A stretch of DNA of 63,879 nt, the filler included, from Octopus bimaculoides (lineage: Eukaryota), in the NCBI RefSeq assembly GCF_001194135.2. It is 5 parts of 5 records of this genome, joined end to end, with 100 filler letters (N's around TTAATTAATTAA, not from the genome) between each part and the next. Parts side by side here need not be neighbours in the genome. Positions count along the whole stretch, not along the records: positions 30,327 to 55,981 come from NC_068996.1; 4 more parts are not named here. One strand, 5' to 3'. How positions within the stretch are numbered: position 1 is the first letter of the stretch; every line of letters starts with the position of its first letter. The notes under the pieces are model-generated. The model was not told where the DNA came from and ran no database searches. It saw only the letters and a program-made list of their open reading frames with translations. The translations under genes and the position numbers were made by a program. Positions 1-63,879 of this stretch are shown in pieces.

Positions 1-383
1 TTATATATATATATATATATACATATATATGTATGTACATATGTGTGTGTGCATACACACACACACAAACACACACACACATATCACTGATGTGGGAATT
101 GGATGCTATCTAGCTGTTGACATCTGTTATTGACAAGGCCAAGAAAGGTTGAAATCCTGTGACTTAACAGATTCAGTAGCTGTAGAAGAGGGTTATTTCT
201 CTCTAGCAATATAAACACAGATGCTTTTATGCACCAGAGATCCATGAGAGAGGTTCTATCATGGTAAATATTGCAGTATCCTGTGTTCTGATACAACATC
301 CACTTTAAGTAGGATATATATAAATACAAAATGGCTGATAGTTAGCAAGGTGAGACACACATAAGAAAGAAGGAAACAAAGGA

Positions 384-423
384 CCACTGATGAGGTCACA
401 GAAGTGTGACGAAAGAACTCTGG
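384..423 (+). ncRNA. Minimal type-I hammerhead ribozyme motif
   Basis: CCA-CUGAUGA-G-GUCACA(GAAG)UGUGAC-GAA-AG(AA)CU-C/UGG: canonical core, 6-bp stem II, 3-bp stem I, CUC cleavage triplet. Confidence 0.75.
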
Positions 424-531
424 CCGAAATAAGATTAAGATTAATGTAATATAAAGCTGAAGCAAATTAACACCAAATATACAGTGCGTTTGTTTTTATT
501 GGCTAAACTGGCAACATGACCATCCCCAAGT

Positions 532-594
<63 letters not shown>

Positions 595-598
595 AGAA

Positions 599-1993
599 GG
601 CAGACTGTATGACACATGTGTACGAACATCCATGCTACATGGCAGTGAAACATAGGCCGTGACTGCTGAGGACATGCGTAAGCTTGCAAGGAATGAAGCC
701 AGTATGCTCCGATGGATGAGTAATGTCAGTGTGCATATTAGACAGAGTGTAGTAACTATCTTGAGAGAAAAGTTGAACCTACGAAGCATCAGTTGTGGTG
801 TGCAAGAGAGACGATTGCGCTGGTATGAACATGTGGCGAGAATGGATGAGGATAGCTGCATGAAAAAGTGCCACACCCTAGCGGTTGAGGGAACCCGTGG
901 AAGAGGCAGGCCTAGGAAGACCTGGGATGAGGTGGTGAAGCACGACCTCCGAACATTGGGCCTCACCGAGGCAATGACTTGTGACCATGACGTTTGGAAA
1001 TATGCTGAGCATGAGAAGACCCGGCAAGCCAAGTGAGACCAAAATCCAAGGCCTCTGCCAGGGATGTAACCAGCCCACTTACGCATAACATTCCTTCATT
1101 GGACACTAAACTCTGCTTGCGAAGACATGGTGAGGCAAGTGAAATCGAAATCGAACTAAATTTGTAGGAACTTTANNNNNNNNNNNNNNNNNNNNNNNNN
1201 NNNNNNNNNNNNNNNNNNNNNNNNNNNNNNNNNNNNNNNNNNNNNNNNNNNNNNNNNNNNNNNNNNNNNNNNNNNNNNNNNNNNNNNNNNNNNNNNNNNN
1301 NNNNNNNNNNNNNNNNNNNNNNNNNNNNNNNNNNNNNNNNNNNNNNNNNNNNNNNNNNNNNNNNNNNNNNNNNNNNNNNNNNNNNNNNNNNNNNNNNNNN
1401 NNNNNNNNNNNNNNNNNNNNNNNNNNNNNNNNNNNNNNNNNNNNNNNNNNNNNNNNNNNNNNNNNNNNNNNNNNNNNNNNNNNNNNNNNNNNNNNNNNNN
1501 NNNNNNNNNNNNNNNNNNNNNNNNNNNNNNNNNNNNNNNNNNNNNNNNNNNNNNNNNNNNNNNNNNNNNNNNNNNNNNNNNNNNNNNNNNNNNNNNNNNN
1601 NNNNNNNNNNNNNNNNNNNNNNNNNNNNNNNNNNNNNNNNTCGTTACCAACGCCGCCTTCCTGGCACTTGTGCCAGTGGAACGTGAAAAGTCATTCGAGC
1701 GAGATCGTTGCCAGTGCCGATGGACTGGCTCCTGTGCAGGTGGCACGTATAATACACCATTTCGAACGTGGCCGTCGCCAGTACCGCCTGACTGGCCTTC
1801 ATGCCGGTGGCACGTAAAAGCTCCCACTACACTCTCTGAGTGGTTGGCGTTAGGAAGGTCATCCAGCTGTAGAAACTCTGTCAAATCAGATTGGAGCCTG
1901 GTGTCGCCTCCTGGTCCACCAGTCCTCAGTCAAATCGTCCAACCCATGCTAGCATGGAAAGCAGACGTTAAACGATGATGATGATGATGATGA
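599..1993 (+). mobile_element. RTE-clade LINE 3' fragment: ORF C-terminus (599-1036), long 3' UTR across a gap, (GAT)n tail
   Basis: GRLYDTCVRTSMLHGSET*...RRLRWYEHVARM...GTRGRGRPRKTW matches the RTE C-terminal RLRWxGHVxR / GxRxRGRPxKTW motifs, with an in-frame stop. Continuity across the N-gap is inferred. Confidence 0.8.
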
Positions 1994-2027
1994 TATCTTT
2001 TACTCTTTGACTCTTTTACTCTTTGAC

Positions 2028-2422
2028 TCTTTTACTTGTTTCAGTCATTTGACTGCGGCCATGCTGGAACACCGCCTTTAGTCGAGCATATCGACACCAG
2101 GACTTATTCTTTGTAAGCCTAGTACTTATTATATCAGTGTATTTTGCCGAACCGCTAAGTTACAGGGATGTAAACACACCAGCGTCGGTTGTCAAGCGAT
2201 GTTGGGGGCACCAACACAAACAAATAAACACACACACATATATACATATACATATATGCGACGGGCTTCTTTCTGTTTCCATCTACCAAATCCACTCACA
2301 AGGCTTTGGTCAGCCCAAGGCTATAGCAGAAGACACTTGCCCAAGGTGCCACGCAGTGTGACTGAACCCGGAACCATGTGGTTGGTAAGCAAGCAACTTA
2401 CCACACAGCCACTCCTGCGCCT
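2028..2422 (-). mobile_element. tRNA-derived SINE, family 1 (about 400 bp, internal CA/TA microsatellite)
   Basis: The minus strand begins aggcgcaggagtggctgtgtggtaag...gttccgggttcagtc (A/B-box-like) and ends gactgaaacaagtaaaaga. There are more than 15 copies in the window. It is probably one of the described octopus tRNA-SINE families (OK/OR1/OR2); the exact assignment is unverified. Confidence 0.85.
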
Positions 2423-3148
2423 ATATATATATATATATATATATCTTGCAACACAAATTCATAAACATGTGTGTGTGTGTGTGTGTGTGTGTGATGGATA
2501 TTTGATACTAAACATTTCAGATAATATATATATATATATAATATAATATATGTACTAGCAGCTAAGCCCACTTTGACCAGGTCAGTTTGGATGATGTGGC
2601 TGTAAAACCTGCTCTATATAAGCATTCAACTTATGTTAAAAAACAATTTTAGAATGACTTTTTTCTGTCAAAATGCTAAAAATAACTGACCAACAAGAAA
2701 AAAACCAGCCAAGATTCAACCAAATCAAAAAATAAATCCAAATATTAAGCAAACAAGGATGAACCATCCCACTTCCATTGCATGCGCGCACATACACACA
2801 CATACAAACACAGACACATACATGCACACACACACACATTCACTTTTACTTACACATGCATATATTCACACACAGTTGAAATGCTGTTTGATTTATTTTT
2901 TCAGCGTATAATTTTCATCATCCCACTACCAAGTAACCTCCTAAGTGGACCTAGTGCAGATATGAATAGAATATGGGAACTGGTATTAAGGAAGGATACA
3001 GAAATATTAGGTTTATAAGCCCTAAAATTCACTCTATATTGCCCTTGGGCATATAGTGTAATGGTTAAGAGCATGGGCTACTAACCCTAAGATTGAATAA
3101 ATAAAAAAATAAAAAAATAATAATAATAATATCAGCAAAAAAATACCT

Positions 3149-3320
3149 TTGGAACGAGAACCCAGGATTGAGTTCAAAATCCTACCAGGACACCTGAGGA
3201 AAGCTGGAGAGTAAATCAGCCAAAATATTGTGGTAACAACAAACAAGACGAGGACACATATCTGTCTAATGTTAATGATGTAAAGAATGTACAGAATTCC
3301 TCATCTCAAAAATATAAAAC
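3149..3320 (+). mobile_element. Short hammerhead-bearing repeat, family D (degenerate copy)
   Basis: Colinear with 53726-53853 (gaatgagaacccagg...acacctgaNga.aggctg...cagccgaaa...gaggacaaatatccgtc...aattcctcatctc). The ribozyme has G12>A. Confidence 0.7.
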
Positions 3321-3840
3321 AGAAGAAATCTATGATTATTTCTAAGCAACATCGAATCTAGAGTAAGAGCCTTAGCCAGTAAACACCAAAGTCAACCATT
3401 GGAAACATTGAGTTAAACTATCAAATAAAGCTGTTTTGTCATAGCATTTTTATCACTGGCATTTGTAACAGAAATTAAGACAATATTAAAATTACTTTTG
3501 CACTAATATCTAACTGTTATCTTTCTATGTAAGATGAATTCAGTATCTAATTGGAAATTTAATTTGACAAGGGGGTGTTGACAAAAATGTTTGCGCCCAA
3601 AGGGGGCACTGGCTGAAAAATGGTAGGGAAACCCTGGCTAAGGGATAAATGTATCCGTAGACTCTACTGGTGCATTACCTAACTATGTATAGGTCTTGCT
3701 GTATGGTTAACAGTAGTCGGTAATTTAAGGGTAAGCCGTGGTTTAATATATTCAGATAAGAGATGAAATAGAGTAACATGCAACAATTAGAAGTTGATCA
3801 TTAGTATTGAATGATCATAGTTTAATTATGGTTAAGATAA

Positions 3841-3920
3841 CATTTACAGCTGTTTCTGTCTGTTATTTTTTAGGTAAACTTGCGTTTATCTTGTTCCATG
3901 TAACAAACGTCATCAGAATG
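3841..3920 (-). ncRNA. Type-I hammerhead with extended stem II
   Basis: Minus strand: CAUU-CUGAUGA-C-GUUUGUU...UAAAC(GCAA)GUUUA...AACAGAC-A-GAA-ACAGCUGU-A/AAUG. 4-bp stem I, 7-bp stem II, palindromic stem III, GUA triplet. Confidence 0.7.
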
Positions 3921-3985
3921 ATTTGAACTTTACCAGAGGAATATTAACAGGAGATCGAAGATTGACAGGAGAAAAAGGAAAAAAG

Positions 3986-4024
<39 letters not shown>

Positions 4025-5589
4025 CATGTATATATACACACATGCTCACTCATGTATACATATATGTGTGTGTGTGTGTGTGTGTGCGTGGATGTGTGTG
4101 CTTATGCATCTGTGTGTGTACACTGAAATAAATGAATAAATATATCATGATTAGCATTATTATTAGAATTATCATCAATACAATACTAAAAGAATTTCAA
4201 ATCTTTTCAGCTAGCTTGAATAGAATTTCAAGTGACCTTGGCATTAACATTTGACAATGCTTGATATTCATCAAATCACTTTAGAAAATAAATAAAGTGA
4301 ACAAGAAGAAGCTAAAAGAACAAAAGAAAAAAAACACACAAAAAAAAAACACAAAATCTTGCAATATGTCATTGTTATTTCGTATCATTGATATAGCTCT
4401 GTCACTTTTGAAAATGTCAGAAACACAAATGTGACAAGTTATTAATAAATTATTTTTCTTCTTTCTTTCTTTCCTTCTTCATTTAGATATTTATTTACTG
4501 TGTATTTCTTCTTGTTTTTCCCGTTTGTAAAAGGACAATAGAACTATCATGTAGAAGTACAACAAATACTACTGATTGCTTTAATTAGAATTTAGATTCA
4601 GGAAAACTGGAAGCCAATCTTCAGTATAATACAGTTTCTCTGAAGGATTCCGTCTGTCTTCAGAGATCATTGAATCAATCAAAAGAAGACGTGTGTTCTA
4701 GAAATATGAAAGTAAAATTTTTCATTTCTTGTTGTGTACAATTTGTTTGACAATATCTCTTTGACTCTCGTCCTTTTTAAGTGTATTGTTCTTACAGCTT
4801 AATTTATAATCAAACTTATAGTTTGGTCTATAATGGTTTTATATGAAATGATATTGAACAGAGAGATTAGGTGCAGGTAGAGAGAATGAGTGGATCAGAT
4901 ACTGACCTCCCAGAACAAATTTACTGAATACATATTGTATATTTGGACATCCCATTTAATGCATATGTAAAAGCCACAAAGTAGAACAACTTGATATGAA
5001 TGCTGACATTTGGAGAACACTTTGTTTAGATACAATATTTAAATACAATATTTAAATACAATAGTTAAAATATATTGATATTAGTGCTAAGAATTTTTTT
5101 CCTTTTCTGAAAGCAACCACACTTAGGATGCTTCACAGTACTGCACAAAAAACTTTTGTCCTCAGTTAGATTTGGTAAGAACTCAATTTCATATTGTGCT
5201 TCCCAAGTCAGTAACATCAATGCTGGTTGACTGGTCTTTGTTCTGTATTAGAATGCAGAAATCTCCAAAAAATAACATCTGATATGGTCTGTTGTATAAC
5301 AGAAAAGCAAGAGTCAGCAAAACTGTCCTGTGTTGAGTAACAGTAGTAGAGTTGGGGGGAATGTGTCCATATATCTCCACATTGCTTTTGTGTTCAGGCC
5401 ATGAAATTGTTTTGAACCATCACTAGAAATCTAGTGTATGTACTAATTTTGATGCTCCTTCTTAGTCCAGATTTCAGCTGATTAAAAACAAATGCATTCT
5501 CTACACATGCTGAATAAGGCCAGCCTTGTTGACTTTGAAATATTCAATTGCCAGACGTTTTGAATCTTGTTACAGTTACTCCAGGTTAG

Positions 5590-6544
5590 TGTACTTTCAA
5601 GCGTTCTTTGTGCATCATGTGGTCAAGCATTGTCTTGCAAGAGAATTGGCCTGTCTTTGTTAACCAATCTCGGTTTTTTAATTGCAAGTTCACTCATCAT
5701 TTCATCCGATTGGTTGATGTATACCTCAGCTGTGATTGACTTAGCAGGTCTCATGAAGTTGTAGTGGATGACACCAGCGCTGGACTACCAAACAGACACC
5801 ATTAGCTTTATTTGCTGAATACTTATTTTTAGATTGGGTTTTGGCACTCTGTCTCTATCCAACCACCATGCAGAATGCTTTGTCATGTTGAAAAGAATCC
5901 ATTTTTCATTACATGTAACAATACAATGCAAAATGGCTCGCTTTTATTTTGTGACTGCAAAGAACAGCAAGTTTCAAGATGACGTGTCATTTGATGCTTG
6001 TTCAGTTCATTTGGTACCCACTTGTCAAGCTTCTTTACCTTGCGGATTTGTTTCAGATGGTCCAATACAGTTGGAATCAAAACATCAAACCTTGCTGCTA
6101 AGTCAAGTGTAGCTTGAGATGCATCCACTTCAACTACAGTTTCCAACTTATCCACCTTGGTCTCAGGTCTACCATGGGCTGATTTTTAAGTGTAAAGTCA
6201 CCAGACCAGAACTTCTCAGACCATCGAGGTACAGTGTGCTTATTTGCTACATCTTTTCCAAACACCTCATTGATGTTTTGAGCTGTCTGGGATGCATTGG
6301 TTCCATGATGGAACTCATTTTCATAAATAACACGAATTTTTTTATCTATCCATAGGTTCACAAAAATTGATTTGCAAGAGAAAACTCATCATTTAATCAG
6401 ACACCATGATCTGCCTTTCAAAAGGTGATGATGTAACTCTTCAATGTTGCAAAACAAAGAATTGTCAGGATGAAACATTTGGGTTAATGACTGTCAAACT
6501 TGGTGCATAAAGAAATTGGACATTTCATTCTTAATGACCTGATA
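5590..6544 (-). mobile_element. Degenerate mariner (Hsmar1/SETMAR-like transposase), truncated at its 3' end
   Basis: Frameshifted ORFs EFHHGTNASQTAQNINEVFG, KLDKWVPNEL, VW*SSAGVIHY, PILLQDNA*PH. One Mos1-like TIR tatcaggtcattaagaatgaaatgtcc at 6518-6544 (minus strand). Confidence 0.85.
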
Positions 6545-7480
6545 ACTACAATAACAACAATTGTCACTGACAGAGCAGTCTTCTTGGCTTATTTCTCTCC
6601 AGCCTTCATACATCTTCCATATTTCATGCTGCATTTACATTTCATATATGAGTTGTCTCACTAAGAAGTGAGTATTTTTAGGACCTTGTCCTAGTGCTAA
6701 ACAGGACTACATCATATCTTAATTTCTTTCAAATCAGTTATTCTCTATTTCTATTTCTTAGATTCTTGTAACTTGGTCCATCAATATGATGCTTGTGTGA
6801 GTTTCCTTCTCTGAAACATACCCTTTTCTCTTGCAACAGTTCACAGCGCTACTGCTACATCAGAAATTGAGGAGGGTACTTCTCTGTATTGTCTGAAAAA
6901 AGATGTAAAAAACAATTGATTAACATTCTCCTCTAGATATTTACAGTGACTCAGCATCTGTTCCTGATGGTGTAATGGCTTTCCTTGCCATTTTCTTCTT
7001 TGTATTAGTAAGGGCTACTCCAGTGTTCTCTGTTGCATACAGACTTTTTACCAACAATGTCTGGATTAACGCGTGCGCGTGCACACACACACACACACAC
7101 ACACACAAATACACACACACAAGCGCGCACACTTTTCTCATTGACATTATCTATTAAGCTATTGATGTGTGTTGTTTATGGTGGTGGAGTAGTGACAGTG
7201 TAACAGGGAGTATCTCTGCTTATGGTGTAGTACTAAATGTAATGATAAATGTGTGATGAACTGGTAATTTAATATATCTATTAAAAATGTCACAGTGATG
7301 TGACCTTCCTACAAAGACTACAATTCTATAACACCCAATCGTTATGTTTGACATTGGGTGTTTCAGTGGTTAAACATTCTGACTCCAGCTGTTCTTGTTT
7401 CACATTGAACTATCGTTGTGCATGATCTTCTTGCAATTACCATCGGATGATGAATTATTTTAGCAGTTGTCATTGTTGAT

Positions 7481-7529
<49 letters not shown>

Positions 7530-8595
7530 CCAGACAACAGAGAAATGGAGAGAGGTAGGGAAAAAGAGTGAGGGTGAAAGATAAATCTGAGTAAAGTGGA
7601 AGATAACATATGTAACACAGCTTAGATGCTGCTCCTGCTGATGATGATGATGATGAGGATGATGATGTGGAGGAGGAAGAGGAGGAGATCAATTAAGAGG
7701 ACGATGACGACCATGATTATGCCTGGAGTGATATTAATTGTTATAATTAAGATGTTCGTAGTTTCATTAAGTATAATGTTAATTACAACAAGTTTGATTA
7801 TGGCATATCTGTAGTAATGATGCTTCTGTTGTTGCTGATGATGATGGCATTCATGACAGTGATGATGATGATATTGATAATAATAATGATAATAACAATG
7901 CTGCAAATGTAAAATTGCTATTGTCAAGCAATATACCATCTTTTAATCCACCATTTAATGGCAGTGACAGGAAATTGTTAAATTCTGCATAGTCAGCAAA
8001 CCTTTACAAGCTTCATCTTTGTAACATGTATCAGCTATGATAAATGAGGTTATTATTAGGGAAAGTAGAGAATATTGTTGTTGATGTGTCATTCCCAAAA
8101 CAGCTCTGATCAGGCCATCCAATAGTACATAGTAATCAACTAAATAACAAAATATGGCTATGAAATAGATCGATCTTCCTAGTTATATCCATATAACCAC
8201 TTAACCGATGATTATACACTGCATCCCATGATGAATCATATGGTGTAAAGTGTACTAGTATCCACAGGCTAGTTTATTTCTGTACATTATTATGGTGGCC
8301 TTGGTCAGAACATAACACTTGTGTCTTTGCCAACACATTGTTTACATTCAGTGTGTTTGTTGATGTGTGTATGTTTCTTTGTTTATCTGGAATAAGTTTG
8401 AGAGATAATTTTTTAGGATATTATTGCAATGGATTTCTTAGAGTCTGAGTATTTGAAAGTGGTTTGACATATAATGTTAAGGAGTGTGGGTATTGATGAT
8501 TTGCTGCAACACTAAAGTGTTCTCATTACATACCCAGGTCATCTTTCATTTTTAGTATTTTTATTATATTATGCAGGTGATGTATTGATGGGTAT

Positions 8596-8895
8596 CTAGC
8601 GAATTTGTCTAAAACAACTCATCAACAACAATTCATTTACAGCAACTTATCTACAGATACAATTCATCTACAACCGCACACACATACACGTACAACCACA
8701 CACACACATGCAACCACACACACACATACACACACACAAACATATACACACATACAACCACACACACACACATACTATCACACACACATACAACCACATA
8801 TACAACCACACACACACACACACTTACAACCACATTTAGATAAATTGTTGTAGATGAATTGTTGTAGACAAATTATTGTAGATGAATTCACCTAG
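8596..8895. mobile_element. Foldback/MITE-like element with inverted 14-15 bp subterminal repeats
   Basis: Left arm has about 4 x caacaattcatcta-like units and the right arm about 4 x tagatgaattgttg. The termini ctagcgaatttgtcta and tagatgaattcacctag are roughly reverse complements. The interior is CA-rich. Confidence 0.5.
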
Positions 8896-9749
8896 AACTG
8901 TATTGATGTGGGCCGTGGAAAACCAATACAGCAGTTCATGGGATTTACTATAGTTGTTGTTGTGTGGTAGACTTCATCCATCACCCCAGTTTAATACCAT
9001 TCACTAGATCATAACTCTAACTTAACCTAACCCCACCATCTTCTCTTTATATGTCTTTAGTTGGATCCACGCTGTGTATGTATTCAGATCAAGTCTGCCA
9101 TGTAAGTATAATTTATTTTCTGGCTCCAAATTCCTACTAGTTAAAATGGTTCAATATGAAGGGTCATAACTGCAACCCAACCTCTTCTGGTTAAGAAATA
9201 AAGCAATCACCAAAGTTATGTGATCTGAAATAGCTATGTAATTTAAATGTAAATTTGATAATACAAGGTGACCCCAAAACCAGGATCTTTTGAAAAACCC
9301 TACAAAAATAGGAAAAATCATAATCCAACAAAAAAATTTTTATTGACAGAAAGTGAACAACTTGCCTTTTAATAATCAGTAATCCAAAGTCTGAAAATTA
9401 CGTCCTATAAATGGTGTCCTCTTCTACATATGCATTCTGTCAATCTGCCATTGAGTTTCCCAATTGTTAGTGCAACATCTCAGTTAGTATACCATGAATT
9501 TCACCTCAAATTCTTTGTTTCAGGTCATCCAGAGTCCTTGGCCAAGCTGTGTAGACCTTACTCTTAAGATAGCCCCACAAGAATAAATTACAAACAGACA
9601 AATCTGGTGATCTTGGTGACCAGTGAATGTCACCGAATATTGAGATGACAGGTACCAAACAAATTTTGCACAGCTGCTATTGATTACCTTGTAGTGTGCG
9701 ATGTCACACCATCCTATTGTAGTGTGCAATGTTGCACCATCGTGAAGCT

Positions 9750-10062
9750 CTTTTACACTTTTACTTGTTTCAGTCATTTGACTGCGGCTATGCTGGAGCA
9801 CCACTTTTAGTTGAGCAAATCGACCCCAGGACTTATTCTTTGTCAGCCTAGTATTTATTCTATCGGTCTCTTTTGCCAAACTGCTAAGTTATGTGGATGT
9901 AAACACACCACCATCAGTTGTCAAACGATGTTGGGGGGACAAACATAGACACACAAACACACACACACACACACACACACANNNNNNNNNNNNNNNNNNN
10001 NNNNNNNNNNNNNNNNNNNNNNNNNNNNNNNNNNNNNNNNNNNNNNNNNNNNNNNNNNNNNN

Positions 10063-10093
<31 letters not shown>

Positions 10094-10263
10094 TATATAC
10101 GACGTTCTTCTTTCAGTTTCTGTCTACCAAATCCACTCACAAGGCTTTGGTCGGCCTGAAGCTATAGTAGAAGACTCTTGCACAAGGTGCCCTGCAGTGG
10201 GAATGAACCCGGAACCATGTGGTTGGTAAGCAAGCAACTTACCACACAGCCACTCCTGCACCT
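9750..10263 (-). mobile_element. SINE family 1 inserted in the rosa-like transposase
   Basis: Family 1 sequence flanked by the direct repeat aagct (9745-9749 and 10264-10268). Confidence 0.85.
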
Positions 10264-10839
10264 AAGCTGTAGAACATAGTTCAATGCAAGTGCAACAAAA
10301 GATTGTTGCATCTGATCATATTGATCCAAAGTGACAGCTGTTGTGATTCCCTCTTCATTTTCGAAAAAGTAAGGTCTGATGACCCATGTGACAAAACTAC
10401 ACACCATACCATCACCTTGCTGCTGTGCAAAGGGCGTTCATGAAGTTCTTTAGGGTTGCTGTCTGCCCAGTATTGATAGTTCTGTTTCTTCACATACCCT
10501 GTGAGATAAAAATGAGCCTCATCTGACATCCACAGCTTGTCCAGAAATTCATTATTTTTGCTTATGTTTCCCATAATTTTTTGACAGAATTCTAATTGTG
10601 AGTGGTGATCATTCTCCTTCAGTTCTTGCATGATCTGCAGCTTGTACAAAGGAAATTTAAAGTCAAAATAAAAAATTCAGCAAATACTCTCTTGGGACAA
10701 CTTTGCTGCAGCTGCTTGCTTACAAGCTGACCAACATGGGCTCTGCAAGACTGAAACCTGTAGAGCCTTAACATTCTGTGGAGTATGAACACTTCTTGGT
10801 TGTCCTCTCAGTCTTTTTTTCAGAACTGATCCAGTCTCT

Positions 10840-11035
10840 AAAATATAAAATTACTATTTGTAAATCTCTCAACAAGAGATATTCGGCAACAGTACTCTAG
10901 AGTAAAGATTATTTGCGAGCATAACATGGCAGTCCTGGTTTTGGACAATGTTGCTGTAATCTCCCAGGGCTAAATTCCAGCAACATTCGTCCTAAACCAG
11001 GACTGCCATGTTATGATGGCAAATAATCTTTACTC
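10840..11035. mobile_element. Hairpin (MITE-like) insertion, about 57-bp inverted arms at 10900-11035, flanked by a 14-bp direct repeat
   Basis: Arms gagtaaagattatttgc...aatgttgctg and cagcaacatt...gcaaataatctttactc. Direct repeat ctgatccagtctct at 10826-10839 and 11035-11048. Confidence 0.75.
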
Positions 11036-11130
11036 TGATCCAGTCTCTTCAAAAATAGGGGCTTTTATTGTGTATTTCAAGGGAACTTGACCATAATGCC
11101 CTAAATTGAAATGATGTGCACCCTCCAAAC

Positions 11131-12401
11131 TATTGAGTTGTCCAGAAAGTTCGTGCCGATTTTTAAAGGAAAGAAAATGGTCAATAAATACTTGCCATTA
11201 CATTTTTAATCAACCAAATATGAACCATTTTGTTGCACAATGCATTTCCGTCTTTCCTTTAACTTGAAAATACCCTCTTCCCAGAATTGAGGTGCTTTCA
11301 TGGCAAAGAATTCATCAAGGTATCTTTTTACGTCATTCAAGGAATTGAAATTTTTACCATTAAGACTATTTTGCAGAAACCTGAATAAATGGAAATCCGA
11401 AGGAGCAATATCTGGTTAATATGGAGGGTGGGGTAACACATCCCAGCCGAGCTGCAACAATTTTTGTCTGGTTCCCAAAGAAACGTGCGGTCTTGCATTA
11501 TCATATTGGAAAACAACACCCTTCCTGTTGGCCAATTCTGGACGTTTTTCTTCAATTGCTGCTTTTACATCTAGTTGTGTGCAGTATTTTGCAGAATTAA
11601 TTGTCTGGTTACTTGGGAGAAGCTCATAGTACAGAATTCGTTTCCAATCCCACCAAACACAATGCAAGACTTTTTTAGGGTGAAGACTCGCTTTTGGGGT
11701 AGCTAAAGGTGGTGGCTCATGTTGCTTACTCCAGGATCGCTTTCTCTGAACATTTCTCATCACCTGTGACAATCTGCTTTGAAAAATGCACATTTTCATT
11801 CCGTTTATAAAGTGAATCACAGATGGAAATGTGATCCAAAAGGTTCTTCTCACTCATCTCATGTGGTACCCAAACATCGTAGTGATTTGTGTACCCAAGC
11901 TTTACCAGGTGCCCATGAACAACGGATTTTGATAGACTGAGGCTTTCTGCCAATTCTCGGGTTGTGCAATGTGGGTTATTCTCAATTAATGACTTGATTT
12001 GGTTATCATCTGTAGTAGATGGTCTGCTTGATCGCTCTTTATCAATAAGGCTACAATCTCCAGCTCAGAATCTTGTGAAACACTTCTGTACAGTTCTTTC
12101 AGATAAAGAAACATCACCATAAACTGTGCATATTTCTTAGGCTGCTTGTGAGGCATTTTTCCCTTTATGGAAAAATTAAAGCATCAAGTACCGAAAATGA
12201 ACTTTCTTATCTTCCATTTTAAAGGGGTTACAGAATTAACACAGGTTATAGGAACATAAACCTTTTTCCATGAAAAGATAGCTTAAACTGTGCTCTAAAT
12301 GGAGGTTTAGTCAAATCCTATTTTATGGACTCGACATGTTCTAAAATAAGTCGAAAGGTAAGCTGCTATAAATCGGCATGAACTTCCCAGACAACCCAAT
12401 A
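11131..12401 (-). mobile_element. Full-length mariner (mellifera-like), pseudogenised transposase at 11206-12217
   Basis: TIRs tattgagttgtccagaaagttcgtgccgattt and aaatcggcatgaacttcccagacaacccaata, TA duplication, 1.27 kb. Motifs MEDKKVHF, WVPHEM, VTGDEK, QYDNARPH, WDVLPHPPY, with stops and frameshifts. Confidence 0.93.
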
Positions 12402-12814
12402 TCATTGTTTTTGTAAAGCATTTTTATGGCAAAAGCATGGTGTTGATCGATGATAACTGAATTGATGATAACTGAATTGCAAGGTTGTTTTTGCATGAAG
12501 CTCACAGTTCTGCAGTGCTGACAAATGTACTGTACTACATGGTTGCCACTATGCATTTCAAAAGTTGCTGTTTTATTTGTTTAATATCTGTCAATCAGTT
12601 TCTTTTTAGTTGGATTTAAATTTTTCCTATTTTTGTTGAGTTTTTCAAAAGTTCCCACTTTTTTGGGTTTGCTCTGTATTTCAGGTTGTATAAGAGAGCT
12701 ACAATGAACAATAGGTAAGGAACTGATCTTGTTGACCAGTTGATCATGCATTCAAATACACTGAAGCTGTTTCATCATATTTCTGGGTTGAAAAACCACC
12801 TTATCTAACTTTAA

Positions 12815-13070
12815 ACGAGTTGTGGGATATCAACCAGTTGTCAGACAACAGCTAGCTGTGAAACAACAGTTAGTTATGAGATACCAGCTATTTGTGTGAC
12901 AGAAGCTTGATGTAAAACATCAACCAAGTATGACATAGCCAGATGTAAGATATCAGTGAATTAAGTGACATGTGACAGCTGTAAGATATGAGCCAAGCGT
13001 GATACATAAGCCACTTGAGAGACATCAGTTGTGCACAACAGCAAGAGGTGCGACATCAGCCAGTTGTGGC
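12815..13070. repeat. Degenerate 18-bp minisatellite (about 14 units, consensus near gacatcagccagttgtga)
   Basis: Units such as gatatcaaccagttgtca, gacaacagctagctgtga, aacaacagttagttatga, gataccagctatttgtgt, gacatcagccagttgtgg. Confidence 0.65.
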
Positions 13071-14540
13071 AGAAAAATTTACATCTGATCTCTCTCACTT
13101 TCTCTCACACACACATTACTCTCTTAAAACAAGGAAGACATTCTAGATAAGTAGTTGTATTTATACTTTACTGAATGGTCATGTTTTTGGGGTCTTTAAT
13201 GATATGCTTGGTGAAGGGGAAAAATCAATAATGAAATCTAGTTGAGAAGAGAAACAAAGCTTTCTGGAGTTGGTGAGTTACCAGTCTTACACTAGCTTCC
13301 TATCCTGCGGGAGAAGTATTTCTAATCCACTTAAACAGATATTTATCATGCTTACATTTTTCTTGTATTTTTATAAAATTAAACATTGACAAGGACTTTG
13401 AGTGAGTCTGGGGACAATCTCATAGATGTGACCCACAGTTGGATATGTGGCAATAACATGTTATATCAAAACATGAATTATAACAACTAATATAAAATGA
13501 TAGAAACCCTAATCTGAGTCAGTAAAGATAGCAACATCTCCACCAACAGGACACCTCGTGAGTATCTATCTATTGCTGGCTGCTACTTTATTATTGTCAT
13601 TCTTTCATCCTAACTGCTACCTTAAGAAGTCATTCACCATCTGGTCTTCTAGTATTTATATCAAAGCTGGTGCTATGGAATGTTTAATTAATTAAAACAC
13701 AGCTGCAATGTACCAAAGAAAAGTAAGGGAGACAACTGAGAAATTTAACTTCAAGAAAGACAAGTCTCCCTTATTTTCTTGAGCAGAAATAACCATCACC
13801 CTTTCCACAGATATATAATGTTAGTTTATTAATATTTCTTGGTTCACTACATTAAATATGTCAAGAACCTCTTAACTGCTAATATTTCATACAGTAGGTG
13901 CATCTGAGTAATTTTTTTTCAGCCATATTCTGAGAATATTTTATTTCTAGTATTCCTAAGAGTAAGTGTAAGCATTCTGAACATAATTATTATGTCATTA
14001 GTGGTGAAGAAGCTTTATACTATCAACGATCAAAGAAAAACAAAGCAGCCAAATAGAACACAATTACCTTTAATTAGAGTAAACAAATTTCAACATGATT
14101 TATTTGTTTCGACATATAATTGGTAAGGTCATTTACAGGTATCAATTAGTTGGAAGAAAAATCAACATTGTAACATAGTCACTGAAACACTAATTAAAGA
14201 CAGAGAATATTGGTTTTGTGATGAGCCATAGGTTTATAGCAGAATTTTATGAGAAAATAAATAAGAAAATAATGAGAGTTTGAATAGTTTCTGTCATATA
14301 ATACATTTAGAATGATAGCTTTTCTGAACAAGCAGTGGTGTCTCTCAGTGAGAAATTTTGTTTTTCTACGACACACACACACACACACACAAGATATTAT
14401 AATGAAATAATTACTGTGAAGCATTGTGTAGAATGTATTGTATAAAAGATCGTGGGTAAATGCGAAGTAAATGCAAGGTAAATCACAAGTAAACAAATAT
14501 GTAAATTAATGTAGACTTACAAATTAATGTAGACTTACAT

Positions 14541-14702
14541 AGGCGTAGGAATGGCTGTGTGGTAAGTAGCTTGCTAACCAACCACATGGTTCCGGGTTCA
14601 GTCCCACTGCGTAGCATCTTGGGCAAGTGTCTTCTACTATAGCCTCGAGCCGACCAAAGCCTTGTGAGTGGATTTGGTAGATGGAAACTGAAAGAAGCCC
14701 AT
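14541..14702 (+). mobile_element. SINE family 1, 5' part (runs into a gap)
   Basis: aggcgtaggaatggctgtgtggtaagtagc...gaaagaagccc. Confidence 0.8.
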
Positions 14703-15390
14703 CATATATATATATATANNNNNNNNNNNNNNNNNNNNNNNNNNNNNNNNNNNNNNNNNNNNNNNNNNNNNNNNNNNNNNNNNNNNNNNNNNNNNNNNNN
14801 NNNNNNNNNNNNNNNNNNNNNNNNNNNNNNNNNNNNNNNNNNNNNNNNNNNNNNNNNNNNNNNNNNNNNNNNNNNNNNNNNNNNNNNNNNNNNNNNNNNN
14901 NNNNNNNNNNNNNNNNNNNNNNNNNNNNNNNNNNNNNNNNNNNNNNNNNNNNNNNNNNNNNNNNNNNNNNNNNNNNNNNNNNNNNNNNNNNNNNNNNNNN
15001 NNNNNNNNNNNNNNNNNNNNNNNNNNNNNNNNNNNNNNNNNNNNNNNNNNNNNNNNNNNNNNNNNNNNNNNNNNNNNNNNNNNNNNNNNNNNNNNNNNNN
15101 NNNNNNNNNNNNNNNNNNNNNNNNNNNNNNNNNNNNNNNNNNNNNNNNNNNNNNNNNNNNNNNNNNNNNNNNNNNNNNNNNNNNNNNNNNNNNNNNNNNN
15201 NNNNNNNNNNNNNNNNNNNNNNNNNNNNNNNNNNNNNNNNNNNNNNNNNNNNNNNNNNNNNNNNNNNNNNNNNNNNNNNNNNNNNNNNNNNNNNNNNNNN
15301 NNNNNNNNNNNNNNNNNNNNNNNNNNNNNNNNNNNNNNNNNNNNNNNNNNNNNNNNNNNNNNNNNNNNNNNNNNNNNNNNNNNNNNNNNN

Positions 15391-15452
<62 letters not shown>

Positions 15453-15988
15453 GATCTTATCTTTTATTATATATATATGTTTCAGACACACATATATACA
15501 CACATATATATGCACATATATATACACATATATATACATATATATATACTTGTTTCAGTCATTGGAATGTAGCCATGCTGGGGCACTGCTTTGAAGGGCT
15601 TTAGTTGAAGTAATTGACCAAGCACTTATGGTTTACTTCTTTCTTTCTGTCTGAAACTTATTCTAATGGTTCCTTTTCCTAAGCCACTAAGTACCAGGTA
15701 TGTAAACAAACCAATACCAGTTGTCAAGTGGTGGAGGGGTCACAGACACACATGCACATACACACACAAACACACACACACACACACATACACAAACACA
15801 CACACACACATATTGAATAGTTACAAGATTCATTAGAATCTAGGATGGCTGAGTACCATAATTTTGAGTTCATAGTAAGGTAAAACAACCATTGGGTGTC
15901 ATTTGTTGATAGTATACTGAAGGTATGTATGTATGTGTGTGTGCATATATATATGTACATATATATATATACACACACACATATATAC

Positions 15989-16049
<61 letters not shown>

Positions 16050-17244
16050 NNNNNNNNNNNNNNNNNNNNNNNNNNNNNNNNNNNNNNNNNNNNTTAATTA
16101 ATTAANNNNNNNNNNNNNNNNNNNNNNNNNNNNNNNNNNNNNNNNNNNNACGAGAAAGAGATAGAGTAGCGTCGGAGGATATGAGTTACGAAAACTACTT
16201 ACATTTGGAAGACGCTGCGTTCAATCATGTAAAAACAAATAGTAAATGAGTATATGCATATATACGTACAGGTATGTGCATACCGACATCCACCTGTATG
16301 TATAGGTGCATATCTGGGTACAGGACATTGCAAACAAACGTAGACATATAGGTATATGTATATGTATATGTATGTTCGTGCACGGATGTATTTATGTATG
16401 TACAGGATGTATGTATGTATGTTTGTGTTTGTGCCCGTCTCGCATGACAATGGGGTATGGCTTGTTTTCGCTCACGTAACGTAGCGTTTCGGCAAAAGAG
16501 ACTGCTGGAATAAGCACGAGACTTAAAAAAACAAAAACAAGTACAGGGGTCGATCTGTTCAACTTAAAATGTTCAAGTTTGTGCACCAGCATGACCACCG
16601 CCCATTGACTTAAACTAGTAAAAGATAAAAGGCAGACAATTCACAAACAAACAAGCACGCACACGCACACACACGCACACACATACACACACACAAGCAC
16701 TCACACGCAGACACATACTCGCAGACATACACGAAACCTATAATGTAGGGAAATTTACAGTTTACTTCTATTTGAAAGCCTTGCATATGAAGATTGTAAT
16801 GATGTGAAAACATCATATCGTTTCCTTCTCTTTGAGATTGTGTGCTTCCGTGCATGCATTTGTGTGTGCGCAGGTGCGTGTGAGTAAGTGTGTGTGTACG
16901 CGTGAGTGCGTGTGTATGTGCGCGTGCATGGCTCAGTCGCTGTCGAATGGTAGTTAGACGTCCCGTGTTAAGTGTTTTGACATCGGAACTGACATGGGTG
17001 ATGGGGGGTGGATAGGGAGAATCTGGTGGAGGGATTGAACCTGAGGTCAAACGACTCGCGTAAACTTGGAAACTTGAAAAACTTATTATTGCATTCGAAA
17101 TGTAAATGTGTATGTATGTGTGTGTTTTTGTGGTGCACTTTTGGTATGTTTATATAAATGCGTATATGTGGCTGTCAGCGGTGCAATTTTAGTATACTTG
17201 TCTAAATGTGTGTGAATGTAAATTTGTATGTATGTATGTATGTA

Positions 17245-17314
<70 letters not shown>

Positions 17315-17482
17315 TGTTTCTCAATGTGCCAAAGCTCAAGTATGTATGTGATTCGTTCATGTTTCTGCATATGTGTACGTATTAAATTATACAATGAAAA
17401 ATGTTCTATATTAGTATGTGTGTGCGTGTATGTGGTTGTATAAATGATTGCTTGTTTGTGTGCATATAAGATTGTGCAATAA

Positions 17483-17700
17483 GGTGGCTAGTTGGCAGAA
17501 TCGTTATCACACCGGATAAAACGCTTAGCAGTTTTTCTTCCGACTCCTTATATTCTGTGTTAAAAAATACCCCCGAAGTCAACTTTGCTTTTCATTCTTT
17601 CGAGATTGATAAAATAAAGTACCAGTCAAATACTAGGATCAATCGATACATTCGACTTATCTCTTACCTCAGAATTACTTAACTTCTTCCAAAATTAGAA
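17483..17700 (+). mobile_element. tRNA-derived SINE family 2 (diverged)
   Basis: ggtggctagttggcagaatcgtta...gaagtcaactttgcttttcattctttcgagattgataaaataaagtacc, matching copies at 22041-22256 and 60108-61826. Confidence 0.7.
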
Positions 17701-17744
17701 TATCAAAATTGTATAGGGTGGTCATAAAAGTATTGTCATACCCT

Positions 17745-18105
17745 GTTGACACTCCGTCGCTTACGACGACGAGGGTTCCAGTTGATCCGATCAACGGAAC
17801 AGCCTGCTCGTGAAATTAACGTGCAAGTGGCTGAGCACTCCACAGACACGTGTACCCCTAACGTAGTTCTCGGGGATATTCAGCGTGACACAGCGTGACA
17901 AGGCTGACCCTTTGAATTACAGGCACAACAGAAACAGGAAGTGAGAGTGAGAGAAAGTTGTGGTGAAAGAGTACAGCAGGGTTCGCCACTATCCCCTGCT
18001 GGAGCCACGTGGAGCTTTAGGTGTTTTCGCTCGGTCTGGGAATCGAAACCGCGATCCTATGACCGCGAGTCCGCTTCCCGAACCATTGGGCCATTGCGCC
18101 TCCAC
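17745..18105 (-). mobile_element. tRNA-derived SINE family 3
   Basis: Minus strand gtggaggcgcaatggcccaatggtt...gtttcgattccc...cgtcgtaagcgacggagtg. Homologous to 19583, 51078 and 60907. Confidence 0.85.
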
Positions 18106-19582
18106 TATCATCTACCGNNNNNNNNNNNNNNNNNNNNNNNNNNNNNNNNNNNNNNNNNNNNNNNNNNNNNNNNNNNNNNNNNNNNNNNNNNNNNNNNNNN
18201 NNNNNNNNNNNNNNNNNNNNNNNNNNNNNNNNNNNNNNNNNNNNNNNNNNNNNNNNNNNNNNNNNNNNNNNNNNNNNNNNNNNNNNNNNNNNNNNNNNNN
18301 NNNNNNNNNNNNNNNNNNNNNNNNNNNNNNNNNNNNNNNNNNNNNNNNNNNNNNNNNNNNNNNNNNNNNNNNNNNNNNNNNNNNNNNNNNNNNNNNNNNN
18401 NNNNNNNNNNNNNNNNNNNNNNNNNNNNNNNNNNNNNNNNNNNNNNNNNNNNNNNNNNNNNNNNNNNNNNNNNNNNNNNNNNNNNNNNNNNNNNNNNNNN
18501 NNNNNNNNNNNNNNNNNNNNNNNNNNNNNNNNNNNNNNNNNNNNNNNNNNNNNNNNNNNNNNNNNNNNNNNNNNNNNNNNNNNNNNNNNNNNNNNNNNNN
18601 NNNNNNNNNNNNNNNNNNNNNNNNNNNNNNNNNNNNNNNNNNNNNNNNNNNNNNNNNNNNNNNNNNNNNNNNNNNNNNNNNNNNNNNNNNNNNNNNNNNN
18701 NNNNNNNNNNNNNNNNNNNNNNNNNNNNNNNNNNNNNNNNNNNNNNNNNNNNNNNNNNNNNNNNNNNNNNNNNNNNNNNNNNNNNNNNNNNNNNNNNNNN
18801 NNNNNNNNNNNNNNNNNNNNNNNNNNNNNNNNNNNNNNNNNNNNNNNNNNNNNNNNNNNNNNNNNNNNNNNNNNNNNNNNNNNNNNNNNNNNNNNNNNNN
18901 NNNNNNNNNNNNNNNNNNNNNNNNNNNNNNNNNNNNNNNNNNNNNNNNNNNNNNNNNNNNNNNNNNNNNNNNNNNNNNNNNNNNNNNNNNNNNNNNNNNN
19001 NNNNNNNNNNNNNNNNNTATATATATATATATATATATGTATAATATATATATATATATTTGTATGTATCTATGTATATACGTGTATATGCATTCATGTA
19101 TCAAAAGATTTAATAAGATAAATTACACTAACACCCATTGGTCGCGTCGTCATTTTTATCGCTTCTATTGTTGTAGATATTATTATTATTATTATCATTA
19201 TAATCTTTATCCTTGTTACTTTTTAATCTACTCATGTTTCAAGTAACTCTGCAGACGGTTATGATATCGTTGTAGTTTTATAAATACGATCCTGTTTGTC
19301 TCTTGTAAAATTAAAAAAAGAAGACATACTTACTGCCCAGTGGTGAAAATGAAGTTTTTTAAAAGCTAACCTTATAGGATTGCTTTGCTCGTTCAGAAAT
19401 AAATAGAAATTAAGTTGTCAGCAATGCTATCTATGTTCATAATCTCCCCACAAGTGTTCCCTTTAGTTGAAGTGCCAGCAAGCGATTCAAGTACATATAA
19501 TAATAATGCAACTGCAAGGCTGATCACGACAACAGACCGGGTGTATCTAGTGCTGGCGTGTGGCTTACTAATATTTGCCGTG

Positions 19583-19944
19583 GTGGAGGCGCAATGGTCC
19601 AGTGGTTAGGGCAGCGGACTCACGGTCATAGGATCGCGGTTTCGATTCCTAGACCGGGCGTTGTGAGTGTTTATTGAGCGTAAACACCTAAAGCTCCACG
19701 AGGCTCCGGTAGGGGATGGTGGCGAACCCTGCTGTACTCTTTCACCACAACTTTCTCTCACTCTTACTTCCTGTTTCTGTTGTACCTCTAATTCAAAAGG
19801 GTCAGCCTTGTCACACTGTGTCACGCTGAATATCCCCGAGAACTACGTTAAGGGTACACGTGTCTGTGGAGTGCTCAGCTACTTTCACGTTGATTGGATC
19901 GACTGGAACCCTCGACGTCGTAAGCGACGGAGTGCCAACAACAA
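19583..19944 (+). mobile_element. SINE family 3 (internal deletion)
   Basis: gtggaggcgcaatggtccagtggttagggcagcggac...ggagtgccaacaacaaa. Confidence 0.85.
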
Positions 19945-20179
19945 ATATTTGCCGTACGAACTTGTCTGTTCGAAATCTTGCTCTGCGCCTTATACTCTCT
20001 CTCTCTCTCTCTCTCCACTAATCTCAGTAACATACTTTATGTATGCTTATATAGTAGTTGTCTACTCCTTATACAGAGTCTACCACTTCTTCTACTTACA
20101 CCTTAGATCCATCATGGCGTCTGATATGGCTTTTTAAACTAGGCAATGTTTTCAAAAGACACCCACATAAATTACATAT

Positions 20180-20430
20180 CTACTTTGGACCACCAAGAGC
20201 TGCAATTAAGTTCTGATCCTTGTGGATCTTAAAATATCTTTTGAGGCCTCCGTTAGAATTGCGGACCTTATGGCATACATGGTATTGACAGGTATGCAGA
20301 AGTAGAGTAGCTGGTGGAGGTTCATTTTCCATGGGTCCACAAATGTGATCTGAGCCCAGCAAAAGAAAGGCATGGGTCTGTCACAAATTGTGCGCACAAA
20401 AAGGTGGTTGGGATTCATTTTCTCGCTGAT
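20180..20430 (-). pseudogene. Degenerate tandem C2H2 zinc-finger remnant, probably a LINE C-terminus
   Basis: With one frameshift the sequence reads FVRTICDR/PCLSFAGLRSHLWTHGK and then HTCQYHVCHKVRNSNGGLKRYFKIH. Origin from an RTE-type LINE tail rather than a host ZNF is inference. Confidence 0.5.
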
Positions 20431-20516
20431 CGTAGCATTTTTCTTTAAATATCTTTTGAGTTTCACATGGGTAACCCTGGTGATTTAAGGCCTTCGTACC
20501 CAGATTGTCCGATTAT

Positions 20517-21062
20517 ATAACTGTGGCTGTGTGGTAAGAAGCTTGTTTCTCAACCACATGGTTCCAGATTCAGTATCACTGCATGGCACCTTAGGCAAGT
20601 GTCTTTTATTGCAGCTTCGAGGCGATAAAAGCCTTGTGGGTGAATTTGATGAAAGGAAACTGAAAAGAAGCCCTTCATATATTATATATGTGTGTGTCTT
20701 TCTGTCTATCTTTGTTCCTCACCACTGTTTGACAACCGGTGTTAGTGTGTTTACGTCCTTGACTAAACTTCTTCAAAATGACCGCAGTCGAATGACTGAA
20801 ACAAGTAAAAGAAAAGATGAAAAATAAAAGATAGCTATATTTATATATATATTTTTTACTTGTTTTAGTCATTTGACTGCGGTCATGCTGGAGCACCGCC
20901 TTTAAGTGTCTTTTAGTGGAAGAAATCGACTCAGAACTTATTCTTTGTAGGCCTATGCTTATTCTATCGGTCTCTTTTGAAAAAGCGTTAAGTTACAGGG
21001 ACGTAAACACACGAACATCGGTTGTCAAATGATTGTGGGCGACAAACAAGACACAAAGACAC
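20517..21062. mobile_element. Two SINE family 1 fragments in opposite orientation (20517-20830 +, 20853-21062 -)
   Basis: Family 1 head and tail sequences. Confidence 0.75.
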
Positions 21063-21094
21063 ACACACACGTAAATACACACACACGCATATAC

Positions 21095-21125
<31 letters not shown>

Positions 21126-21127
21126 CT

Positions 21128-21175
<48 letters not shown>

Positions 21176-22040
21176 NNNNNNNNNNNNNNNNNNNNNNNNN
21201 NNNNNNNNNNNNNNNNNNNNNNNNNNNNNNNNNNNNNNNNNNNNNNNNNNNNNNNNNNNNNNNNNNNNNNNNNNNNNNNNNNNNNNNNNNNNNNNNNNNN
21301 NNNNNNNNNNNNNNNNNNNNNNNNNNNNNNNNNNNNNNNNNNNNNNNNNNNNNNNNNNNNNNNNNNNNNNNNNNNNNNNNNNNNNNNNNNNNNNNNNNNN
21401 NNNNNNNNNNNNNNNNNNNNNNNNNNNNNNNNNNNNNNNNNNNNNNNNNNNNNNNNNNNNNNNNNNNNNNNNNNNNNNNNNNNNNNNNNNNNNNNNNNNN
21501 NNNNNNNNNNNNNNNNNNNNNNNNNNNNNNNNNNNNNNNNNNNNNNNNNNNNNNNNNNNNNNNNNNNNNNNNNNNNNNNNNNNNNNNNNNNNNNNNNNNN
21601 NNNNNNNNNNNNNNNNNNNNNNNNNNNNNNNNNNNNNNNNNNNNNNNNNNNNNNNNNNNNNNNNNNNNNNNNNNNNNNNNNNNNNNNNNNNNNNNNNNNN
21701 NNNNNNNNNNNNNNNNNNNNNNNNNNNNNNNNNNNNNNNNNNNNNNNNNNNNNNNNNNNNNNNNNNNNNNNNCTTACATGTACAGAATCATACATTTGCG
21801 CCTATATAAAGCACTTCGAGGTATTCTTTTATAACTCTATGATGAAACAATAAATTTGTTTTCATTGACAAAATATACTTCTGAAGTAAGGGTGCGTCTT
21901 ATACGGGAGTGCATCCCTTACGCCGACAAACATGGTTATTATAATATTCTGGCACAAGGAGATCAAATTCAGTAGTTTAGTTATTATTTCTGGTAAAAAC
22001 CTAAAACACCCCGACAAAAAAAAAAAAAAACAGGGAATAT

Positions 22041-22256
22041 AGTTTCAAAATTTCGCACAAGGCCAGCAGTTTCGGGGGAGAGGCTATATCGATTACAAAG
22101 ACCCCAGTGCTAAACTGGTACTTATTTTATCGACCCCGAAAGGATGAACGGTAAAGTCGACCTCGACGGAATTTGAACTTAGAACGTAAAAACGGACGAA
22201 ACACCGCTAAGCATTTTGTCCGGAGTGATAACAATTCAACCAGCTCACCGCCCTTA
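22041..22256 (-). mobile_element. SINE family 2
   Basis: Minus strand gggcggtgagctggttgaattgtta...gttctaagttcaaattccgtcgaggtcgactttacc...ctggccttgtgcgaaattttgaaac. Confidence 0.85.
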
Positions 22257-22613
22257 GGAATTTACATTAATTTCTATGAATTAATTAGAATTTCGTTGCT
22301 CAATAAATTATGTATATCAGTACCGGCTTTACATTTTGTTTTTCGTGCAGCAGGTGTCACTAAGCATTTCTCCATCCTGCGTCATCTTACATTATTACAA
22401 TGGCATTGTATTCGCAGAATGAATTCATTATCATAATAAATACAGTTCATATAGTACACGTTAAGGTTTTCTTCCGCCGTTATCATTTCTATATTCCCAT
22501 CCCGAAACCCATCCCATTTTCGTTATTATTCATTTCCCGATCATTTATTTTATTTATTCATTTATTTATTTATCTATTTAATGATTTATTGATTTATTTA
22601 TTGCTTTTATTAG

Positions 22614-22757
22614 ACTTTCAAGTAGCCATTCCTTGCACTGGACATAAAGATGGTGTGGCTCACCTCAGTCTTGGCCTTCAGGTATTTGACCACACTGGCA
22701 AAGCCATTGAAGGGTCACCGATAAAGTTCAGACTTCGAAAGCATTGCAAAGCTCACG
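22614..22757 (+). CDS. WIF1: Internal coding exon, C-terminal half of a WIF domain; Wnt inhibitory factor 1 / shifted orthologue
   Basis: Acceptor ttgcttttattag|ac, donor cacg|gtaagt, 144 nt, phase 1-1. Translation (D)FQVAIPCTGHKDGVAHLSLGLQVFDHTGKAIEGSPIKFRLRKHCKAH(G) aligns by eye to human WIF1 VQVGFPCLGKQDGVAAFEV...FFKTC and to Drosophila Shifted FLPCSG..SGTASFNVGLKI...KPLSGTPIRLNFKKECAH, better than to Ryk. The other exons were not found (they may be in gaps or outside the window). Confidence 0.85.
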
Positions 22758-24099
22758 GTAAGTCAGGTTAATTATAATAATTAATTTTTTAAATCATAAT
22801 TTCCACCGATAAATATATTATGTTTTACTTACTTTTAGTTTCTGTTTTTTTTTTTTTTTTTTTTTTTTTTTTNNNNNNNNNNNNNNNNNNNNNNNNNNNN
22901 NNNNNNNNNNNNNNNNNNNNNNNNNNNNNNNNNNNNNNNNNNNNNNNNNNNNNNNNNNNNNNNNNNNNNNNNNNNNNNNNNNNNNNNNNNNNNNNNNNNN
23001 NNNNNNNNNNNNNNNNNNNNNNNNNNNNNNNNNNNNNNNNNNNNNNNNNNNNNNNNNNNNNNNNNNNNNNNNNNNNNNNNNNNNNNNNNNNNNNNNNNNN
23101 NNNNNNNNNNNNNNNNNNNNNNNNNNNNNNNNNNNNNNNNNNNNNNNNNNNNNNNNNNNNNNNNNNNNNNNNNNNNNNNNNNNNNNNNNNNNNNNNNNNN
23201 NNNNNNNNNNNNNNNNNNNNNNNNNNNNNNNNNNNNNNNNNNNNNNNNNNNNNNNNNNNNNNNNNNNNNNNNNNNNNNNNNNNNNNNNNNNNNNNNNNNN
23301 NNNNNNNNNNNNNNNNNNNNNNNNNNNNNNNNNNNNNNNNNNNNNNNNNNNNNNNNNNNNNNNNNNNNNNNNNNNNNNNNNNNNNNNNNNNNNNNNNNNN
23401 NNNNNNNNNNNNNNNNNNNNNNNNNNNNNNNNNNNNNNNNNNNNNNNNNNNNNNNNNNNNNNNNNNNNNNNNNNNNNNNNNNNNNNNNNNNNNNNNNNNN
23501 NNNNNNNNNNNNNNNNNNNNNNNNNNNNNNNNNNNNNNNNNNNNNNNNNNNNNNNNNNNNNNNNNNNNNNNNNNNNNNNNNNNNNNNNNNNNNNNNNNNN
23601 NNNNNNNNNNNNNNNNNNNNNNNNNNNNNNNNNNNNNNNNNNNNNNNNNNNNNNNNNNNNNNNNNNNNNNNNNNNNNNNNNNNNNNNNNNNNNNNNNNNN
23701 NNNNNNNNNNNNNNNNNNNNNNNNNNNNNNNNNNNNNNNNNNNNNNNNNNNNNNNNNNNNNNNNNNNNNNNNNNNNNNNNNNNTGCAGTGTTGACAGAAG
23801 AAAAATTTCTGTCGTAACAAGGAATACGTTTCTTTTTTATACAATTTTACTTATGCCGAATGAGTCCTCATTACCCGCAAGAATTTCATTTTTACTCTGC
23901 TTGGGGTAATTTATCCAGGTTCATCGACCCTGACATAAACTTATGTTCTTTTTCCATCTAATTACATTTGTTCTCTCATTTCATCTAGGACTGGATCTTT
24001 CGTTCTAAGGGACCTCTAACTGATCTTTAGTGCTCAGCTGTAGCACTTAGTCACAAACGCCCTCACTCGTTTGGAGACAGCCACTCTTAAGGGCCATGT

Positions 24100-24630
24100 T
24101 TCAAACACACAACGCTACAGACCGGATCGGAATTTGTAGAAGTTTAATGCTTGATGCTTTTGGTGAAAGCACAGCATTTTCACATTCTGTTGATTAGCCT
24201 CTAGACTGATCTTCCTTCATCCAGCCTCGCACTAATTTTCTGGCGCCTTGAACATTGCAACAGAAATCCTTAATCTCCTCGTCTACTTGCTTGTATTTTA
24301 GTAGCGGATCAAACAGGCATAAAATACCCGATAATTAACTGATCTGTAGCAGATCAAGCTGTTTGAGGCGTCCTTGCTGACACATCGGCTCTGTGGAGAT
24401 TCACTATGGACTATACAAATAGCTCGCTCTCTGCAGTGTTGAAGCACCGTATCCCAGCACAATGTGAGCTTGTCACACGAAGGACGCCGATGCAGCATTG
24501 TCTCATTTCCGGGCTAACGCTGTACTGCTTCCACACTTGGTGAAGTGTTCTTCATTTGCGTGCCATACAGGAAGTCCTGCGGGCTGCAGTTTGCCCATGA
24601 CTGGTCTAAGCTATCTCCTTCTTTTCTTTG
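24100..24630 (-). mobile_element. Possible decayed DNA transposon: pogo/Tigger-like HTH remnant with an hAT-like terminal motif
   Basis: KYKQVDEEIKDFCCNVQGARKLV and LNFYKFRSGL resemble a CENP-B HTH. ccagtcatgggcaaactgcagcccgcagg near 24600 resembles hAT TIRs. The region is heavily degraded. Confidence 0.3.
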
Positions 24631-25653
24631 CCTCAAGCTCCGGGACTGGTTACCCGGTTTCCATAACATATAAGTGATCAAGGTCACGACAAACCTCCCT
24701 AAACTGGGTGCTGGTCCGTTACGGGGTCAAGGGCAACAATTCTTGAAGGAAAGAGAACAAGTCGATTACATTGAGCCCAGTACTCCACTGGTGTTTTAAG
24801 ATCGCTTCTGTCTGGCAGCCATTTTTCAATTTCCTCAACTTTGTTTCAATTGATTTCAAATTTGGTGTATTGATGTAGTTCAGTATGCTAATTATTGACA
24901 TGAAATTCATTTTCGCTATAATTCAATAATTAAAGAGTTAATAGTTTTTAAAGTTTGCAAATTTTGGGTAATCTTAACCAATCGAAACCCATAGTAACAA
25001 GCCAAGCGTTGGAATCTTATTTACGAAAAAACCACTTGTGTCTACCAGTTCATATTTTAAGCTGTATTTTCTTATATGTATCCATCTGTTGCTGTTTTTG
25101 GATATTTTACGTTGCATTTTCAATACCCAACTCTTGAATACTTAAAACTATAAAATATGTGTTGCTTACTCGTTTTGGGATCACTTTTCGCTTATTAAAT
25201 GCTTAAAATACGTGCTATCGCCGCAATATTGACATTTTTGTTTTGTTGTCTTACGATTTCAGTCACGCACAAAATAACACCTTCCAAACCCTGTTTTCTG
25301 ACTGGGTAAAAAATATCAAATTTTAAACCTCCGTAGCTTTTTTAATTTTTTTTTCTGGAACAAATGCATTACGCCTTGAGATTCAACATGAAAAATTACA
25401 TCAATACTCCAAATTTGAAAATTTTCACTTTATTTTAAAATTTCAAAAAAGTGCAGTCAAACAGAAAATAACGGTGCTTTATTTTAACGATTCGGAGGGG
25501 ATAGAAAGGCAAAGCTGACTTTGCCGGGATTTGAACTCGGAACGTAAAGAACGAGTCGGAACAAATACTGCTAAGTATTTTGCTCGACGTGCTAATGATT
25601 CTGACAGCTTGCCGCCTGTGCTACTGCTGCTGCTACTACTACTACCACTACCA

Positions 25654-25709
<56 letters not shown>

Positions 25710-26133
25710 GCTGCTACTGCTGCTTCTGCTGCTACCATTCTGTCAGATGAATATAGAACTATGAAGTTGATGATGATAAAGACGAACACTAGAAAAGAAA
25801 GGTCTTGGAAGAACATGGACATCAAAAACTTCCAATTACCATTAAGTTTATATTCTATCGAACATATTTTACAAATCAGAAAATCTCAAGAATTCATGAA
25901 AGAAAAAAAAAAGGAAAAATGAAAAGAAGAATATCTCCCCTCCCCCCAGCCCTGACAAGATTAGCTCTGACAGGTCGGGAATTAGCTAGTCGTTCAAAAG
26001 ATAATGAGAGTTAGTGCTTTCGAAGATTTGCAGAAGAGATCTATCAAACAGAGATACTTAGAAGAAATAGTGTAAATGTCAACAAAACTTTACGCTTGAG
26101 TGACCCCAAAATAAATTGAAAAATGACATCAAG

Positions 26134-26226
<93 letters not shown>

Positions 26227-26824
26227 CATCATTATTATTATCTCCGCCTTAGTGAAGGCAGAGGTATTGTTTNNNNNNNNNNNNNNNNNNNNNNNNNNNN
26301 NNNNNNNNNNNNNNNNNNNNNNNNNNNNNNNNNNNNNNNNNNNNNNNNNNNNNNNNNNNNNNNNNNNNNNNNNNNNNNNNNNNNNNNNNNNNNNNNNNNN
26401 NNNNNNNNNNNNNNNNNNNNNNNNNNNNNNNNNNNNNNNNNNNNNNNNNNNNNNNNNNNNNNNNNNNNNNNNNNNNNNNNNNNNNNNNNNNNNNNNNNNN
26501 NNNNNNNNNNNNNNNNNNNNNNNNNNNNNNNNNNNNNNNNNNNNNNNNNNNNNNNNNNNNNNNNNNNNNNNNNNNNNNNNNNNNNNNNNNNNNNNNNNNN
26601 NNNNNNNNNNNNNNNNNNNNNNNNNNNNNNNNNNNNNNNNNNNNNNNNNNNNNNNNNNNNNNNNNNNNNNNNNNNNNNNNNNNNNNNNNNNNNNNNNNNN
26701 NNNNNNNNNNNNNNNNNNNNNNNNNNNNNNNNNNNNNNNNNNNNNNNNNNNNNNNNNNNNNNNNNNNNNNNNNNNNNNNNNNNNNNNNNNNNNNNNNNNN
26801 NNNNNNNNNNNNNNNNNNNNNNNN

Positions 26825-26894
<70 letters not shown>

Positions 26895-27450
26895 GCTTTT
26901 AATCTGCATGTTTGTTACAATCACTTGCCGAGACACACCCAGCGTCCTAGGGCGAGAGAAGGATAAGAGATGTTATAGTATGACTGAAAGATTGGGGAGG
27001 GGAAGTGGCAGGGGCAGTAGCGAAATATCTTCATGTAATACAACACAAGCATTTAAATGTATATGGTTTTTCTAAGGATGTGGGCAGTACTTGTCAGCAC
27101 AATCTTTTGGATTTCTCTGAGACATGGTTCTCCTGGGATCTTATCTAGATGTTTCTGACACCCCTTTTTCATCATACCTAAGACACCTACAATAACAGGG
27201 ACAGTCCTCTCTTTAAGATGCTACATATTTTGTATTTCAATTTCTAGGTCCTTATATTTACTTAATTTGCTAAATTCCTTTGCAAATATATTTTTATCAG
27301 TGAAGACACATCTTATTGGTCTACAAGTATTATTTCTTCCCTTTCTTTAATAATTATGTTTGGTCGATTAGCCTGGATCGTTCTGTCAGTGTTGACTAGA
27401 GAAATCCAGAGGATAGTGACATTTTTACCTTCAACGACTGGCAGGAGTGC
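26895..27450 (-). mobile_element. R4/Dong-clade non-LTR retrotransposon 3' fragment (restriction-like endonuclease), ending in (TAA)n
   Basis: VVEGKNVTILW...TDRTIQANRPNIIIK...KEFSKLSKYKDLEIEIQNM*HLKERTVPVIVGVLG...IQKIVLTSTAHILRK; stop at 27053-27055; (TTA)n at 26824-26894. Confidence 0.85.
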
Positions 27451-27985
27451 TGATTTTGTAGTGTTTACATATTGACGAGATCAAGCAAGGTCGAAATAAT
27501 GTGATCTGGGGGTCTGGGCGCAGGGAATAGCGGGATCTATCTTCCCGCCAGTGATATAACAAGTGTACATTTCGCACCAAAAATCCATATGAATGTTTCT
27601 CTTAGGGTATCGACCGCAGTAAAGCTTTTTCAAACAGAACATCTACGTTTAAGTATTTAAGTGAGGATAGATATTACTTCTCGGTATTAATACAGCCTCT
27701 GTCGCTAATATATATATTGTTTTGTTTCCGTGTGGATAGTGCGGATAGAGCTAATTTCGTTCTTTAATGTTAATTTTTATGGTTGCTCTATAACCCATTA
27801 ATCTTCTTATGTCTCTGGGAAACTACGAAGCTCATTTTCTTGCAAGATGTTCATATAACACCACGGCGTCACTGTCCACATCTGGTGTCTAATAAAAGAC
27901 ATTAGTAAAGAATCATATGCCATTTACCATTTATTTCCTTCTATTACAAAACCCCCTTAAAGCAAAAACACTTCGTGCTCTTTAC

Positions 27986-28038
<53 letters not shown>

Positions 28039-28061
28039 GATACATACATACACACACGCAT

Positions 28062-28118
<57 letters not shown>

Positions 28119-28350
28119 GAGAGAGAGAGAGAAAGAGAGAGAGAGGGAGGGAGAGAGGGATGTTCGATTTAATGTCGAGCTACAATAAAGATAATTTTAC
28201 GTTTAGTTGAATTAATCAATACTTTTGGTAGAATACATGTTTACTATACTTTTAAAAGAAGGGTTGTGTCAGTTGCTTTGAAATTCAGTCAGGTGTTAAA
28301 TAACCACCCAAGGGATATTATATATCCAAAGAATTACTGCTTTATTACCT

Positions 28351-28703
28351 ATATACTTAACCAATGGTAACCGAATTTGTTCGTTACTATTAATTAAATT
28401 TTTCCTTAACCAATGGTGCCGAATTTCTTCGATACCATTGGTTAAATTATACTTAGCCAATGTTTACCGATCTTGTTCGTTACCATAGGTTAAGTTATAC
28501 TTGAATATTGGTTACTAATTATGTTTGATACCATTGATTAGTTTGTACTTAACCAATGGTAACAGATTTTAGTCGTTACCACTGGTTAAATCAGACTTAA
28601 CCAATGGTAAACGATTTTGCTCGTTAGTATTGGTGAAATTATACTTAACCACTGCTAACCGATTTTGTTCGTTATTATTGGCTGACTAATTGACCAATGG
28701 TAC
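28351..28703. repeat. 48-bp minisatellite of palindromic units (about 7.3 copies)
   Basis: Unit starts at 28356, 28405, 28452, 28500, 28548, 28596 and 28644. Consensus ttaaccaatggtaac-cgattttgttc-gttaccattggttaa-attatac. Confidence 0.9.
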
Positions 28704-29116
28704 TTATTATCTGACGAAAGAAAAACGACAGCACCATCAGCTGCAGCGGTAACGACCGCAACAACAACAATAACAACAACGATAGCGAATATGTGAAGTG
28801 GGAGCTATGTGAACACAGTACAGTGTTGTGTATTCACCTCGTGTTAACAAGTAGCAGACATTTGGAATGTTTGTATGTGTGTGTGTGTGTGTGTGTATGT
28901 GTGTGTGTGTGTGTATGTGTGTGTGTGTGTGTATGTGTGTGAATGTGAGTGAGGGCGAGAGAGAGAGAGAGGGAAAGAGAGTGAGAGAGAGAGGNNNNNN
29001 NNNNNNNNNNNNNNNNNNNNNNNNNNNNNNNNNNNNNNNNNNNNNNNNNNNNNNNNNNNNNNNNNNNNNNNNNNNNNNNNNNNNNNNNNNNNNNNNNNNN
29101 NNNNNNNNNNNNNNNN

Positions 29117-29516
29117 TAGATTGTAGCCATGCTGGGGCACCGCCTTGAAGAACTTTAGTCGAACGAATCAACCTCAGTAGTTTTTTATTATTATTATTAT
29201 TTTCTGAAGCCTGGTACTTATTCTATCGGTCTCCTTTGCCGAATCACTTTGTTACGGGGACGTAAATCCACCAACACCGGTTGTCAAACGATGTTGGCGA
29301 CAAACACACACATATACATGTCCAGCGATGTTGAGGATACGCACACACACATATACATGACGGGCTTCTTTCAGTATATGACTACCAAATCCATTCACAA
29401 GGCTTTGGTCAGCCCGAGGCTATAGTAGAAGACACTTGCCCAAGGTGCAACGTAGTAGGACTGAACACGGAGCCATGTGGTTAGTAAGCAAACTACGTAC
29501 CACACAGCCACTCCTG
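29117..29516 (-). mobile_element. SINE family 1
   Basis: Family 1 sequence. Confidence 0.8.
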
Positions 29517-29779
29517 TTAAAACATTTTGTGTGTTGTAGACATATAAGCAATTTATTGCTCATAAATTTTAACAACAAAAATCTTATATGGATCCCAAAG
29601 CGCCATATGGGACCCCGGTTGTGAACCACTGATCTAAATTGTATTCTTTTTCTAAGATAATAAGATAGTGTGATTTGAGGGCAATTTGGCTGTTATTTCT
29701 GGCAGGACGAGCCTGTGACGTAACGGCTAATTCGTTAACACAGGCTACTTTGTTTCATGCACCTTCGATAGCTCAGACA

Positions 29780-29920
29780 ACCTCGTTATCGCAGATTCAA
29801 TCATTGTCTCCTTCGTTATCTCGGACTCCCTCGCTACCTCGGATCCCCTAACCACCTAGGATTTCCTCGTTATCTCGGACTTCCTTGTTATCTCAGGTTG
29901 CCCCTTAATCTCGACTCCCT
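29780..29920. repeat. Degenerate tandem of about 18 bp (ctcgttatctcggactcc, about 7 units)
   Basis: cctcgttatcgcagattc, cttcgttatctcggactcc, ctcgctacctcggatccc, ctcgttatctcggacttc, cttgttatctcaggttgc. Confidence 0.6.
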
Positions 29921-29934
29921 ATTTACTCGTTTAC

Positions 29935-30226
29935 TCGTTCACTTGTGTCAGTCATTTGACTGTGGCCATGCTGGAGCACCACCTTTAGTCGAGCAAATCG
30001 ACCCCAGGACTTATTCTTTGTAAGCCTAGTACTTATTCTATCGGTCTCTTTTTGCCGAATCGCTAAGTTACGGGGACGTAAACACACCCGCATCGGTTGT
30101 CAAGCGATGGTGGGGTGACAAACACAGACACACAAACATATACAAACACACATATATATACATATACATATATACGACGGACTTCTTTCTGTTTCTGTCT
30201 ACCAAATCCGCTCACAAGACTTTGGT
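29935..30226 (-). mobile_element. SINE family 1 (runs into a gap)
   Basis: Family 1 sequence. Confidence 0.85.
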
Positions 30227-30325
30227 NNNNNNNNNNNNNNNNNNNNNNNNNNNNNNNNNNNNNNNNNNNNTTAATTAATTAANNNNNNNNNNNNNNNNNN
30301 NNNNNNNNNNNNNNNNNNNNNNNNN

Positions 30326-31345
30326 NACTGTTGGAAAACAGTTTATAGCAGAGACTCCAGCTAAGAAGATCTGAAGAAGGAATTGTAATTCCGAAATATC
30401 ATCGGACTATAGATAACCAAATTACAACAAAGGGACAACAAAACATCCAGGTAGACGATACAAAGAAAACAAGCTCAGGTCATTCGGGGTTTTCTTTCAT
30501 CAGTCAAGTTTCAGATTATCTTTGCAAATTCGGCTAATTGTACTCGAGATTGCTCCAATCTGGCCAACCCCAAGGAAAAACTAAGCTAAGAGCATTAGAT
30601 TCCTTGGAAGAAAGCAACGAATGTGTACAAAAATAAGGACGGAAAGAAAATGGACAATGTTACACAAATACAATAAAAATAATAACAGGACATAACAACA
30701 GATGTTTTTTTACTAAGGACGAATTAAATTAAGCTGGCATGTGTGGAAGTAAAGCCTTACGGAAGGGATACAATGTTTCACAGACACAGGGAGGAATATC
30801 GATGTTGCACGCACAACGGCCGGCTAAGAAAGAAAGATCACGCTTGGCCGAACGCCGGTCACATGCGAAGAGAAGAGAGAGAAGTAGAGGCAGAGAGACA
30901 AAAGAATTAAGGTGGGGCGAGAAAAAATGACAGGGACACATTGAAGTGAAAAGAGGAGGGAAAGTGAGCAAGAAGAGAAAGCAAGGAAATGTGAGAGAAG
31001 GGGAACGAAAGAACGAAGAGTGGAATGAACGAATAAGGGTGAAAGGGCTGATAGACAGTACAAGTTGTTCTGTCCTGTTATTATTTTTATTGTATTTGTG
31101 TAACATTGTTCGTTTTTTTCCGTCCTTGTTTTGTATTCATTCGCTGCTTTCTTCCAAGGAATGTAATGCTCTTAGCTTAATTTTTCCTTGGGGCTGACCA
31201 GATTCGAGCAATATCGAGAATAACCAGCCGAAATTGCAAAGATAATCTGGATCTCGACCGATGAAAAAAAACTCGCAATGACCTGAGCTTGTTTTCTTTG
31301 TATCGTCTATCTGGATATTTTGTTGTCCCTTTCTTGTATAACCTG
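30326..31345. mobile_element. Repeat family A: convergent inverted pair (about 30420-30712 + and 31063-31345 -)
   Basis: aagggacaacaaaacatccaggtagacgatacaaagaaaacaagctcaggtcatt...aataacaggacataacaac recurs as a diverged reverse complement. Confidence 0.8.
30368..30403 (+). ncRNA. Minimal type-I hammerhead at the head of repeat family A
   Basis: GAU-CUGAAGA-A-GGAAU(UGUA)AUUCC-GAA-AUAU-C/AUC: 3-bp stem I, 5-bp stem II, palindromic AUAU stem III, AUC triplet. Confidence 0.75.
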
Positions 31346-31439
31346 TCTGCATGTTTTGCGTTCTTGTCCCATTTTGTATTATATATATATATATATATAT
31401 AGCGGCGTACGTACACTTTGTCTCTTATTTGTAAATATA

Positions 31440-31630
31440 TATAATAAAAAACCCAAGAAAAACACAAGAAAAATTACATCTCGACGACGTGGTACATGAA
31501 AAGTATTAACAGACGCTCAGGGAAGGAAAGTTGGGTTACGGTTCGAGCAAAGCTCTTCGTCAGAAGCAGAAGACAGAGGATAGTCCAAGAAAAAAGGAAG
31601 ACGGAGGAAAAAATCGCCAATGATCCGCTA
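31440..31630 (-). mobile_element. Hammerhead-bearing repeat related to family C (ribozyme at 31531-31567, degenerate)
   Basis: Minus strand gctt-CUGACGA-A-GAGC(UUU)GCUC-GAAccgua, followed by actttccttccctgagcgtctgttaatac, which resembles the tail after 36042. Confidence 0.6.
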
Positions 31631-32783
31631 TATATATATTACATTATATTATATTATATCATATTATATTATGACATCACTGGTATCGGCCTTTGTCTTT
31701 TCCTTAGATAACATCGGTGGCACGGAGAGGGGTGACTGATATGCATGGGCGACTGCTGGTCTTCCATAAACAGCCTTGCCTAGATTTGTACCTAGGAGGA
31801 GAACTTTCTAGATGCAATCCCATGATCATTCATGACCGAAGGGGGTCTTTACCCTTTATTCTGTATTGTATTATATTATATTATATTACATTATATTGTA
31901 TTATAATATATATGCAAACATTTTTTTTCAGAATGAGATAAAAAAACCAGCACTGTGAAGATTTTAAAACATTTATAAATAGAAGGTCTTACACCTGTTT
32001 CCTAGGTAAAGAGGACAACAAACGTTAAGGCAAGGCAAACATCTCAAGTCATATACATTATTATTATTGCAAAAAAGATTCAAAGTCTTGCGGCTGTTTC
32101 TGGAATAACCCAGAGTATGGGATATTCCGTCACCGGAGACAAATATGGAAAATGAGAAGGGTATAGATTAATGAAATGACTACATAGAGGACCGGAGTGA
32201 AGGAATAAGGGGATGAAGAAAGAGAAGAAAAAAGCCTAAAAGTTCACAGTTCAACTTTCCGATCTTGTAGAAATAAGTCTATAAGTTCTTAGGTGCAATC
32301 TTGCGTAAATCTATGCACTTAACTGGTTGTTATATTATTACTGTTATTTCCGTTCAGAACAGATTTAAACATTTGAATAGACCATTTTTCTTTATCTTTC
32401 TTCCAGCCTCACTTATGAATTAAAAATTATCTCTACCATAAAAATATAAACAAGTTACAGAATATCGGTACGCCTGGCAAACCATGATGTTTAAGTGCAT
32501 GCGGATTGGTCAAAAAGGTATTCTAAAAGTTAAATTTGTTGGAGCGTTTTAACAGGTACTAAAGTTGTCAAGAACTTAACTGCTAATTAATCATATTTGA
32601 AATCTGTTGATTGCACTATGTATGAAAGCAGTAATTTAGCTTTATGACCATTACAAATTATTTTTTAAATGTTAAGATACCATAATAATAAATGTGAAAA
32701 ACAGACAATGTCTTAACTTTATTCAACTTAGATATTATTCTATACACTTTCACACAAATTCGAAATAAAATATACATATATAC

Positions 32784-32946
32784 AGGTGCAAGAGTGGCTG
32801 TGTAGCCAGTAGCTTGCTTACCAGCCACCCGGTTCCAGGTTCAGTCCCACTGCGTAGCAACTTGGGCAAGTGTCTTCTACTATAGCCTCGGGCCGACCAA
32901 AGCTTTGTGAGTGGATCTGGTGGACGGAAACTGAAGGTAGCCCGCT
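32784..32946 (+). mobile_element. SINE family 1, 5' part
   Basis: caggtgcaagagtggctgtgtagccagtagc...gaaactgaagg. Confidence 0.8.
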
Positions 32947-32952
32947 ATATAT

Positions 32953-32997
<45 letters not shown>

Positions 32998-33500
32998 NNN
33001 NNNNNNNNNNNNNNNNNNNNNNNNNNNNNNNNNNNNNNNNNNNNNNNNNNNNNNNNNNNNNNNNNNNNNNNNNNNNNNNNNNNNNNNNNNNNNNNNNNNN
33101 NNNNNNNNNNNNNNNNNNNNNNNNNNNNNNNNNNNNNNNNNNNNNNNNNNNNNNNNNNNNNNNNNNNNNNNNNNNNNNNNNNNNNNNNNNNNNNNNNNNN
33201 NNNNNNNNNNNNNNNNNNNNNNNNNNNNNNNNNNNNNNNNNNNNNNNNNNNNNNNNNNNNNNNNNNNNNNNNNNNNNNNNNNNNNNNNNNNNNNNNNNNN
33301 NNNNNNNNNNNNNNNNNNNNNNNNNNNNNNNNNNNNNNNNNNNNNNNNNNNNNNNNNNNNNNNNNNNNNNNNNNNNNNNNNNNNNNNNNNNNNNNNNNNN
33401 NNNNNNNNNNNNNNNNNNNNNNNNNNNNNNNNNNNNAAAAAACGAAAGTGAATAAGGATTGCGTCTCACCTGCAAAAGTACAAGAAGGAATGCCAGTTAA

Positions 33501-33556
33501 CCTGGTATCGTGATTTCGAATTTAGCGCCAAAAACACTTGATTCTCTTCAGCCAAG
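33501..33556 (-). ncRNA. Type-I hammerhead ribozyme motif
   Basis: Minus strand CUUGG-CUGAAGA-GAAU(ca AGUG uuuuug g CGCU aa)AUUC-GAA-AUC(AC)GAU-A/CCAGG: 5-bp stem I, 4-bp stem II plus an inner helix, near-palindromic stem III, AUA triplet. Confidence 0.75.
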
Positions 33557-34441
33557 CCTACTCATGACAAACCTATATATCACTTCAACCGATGCCTCTG
33601 TTCGTTTCAATGCCCAAACCACACTGAGAAAACGAAGTAAGTGAATAAAATGTTTAAATACATATAAAGAACATTAATACTCATATGAGAGATAATAATG
33701 TTAGTGGCCGCAAGCTAAAAAGAGCTCATGGTTGAGAAGCAAGTTTGTTAACCGCGCAGCCACGCCTGATACACACATATTTAGATACAAACATACATTC
33801 ATATACATACATACGTTTATACATACATATATACATATATACACATATTCATGCATGCATGCATACATACATACATACATACAAACATACATAAATGCAT
33901 ATATACATACATACATACATACATACATGCATGCATGAATACACACACACACACACATACATACATAAATACATACATACATACATACATACATACACAC
34001 ATATGTATACACACCTACTTATACACAACGTATTTATCATTGCTAAGAACGCAATACTTATATCTTCAATCTTTGCTTTCGATAGGTCTTTTACTTTCAT
34101 ATTCAATCATTTTTTAAAAAGATATTCTATTGTTTTGGCCAGTTGCTTTATCCTAATCTGTTTGATTTCATTTCATCTTTTTAATTTATTAATATATTTA
34201 TGTATACTTTTGGAAATATTTTTGAATTTGGTTTACTATCAATTTGTTTATCTGTTTACTTACTGTTTACTTATGTTGGCAGCTGCTTAGGTGTTTTTAC
34301 CGCTTCACCGCCTAACTATACCGGTGATTTGTTTTTTCTTTTGTTTATTCTTGTAAACTTTTCTTTTTTTTCTTGATGGGGTTGGTGGGAGGTTGACGTC
34401 GTATTGCTTGCTGCATTTACCATACTTGGACATACATACAA

Positions 34442-34496
<55 letters not shown>

Positions 34497-34579
34497 CATA
34501 CATACATACATACATACATAGGTAAATGGGTATGTAGGTATGTAGGTAAGTAGGTAGGTAGGTAGGTAGGTAAGTAGGT

Positions 34580-34617
<38 letters not shown>

Positions 34618-35689
34618 NNNNNNNNNNNNNNNNNNNNNNNNNNNNNNNNNNNNNNNNNNNNNNNNNNNNNNNNNNNNNNNNNNNNNNNNNNNNNNNNNNN
34701 NNNNNNNNNNNNNNNNNAGAGGAGAGGGAGAAGAAGGAAGAGGAGAGGGAAAAGAAGGAAGAGGAGAGGGAGAAGAAGGAAGAGGAGGTGGAGGAAGAAG
34801 AGGAGTATAGCAACGCTGGTGATGACGACGACGACGACGGTGGTACCGACGACGATGACTACGCCGATTATTAGGTATGAACCTAATGTAACTCACTCCC
34901 TTGTCCCTCTTCTATTCACTTCCCCAGCAAAAATTATTTCGTTTTTTTTCTCTTTCTTTCCTTCTTATCTACAGTTATTTGTTTGTTTATATTTACAAGT
35001 GTTTACCATTTCTGTTATGGAAAGTTAACAGCAATGGAAATTGTAGCAATGCTTCATTCCCTAACTCGTCGGGCAATATAACAACGTGGCAACCTAAACT
35101 CAGGATCTTTAACACAAGTGTATGGATGTACCTGATATTACCCAAACTGCAAAATGGATGCAACACAACATGATGCACGGGGTGACACCCATAAGGGACA
35201 GGAGCAAGGTGGAAATGATTGTTGTACAAATTAAAGATTGATACCAAATTCATTTTCTGGTTACATAATCAATTATCATTATCACAACTAACACTGCAGA
35301 GTTCATGAAGTAGATCCAACGGAAATATACCCCGACTGCGGATGACAACTGGTAGCCCAAAACTATTCCAGTGATCTACTCAACACTTCAACATACTAAC
35401 TCCCAACCTCTTCCTATCCACATGCCCCACCTCTATCTCAGCCTAACCCACACCACACCACGCTACACCGTACCACACATCACATCACACCACCACGCAC
35501 AAACCAGCACTGACCAATTCCCATCCCCACATTTTCACAATCTGCACATACACGCATGCACGTGTCAAGATTACCAGCATTCTCTTACACACACACCTTC
35601 GTTTTGGAATCACTACTACTTTGTTATCTCCCCTTCTTCTTAACTCCCCTATATGACCCTTCTGTCCGGCATTCGCTATGATAGATCGC

Positions 35690-36140
35690 TAACCACTAAA
35701 CGCATTGTTTTGTTCTCTCCTTGTTTCTTTCTGTGAAAGAACGTAGGTTCGAAACGTTAAAGACTTTTTCAATTCCNNNNNNNNNNTTGTTCTCTCCTTG
35801 TTTCTTTCTGTGAAAGAGCGTAGGTTCGAAACGTTAAAGACTTTTTCAATTCCCGACCGTTCTACTAATACATCCATTTGTTGTTTACACCACCTATCTT
35901 CGTCTGTTATTTTTTCTTTTTGTAAATTCTCCCTATATTATGATTGACCGTTGACTGGACACTATTCAATTTTTTTTCTCCGTGTTTTTCTCCTTGTCTC
36001 CGTATTCTTTCTGTTGAAGAGCGTAGCTCGAAACGTCAAAGACTTTCCGTATTCCCGAGCGTCATACTAATACATCCTTTTGTTATTTACACCACCTGTC
36101 CTCGCCTGTTGTTGTTTTTTCGTATATTCTCCCACATATA
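35690..36140 (+). mobile_element. Repeat family C: tandem units each carrying a core-variant hammerhead (35726-35765, 35803-35840, 36006-36042)
   Basis: UCUUU-CUGU(U/G)(G/A)A-A-GA(A/G)C(GUA[G])G(U/C)UC-GAA-ACGU-(U/C)/AAAGA; 203 bp between the 2nd and 3rd cores; downstream tails homologous. Confidence 0.75.
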
Positions 36141-36211
36141 NNNNNNNNNNNNNNNNNNNNNNNNNNNNNNNNNNNNNNNNNNNNNNNNNNNNNNNNNNNN
36201 NNNNNNNNNNN

Positions 36212-36612
36212 AGTTTCCGTCTGCCAAATTCGCTCACAAGGCTCTGGTCGGCCGGAGGCTATAGTTGAAGACGCTTGCCCATGGTGCCACGCAGTGGGAC
36301 TGAACCCGGAACCATGTGGCTGATAAGCAAGCTACTTACCACACAGCCACTCCTGCGCCTATTATATATATATTTATGTGCTTGTGCCTGTATTTGTCCC
36401 CCCACTCACACACACACACATATCGCTCGACAACCGATTTTGGTGTGTTTACGTCACTGTAACATTAGTGGTTCGGTAAAAGATACCGATGAAATAAGTA
36501 CTAGGTTTACATAGAATAAGTCTTGGGGTCGATTTGTTTGACTAAAACCTCTTAGGGGCTGTTCCAGCATGGCCACAGTCACCTGACTGTAATAACTAAA
36601 AGAATAAAAGAA
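36212..36612. mobile_element. SINE family 1: head on - (36212-36361) and tail on + (36362-36612), i.e. an internally inverted copy
   Basis: Family 1 head and tail sequences in opposite orientation, joined at a TA run. Confidence 0.7.
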
Positions 36613-37374
36613 TCTGTGTCATTTTTCCAGGTTTTTGAACTTAAAACATTTCTAATTTGACTTAGATATGTTTCGACAAAGGACTGACGAAGGTTAACAC
36701 ATCCTATCAGCACCACCTATTAGGATATGTTAAGCCATTGTTACGTCAAGTTTGTGGTAACATGGCCTATTCATATTGGTATTTGTTGTTGACTAAGATG
36801 TATTCAGTTATAGGTGGTCTATTTGCTATCCCTTGAAGAAATTTCCCCAGATATCGTTTGAAGGTGAAAGGATCCTTTTTCTTTGAATTGTTATGAGATA
36901 ATGTTTAATTTGAGCAGGGCCTGTTGAGAGAAAGAAATTATGGTGTGCTTTCTGTCTATATGCATCGAAAATATATTTTCATCTATGCCTTAAGAATCTT
37001 CTCTTAAGCGTGCATATGTGTACGGGTATATGAGTATGCATGTATGTATAAATGTATGTATGTATGTATGTATGTATGTATGTATGTGTGTATGTATGTA
37101 TGTATGTGTGTATGTATGTATGTATGTATGAATGTATGTATTAGTATGTGAATGTGCGTTTGCAAGAGAGAAAAACTATCAGTAGAGAAGGAGAGGTGCG
37201 CATAAAGCCATATAGAGATAAACATAAAGATATAAATAAAGAATTGAACAAATTATATACTTTCATATAAATATCTATCTGCATGTGTGTAATAATAAAC
37301 ACTCACAGGCACACGCGTGCTTACAAGCATATATATATATTCATATTCATATATAAAATAGGAACATAGATGGG

Positions 37375-37477
37375 TTAAAGGTTCACTACAGCTGTTTCAG
37401 ACACGTTTTTTATTATGAAAAATTCGATTCCCTCATTCGAATAAAACGTGTCTGAAACAGCTGTAGTGATCCTTTAA
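37375..37477. mobile_element. Palindromic MITE with TTAA ends (Kolobok-like)
   Basis: 35-bp inverted arms with one mismatch (perfect 27-bp core 37383-37409 / 37443-37469), bounded by TTAA|AGG...CCT|TTAA. Confidence 0.7.
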
Positions 37478-38872
37478 TACATTTGTGCTCTTATTTTATG
37501 CGAGCAACATTCTTGGAACCTTTCCAATGTTGGATCTGGAACATGCATTGGATCATGAACTGCATATATGGATGCATGGCTATACAGTTACATGTATATG
37601 TAAATGTATATGTATGCGTATATTTGTGTGTACATGTAACACCCGCTCCAAGTATTGAAACCACAATCTTACGATCATACATAAAACACTAACCACTAAA
37701 TCATGCGTCTCCACCTTACACACATCACATACACACACACGCACACATATATATACATACACTAACATGCGTGAATACACATAGACACACACACGCACGC
37801 GCAAACATACAGACATGTGTGTAGGGGCGTGTGTTCATGTGTGATTGTGTACGCACGCATGTTCCTGTATATACATACATACATATATATACTCACATAC
37901 CATGCATGTTTGTTTAAATGGTATTGTACATGTGTATATATATTTATGTATATATACATGTATGTATGTATGTATGTATATATATGTGTGTGTATGTAAA
38001 AATATACTTATTTATGTATGTATGCATGCATGTATGTATGCATGTATGTATGTATGTATGTATGTATGCATGTATGCATGTATGTTTGTATGTATGCATG
38101 TATGTATGTATGTATACATGTATGTATGTCTGTACGTATGTATATAAGTATTCTTGTATGTATGCATACATATAGAGAAGAATGTATTTATAGAAGAGAT
38201 CTAGACGACTATCGAGATTATAATATCGCCTCTACATCCCTTATCACGTCGATTATCCTTGATAAATATCATGTTGCCGAAAAATCAGTGAGACTCAGGC
38301 ATATTAGGGATTACATGAGTGTAAGCGCTATAAATAAAGTCTTTTTTATTATTATTAATTTGATCCGACAGGTATGTTGCATCGAATACATATCAAATTC
38401 TATCAACATCTTATAGCAGAAAGTCGTAATTCAGAAAGCACAACCAGCTAGCTTATATTATATATATATATATTTATTTATTTATTTATTTTTGTCTCTG
38501 ATTAAACAAAACAAGGAATGTTGTAAACATGTTGATCCGTCATTAGAGTAGTTGATGACTGCTGGAGCTGGATTTTAGATTGTGCTTTTTGATCCATGCC
38601 TCGTTATGTTTCCAGATCAGTATCTTAGAAAAAACAGTAGGTAAGTATTGCGGGGATAAAAGTGTTATTTAACTACAATAATTATGTAAGCAAGATGCTC
38701 TATTTTTAATGTAAATAATGTTCTTTCTTCACTAAACCTTTCGGAAAGCAGGTTGAAAAGAAAAAGTGAAATCCATGGTAATGAAAATCGTGGACAACGA
38801 TAGATTCGTACAAGTGTATATATACAAAACTTTAAATAGCATACAGACCCTACTTTAAGCGTTGAATCTCTT

Positions 38873-39095
38873 TACTATTTTACTTGTTTCAGTCATTTGA
38901 CTGTGGCCATGCTGGAGCACCGCCTTTCGTCGATCAAATCAACACCAGGACTTATTCTTTGTAACCTTAGTACTTATTCTATCGGTCTCTTTTGCCGAAC
39001 CGCTAAGTTACGGGGACGTAAACACAACAGCATCGGTTGTCAAGCGATGTTGGGGGGGGGGGACAAAGACAGACACATAAACACATACACGCACA
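38873..39095 (-). mobile_element. SINE family 1, 3' half
   Basis: Family 1 tail sequence. Confidence 0.8.
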
Positions 39096-39539
39096 AATAT
39101 ATATATATATATATATANNNNNNNNNNNNNNNNNNNNNNNNNNNNNNNNNNNNNNNNNNNNNNNNNNNNNNNNNNNNNNNNNNNNNNNNNNNNNNNNNNN
39201 NNNNNNNNNNNNNNNNNNNNNNNNNNNNNNNNNNNNNNNNNNNNNNNNNNNNNNNNNNNNNNNNNNNNNNNNNNNNNNNNNNNNNNNNNNNNNNNNNNNN
39301 NNNNNNNNNNNNNNNNNNNNNNNNNNNNNNNNNNNNNNNNNNNNNNNNNNNNNNNNNNNNNNNNNNNNNNNNNNNNNNNNNNNNNNNNNNNNNNNNNNNN
39401 NNNNNNNNNNNNNNNNTCTGATATCCTTTCTTTTTAATGTAAACCCCTCCGTTGTTTTCTAATTTGTACCAATACCTTTCCTACCTCTATTGTAGGCCCT
39501 TCTGTCCTATAAAGAAACGATAATTATTATTGCTGCTGC

Positions 39540-39570
<31 letters not shown>

Positions 39571-39571
39571 G

Positions 39572-39950
39572 CGTGAGAGAGCAGTGCATGCTATTAAAGT
39601 GACACTGGGGTAAAATATACAAAGCTACCTGTTTGACAAGGGTACACAGACACATGCATCACAACCATATGTGCGCGACATGGTGATCTCATATCAAGAT
39701 AAACAGCACATGATCTTGCAGGTGGGAGCCTTCAGGTAGAGTAGCCTGCCCCACTCAAAAGGTCACTGAATAATAGTTGTTTAAGGATGTACAAAATGTC
39801 CATATTTCCAGAGGTGAATTATCAAAATCCCAGTGAATTCCTCGCAACACATGGCTGTGATACTCTCGAACTACTTGTGCTTGTGGTCAGAGATGCACAT
39901 ATCGTCAGCTACCAAAGTACATGCTTAACTGGTTAAGGTCAAACAAATTA
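39572..39950. repeat. Dispersed repeat (second copy at 57041-57192), probably a retroelement 3' end on the - strand
   Basis: gtgagagagcagt(g/a)catgc...aaagtgac...aagggtacac...cacatgcatcacaaccatatgtgcg.gacatggtgatctcatatcaagataaac is shared; both copies abut trinucleotide runs. Confidence 0.6.
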
Positions 39951-40735
39951 CTTATGTAAAATAGTGTCAATCATTCGAACTGACGCTCTACCGATTATAA
40001 AATTGCGCTGCAATAATTCCTGCAAGGAATATATATGATTAATGACACTGATAATTCTTTCTATTCCTGTATTTTTATGGTAATAATTTCCTTCAACCTT
40101 TTCTAATCAGTCCACAGTTCATTTCTCTCTACAAGGTTTATTCCGCTTCTTTTCCCAACCCTTCGCCCCCACCTTAAATATACATATATATNNNNNNNNN
40201 NNNNNNNNNNNNNNNNNNNNNNNNNNNNNNNNNNNNNNNNNNNNNNNNNNNNNNNNNNNNNNNNNNNNNNNNNNNNNNNNNNNNNNNNNNNNNNNNNNNN
40301 NNNNNNNNNNNNNNNNNNNNNNNNNNNNNNNNNNNNNNNNNNNNNNNNNNNNNNNNNNNNNNNNNNNNNNNNNNNNNNNNNNNNNNNNNNNNNNNNNNNN
40401 NNNNNNNNNNNNNNNNNNNNNNNNNNNNNNNNNNNNNNNNNNNNNNNNNNNNNTATATATATATATATATATATACATATGTGTGCGTGTGTGTGTGTGT
40501 GTGTGTGGATTAGGATGTCCTTGATTGTAGATTTCGCGTATTTATCTGGAGAAAACTATTTTTTTAATGATATAATGTACTCATTAATCAATTAATTAAA
40601 AATTTCGTTAGAAACGGATGTAATGTCCTGCAAGTGTTGTTTACATATCTACATGTGTGTGTATGCATGTATATATGTTATAATTATAAACAAAGCAAAT
40701 TTTAGTCATTTGTCCGCAGACTGAATAAATTGATG

Positions 40736-41103
40736 AACAACCTTAATTCAGTTCTATATTTAAGAGATGAGGAATTATTTACATTATTTACATTATTTAC
40801 ATTCGACGGATACAAATGATATGTGAGCATATGCATATATATATATATATACATATATGTACATACCTACATCTACATGTATATATAGATGCATATCCGG
40901 ATACAGGACGTCAAAAGACGAGGACAAAAAAGGAACGGGAACATAAACAAAGCAAAAAAAGAAAAGACGAACACACACACACATATATATTATATGAATA
41001 TATCATAGCTATCGGCTCCTTTTTCTTTTTACATTATGGGCATGCGCATGTACCTAATGACAAAGGGTACCGTCGAATGTAAATAATGTAAACAACCTTA
41101 ATT
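40736..41103. mobile_element. Family D composite insertion: target duplication, inverted D tail, captured segment, D tail piece, target duplication
   Basis: 13-bp direct repeat aacaaccttaatt (40736-40748, 41091-41103); 23-bp inverted arms (40787-40809, 41070-41092); interior 40810-41072 is the reverse complement of 48253-48548. Confidence 0.85.
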
Positions 41104-41941
41104 GATTTACGAAACTCATTGAGGCATCCACATCCCTCTGACAGTCTCCAGAGAGACAAGCAACCATACTGCTTATATACTCAACAAATGCAGCAGTTAC
41201 TCTATGAAGGAGTCCCAAATTTGCATAAGGAAAATGTTTAAGACTCTATAAATGTCAGCGGCCTGTCAACGAAGATCTTAGTCTACACAGTATGAAGTTA
41301 TTATACAATAAATATGGAACATATGGTATAATTTATGTATGCAAATGTGCGTGTATGTCTTTATGGTTGTACGTTCAACATCCCTCCGTTTGGTACTCTA
41401 ACACATTTTGTTTTAGAGTTATATTCTCTCAAACACGATGTAACCATGTATTCTTCCTACATTTCCATTACCCTCATTCTTCTTCATTATCTGTCTCTCT
41501 GTATATATGTGTGTGTGTGTGTACATACATATATATACATATATNNNNNNNNNNNNNNNNNNNNNNNNNNNNNNNNNNNNNNNNNNNNNNNNNNNNNNNN
41601 NNNNNNNNNNNNNNNNNNNNNNNNNNNNNNNNNNNNNNNNNNNNNNNNNNNNNNNNNNNNNNNNNNNNNNNNNNNNNNNNNNNNNNNNNNNNNNNNNNNN
41701 NNNNNNNNNNNNNNNNNNNNNNNNNNNNNNNNNNNNNNNNNNNNNNNNNNNNNNNNNNNNNNNNNNNNNNNNNNNNNNNNNNNNNNNNNNNNNNNNNNNN
41801 NNNNNNNNNNNNNNNNNNNNNNNNNNNNNNNNNNNNNNNNNNNNNNNNNNNNNNNNNNNNNNNNNNNNNNNNNNNNNNNNNNNNNNNNNNNNNNNNNNNN
41901 NNNNNNNNNNNNNNNNNNNNNNNNNNNNNNNNNNNNNNNNN

Positions 41942-41983
<42 letters not shown>

Positions 41984-42136
41984 TGTGTGTATTTGTGTGT
42001 GTATGCCTGAGTTTGTGTGCCTATGTATGACGTCATGTATATATCTGTCTATATGTTTGTGCGTGCATGTAAATTTGCATTCATATATATATATATACAC
42101 GCACACACAAACATACATATGTATGTATGCATGTAT

Positions 42137-42202
<66 letters not shown>

Positions 42203-42249
42203 TTATCTATGTATATGTGTACGCATACACTCACAGACACACACACACA

Positions 42250-42280
<31 letters not shown>

Positions 42281-42384
42281 GAATGTTTGTGTGTATGAAT
42301 GAATGAATGAATGAATGAATGAAGGAAGGAAGGAAGGAAGGAAGAAGTATGTGTATGCATGTATGCATGCGAATCAATTTAATT

Positions 42385-42870
42385 TTAGTTTCAAATTTTA
42401 GAACTCAGAACGTAGCGACCGACGAAGCACTATGCCCGGCGTGCTAAAAATTTTGCCCGCTCACCGTGTTATATCGCTGTATAATACTAATTACACACAA
42501 TGTGGATTATTAGTTAGCTCTAAAGGCGGCCAACTGGTAGGACCGTTAGCACGCCGGGAAAAAATGCCTAGCGGTCTTTCGTCCGACTTTACGTTCTTAG
42601 TTCAAATGCCGCCGAGGTCGATTTTGCATTTTGCATCTTTCGGGGGTCGATAAAATAAGTACCATTTGAACACTGGAGTCGATGTAATCGACGTATCCCC
42701 TTTCCCCGAATTGCTGGCCTTGTGTCAGCAATAATCAACGTTCTGAGTTCAAATGAGGCCAGGGTCGATTATTTTCTTTCGTCCTTTCGAGGCCGATTTG
42801 ATAAGTATGATTTGAAAGCTTGGGTTGATGAAATTGACTTATAACCTTTGTGTCAAAATGTCAGACTAAT
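42385..42870. mobile_element. SINE family 2 fragments (one on -, two in tandem on +)
   Basis: ggcggccaactggtaggaccgttagcacgccggg...ctggccttgtgtc, followed directly by a 5'-truncated second copy. Confidence 0.75.
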
Positions 42871-43023
42871 ATTAATTAGCTCTCTCCGTTTCATTTCAAA
42901 ATATCATTCACTCTCACTCCATCAATATTCATTTATTATTAAGATAAAATATTTTATATATGCTTGCGCGCGCGCGCGTGTGTGCGAGTATGTGTTTGCG
43001 TGTGCACGCGCGTGTAAATGCAC

Positions 43024-43200
43024 GTGGCCTAATGATTAGTGTGTTGCACTGATGATTCTGAGGTCGTAATCAGGATCTCTAGACCAGTGCTGCGTTGCGC
43101 TCTAGAGCAAACCACCTTGTTTCATGCTGCTCCGGTTCATTCAGAGGCAAATGGGTAACCCTGCAACAGACAGGCATTCCCTTCAGGTGGAGGTAGGGAG
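43024..43200 (+). mobile_element. Diverged tRNA-SINE, family 4 (CORE-like body)
   Basis: gtggcctaatgattagtgtgttgcac...gcgttgcgctctagagcaaaccacctt...gctccggttcattcag...aaatgggtaaccctgc. Confidence 0.5.
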
Positions 43201-43589
43201 TGTTGTTCTTCCCGCCCAACTATTAGGATGGCATCATTCGATAGCTAAAACAATGCAAGTAAGCGCATTGTGACCAGCGATGTATAACAACATATGATAG
43301 TCTGGTTCTATATCCTGACATACATATATATCCTGATATACATATATATCCTGATATACATAAATACATATACATATAGGCATATATATATATACATACA
43401 TAAACATATATATACACACACACACATACGTACATACATACATACATACATACATACATACCTATATACATGCACACACACAGAGACTTATATATGAGAA
43501 GGCTGTTGTGTAAGGTCAGAACAATGATACAAGGTACAAAGTAAACTACGAAAAGAAAAGTAAACAAACCAAAGTCGCAGTTTTATCTT

Positions 43590-43664
<75 letters not shown>

Positions 43665-43667
<3 letters not shown>

Positions 43668-45360
43668 GGGTGAAGACCCCTTTCTTCAGGACATTTGGAA
43701 AAAGTGTAAGAATTCATCAGTCAATTAGAGTTGTAAGATCTGAAAAGGATCTGAATTATTTCAGCTAAGCACAGCTTACATGTTTTGGATCCGTTAATAT
43801 ATGGTATGGATTTTTCAACTATTTTCCACTTTATCGTATATGGTATGGCGTTCGATTTCAAATCCCATACGTGGCTAGCCAACTTAGAAGCTTTACTTTT
43901 GTCCTTGTATAGGAAGAAAGATATGTGACTAGCATAGCGACTTTTGAGTTCGCCTTCACATACTCTGATATATATCTTCTTATCGGTTGTGCTATTATCT
44001 AGTGTTGCGGTAACTTCTACCTCATATACGACGGATTTAATCATACATTTCTGATAAAGTAGACAGGTTCCTGGATCTCGACATTTACAACTGGGCATGT
44101 GCTCTTGGTGTTGCTCTCGTGTAATGAATGATATTCTTGATATTGGGTCAGAAGCTATATGATAATTCCACTGAGTGCCTGTTAAATATTTTCCTGCGCC
44201 TGTGCTTTTCCAGAAGTTGTTTGCCAAGGAGAGATAGGCATCTTTTACCTATATTGGTTTTTACATTAAGAGAGGAGGAAGGGGTGAACCAAATTATATT
44301 CCTCGGTCTATTTTTAGGTCTATTATTGTTATTCTAATTAATATTAGAGGGTTTATGTATTAGTTTATCCTTAAAGCCACTATTGGCTAGAGCATTGTTG
44401 TGGTGGACAGCTGCCCTCTCAAAAATTTCTTTAGATGAAGAGAGCTTAGAAACTTTGTTATTAACGTTAGCAATCAGGTTTTTTTAATATGACAGGAGGG
44501 TGACAAGAGTGTTTATTTATATAGGAAAGTTAGTCGTTGGGCCCATTGTAAGGCTTATGGAGGTGAGAGCTCAGATCAGGGGAAACATCTAAAAAAATCA
44601 ACGTTAGACAGATTAGTAGCGACTGTGATTTTAAGGCAAATTGACTGAAGGTACAAGTAAGTTGTTTCCTAAATTTATCAAGGGTTTAGGCGCAGAAGTG
44701 ACTGTATGGTAAGTAGCTTGCTTACCAGCCACATGGTTCCGGGTTCAGTCCCACTGCATGGCACTTTGAGCAAATGTCTTCTGCTATAGCCTCGGGCCGA
44801 CCAAAGACTTGTGAGTGGATTTGGTAGACGGAAACTGAAAGAAGCCCATCGTGTATATGTATATATATGTATATATGTATGTGTGTTTGTGTGTCTGTGT
44901 TTGTCCCCCCACCATCACTTGACAACCGATGCTGGTGTGCTTACGTCCCCGTGACTTAGCGGTTCGGCACAAAAAGACTGATAGAATAAGTACTAGGCTT
45001 ACAAAGAATAAGTCCTGGGGTCAATTTGTTCGACTAAAATGCGGTTCTCCAGTATGGCCGCAGTCAAATGACTGAAACAACTAAAAGAGTAAGGGTGTGA
45101 CCATCACAGCCATAGAAAATCCCAATCCGTCGTCTTGGTATAGACCATGGTTGTGAGATAGGTACTTAGATCTCAATGTGTTTAATTCAAAGCAACTCAC
45201 AAGTTTGCAGATGTTAGAACTATCATATGACCCCGTTGATACATCGAACAATTCATCATTATCCGACATTTTTTTAACCCATACTAAGCTCTTACTAAAC
45301 AGTAGTGTTTTCCTTGCATGTCTGATAAAATCCAGGTCTATAGGGTCTATACCAACATAT
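43665..45360 (-). mobile_element. Penelope-like retroelement, Naiad-type, 5'-truncated: RT, linker and GIY-YIG endonuclease, with a hammerhead relic at the 3' end
   Basis: FIRHARKTLLF...WVKK...FDVSTGSYDSSNICKLV...GLYQDDGL (RT); HSCHPP, RNIIWFTP...NVKTNIGK (linker); SCKCRDPGTC...VVYEV...KIYIRVCEGELKSRYASH...WKIV...CKLCLAE (EN). Frameshifted and split by a SINE. Relic CUGAAGA-AA-GGGG(ucuuca)CCCC-GAua at 43665-43690. Confidence 0.85.
44686..45090 (+). mobile_element. SINE family 1 inserted in the Naiad RT
   Basis: Direct repeat aagggt at 44680-44685 and 45091-45096. Confidence 0.88.
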
Positions 45361-45394
45361 CATCTATCAAATATATATACAAACATATATACAT

Positions 45395-45425
<31 letters not shown>

Positions 45426-45594
45426 NNNNNNNNNNNNNNNNNNNNNNNNNNNNNNNNNNNNNNNNNNNNNNNNNNNNNNNNNNNNNNNNNNNNNNNNNNN
45501 NNNNNNNNNNNNNNNNNNNNNNNNNNNNNNNNNNNNNNNNNNNNNNNNNNNNNNNNNNNNNNNNNNNNNNNNNNNNNNNNNNNNNNNNNNNNNN

Positions 45595-45632
<38 letters not shown>

Positions 45633-45699
45633 GTAAATGCCGAACCATGAAAATGAGTACTCAACACCACATTGGTGGATATAATTTCTTTGTTTGTGG

Positions 45700-46210
45700 G
45701 TTAAGGCCACTATTGGTTTCATGTTGAGAATATGAGGAAAACATCCTAGTGTCATAACAGTTTTTCAAGCCGATCACGCGGAGAAAAGTGTTCGCCTCCA
45801 TTTTGGAAAATACTGTTTTGTGTGCTAAGGAGAAACAACTCGTATAGAAGGCCAAGATCACGGACCCGACGAAATAGCCAAGACGTATATCAGAATGACA
45901 GGCAACTCGTTCGAGGAAAGGTATACACAAACATCTGGCGTCATTCAGAGACAAAATTTTTTTTTAAATACATGCAACATCCCAGTCAAATATATGGACA
46001 TTGAAACATGGTGGATTAAGCAACCCCCAGATAGAATGGAAAATTATTGCTAAAACCAAAAAATACAGAGGACTGGATACCAAATGTGAACTCTTTATTT
46101 CTGAAAAATTAAACATTATACAATCAACCGATAACATCTTAAATATTGGGGAGGAAACACCTCCCTGGATACACAAGCAATATTTTACACTCAAATATTT
46201 CAAAGAGTCA
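45700..46210 (+). mobile_element. Second, distinct Penelope-like GIY-YIG endonuclease remnant
   Basis: KTYIRMTGNSFEERY and PQIEWKIIAKTKKYRGLDTKCELFISEKLNII...NILNIGEE match the same EN layout, but the sequence is unlike the neighbouring copy. Confidence 0.65.
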
Positions 46211-46790
46211 CTATCTGCAACGGTAATCCCATCAGGTTAGCCCCTCTCTCGAACACGAAATCTGAACACAAATAGCAACAAAGACCACACAGAAGAAATG
46301 GGCCTCAATGAAGAACTACTTCAGCACACACAAGTATAAGAACACCATGCCCAGAACAAAAACAAAATAATGTCAACAAATTGATAACACAATAATTTGC
46401 CTAAAAGACAAATCTAAAGGCGACAAACATCCAAAAGACGCAACTCAGAAATAATGTCTCTTGATACATTAATTAATTGTTTTATTCACGTGAATTTACG
46501 AGAATCTCTGCAATTTAAAGGTGACTTTGTTTTCTAAACTGGAGGCGAAAATCTTTCTGCATGTGATCAGCTTGAAAAATTGTTACGTGACTAAGATATT
46601 TTCCTACTTTTCTAAACTAATGGTCGTCTTAATCCAGAAATAAATAAACATTTATACATATTATATACACACACACATATGCGTGTGTGTGTATGTGTGT
46701 CTATTCTCGTAATACCAGCGCCAAGCGGTGTTTAGATGTAAGTGAACTTAAGGTTAGTTACAATATGTTTATAACATATCTCAACTGCCG

Positions 46791-46895
46791 AAAGGTACAT
46801 TCTCTGCAGTAACTGTGGAGAAAAATTTTCTCTTGCAAATTTTACCATCAGAGAAAATCTATTTTCTTCACAGTAACTGCAGTGAATTTTCCTTT
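46791..46895. repeat. Short foldback / MITE-like hairpin
   Basis: ctgcagtaactgtggagaaaa (46804-46824) versus ttttcttcacagtaactgcag (46862-46882); inner attttctct/agagaaaat; outer aaagg/ccttt. Confidence 0.65.
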
Positions 46896-48329
46896 TAGCG
46901 GGTGAAATATGTCTCAAACATATTTTAACTAAACCTATGTTCCGCATATATATATATATGTAAATATAATATATGTAAATATAATATATATNNNNNNNNN
47001 NNNNNNNNNNNNNNNNNNNNNNNNNNNNNNNNNNNNNNNNNNNNNNNNNNNNNNNNNNNNNNNNNNNNNNNNNNNNNNNNNNNNNNNNNNNNNNNNNNNN
47101 NNNNNNNNNNNNNNNNNNNNNNNNNNNNNNNNNNNNNNNNNNNNNNNNNNNNNNNNNNNNNNNNNNNNNNNNNNNNNNNNNNNNNNNNNNNNNNNNNNNN
47201 NNNNNNNNNNNNNNNNNNNNNNNNNNNNNNNNNNNNNNNNNNNNNNNNNNNNNNNNNNNNNNNNNNNNNNNNNNNNNNNNNNNNNNNNNNNNNNNNNNNN
47301 NNNNNNNNNNNNNNNNNNNNNNNNNNNNNNNNNNNNNNNNNNNNNNNNNNNNNNNNNNNNNNNNNNNNNNNNNNNNNNNNNNNNNNNNNNNNNNNNNNNN
47401 NNNNNNNNNNNNNNNNNNNNNNNNNNNNNNNNNNNNNNNNNNNNNNNNNNNNNNNNNNNNNNNNNNNNNNNNNNNNNNNNNNNNNNNNNNNNNNNNNNNN
47501 NNNNNNNNNNNNNNNNNNNNNNNNNNNNNNNNNNNNNNNNNNNNNNNNNNNNNNNNNNNNNNNNNNNNNNNNNNNNNNNNNNNNNNNNNNNNNNNNNNNN
47601 NNNNNNNNNNNNNNNNNNNNNNNNNNNNNNNNNNNNNNNNNNNNNNNNNNNNNNNNNNNNNNNNNNNNNNNNNNNNNNNNNNNNNNNNNNNNNNNNNNNN
47701 NNNNNNNNNNNNNNNNNNNNNNNNNNNNNNNNNNNNNNNNNNNNNNNNNNNNNNNNNNNNNNNNNNNNNNNNNNNNNNNNNNNNNNNNNNNNNNNNNNNN
47801 NNNNNNNNNNNNNNNNNNNNNNNNNNNNNNNNTATATATCAGGTTACAGTGTTTCATCAAAAAGGAGTATTCTAATTGTCATCAAATGTAACTAAGGTGT
47901 TAAGAAACACCTACATTGCCACGTACCTGCTGTATTCTTGGGATATTCTTTTGTTTTTAAAATTGCTTCACTTGATGATTACGGCTTTTTGCAATACAGT
48001 AATGTTCTCATTCTTCTATGAAAAAATGTGTAAGAAACAGTTGTTATTCATTTGAGTGAATACACACACACCCGTACATATACACACACACATGTACAAA
48101 CACCACACACAGCCACACACAGCCACACACACACACTCACACACACGGCGCTCAGTTATATAAATGAAATATATGGAAGAAGTAGTCGAGTACTACAGCT
48201 GTTTCAAACAGCACCGGGATTTATGTAACATTAAAAATAATTCATAATTACCCGGTACCCTTTGTCATTAGGTACATGCGCATGTCCATAATGTAAAAAG
48301 AAAAAGGAGCCGATAGCTATGACATATTC

Positions 48330-48378
<49 letters not shown>

Positions 48379-49191
48379 CGTTTTTTTTTTTTGCTTTCTT
48401 TATGTTCCCGTTCCTTTTTTGCCCTCGTTTTTTGACGTCCTGTATCCGGATATGCATCTATATATACATGTAGATGTAGGTATGTACATATATGTATATA
48501 TATATATATCTATATATATATATGCATATGCTCACATATCATTTGTATTATATATATATGTACACATTTATGCTTGTGAGTCACTCTACAGCTTTATTGC
48601 ACCTGCACTGCAAACATGAAGTGCAATTTTAACTTCAGAATTCACTTACTACGTTCTTTTCTGTGTTTCTTTACATTCTTTTATCTTTTATCTTCTGCTT
48701 GTTTCAGTTATTTCACTGCGGCCATGCTGGGGCACCACCTCGAAGGGTTTTAGCTCAGCAGCTCGACCCCCNNNNNNNNNNNNNNNNNNNNNNNNNNNNN
48801 NNNNNNNNNNNNNNNNNNNNNNNNNNNNNNNNNNNNNNNNNNNNNNNNNNNNNNNNNNNNNNNNNNNNNNNNNNNNNNNNNNNNNNNNNNNNNNNNNNNN
48901 NNNNNNNNNNNNNNNNNNNNNNNNNNNNNNNNNNNNNNNNNNNNNNNNNNNNNNNNNNNNNNNNNNNNNNNNNNNNNNNNNNNNNNNNNNNNNNNNNNNN
49001 NNNNNNNNNNNNNNNNNNNNNNNNNNNNNNNNNNNNNNNNNNNNNNNNNNNNNNNNNNNNNNNNNNNNNNNNNNNNNNNNNNNNNNNNNNNNNNNNNNNN
49101 NNNNNNNNNNNNNNNCGTATTACATGTTAGTTGCCCCGTTGGTGACGTCCTGTACACATATATGCAGTTATACATACATATATACATGCAT

Positions 49192-49227
<36 letters not shown>

Positions 49228-49397
49228 GTATATTATATTATATATCATTTATTATTTTATTGAACGCGACGCATCCATTTCCCAGTAAGTATAAATATAT
49301 ATATATAAATGTATGCATGGATGTATATATGTAGACACATACACACAAACACACATACAAACACACACACACACACATACATATATAAATATATATA

Positions 49398-49700
49398 TAA
49401 CAGTGGCGGTGTGTTAAAGAAGTTTGCTTTCCAACCATATGGTTCCGGGTTCAGTCCCACTGCGTGGCACCTTGGGCAAGTTTCTTTTCTTATAGCCTCG
49501 AGCTGACCGACGTTTTGTGTGTGGTTTTGGTAGGCGGAAACCTAAAGAAGCTCGACAGTCGGCGTTGGTTTGTTTAAGTCTCCATAACTTAGTGGTTCAG
49601 CAAAAGAAACCGATACAATAAGTAACAGGTTTTTAAAAAAGTACTGGGGTCGATTCATTCTACTAAGTTTTCTCAAGCCGGTGCAAAAGCATGAAAGTAG
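49398..49700 (+). mobile_element. SINE family 1, internally deleted
   Basis: Head and tail segments of family 1. Confidence 0.7.
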
Positions 49701-50260
49701 TTTAATGCCTAAGACAAGAACAAAATAGATAGAAGAATGTATGTATGTCTTATTTGTTCGTCCTGCAGTGTATCCAATAATCACCCTCCTCACGAAGCAA
49801 GCTTGATGGGGTTGCATGTTAAGTTGCCGACGACACGACAATTCAAAGGGTGGAAGAGCTGATGAGGAGTCAACAGGCTATCGAACAATATGTGTACATG
49901 TGTATGTAAGCATGTATGTATGACGTGGTATGTATGACTGGGTTGATGTCCAGGTACACAGTTGGCCTACTGGGAGTGGGAGGCCCATCTTTTATCTCTT
50001 GGAGAGGGAAATTCTGAGAGAAAACCAGCGACACTGACAATATTCAGTGATGTGGAATAGTTCTCCTTTTCGAATTTATGTTGTCCATGTTCAGAGAGTG
50101 GGATTGGATTTGTGCAAATCCTTTCCCCACCATAAAAAAAAAATCATAAAAATGGCTGGTCCTATCCTTCGCATGTGTGGGACTTTCGATCAGGTGATGG
50201 CAATACTCGAACATGAGTTTGCAGCCATCATGCATGTATGTATGTTTGTATGTATGTATG

Positions 50261-50294
<34 letters not shown>

Positions 50295-51077
50295 TGTATG
50301 TATGTTTGTATGCATGTATGTATGTATGTATGTATGCATGCATGTATGTATGTATATATGTATGTATGCATGCATGTATGTATGTATGTATGTATGTAAA
50401 TATATGTATGTATGGATGGATGGATGGATAGATGGATGCATGCATGCATGCATGTATGGATGGATGGATGGATGGATGGATGCATGTATGTATGTATGGA
50501 TGTATGTATGAATGTATGTATATNNNNNNNNNNNNNNNNNNNNNNNNNNNNNNNNNNNNNNNNNNNNNNNNNNNNNNNNNNNNNNNNNNNNNNNNNNNNN
50601 NNNNNNNNNNNNNNNNNNNNNNNNNNNNNNNNNNNNNNNNNNNNNNNNNNNNNNNNNNNNNNNNNNNNNNNNNNNNNNNNNNNNNNNNNNNNNNNNNNNN
50701 NNNNNNNNNNNNNNNNNNNNNNNNNNNNNNNNNNNNNNNNNNNNNNNNNNNNNNNNNNNNNNNNNNNNNNNNNNNNNNNNNNNNNNNNNNNNNNNNNNNN
50801 NNNNNNNNNNNNNNNNNNNNNNNNNNNNNNNNNNNNNNNNNNNNNNNNNNNNNNNNNNNNNNNNNNNNNNNNNNNNNNNNNNNNNNNNNNNNNNNNNNNN
50901 NNNNNNNNNNNNNNNNNNNNNNNNNNNNNNNNNNNNNNNNNNNNNNNNNNNNNNNNNNNNNNNNNNNNNNNNNNNNNNNNNNNNNNNNNNNNNNNNNNNN
51001 NNNNNNNNNNNNNNNNNNNNNNNNNNNNNNNNNNNNNNNNNNNNNNNNNNNNNNNNNNNNNNNNNNNNNNNNNNNNA

Positions 51078-51358
51078 CATGTGTACCCTTAACGTAGTTC
51101 TCGGGGATATTCAGCGTGACACAGTGTGTGACAAGGCTGACCCTTTGAATTACAGGCACAACAGAAACAGGAAGAAAGAGTGAGAGAAAGTTGGGGTGAA
51201 AGAGTACAGCAGGTTTCGCCACCATCCCCTGTCGGAGCCTCGTGGAGCTGTAGGTGTTTTCGCTCAATAAACACTCACAACACCCGGTCTGGGAATCGAA
51301 ACCGCGATCCTATGACCGCTAGTCCGCTGCCGTAACCACTGGGCCATTGCGCCTCCAC
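51078..51358 (-). mobile_element. SINE family 3 (runs into a gap)
   Basis: Family 3 sequence. Confidence 0.85.
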
Positions 51359-51448
51359 ATATAAATGTATATAACCTATTATTTCTGTCTATGCCCTTTA
51401 TAAATATATATATATATTAATATATATATTTTATATATTTATGCATAG

Positions 51449-51590
<142 letters not shown>

Positions 51591-53057
51591 TGAGTATCGT
51601 CAAGAAAGAAATAAGCCTTCACTTTTGTAACTCTCGCTCTCAGGAATGTAATGCGATGCTGTGAAACCAAAGAGATTGGCTCTTGGAAATTTTAAGTAAT
51701 GACGCTATTATTCATAAATTGTAATATTAATTAAATAATTAATTGATTAAAAATATGTTTGTTAAAACAAAAGACGGAATCGTAACAGCTGGATGCCTGG
51801 TGGATCAGGAGTGATGGATGAATGAATACTTAAATGACCTCCAAATTTCGAAACGGTGTTGTGTTACCAACAGAAGAAATCAAAATGGTTAGAACATCCA
51901 GAAACAATTCCAATCATTTCGAACGACTGAAGGTGAATGAGTGCTAAAGAAGGGAAAGTGCGTACGAAATGAAAACAAAATAGTAGTAATTAAATAGAAA
52001 ATACATAGAAATAAGGAAAGAAAATGGGGAAAGGAAGCATGAACGGAAGGGGTGAAGGACAAATTATGGAGGAAGGAGAGGGAACTTAGAGAGAAAGAGG
52101 AGAGGATTTTACTGGGGATAAGGAGTTGTTAAATAGCGAGGAGGAAGGTGGAGAGGAAGAGGAGGTGAGTGGAGAGTAGAGAGAGGAGGAGAAGGAGATG
52201 TAGTGGCAAAAAATGAAGAAGGTTGGCTAGGTGGTGCCATGAGAAGGAGTAGAGCTGCAGAATGAGGAGGAGGAGGAGGAGGAGGAGGAGGAAGGAAAGG
52301 AAATGGAGGAGCGGTTGGAAAGAACGGGGATGAAGAGAGAGATAAATGTGTAGGAGTATAACGGTAAGATCGGCAGAATGAGGAACGATAATGTCGGGTG
52401 GGGNNNNNNNNNNNNNNNNNNNNNNNNNNNNNNNNNNNNNNNNNNNNNNNNNNNNNNNNNNNNNNNNNNNNNNNNNNNNNNNNNNNNNNNNNNNNNNNNN
52501 NNNNNNNNNNNNNNNNNNNNNNNNNNNNNNNNNNNNNNNNNNNNNNNNNNNNNNNNNNNNNNNNNNNNNNNNNNNNNNNNNNNNNNNNNNNNNNNNNNNN
52601 NNNNNNNNNNNNNNNNNNNNNNNNNNNNNNNNNNNNNNNNNNNNNNNNNNNNNNNNNNNNNNNNNNNNNNNNNNNNNNNNNNNNNNNNNNNNNNNNNNNN
52701 NNNNNNNNNNNNNNNNNNNNNNNNNNNNNNNNNNNNNNNNNNNNNNNNNNNNNNNNNNNNNNNNNNNNNNNNNNNNNNNNNNNNNNNNNNNNNNNNNNNN
52801 NNNNNNNNNNNNNNNNNNNNNNNNNNNNNNNNNNNNNNNNNNNNNNNNNNNNNNNNNNNNNNNNNNNNNNNNNNNNNNNNNNNNNNNNNNNNNNNNNNNN
52901 NNNNNNNNNNNNNNNNNNNNNNNNNNNNNNNNNNNNNNNNNNNNNNNNNNNNNNNNNNNNNNNNNNNNNNNNNNNNNNNNNNNNNNNNNNNNNNNNNNNN
53001 NNNNNNNNNNNNNNNNNNNNNNNNNNNNNNNNNNNNNNNNNNNNNNNNNNNNNNNNN

Positions 53058-53275
53058 TGGAGGACGAGGAGGACGACGACGAGGAGGACGACGACGAGGA
53101 GGACGACGACGAGGAGGAGGAGGAGGAGGAAGACGTGGAGGAGGAGGAAGACGTGGAGGAGGAGGAAGACGTGGAGGAGGAGGAAGACGTGGAGGACGAG
53201 GAGGAGGAGGAGGTCGACGACGACGAGGAGGAGAACGAGGAGGAGGAAGACGTGGAGGACGAGGACGAGGATAGC
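53058..53275. repeat. GAG/GAC-rich low-complexity repeat
   Basis: gaggaggacgacgac and gaggaggaagacgtg units next to a gap. Confidence 0.8.
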
Positions 53276-53527
53276 AGAAATGGGGAGAGAGAAAAAGAAG
53301 CATGTAAAATGGATTACAGCCACTGAACAAGAGAAAAAAACGTTATTTACATGCAAAATAAATTTAAATAAAATAATCATAATAAAGAATAGAATAGAAT
53401 ATATATCTTTCATTTTTTTTGTGTGTGTGTGTTGGCTGAGTGTTGAAACTTTTGGATAAAATAAGAGTCGAAACCGAAGAAGGCACGGCGGCAAATATTT
53501 GGTGGCAAGAATTTCACATATTCTTTT

Positions 53528-53673
53528 ATTCTTTTATCTGTTCTATATTTAAGAGAAGAGGAATTATTTACATTATTTACATTATTTACATTTGACGGAT
53601 ATTTGTCCTTATCTTGTTTGTTGTTAACACAACGTTTCGACTGATATACCCTCCAGCCTTATTATTACTAATA

Positions 53674-53704
<31 letters not shown>

Positions 53705-53868
53705 TATAATAATAGTAACATCGTTAGGAATGAGAACCCAGGTTCGAAATTTCCCCAAAACACCTAATGAAGGCTGGAGGGTATATCAGCCGAAACGGGT
53801 TAATAACAAACAAAATGAGGACAAATATCCGTCAAATGTAAATAATGTAAATAATTCTTTTATCTGTT
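53528..53868. mobile_element. Family D head-to-head inverted pair around a (TAA)n spacer, inside a 15-bp target duplication
   Basis: Direct repeat attcttttatctgtt (53528-53542, 53854-53868); D on - at 53543-53660, D on + at 53726-53853. Confidence 0.85.
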
Positions 53869-54134
53869 TCAGTCTTTTTCGACTGCGGCCATGCTGGAGC
53901 AACGCCTTGGAGTGTTTGAGTCGAATAAATCGACCCCAGTACTTATTCGTTGTAAGCCTAGTACTTATTCTATCGGTATCTGTTTGTCGAAGCGCTAAGA
54001 AACGGGGACGTAAACACATCAACAACGGTTGTCAAGTCGAGGTGGGAGGTACAAACACAGACACAAAGACACACATATGCACACACACACATGCACACGC
54101 ACTCTTTCTCTGTCTGTCTGTCTGTCTGTCTCTG

Positions 54135-54187
<53 letters not shown>

Positions 54188-54350
54188 TATATACATACGA
54201 TGGGCTTCTTTCAGTTTCCATCTACCAAATCCATTCACAATGCTTTGGTTGACCCGAGGTGATAGTAGAAGACACTTGCCCAAGGTGCCTCGTAGTGGGA
54301 CTGAACCCGGGACCATGTGGTTGGGAAGCAAGCTGCTTACCACGCTTTTG
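53860..54350 (-). mobile_element. SINE family 1 (its 3' tail is the target of the family D pair)
   Basis: Family 1 sequence with an expanded internal microsatellite. Confidence 0.85.
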
Positions 54351-54549
54351 CACCAATGTCAGTAATACATTTTTACTTCCATGTAAACCAATCATGTTTG
54401 CTTTGGTTTGTTCCCATTAGCGTTCGTATACAGTGATTGCTTGATCGATACATTGATTGGTTACTTGCCAGAGTTCATTATTAGCAAGGAGAGATTTGGT
54501 ATTTAACCAATAAGTAAAAAAAAAAAGAAAAAAATTGATATCACATAGC

Positions 54550-54627
<78 letters not shown>

Positions 54628-55403
54628 GGTGGTGGTGGTNNNNNNNNNNNNNNNNNNNNNNNNNNNNNNNNNNNNNNNNNNNNNNNNNNNNNNNNNNNNN
54701 NNNNNNNNNNNNNNNNNNNNNNNNNNNNNNNNNNNNNNNNNNNNNNNNNNNNNNNNNNNNNNNNNNNNNNNNNNNNNNNNNNNNNNNNNNNNNNNNNNNN
54801 NNNNNNNNNNNNNNNNNNNNNNNNNNNNNNNNNNNNNNNNNNNNNNNNNNNNNNNNNNNNNNNNNNNNNNNNNNNNNNNNNNNNNNNNNNNNNNNNNNNN
54901 NNNNNNNNNNNNNNNNNNNNNNNNNNNNNNNNNNNNNNNNNNNNNNNNNNNNNNNNNNNNNNNNNNNNNNNNNNNNNNNNNNNNNNNNNNNNNNNNNNNN
55001 NNNNNNNNNNNNNNNNNNNNNNNNNNNNNNNNNNNNNNNNNNNNNNNNNNNNNNNNNNNNNNNNNNNNNNNNNNNNNNNNNNNNNNNNNNNNNNNNNNNN
55101 NNNNNNNNNNNNNNNNNNNNNNNNNNNNNNNNNNNNNNNNNNNNNNNNNNNNNNNNNNNNNNNNNNNNNNNNNNNNNNNNNNNNNNNNNNNNNNNNNNNN
55201 NNNNNNNNNNNNNNNNNNNNNNNNNNNNNNNNNNNNNNNNNNNNNNNNNNNNNNNNNNNNNNNNNNNNNNNNNNNNNNNNNNNNNNNNNNNNNNNNNNNN
55301 NNNNNNNNNNNNNNNNNNNNNNNNNNNNNNNNNNNNNNNNNNNNNNNNNNNNNNNNNNNNNNNNNNNNNNNNNNNNNNNNNNNNNNNNNNNNNNNNNNNN
55401 NNN

Positions 55404-55442
<39 letters not shown>

Positions 55443-55707
55443 CATACATACAAACAAATATGCATGTGCATATATATATGTATGTGTTTATATATGTATA
55501 TATGTACAAGCATGCATATATATTTTGTTGCAGGTGTGTTTGATGAAATTAATTAGTAATTTTATAGGTTTTGTGCTAGATTTCAATGCTAGTTTGAGAG
55601 ATTATATTATAGTATATTATGCGTACGTGCGTGCACGTGTGTGTGTATAAATATGTATATACATATACGTACCTGTGTATATGCATATATGTACGTACCT
55701 GTCTATT

Positions 55708-55764
<57 letters not shown>

Positions 55765-56109
55765 ACATCTATATGCATATTTGTGTATGTGTGTACATAT
55801 ATATATATATGTATGTATGTATGTGTGTGTGTGTGTGTGTATGTATATGTATATACATACCAGCATTTATGCATATATCTACGTACCTATGTATTTATAA
55901 ATACATATGTCTGTGTATTTGTGTGTGTGTGATCGCGCATATAAATACATATATGTATATACATATATATATATATATATANNNNNNNNNNNNNNNNNNN
56001 NNNNNNNNNNNNNNNNNNNNNNNNNTTAATTAATTAANNNNNNNNNNNNNNNNNNNNNNNNNNNNNNNNNNNNNNNNNNNNCTATGATTATGATTATTAT
56101 TATTATTAT

Positions 56110-56346
56110 TGTTCAGTAGTTTTATTTTTATAACGTGCTTTCACTTCACTACCGAGCGCAGCTCTGTGTGCCTTGGGTATGTGCTGTGGTTTGCTGTGAT
56201 GCTCTTATGGTTACTGTTTTGAAAGTGTTTTGCGTAGGATGTATGCAGTGCCCAGTAGTGCAATTTTCTGTATGTTGTATATACTTGTAAGTCCTGCTGT
56301 TTTTGTTATGTATTTGTCTGAATATTTTTTTATCATACCTAAGGCG

Positions 56347-56347
<1 letters not shown>
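56110..56347 (-). mobile_element. Second R4/Dong 3' fragment between two (TAA)n runs
   Basis: ALGMIKKYSDKYITKTAGLTSIYNIQKIALLGTAYILRKTLSKQ* (stop 56211-56213) plus 3' UTR. Confidence 0.8.
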
Positions 56348-56401
<54 letters not shown>

Positions 56402-56599
56402 GTAACTTATCAACTAATTAATGAAACTGTTGTAGCATTATTATTAACATTTAGTTCCATTTAAAAAACCTAATCTAATTTGTCTTTTGTAATATTCCTT
56501 GTTTGTTATTTGTTCCATTTCTGTGACGTGACACTGCCTCATTGATTAATAACTCTTTGTATTGCAAGAGCTGTTTCGGTTAATAGGCTCCAGCATTGG

Positions 56600-56906
56600 T
56601 TAAAAAAAGTCAAACTTACTATCTTTAAATCGCTTTTTGTACTTACCCTTAATTATGGTCATGAATGCTGGTTAATGACCGGAAGAGTGTGATGATGAAT
56701 GCTAGTCACCGAACTTGGATATCTCCAAAGGATCTCTGAAGTAAAGTTACTCGACATCGTGGCGATCAAGGAGTCTCTTCAGGTCGAACCTCTACTTCTC
56801 CGTATCGAGAGGTCACAGTTTCTGTACTGTGGACATGTGATTAGAATGTTGCAGGAAAGAATCGCAACACGAATTATTCGAGCCGAGCCAAAGGAAACCT
56901 AGGGCA
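56600..56906 (+). mobile_element. RTE-clade LINE fragment (different family from 599-1036)
   Basis: KLTIFKSLFVLTLNYGHECWLMT...IKESLQVEPLLLRIERSQFLYCGHVIRM. Confidence 0.8.
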
Positions 56907-57193
56907 GATCAAGAGCACAACGACTGCTCCCAATCTTGGGTGAAGCACAATGACTGCTCCCAATCTTTCACTCGTTATACTCTTTCTAATTCACTTAACA
57001 ACCACTTGAGAATGTTATTATAACTGTAACTTTATTATTGAGTGAGAGAGCAGTACATGCCATCAAAGTGACCCTTGGGTAAAATATACAAAGCCTAATA
57101 TACCCATCATGACTACCCGTCTGATAAGGGTACACCAGGCACATGCATCACAACCATATGTGCGTGACATGGTGATCTCATATCAAGATAAAC

Positions 57194-57262
<69 letters not shown>

Positions 57263-58072
57263 GAAGACGGCAAGCTGGCAGAATCGTTAGATAGTTGGAG
57301 AATATGCATAGTCTCAGATGGTAACGCTTTGGAATGCAGCTGGTAAGTGCACTGACGGTTACTTTATAGCTAGAAGAATTGGAATATTTCACCAGTGTGA
57401 ACATTTTTCTTTTCCATTTGACTTATAAAAGCAGGATTTGCTGAGAATGTTTGGGGTTTATTTTCTCTAACGTAAGCGAGGGAGGTGAGTCATTTAATGA
57501 TTTGGTTTCTTCGATCATTTATAACTATTAGCATCTACAACAACAACAACAACAGCAGCGACAGCGACAAAAGGATAACCCTCCTTCAACATGCAGAAAA
57601 TAAAATAAAAAATTTGTTAAAGACAGACATATGCAACCAAACAAAGCAAAAACGAAAATCGTTTCTTTTGCACATAAAAACATTTGAGAAAAAATTTATT
57701 GACATAATGAACTAAAAAAATAAAATGAATTTATTATAAATAAGCACACACTCATACACACACGCACACGCACGCACACATGCAAGTTTCATTGAGTGAA
57801 GGGGATGTCATATCTGGAACGTCTTATCTGTCTTCGTTTTCAAACGGCAGCAGTAATAATCTCGATTTGTTACGTCGTTATGTTCGTATAAATGAAGACA
57901 ATATGGTGAAGATATTTAACTTAGCACCATGCTATTTTTACTGACCACGTTATTAAGGAGCGTGGAAGGGAAAAGATTATTAACATCTCTCTTGCTAGGA
58001 ACTCAGGATCTTCACTTATACCACTGAAACAACAGCTGCTAGTAACACAAGCCGACATTTAAAAGAACATAT

Positions 58073-58497
58073 GGGCGCAGGCGTGGCTGTGTAGTAAGAA
58101 GCTTGCTTCTCAACAATCAGGTTCCATGTTCAGTCCCACATCATGGCGCCTTGGGCATATGCATTCTATTATTGCCTAGAGTCGACCAAAGCCTTGTGAA
58201 TGAATTTGGTGGGGGGGAAACTGAAATAAGTCCGTCGTATATATGTATATATATATATGTGTGCGTGTGCGTATGGGTATATGTATGTGCTTGTCCCCAC
58301 CACCGCTTGACAAACGGCGTTGGTGTTTTTACCACTCCGTAACCCAGCGGTTCGGCAATAGCGACCGATAGAATAAATACCAGACTCTTAAAAAATAAAT
58401 AAGTACAAAAAATAAGTTTCGTTCGAGTAAAATTATTCAAGGCGATGTTCCAGTATGGCCGCCGTCTGAAACAAAAAAGGAAAAATAATAAGTAAAA
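58073..58497 (+). mobile_element. SINE family 1 (diverged)
   Basis: gggcgcaggcgtggctgtgtagtaagaagc...gtctgaaacaaaaaagg. Confidence 0.8.
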
Positions 58498-59301
58498 GAC
58501 ATCAGCTTCAACGGGCGTATCTGGCGGACGTAGGTCGTTTGTCCATTTTACCTTGCTCAGAAGTTGCTAAACGAGTCTCCACTACGACGACTGATGAGCT
58601 CACAAAGCTGCAAAGGTGCACACTCCCAACCCTTGCCAGCGGTTTTTCAACTGTGTGTGGACGGGAACTGTAAACGTTTTCCATCTTTTAATATCTATTT
58701 AAATCATGAGTGGTACTAATTATTNNNNNNNNNNNNNNNNNNNNNNNNNNNNNNNNNNNNNNNNNNNNNNNNNNNNNNNNNNNNNNNNNNNNNNNNNNNN
58801 NNNNNNNNNNNNNNNNNNNNNNNNNNNNNNNNNNNNNNNNNNNNNNNNNNNNNNNNNNNNNNNNNNNNNNNNNNNNNNNNNNNNNNNNNNNNNNNNNNNN
58901 NNNNNNNNNNNNNNNNNNNNNNNNNNNNNNNNNNNNNNNNNNNNNNNNNNNNNNNNNNNNNNNNNNNNNNNNNNNNNNNNNNNNNNNNNNNNNNNNNNNN
59001 NNNNNNNNNNNNNNNNNNNNNNNNNNNNNNNNNNNNNNNNNNNNNNNNNNNNNNNNNNNNNNNNNNNNNNNNNNNNNNNNNNNNNNNNNNNNNNNNNNNN
59101 NNNNNNNNNNNNNNNNNNNNNNNNNNNNNNNNNNNNNNNNNNNNNNNNNNNNNNNNNNNNNNNNNNNNNNNNNNNNNNNNNNNNNNNNNNNNNNNNNNNN
59201 NNNNNNNNNNNNNNNNNNNNNNNNNNNNNNNNNNNNNNNNNNNNNNNNNNNNNNNNNNNNNNNNNNNNNNNNNNNNNNNNNNNNNNNNNNNNNNNNNNNN
59301 N

Positions 59302-59380
59302 TTTAGCAAGAGGATGCGTTCGGATTTTTAACAAGAGGATGCGTTCGGATTTTTAACAAGAGGATGCGTTCGGATTTTAG
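59302..59380. repeat. 25-bp tandem repeat (at least 3 copies, continuing into a gap)
   Basis: aacaagaggatgcgttcggattttt; caagagg at 59307, 59332 and 59357. Confidence 0.9.
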
Positions 59381-60107
59381 GTCCATTAAAAAAAATATAT
59401 TGCCGTCTAGATCCAGTGCCGCGTATACAACCTACAATACGCCTGCAACTTGTACTGGGATAGATAGGGTGGGAGCACAAAGGATGCGTGTCCCAGAACC
59501 CTAAGCGGCTCCAGGAGGAAACAGCTGTTAATAATTATTAAAATATTTCGTTTAAGAACGAGAAAAAAGATGTAAAATAATAGAAAAACAGAACGACAAA
59601 ATCGGTTGTGGTTAGATAAAATGAGAGTGTAAGAAAAAGAGATGGGAAATATATAAGGAAGCAGTAATGCGTTTGATATCTAGCACGTAATTGTGACGTC
59701 AGATAGACCACCATCACCGATCTGATGGAAAACCCCGCACTACAACTCTTCGTTCCACCGCCATCATTAGTAACGCTAGTAAGTACTTCTATAATCTTTC
59801 TCTCTCTCTCACTCGCTCGCTTTCTTTCCATTTCTCTCTCGGTACAGGCATCGACAGTTACAGTAGTAGAAGCGGACAGAGATTCAAAAACAGTTTTGCT
59901 ATAAGAAACACACGTAAAAACTATCACCGTTAGGAACAGCAATGCCAATAGTATTGACGGCTGGGTTTAATGTGTGTATGTGCGTGTGTGTGAGTGTGTG
60001 TGCTTGTGTGTGTGTATGTGTGTTTGTGTGTGTTTGTGTGTGTCTCCGTGTGTGTGTGTTTGTGTGTGTGTGTGTGTTTGTGTGTGTCTGTGTGTGTGTG
60101 AGCAGGT

Positions 60108-61826
60108 AGAAAGAATCGTTAGTGCGTTCGACAAAATGTTAAGCAGCACCATTGCCTCTTTACGTTCTGAGTTCAAATCGCGCCGAGGTCGACTTTGCCT
60201 TTTATGTTTTCGGGTTCATTAAAATAAATACCAGCTGAGCACTGGGGTCGATGCAACCGATTTACCTCTTCCCCGAAATTTTTCAGGTCGCCTGCTCATA
60301 ATAAAAAGAAGGCGGAGAGCTGGCAGAGTCGTTAGCAGGCTGGACGAAATGCTTAGTGGTATTTCGTCCGTTGCTATGTTCTGAGTTCAAACTCCACCGA
60401 GGTCGACTTTGTCTTTCATTCTTTCGGGGGTCGATAAATTAAGTACCAGTGAAAAATTGGAGTCCATGTAATCGACTAGTCCCCTCCCCACAAATTTGAG
60501 GCCTTGTGCTTCCAGCAGAAAGGTTTATTCGGGCTCTTTAACGTTCTGAGTTCAAATCCCGCTGAGGTTGACATTGCTGTTCATAATTTCGAGTTGATGG
60601 CATAAAGTTTCCGTCGAACTCCGTGGTCTACGTAATCGATTAACCCTCCCCTTTAAAAACTAGCAACCCTGTGCCAAAATTTGAAACAATCACTATTTGA
60701 GCAGTGAAGGGCGGTGAGCTAGCAGAATCATTTATAGGTGAGATAAAATGCTTTATGTTCAGCCGAGGTTGACTTTGCCTTTCATCATTTCGGCGTCGAT
60801 TAATTAAGTACTGTTTGATTATTGAGATCGAAGTAATCGACTAGCCACTTCGCCAAAATTTATGGCCTTGTACCTATTGTGAAAAGTATTACTTGGGCAA
60901 CGTATTGGCGCAATGGCCCAGTGGTTAAGGCAGCGGACTCGCGGTTTCAATTCCCAGACCCGGCGTTGTGGGTTTTATTGAGCTCGGCAGGGGGTGATGG
61001 CGAGCCCTGCTGTACTCTTTCACAATTAATTTCTCTCGCACTTTCTTCCTGTTTCTGTTGTACCTATATTTCAAAGGAGTCAGCCTTGTCACACTCTGTG
61101 TCACGCTGAATCTCCCCAAGAACTACGTTAAGGGTACACGTGTCTGTGGAGTGCTCAGCCACTTGCACGTTAATTTCACAAGCAGGCTGAACCCTCGTGG
61201 TCGTAACCGACGGAGTGCCACAACTTGGGCAACGAACTGGCAGAATCGCTAGCGCGTCGGACAAAATATTGAGCAACCTTTTTTCCGTCTCTGAGTTCAA
61301 ATCTCCACCGAAGCCGACTTTGTCTTTCATCTCTTCACGGTCGATAAAATAAGTATCAGTTTAGTACTGGGGTTTATTTAAATTCCTGGCCTTCTCCACC
61401 AAAATTTCAGTCCTTGTGCCTACAGAAGAAAGAGAAAAATAAAGATATTACGCAGTGACATGGCTGAGTCTAAGGATTTTCCATCAGGAAAATACTTAGC
61501 AGCGTTTTTTATACTCTCTACATTCTGAGTTCGAATTCAACCGAGGTCGACTTTGCCTTTCATCCTTTCGGAGTCGATTAAATAAGTACCAATCGAACAT
61601 TGGAGTCGATATAATCGACTAGCCCCACTCCGCAAATTTCAGGACTTGTGCCTATAGTAGAAAGGATTTCGTCCGACTCCAAGTTGAGTTCAAATTCTGC
61701 CGAGGTCATCATTTCCTGTGGTCTAATCGGGGTCGATAATATAAGTATCCGTGGAATACTGAAGTCGATATAATCGACGATCTCCTTCCCACGTAAATTG
61801 CTGGCCTTGTGTCAAAATTTGAAACC
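60108..61826 (+). mobile_element. Head-to-tail cluster of 7 SINE family 2 copies
   Basis: The ttctgagttcaaat...gaggtcgactttg...gtcgat...aatcga...ccttgtg block recurs near 60108, 60310, 60526, 60709, 61227, 61460 and 61666. Confidence 0.85.
60903..61222 (+). mobile_element. SINE family 3 inserted into the head of a family 2 copy
   Basis: 12-bp direct repeat acttgggcaacg at 60891-60902 and 61223-61234. Confidence 0.88.
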
Positions 61827-62243
61827 GATTATTTGTCTGACACTTCTGCGATGCACTTTCGTAATTGCTTTTGTTTCATTGGTATAAGGTTTATCTTCCC
61901 ATCAACTTCATCAAGTGGCACTTGAAATAAAGGGCCTGCGTGAAAGGAAAAGAAGATGCTCGACCCTACAGCGTGTCTTATGAACGGTTGGTGGGAGTGG
62001 CAGAAGGGTTTCGGTAAGGACGTTGATGCTTCATATTCACTAGGGACGGAGCGCAGAGAACAGGTGCCCGCAGCAGGGGGTGGTGCTGGGGTTTGGGTGT
62101 GTTCTACACTCCATAAGTTCATATCACTCAATTTGAAAGAATTAAGATCTTCACCATGTTTTTATGTAATTCTCTATTTTGTATTCTTTCTTTTCTCTCT
62201 TTCATACACTCTCTCTCTTTCTTTCTATCTCTCTCTCTCTCTT

Positions 62244-62280
<37 letters not shown>

Positions 62281-62642
62281 CACACACACACGCACAAACA
62301 CAATTTATCTCTTGTTATAAACACATACACACACATATGGAAAACAAGCCTCAACTCAGTCCATCTATTCGACTTTACATTTATTTCTGTATTACCTGCA
62401 GGGGGTTAAACATAGAGGGGACAAACGAGGACAGACAAAGGTAATTGATTCCAATATATGCGATTATAAGTCGAAAAGTAACGTAAAACAAAGAAGCATT
62501 AAAAACTCTTTTAGCTTATATCTGTTTAGCGAATAGCTTCTANNNNNNNNNNNNNNNNNNNNNNNNNNNNNNNNNNNNNNNNNNNNTTAATTAATTAANN
62601 NNNNNNNNNNNNNNNNNNNNNNNNNNNNNNNNNNNNNNNNNN

Positions 62643-62694
<52 letters not shown>

Positions 62695-63613
62695 TACATA
62701 CTCACTAGCATATTATCCACAGGTGCATATGTATCTATATATATATTGCGTATAGACACATATATGTCTGCATATGTTGGTGTGCGCGAGGTGATTGTTT
62801 ATGTATGTTTAGCTGAGTGTTTTTCGGTCTATCTTTTCAATTTATATGTCTTCTCTCTCTCTTTCTCCGTCTCTCCCTGTCTCTCCCTGTCTCTGTTTTC
62901 ATGTCTGCCTGTCTCCACCTCTATCCATCCATCCATCTATCTCTGTCTCTCTGTCTCTCTGTCTCTCTGTCTCTCTGTCTCCCTCTCTCTTTCTCTTTCT
63001 CTGCCTCTATGTATACAAACCGTTGCAGATATTGCCACTTCCTGAAACTATATCATTTTACTCAGCTTCTCTGCTATTATACCCATCACGTTCATTTGTT
63101 TAAGACGTCTACATTGCAGCCTTTGAACGAGTCGCCATGATTGATTCCAGTTATTTCCATAATAATGTTCAATGTGTATACAACTCAAGTGAGATGAGAT
63201 TCAAACAAGATCCTTTTATATTAGATAATATTTGAATCGATATTTTATTGATAAGCTATTGATATTTTCTGGAATGAGGTACTTTTTCCCCCCTTAAACT
63301 CTAGAAAAATTTCTTTCGCATCACGTCTATGTAAAATGAAGAGAGTAACAGCCATAACAGATTTCTATAGCAATGTGTTTGACTTGTATACTTGCCTAAC
63401 TACCTACAAACTCACCTACCTGTCTACCTGTCTACCTGTCTACCTGTCTACCTGCTTACCTGCATACCTGTTTACCTGTCTTACAACCTGTTAACTTGTT
63501 CTGCAGCCTGGTTGTCTTCGTCTGTCTGTCTGTCGTTTTATATAGCTACCATAATGTAACTCCTATTTGCCATCGTTTTCTATCTTCTCACTATTAGTTG
63601 TGTGTGTGTGTAT

Positions 63614-63659
<46 letters not shown>

Positions 63660-63765
63660 TTATGTGGGTACATAGCGTTCCAAAAATCTGTCATTCATTC
63701 ATTAATCCATCCATCCATCCATCCATCCATCCATCCATCCGCCCTTCCATCCATTCATCCACCTG

Positions 63766-63831
<66 letters not shown>

Positions 63832-63879
63832 GGGACCTTTCGACATTGCACGTTCGGTTCGTCAGGGATGCCCCCTGTC

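What the first reader, a model, noticed from the sequence alone, without database searches (positions are those of the whole stretch)
40736..41103. Ribozyme-family element captured a 260-bp piece of neighbouring genome inside a single TSD-flanked insertion
Seen: a 13-bp direct repeat aacaaccttaatt brackets three parts. These are [family D 3' tail, inverted, 40749-40812], [40810-41072, the reverse complement of 48253-48548, differing by a few substitutions and microsatellite length] and [a 23-nt piece of the same D tail in the other orientation]. Both junctions show 3-nt microhomology (ATA, CCG). The 48.3-kb copy has no element arms or duplication, so it is the likely donor. Inference: one nick-primed integration in which a Penelope-type RT switched template from element RNA to nearby DNA or pre-mRNA and back. 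That would be a local sequence-capture mechanism driven by a hammerhead-bearing non-autonomous element. I am not aware of this being described in cephalopods.
Basis: partly seen in the sequence, partly recalled or inferred. Interest (0 to 1): 0.85.

Follow-up and report, generated by a model that had tools for sequence, protein, structure and literature searches.

The report
Retroelement insertion holding a copied neighbouring segment
A small Penelope-style retroelement insertion in an octopus genome encloses a 263-bp copy of DNA from about 7.5 kb away, a real but single and largely precedented example of a mobile element picking up nearby sequence by template switching.

Summary
A perfect 13-bp duplication (40736-40748, 41091-41103) brackets an inverted 61-64-nt D tail, a 263-bp filler and a 21-23-nt D tail in the other orientation. 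The filler is the reverse complement of 48253-48548 (256 matches, 5 substitutions, microsatellite indels). Both junctions have 3-nt microhomology (ATA, CCG).

New here:
- A second D insertion (53538-53857, 15-bp duplication) has the same two-armed inverted build but no foreign filler.
- Across three genomic D copies plus one annotated D-derived peptide, D has two discrete 3' ends about 20-40 nt apart. With both target ends extended, this is the published signature of Penelope-like elements.
- With the filler removed, the insert is a perfect palindrome with a 3-nt spacer, so the filler sits at the turn-around point.
- No hammerhead is detectable. D carries a conserved CUAAUGA, not CUGANGA.

I favour capture by template jump during integration (about 0.45). 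Later repair at the palindrome centre that copied a nearby template (about 0.3) cannot be excluded. Host DNA caught between Penelope terminal repeats, and local capture between inverted repeats of DNA transposons, are both published. Genome-wide copy number of the filler and the contiguity of the two loci across three assembly gaps could not be tested.

The parts
40736..40748 (.). Left copy of the 13-bp target-site duplication AACAACCTTAATT. The top-strand primer ends in ...ATT.
   Evidence: (family D5). Chance about 2e-6.
40749..40812 (-). Left arm: D 3' region in antisense orientation, starting at the long 3' end (CAGTTCTATATTTAAGAG...). The last 3 nt (ATA, 40810-40812) are shared with the filler.
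   Evidence: 95-97% identity to 53538-53601. Alignment A2.
40810..41072 (-). Filler: a 263-bp copy of 48253-48548 in reverse orientation. Its first 3 nt (ATA) and last 3 nt (CCG) are microhomology with D.
   Evidence: 256 matches, 5 substitutions, microsatellite-length indels. There is no other copy in the piece.
41070..41092 (+). Right arm: D 3' region in sense orientation, ending at the short 3' end within the 9-mer repeats. The last 2 nt overlap the duplication.
   Evidence: 21 nt perfectly complementary to 40789-40809 (pair I2). 95.7% identity to 53829-53851.
41091..41103 (.). Right copy of the 13-bp target-site duplication.
48253..48548 (+). Donor segment (296 bp), with no D arms and no flanking duplication. 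One end abuts a (TA)n run.
53528..53868 (.). Second D insertion, used as the reference for the family. The 15-bp duplication ATTCTTTTATCTGTT lies at 53528-53542 and 53854-53868. The long-tailed antisense arm starts at 53538 if CTGTT belongs to the element, or at 53543 if it belongs to the duplication, and runs to about 53664. The interior is an (AAT)n-rich part of D. The sense arm runs from about 53765 to 53853-53857 (its last bases overlap the duplication) and ends at the short site. It sits in the 5' part of another SINE-like repeat.
   Evidence: (pairs I1-I3, I20).

Best explanation
D is a short non-autonomous retroelement of octopus genomes that is inserted by a Penelope-like (PLE) machinery.

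Proposed sequence of events at 40.7 kb:
1. A staggered cut in AT-rich DNA gave two 3' ends 13 bp apart.
2. Both ends primed reverse transcription on the 3' region of D RNA. One started at the long 3' end and gave the left arm (61-64 nt). The other started at the short internal site about 30-40 nt upstream and gave the right arm (21-24 nt).
3. Such insertions normally close by the first cDNA turning back or jumping onto the other cDNA. That gives a palindromic inverted junction.
4. Here the growing 3' end (...CGGATA) first paired through 3 nt with a stray single-stranded template from the neighbourhood, either nascent RNA or exposed DNA of the 48.3-kb locus.
5. It copied about 263-296 nt, then re-paired through CCG/CGG at the normal turn-around point and completed the insert.

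Shown:
- The anatomy and the single target duplication.
- The identity of the donor and the microhomologies.
- The filler sitting exactly at the symmetry centre.
- The two discrete 3' ends of D.

Inferred:
- That a PLE enzyme did this.
- That the capture happened during integration.
- The nature of the donor template (RNA or DNA).
For: Two-armed anatomy:
- Both D insertions in the piece carry the same 3' region inverted at both ends, one arm with an extra roughly 20-40 nt.
- Independent copies end at the same two places. Short ends: 40.7 right arm, 53.5 right arm, and a Logan contig L002. Long ends: 40.7 left arm, 53.5 left arm, and the O. bimaculoides peptide P0151.

Match to published PLE features:
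- PLE insertions show an inverted 5'-truncated copy plus a one-sided 30-40-bp tail (PMC8557442).
- A purified PLE protein cleaves and extends both strands and starts reverse transcription at two adjacent internal sites that define the tail (PMC11167929).
- Duplications of 13 and 10-15 bp fit the variable duplications of PLEs.
- Octopus genomes hold recently active Penelope families (PMC13282606).

Position of the filler:
- With the filler removed, the insert reads ...ATTTACATTCGACGG-ATA-CCGTCGAATGTAAAT..., a perfect palindrome with a 3-nt spacer.
- Palindromes at inverted junctions are a noted PLE trait, attributed to self-priming and template jumps (PMC3846280).
- The filler lies exactly at that point.
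- The palindrome arms are only 21-24 bp. From general knowledge, not tested here, that is short for a fragile site, which favours capture at formation.

Other support:
- At least 3 nt of microhomology at both junctions has a chance of about 0.004.
- Both arms of this insert share the C variant (CATTCGACGG), whereas both arms at 53.5 kb have T.
- Host DNA between PLE repeats inside target duplications is documented.
Against: - No PLE reverse transcriptase or endonuclease gene was found in the piece, so the PLE assignment rests on architecture only.
- D has no canonical hammerhead.
- A donor only 7.5 kb away is the classic mark of DNA-repair copying. Reverse-transcriptase chimeras known from LINE-1 usually capture abundant RNAs from anywhere (my knowledge).
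- Nothing dates the capture relative to the insertion. The perfect duplication, the identical arms and the 1.9% filler-donor divergence fit both orders of events.
- This is one example. Three further D copies showed no filler: one complete insertion in the window, one contig that begins inside D, and one known only from a peptide.
- The distance and orientation of the donor depend on scaffolding across three gaps.
Confidence: 0.45

Rival explanations
1. Two events. A plain palindromic D insertion formed first. Later a break or a stalled replication fork at its centre was repaired by synthesis that switched, through microhomology, to a nearby template 7.5 kb away and back. This is gap filling or FoSTeS/MMBIR (fork stalling and template switching, or microhomology-mediated break-induced replication), as for single-copy 'Pack-TIR' captures.
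For: The published signature matches. Single-copy captures between inverted repeats of DNA transposons in animals arise without transposition. 57% lie within 15 kb of the parental copy, microhomology has a median of 2 bp, the gaps are small and the breakpoints are internal (PMC8277862). Here the donor is about 7.5 kb away and in inverted orientation, 3 nt of microhomology sits at each junction, at most 3 nt of D was lost, and the filler lies at the palindrome centre.
Against: The palindrome arms are only 21-24 bp. From general knowledge this is below the length at which inverted repeats are usually fragile, so a break exactly at the centre (within 3 nt) is not strongly expected. There is no independent sign of a later event, and the duplication and arms are intact.
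Confidence: 0.3
2. The filler is a member of a dispersed repeat family, or a mobile element of its own, and the nearby 'donor' is just another copy. There was no local capture.
For: Genome-wide copy number could not be measured. The region is very repeat-rich.
Against: - There are only two copies in the piece and none in 22 kb of other octopus DNA.
- The pair differs by 1.9% in substitutions, while copies of the SINE-like families in the same piece are 80-89% identical.
- The 48.3-kb copy has no terminal repeats or duplication.
- The homology stops exactly at the D arms with 3-nt overlaps, which is unexpected for an independent insertion.
Confidence: 0.08
3. D is an ordinary LINE-dependent SINE, and the inverted arms come from LINE-type twin priming.
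For: D has a box-B-like GGTTCGAAATT and a tail of 9-mer repeats (TGTAAATAA)n, as some LINE or SINE tails have. Twin priming makes inversions.
Against: In twin priming the inverted part comes from a different, upstream part of the RNA (my knowledge). Here both arms are the same 3' region. The outer ends fall into two discrete classes in independent copies. ARAGORN finds no tRNA-like gene.
Confidence: 0.07
4. Assembly artefact: a chimeric short-read contig joined D fragments to a copy of the 48.3-kb sequence.
For: The assembly is a gap-rich draft. The insert lies in a 1.1-kb contig. PLE structures are known to trouble short-read assemblies.
Against: The junction overlaps are only 3 nt, too short for a graph misjoin. 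The filler differs from the donor by 5 substitutions and several indels, so it comes from distinct reads. A chimera would not produce a perfect 13-bp duplication and symmetric arms.
Confidence: 0.05
5. D is a DNA transposon or MITE with terminal inverted repeats, and this is a classical Pack-TIR.
For: The insert has inverted termini and flanking duplications.
Against: The duplication length is not demonstrably fixed (13 bp here, 10-15 bp at 53.5 kb). The termini are unequal by about 20-40 nt. The 'repeat' is the 3' end of a longer directional unit that also occurs with a single arm visible (L002).
Confidence: 0.03

Closest known systems
Penelope-like element insertions with an inverted 5'-truncated copy and a one-sided 30-40-bp tail (PMC8557442; PMC11167929)
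   Same: Inverted copies of the same 3' region lie at both ends. One end is about 20-40 nt longer. The 3' ends fall into two discrete classes. The target duplication is variable and the target is AT-rich, with one primer ending in ATT.
   Different: D has no reverse-transcriptase or endonuclease reading frame and no canonical hammerhead. Its arms are tiny (64 and 24 nt). No autonomous partner was identified.
Host DNA captured between Penelope terminal repeats within target duplications in the rotifer Adineta vaga (PMC3846280)
   Same: Unrelated host sequence is framed by PLE terminal sequences and a target duplication. Palindromes occur at inverted junctions. Template jumps and self-priming were proposed.
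   Different: In the rotifer, whole genes or spacers lie between mostly direct full-length repeats, read as mobilisation in trans, and no local donor or junction microhomology was reported in the passages read. Here the filler lies between minimal inverted arms, with a donor 7.5 kb away and 3-nt overlaps.
Single-copy Pack-TIRs: transposition-independent gap filling in DNA transposons (PMC8277862)
   Same: The filler lies between inverted repeats, the parental copy is within 15 kb, junctions have short microhomology, and there is little loss of element sequence.
   Different: The carrier here is a retroelement insertion with unequal ends, not a cut-and-paste transposon.
LINE-1 twin priming and LINE-1 template-switch chimeras (my knowledge; not checked in the library)
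   Same: Both target ends prime, and the reverse transcriptase changes template in mid-synthesis.
   Different: L1 inversions join different parts of one RNA. L1 chimeras capture abundant RNAs such as U6, not a neighbouring locus.
Non-LTR retrozymes of animals (PMC7229834; bioRxiv 10.64898/2026.07.22.740005)
   Same: They are short non-autonomous elements thought to depend on PLEs.
   Different: Retrozymes are tandem repeats with active type I hammerheads. D is dispersed, not tandem, and lacks a canonical hammerhead.

Membership tests
Penelope-like element (PLE) type insertion | An inverted 5'-truncated copy gives inverted repeats at the ends of the insert | tested here: met
   Both D insertions: 40749-40812 against 41070-41092, and 53538-53664 against 53765-53857.
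Penelope-like element (PLE) type insertion | An optional 30-40-bp 'tail' at one end only, reflecting two adjacent reverse-transcription start sites | tested here: met
   The long arm exceeds the short arm by 29-41 nt at 40.7 kb and by 18-34 nt at 53.5 kb. The range comes from the register of the 9-mer repeats. Three short and three long ends from independent copies cluster at the same two places.
Penelope-like element (PLE) type insertion | A target-site duplication of variable length | tested here: met
   13 bp and 10-15 bp.
Penelope-like element (PLE) type insertion | A reading frame for a PLE reverse transcriptase with a GIY-YIG endonuclease, in the element or in an autonomous partner | tested here: not met
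   D is non-coding. No reverse-transcriptase frame was seen among the ORFs of the piece. The one real ORF (43721-44227, minus strand) has no Pfam match and no significant structural match. A partner elsewhere in the genome cannot be tested here. The literature reports active Penelope families in Octopus.
Penelope-like element (PLE) type insertion | A hammerhead ribozyme in the terminal repeat (canonical clades; absent in Naiad and Chlamys) | tested here: not met
   See the hammerhead rows. This feature does not define all PLE clades.
Hammerhead ribozyme (Rfam Hammerhead_1, _3, _II, HH9, HH10) | A match to a covariance model | tested here: not met
   No hammerhead hit at E<=1 over the piece or at E<=10 over 53520-53880.
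Hammerhead ribozyme (Rfam Hammerhead_1, _3, _II, HH9, HH10) | The conserved core CUGANGA ... GAAA with helices I-III | tested here: not met
   D has CUAAUGA-A-GGCUG...CAGCC-GAAAC...CCGUC. The G5 position is A in both copies that cover it (53.5 right arm and L002), and there is an extra A before helix II. I found no helix I. Helix II and III differences are not compensatory, and L002 breaks helix III.
Non-LTR retrozyme | Tandem arrays of units that each carry a type I hammerhead | tested here: not met
   D copies are single and dispersed, with no hammerhead.
Pack-TIR / MITE (cut-and-paste DNA transposon) | Equal terminal inverted repeats and a duplication of fixed length | tested here: not met
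   The termini differ by about 20-40 nt. The duplications are 13 bp and 10-15 bp.
tRNA-derived SINE | A tRNA-like head with A and B boxes | tested here: inconclusive
   There is a box-B-like GGTTCGAAATT only. ARAGORN finds nothing. All copies seen are 5'-truncated or cut off.
Templated local capture by microhomology-guided template switching | A donor in cis, a filler that is a near-exact copy, and short overlaps at both junctions | tested here: met
   The cis relation depends on scaffolding.

The most novel reading that the evidence does not exclude
Penelope-type integration complexes in octopus may recurrently pick up nearby nascent RNA or exposed DNA at the turn-around point of double-ended reverse transcription. 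That would make small 'Pack-PLE' inserts that scatter inverted copies of local sequence. Within a shared transcript, each such copy and its donor would form a long-range duplex of about 260 bp. That is the kind of substrate used by the RNA-editing enzymes that are so active in cephalopods.
Probability: 0.15. Interest if true: 0.65.

Novelty: new member of a known kind. Interest (0 to 1): 0.4.

Why it matters
How Penelope-like elements finish integration is still unsolved. Their inverted junctions, palindromes and 'tails' have only recently been tied to biochemistry.

A clean insert in which a foreign, locally derived template sits exactly at the turn-around point is a natural 'trapped intermediate'. 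It shows that the 3' end at that step is free to pair by 3 nt with whatever single strand is near.

If the pattern recurs, it would be a source of short local inverted duplications in a genome where intramolecular RNA duplexes have known consequences. As a single case it is a useful anecdote, not a mechanism.

Tried and rejected
Attempts to obtain independent data:
- Exact look-ups of ORFs spanning the filler/arm junction, the 53.5-kb copy and the neighbouring ORF were not on record.
- The O. bimaculoides D-derived peptide P0151 could not be traced to DNA.
- Scans of the metagenome and prokaryote-genome collections with a 24-nt D motif gave 0 hits.
- A full-text search for D sequence strings found nothing relevant.
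- I planned to sample more octopus DNA through homologues of the neighbouring ORF. Only one 20.5-kb O. vulgaris locus (no D, no filler) and short Logan contigs were reachable.

Readings considered and dropped:
- Both arms might end at a hammerhead cleavage site. The arms retain 5-8 nt upstream of the only GUC site that could be one, and the hammerhead is not supported anyway.
- The 5-7 filler/donor differences might show an RNA-editing signature. Two to four A-to-G changes on one strand are offset by two G-to-A changes, so there is no statistical power.
- A 10-nt D-tail-like patch in the donor (48286-48295, 41028-41037) might have guided the switch. Its strand and position do not fit either junction.
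- The ORF at 43721-44227 might be a PLE endonuclease. There is a motif-level GIY-YIG resemblance only, not confirmed.

Full report
**What is there**

- AACAACCTTAATT occurs at 40736-40748 and 41091-41103.
- The left part of the insert is CAGTTCTATATTTAAGAGATGAGGAATTATTTACATTATTTACATTATTTACATTCGACGG(ATA), at 40749-40812.
- The middle is 263 bp that a local alignment places on the reverse complement of 48253-48548. It has 256 matches, 5 substitutions and 37 gap columns, nearly all microsatellite-length differences.
- The right part is (CCG)TCGAATGTAAATAATGTA, at 41070-41090, perfectly complementary to 40789-40809.
- The chance of a 13-bp duplication at these edges is about 2e-6.
- At least 3 nt of junction microhomology arises at 6.5% of random junctions between these sequences, so about 0.4% for both.

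The piece is a gap-rich draft. The insert lies in a 1091-bp contig and the donor in a 939-bp contig, with three N gaps between them. The 7.5-kb distance and the relative orientation are therefore scaffold-level statements.

**Organism**

Repeat families of the piece match an Octopus vulgaris chromosome (OX597833.1, locus L001) at 80-91%. A 51-residue 'protein' translated from a D copy is annotated in O. bimaculoides (P0151). The window is therefore from an octopus.

**What D is**

The D-tail motif occurs four times in the window, as two inverted pairs. The second pair, at 53538-53857, is a complete insertion flanked by ATTCTTTTATCTGTT (53528-53542 and 53854-53868). It sits in the 5' part of another SINE-like repeat.

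This second insertion has the same build:
- An antisense arm starts at C(T/A)GTTCTATATTTAAGAG...
- A sense arm ends earlier, inside the (TGTAAATAA) repeats.
- Between them lies more of D itself: an (AAT)n-rich stretch, a box-B-like GGTTCGAAATT and a conserved block.

A third copy came from a Logan contig (L002). It ends at the short site. The O. bimaculoides peptide ends at the long site. Aligning all of them gives three short ends within about 5 nt of each other, and three long ends at ...AAATATAGAAC(A/T)G. The two classes lie about 20-40 nt apart, depending on the 9-mer register.

**Comparison with the literature**

- PLE insertions are described as having an inverted 5'-truncated copy at one side and a 30-40-bp 'tail' at one end only (PMC8557442).
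- A purified PLE protein cleaves and extends both DNA strands, unlike LINE enzymes. It starts reverse transcription at two adjacent internal sites whose spacing is the tail (PMC11167929).
- Rotifer Penelope copies show palindromes at the inverted junction, host DNA captured between terminal repeats inside target duplications, and proposed self-priming and template jumps (PMC3846280).
- Octopus vulgaris has recently active Penelope families and hundreds of unclassified SINE families (PMC13282606).

D therefore behaves like a non-autonomous passenger of a PLE. This rests on architecture. No PLE gene was found in the piece.

**The hammerhead claim**

- Rfam finds no hammerhead in the piece at E<=1, or in the D copy at E<=10. 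The listed hits are microsatellite-driven microRNA false positives.
- A scan for CUGANGA + helix II + GAAA finds one unrelated chance site.
- By eye, D has CUAAUGA-A-GGCUG...CAGCC-GAAAC...CCGUC.
- The A at the catalytic G5 position is present in both copies that cover it.
- I could find no helix I.
- The differences among three copies in helices II and III are not compensatory, and L002 breaks helix III.

D may descend from a hammerhead-bearing repeat, but it is not a canonical hammerhead. The Naiad clade of PLEs, present in cephalopods, also lacks hammerheads, so this does not weaken the PLE reading.

**Where the filler sits**

If the filler is removed, the insert reads ...ATTTACATTCGACGG-ATA-CCGTCGAATGTAAAT.... 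This is a perfect palindrome with a 3-nt spacer. Both arms therefore stop at the same D position to within 3 nt, and the filler lies exactly at the centre of symmetry.

The 53.5-kb copy has a 12-bp palindrome with a 4-nt spacer at its centre (pair I20). That centre lies in low-complexity (AAT)n sequence, so I give it little weight.

Two independent cDNAs stopping within 3 nt of each other would be a coincidence of a few per cent. A turn-back (self-priming or a jump at the end of the RNA:DNA hybrid) gives that symmetry by construction.

**Mechanism**

I favour a single complex integration, with these steps:
1. A staggered cut was made.
2. Both ends primed on D RNA at the two sites.
3. At the step where the first cDNA normally turns back, its 3' end (...CGGATA) paired by 3 nt with a nearby single strand of the 48.3-kb locus.
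4. It copied 263-296 nt.
5. It re-paired by CCG/CGG at the usual point.

The main rival is a later event. Single-copy captures between the inverted repeats of DNA transposons arise by transposition-independent gap filling. Their parental copies are mostly within 15 kb, their microhomology has a median of 2 bp, and their gaps are small (PMC8277862). That description fits this locus equally well.

The following do not separate the two readings: the perfect duplication, the identical arms, the shared C variant of both arms, and the 1.9% filler-donor divergence.

Two considerations pull in opposite directions:
- The palindrome arms are short (21-24 bp), which I take from general knowledge to be poorly fragile. 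This tips me towards capture at formation.
- The closeness of the donor tips the other way.

I put the two at about 0.45 and 0.30.

**Other rivals**

- Dispersed repeat. There are only two copies in the piece and none in 22 kb of other octopus DNA. The pair differs by 1.9% in substitutions, against 80-89% identity among SINE-like copies nearby. The homology stops at the arms with 3-nt overlaps. Genome-wide copy number remains untested.
- Misassembly. 3-nt overlaps, distinct substitutions and a perfect duplication argue against it.
- LINE-type twin priming. Both arms are the same 3' region and the ends fall into two classes, which does not fit.
- DNA transposon. The ends are unequal and the duplication length is not demonstrably fixed, which does not fit.

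**Novelty and score**

The components are all known: PLE inverted insertions with tails, host DNA within PLE repeats and duplications, microhomology-guided template switching, and local capture between inverted repeats.

What is new:
- The host lineage. I found no cephalopod report in the held library.
- The minimal size of the carrier.
- The clean placement of a locally derived filler at the turn-around point.

It is one example, and the three other D copies I could see have no filler. I rate it a new member of a known kind, with interest 0.4.

**Limits**

- No cephalopod genome could be searched by DNA.

Noticed in passing
window 53528-53868: A second complete D insertion with a 15-bp duplication. 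It has inverted arms that are 91.5% identical over 94 nt (substitutions plus a 3-nt indel) and an (AAT)n-rich centre. It is inserted into the 5' part of another SINE-like repeat (the ...GCGGCCATGCTGG... family). The divergence between the arms is higher than expected if both were copied from one RNA.
   Followed up: yes
window 43721-44227 (-), and a fragment at 46001-46240 (+): A real but unnamed ORF with 2812 homologues at E<=1e-3 in the 1.84-billion-protein library. The closest, at 59% identity, is a hypothetical protein of Octopus vulgaris. Its conserved pattern is CNCR..CPL.G.C ... VY.A.V ... YIG.T...FK.RY.NH ... C.LC..EK, which looks GIY-YIG-like by motif. It has no Pfam match and no PDB sequence match. 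The AlphaFold model has pLDDT 82.5, but no structural match is significant (T4 EndoII only at E=1.3). It is probably the protein of an uncharacterised, widespread mobile element.
   Followed up: partly
window 30423-30699 and 31064-31338: Another inverted repeat pair (277 bp, 88.8% identical) around a roughly 365-bp centre. It belongs to a different family from D. Parts of it recur in the O. vulgaris locus L001 (11365-11545). It could be a foldback, a MITE, or another two-armed retroelement insertion. The left flank is cut by the edge of the piece.
   Followed up: no
window 41028-41037 and 48286-48295: The donor, and hence the filler, contains a 10-nt match to the D tail repeat (TTTACATTAT / ATAATGTAAA), within a 27-nt stretch that is 74% complementary to the right arm (pair I16). 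The rough chance is 0.05-0.2. Its strand and position do not explain either junction.
   Followed up: partly
window 40810-41072 with 48253-48548: The filler and its donor are an inverted pair about 7.5 kb apart. If both lie in one transcript they would form a duplex of about 260 bp, a potential RNA-editing substrate in an octopus. Whether the region is transcribed is unknown.
   Followed up: no
window 32768-32943, 36212-36377, 44687-45092, 49377-49551, 54172-54343: Five copies of one SINE-like family (80-89% identical to each other, 80-91% to copies in O. vulgaris L001). A second family with GCGGCCATGCTGG lies at 38871-39116, 48700-48771 and 53858-54088. Together they show how repeat-dense the region is.
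   Followed up: no
window 53058-53326 (+): An open frame rich in Glu and Asp (EDEEDDDEE...SRNGEREKEACKMDYSH, then a stop) starts directly after an N gap. It could be the last exon of an acidic protein, or only a GAG/GAC microsatellite.
   Followed up: no
whole piece 30327-55981: All 132 Rfam matches at E<=1 are below their gathering scores. Nearly all are microRNA families (mir-297, mir-3149, mir-466 and others), plus a few snoRNA families, and they lie on (TG/TA/CATA)n microsatellites. They are false positives.
   Followed up: yes
window 53745-53835; L002 75-165: D carries a conserved block, CUAAUGAAGGCUGGAGGGUA(U/A)AUCA(G/A)CCGAAAC, that resembles a hammerhead core with G5 replaced by A. It may be a relic of a ribozyme-bearing ancestor or a protein-binding site for the mobilising enzyme.
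   Followed up: partly
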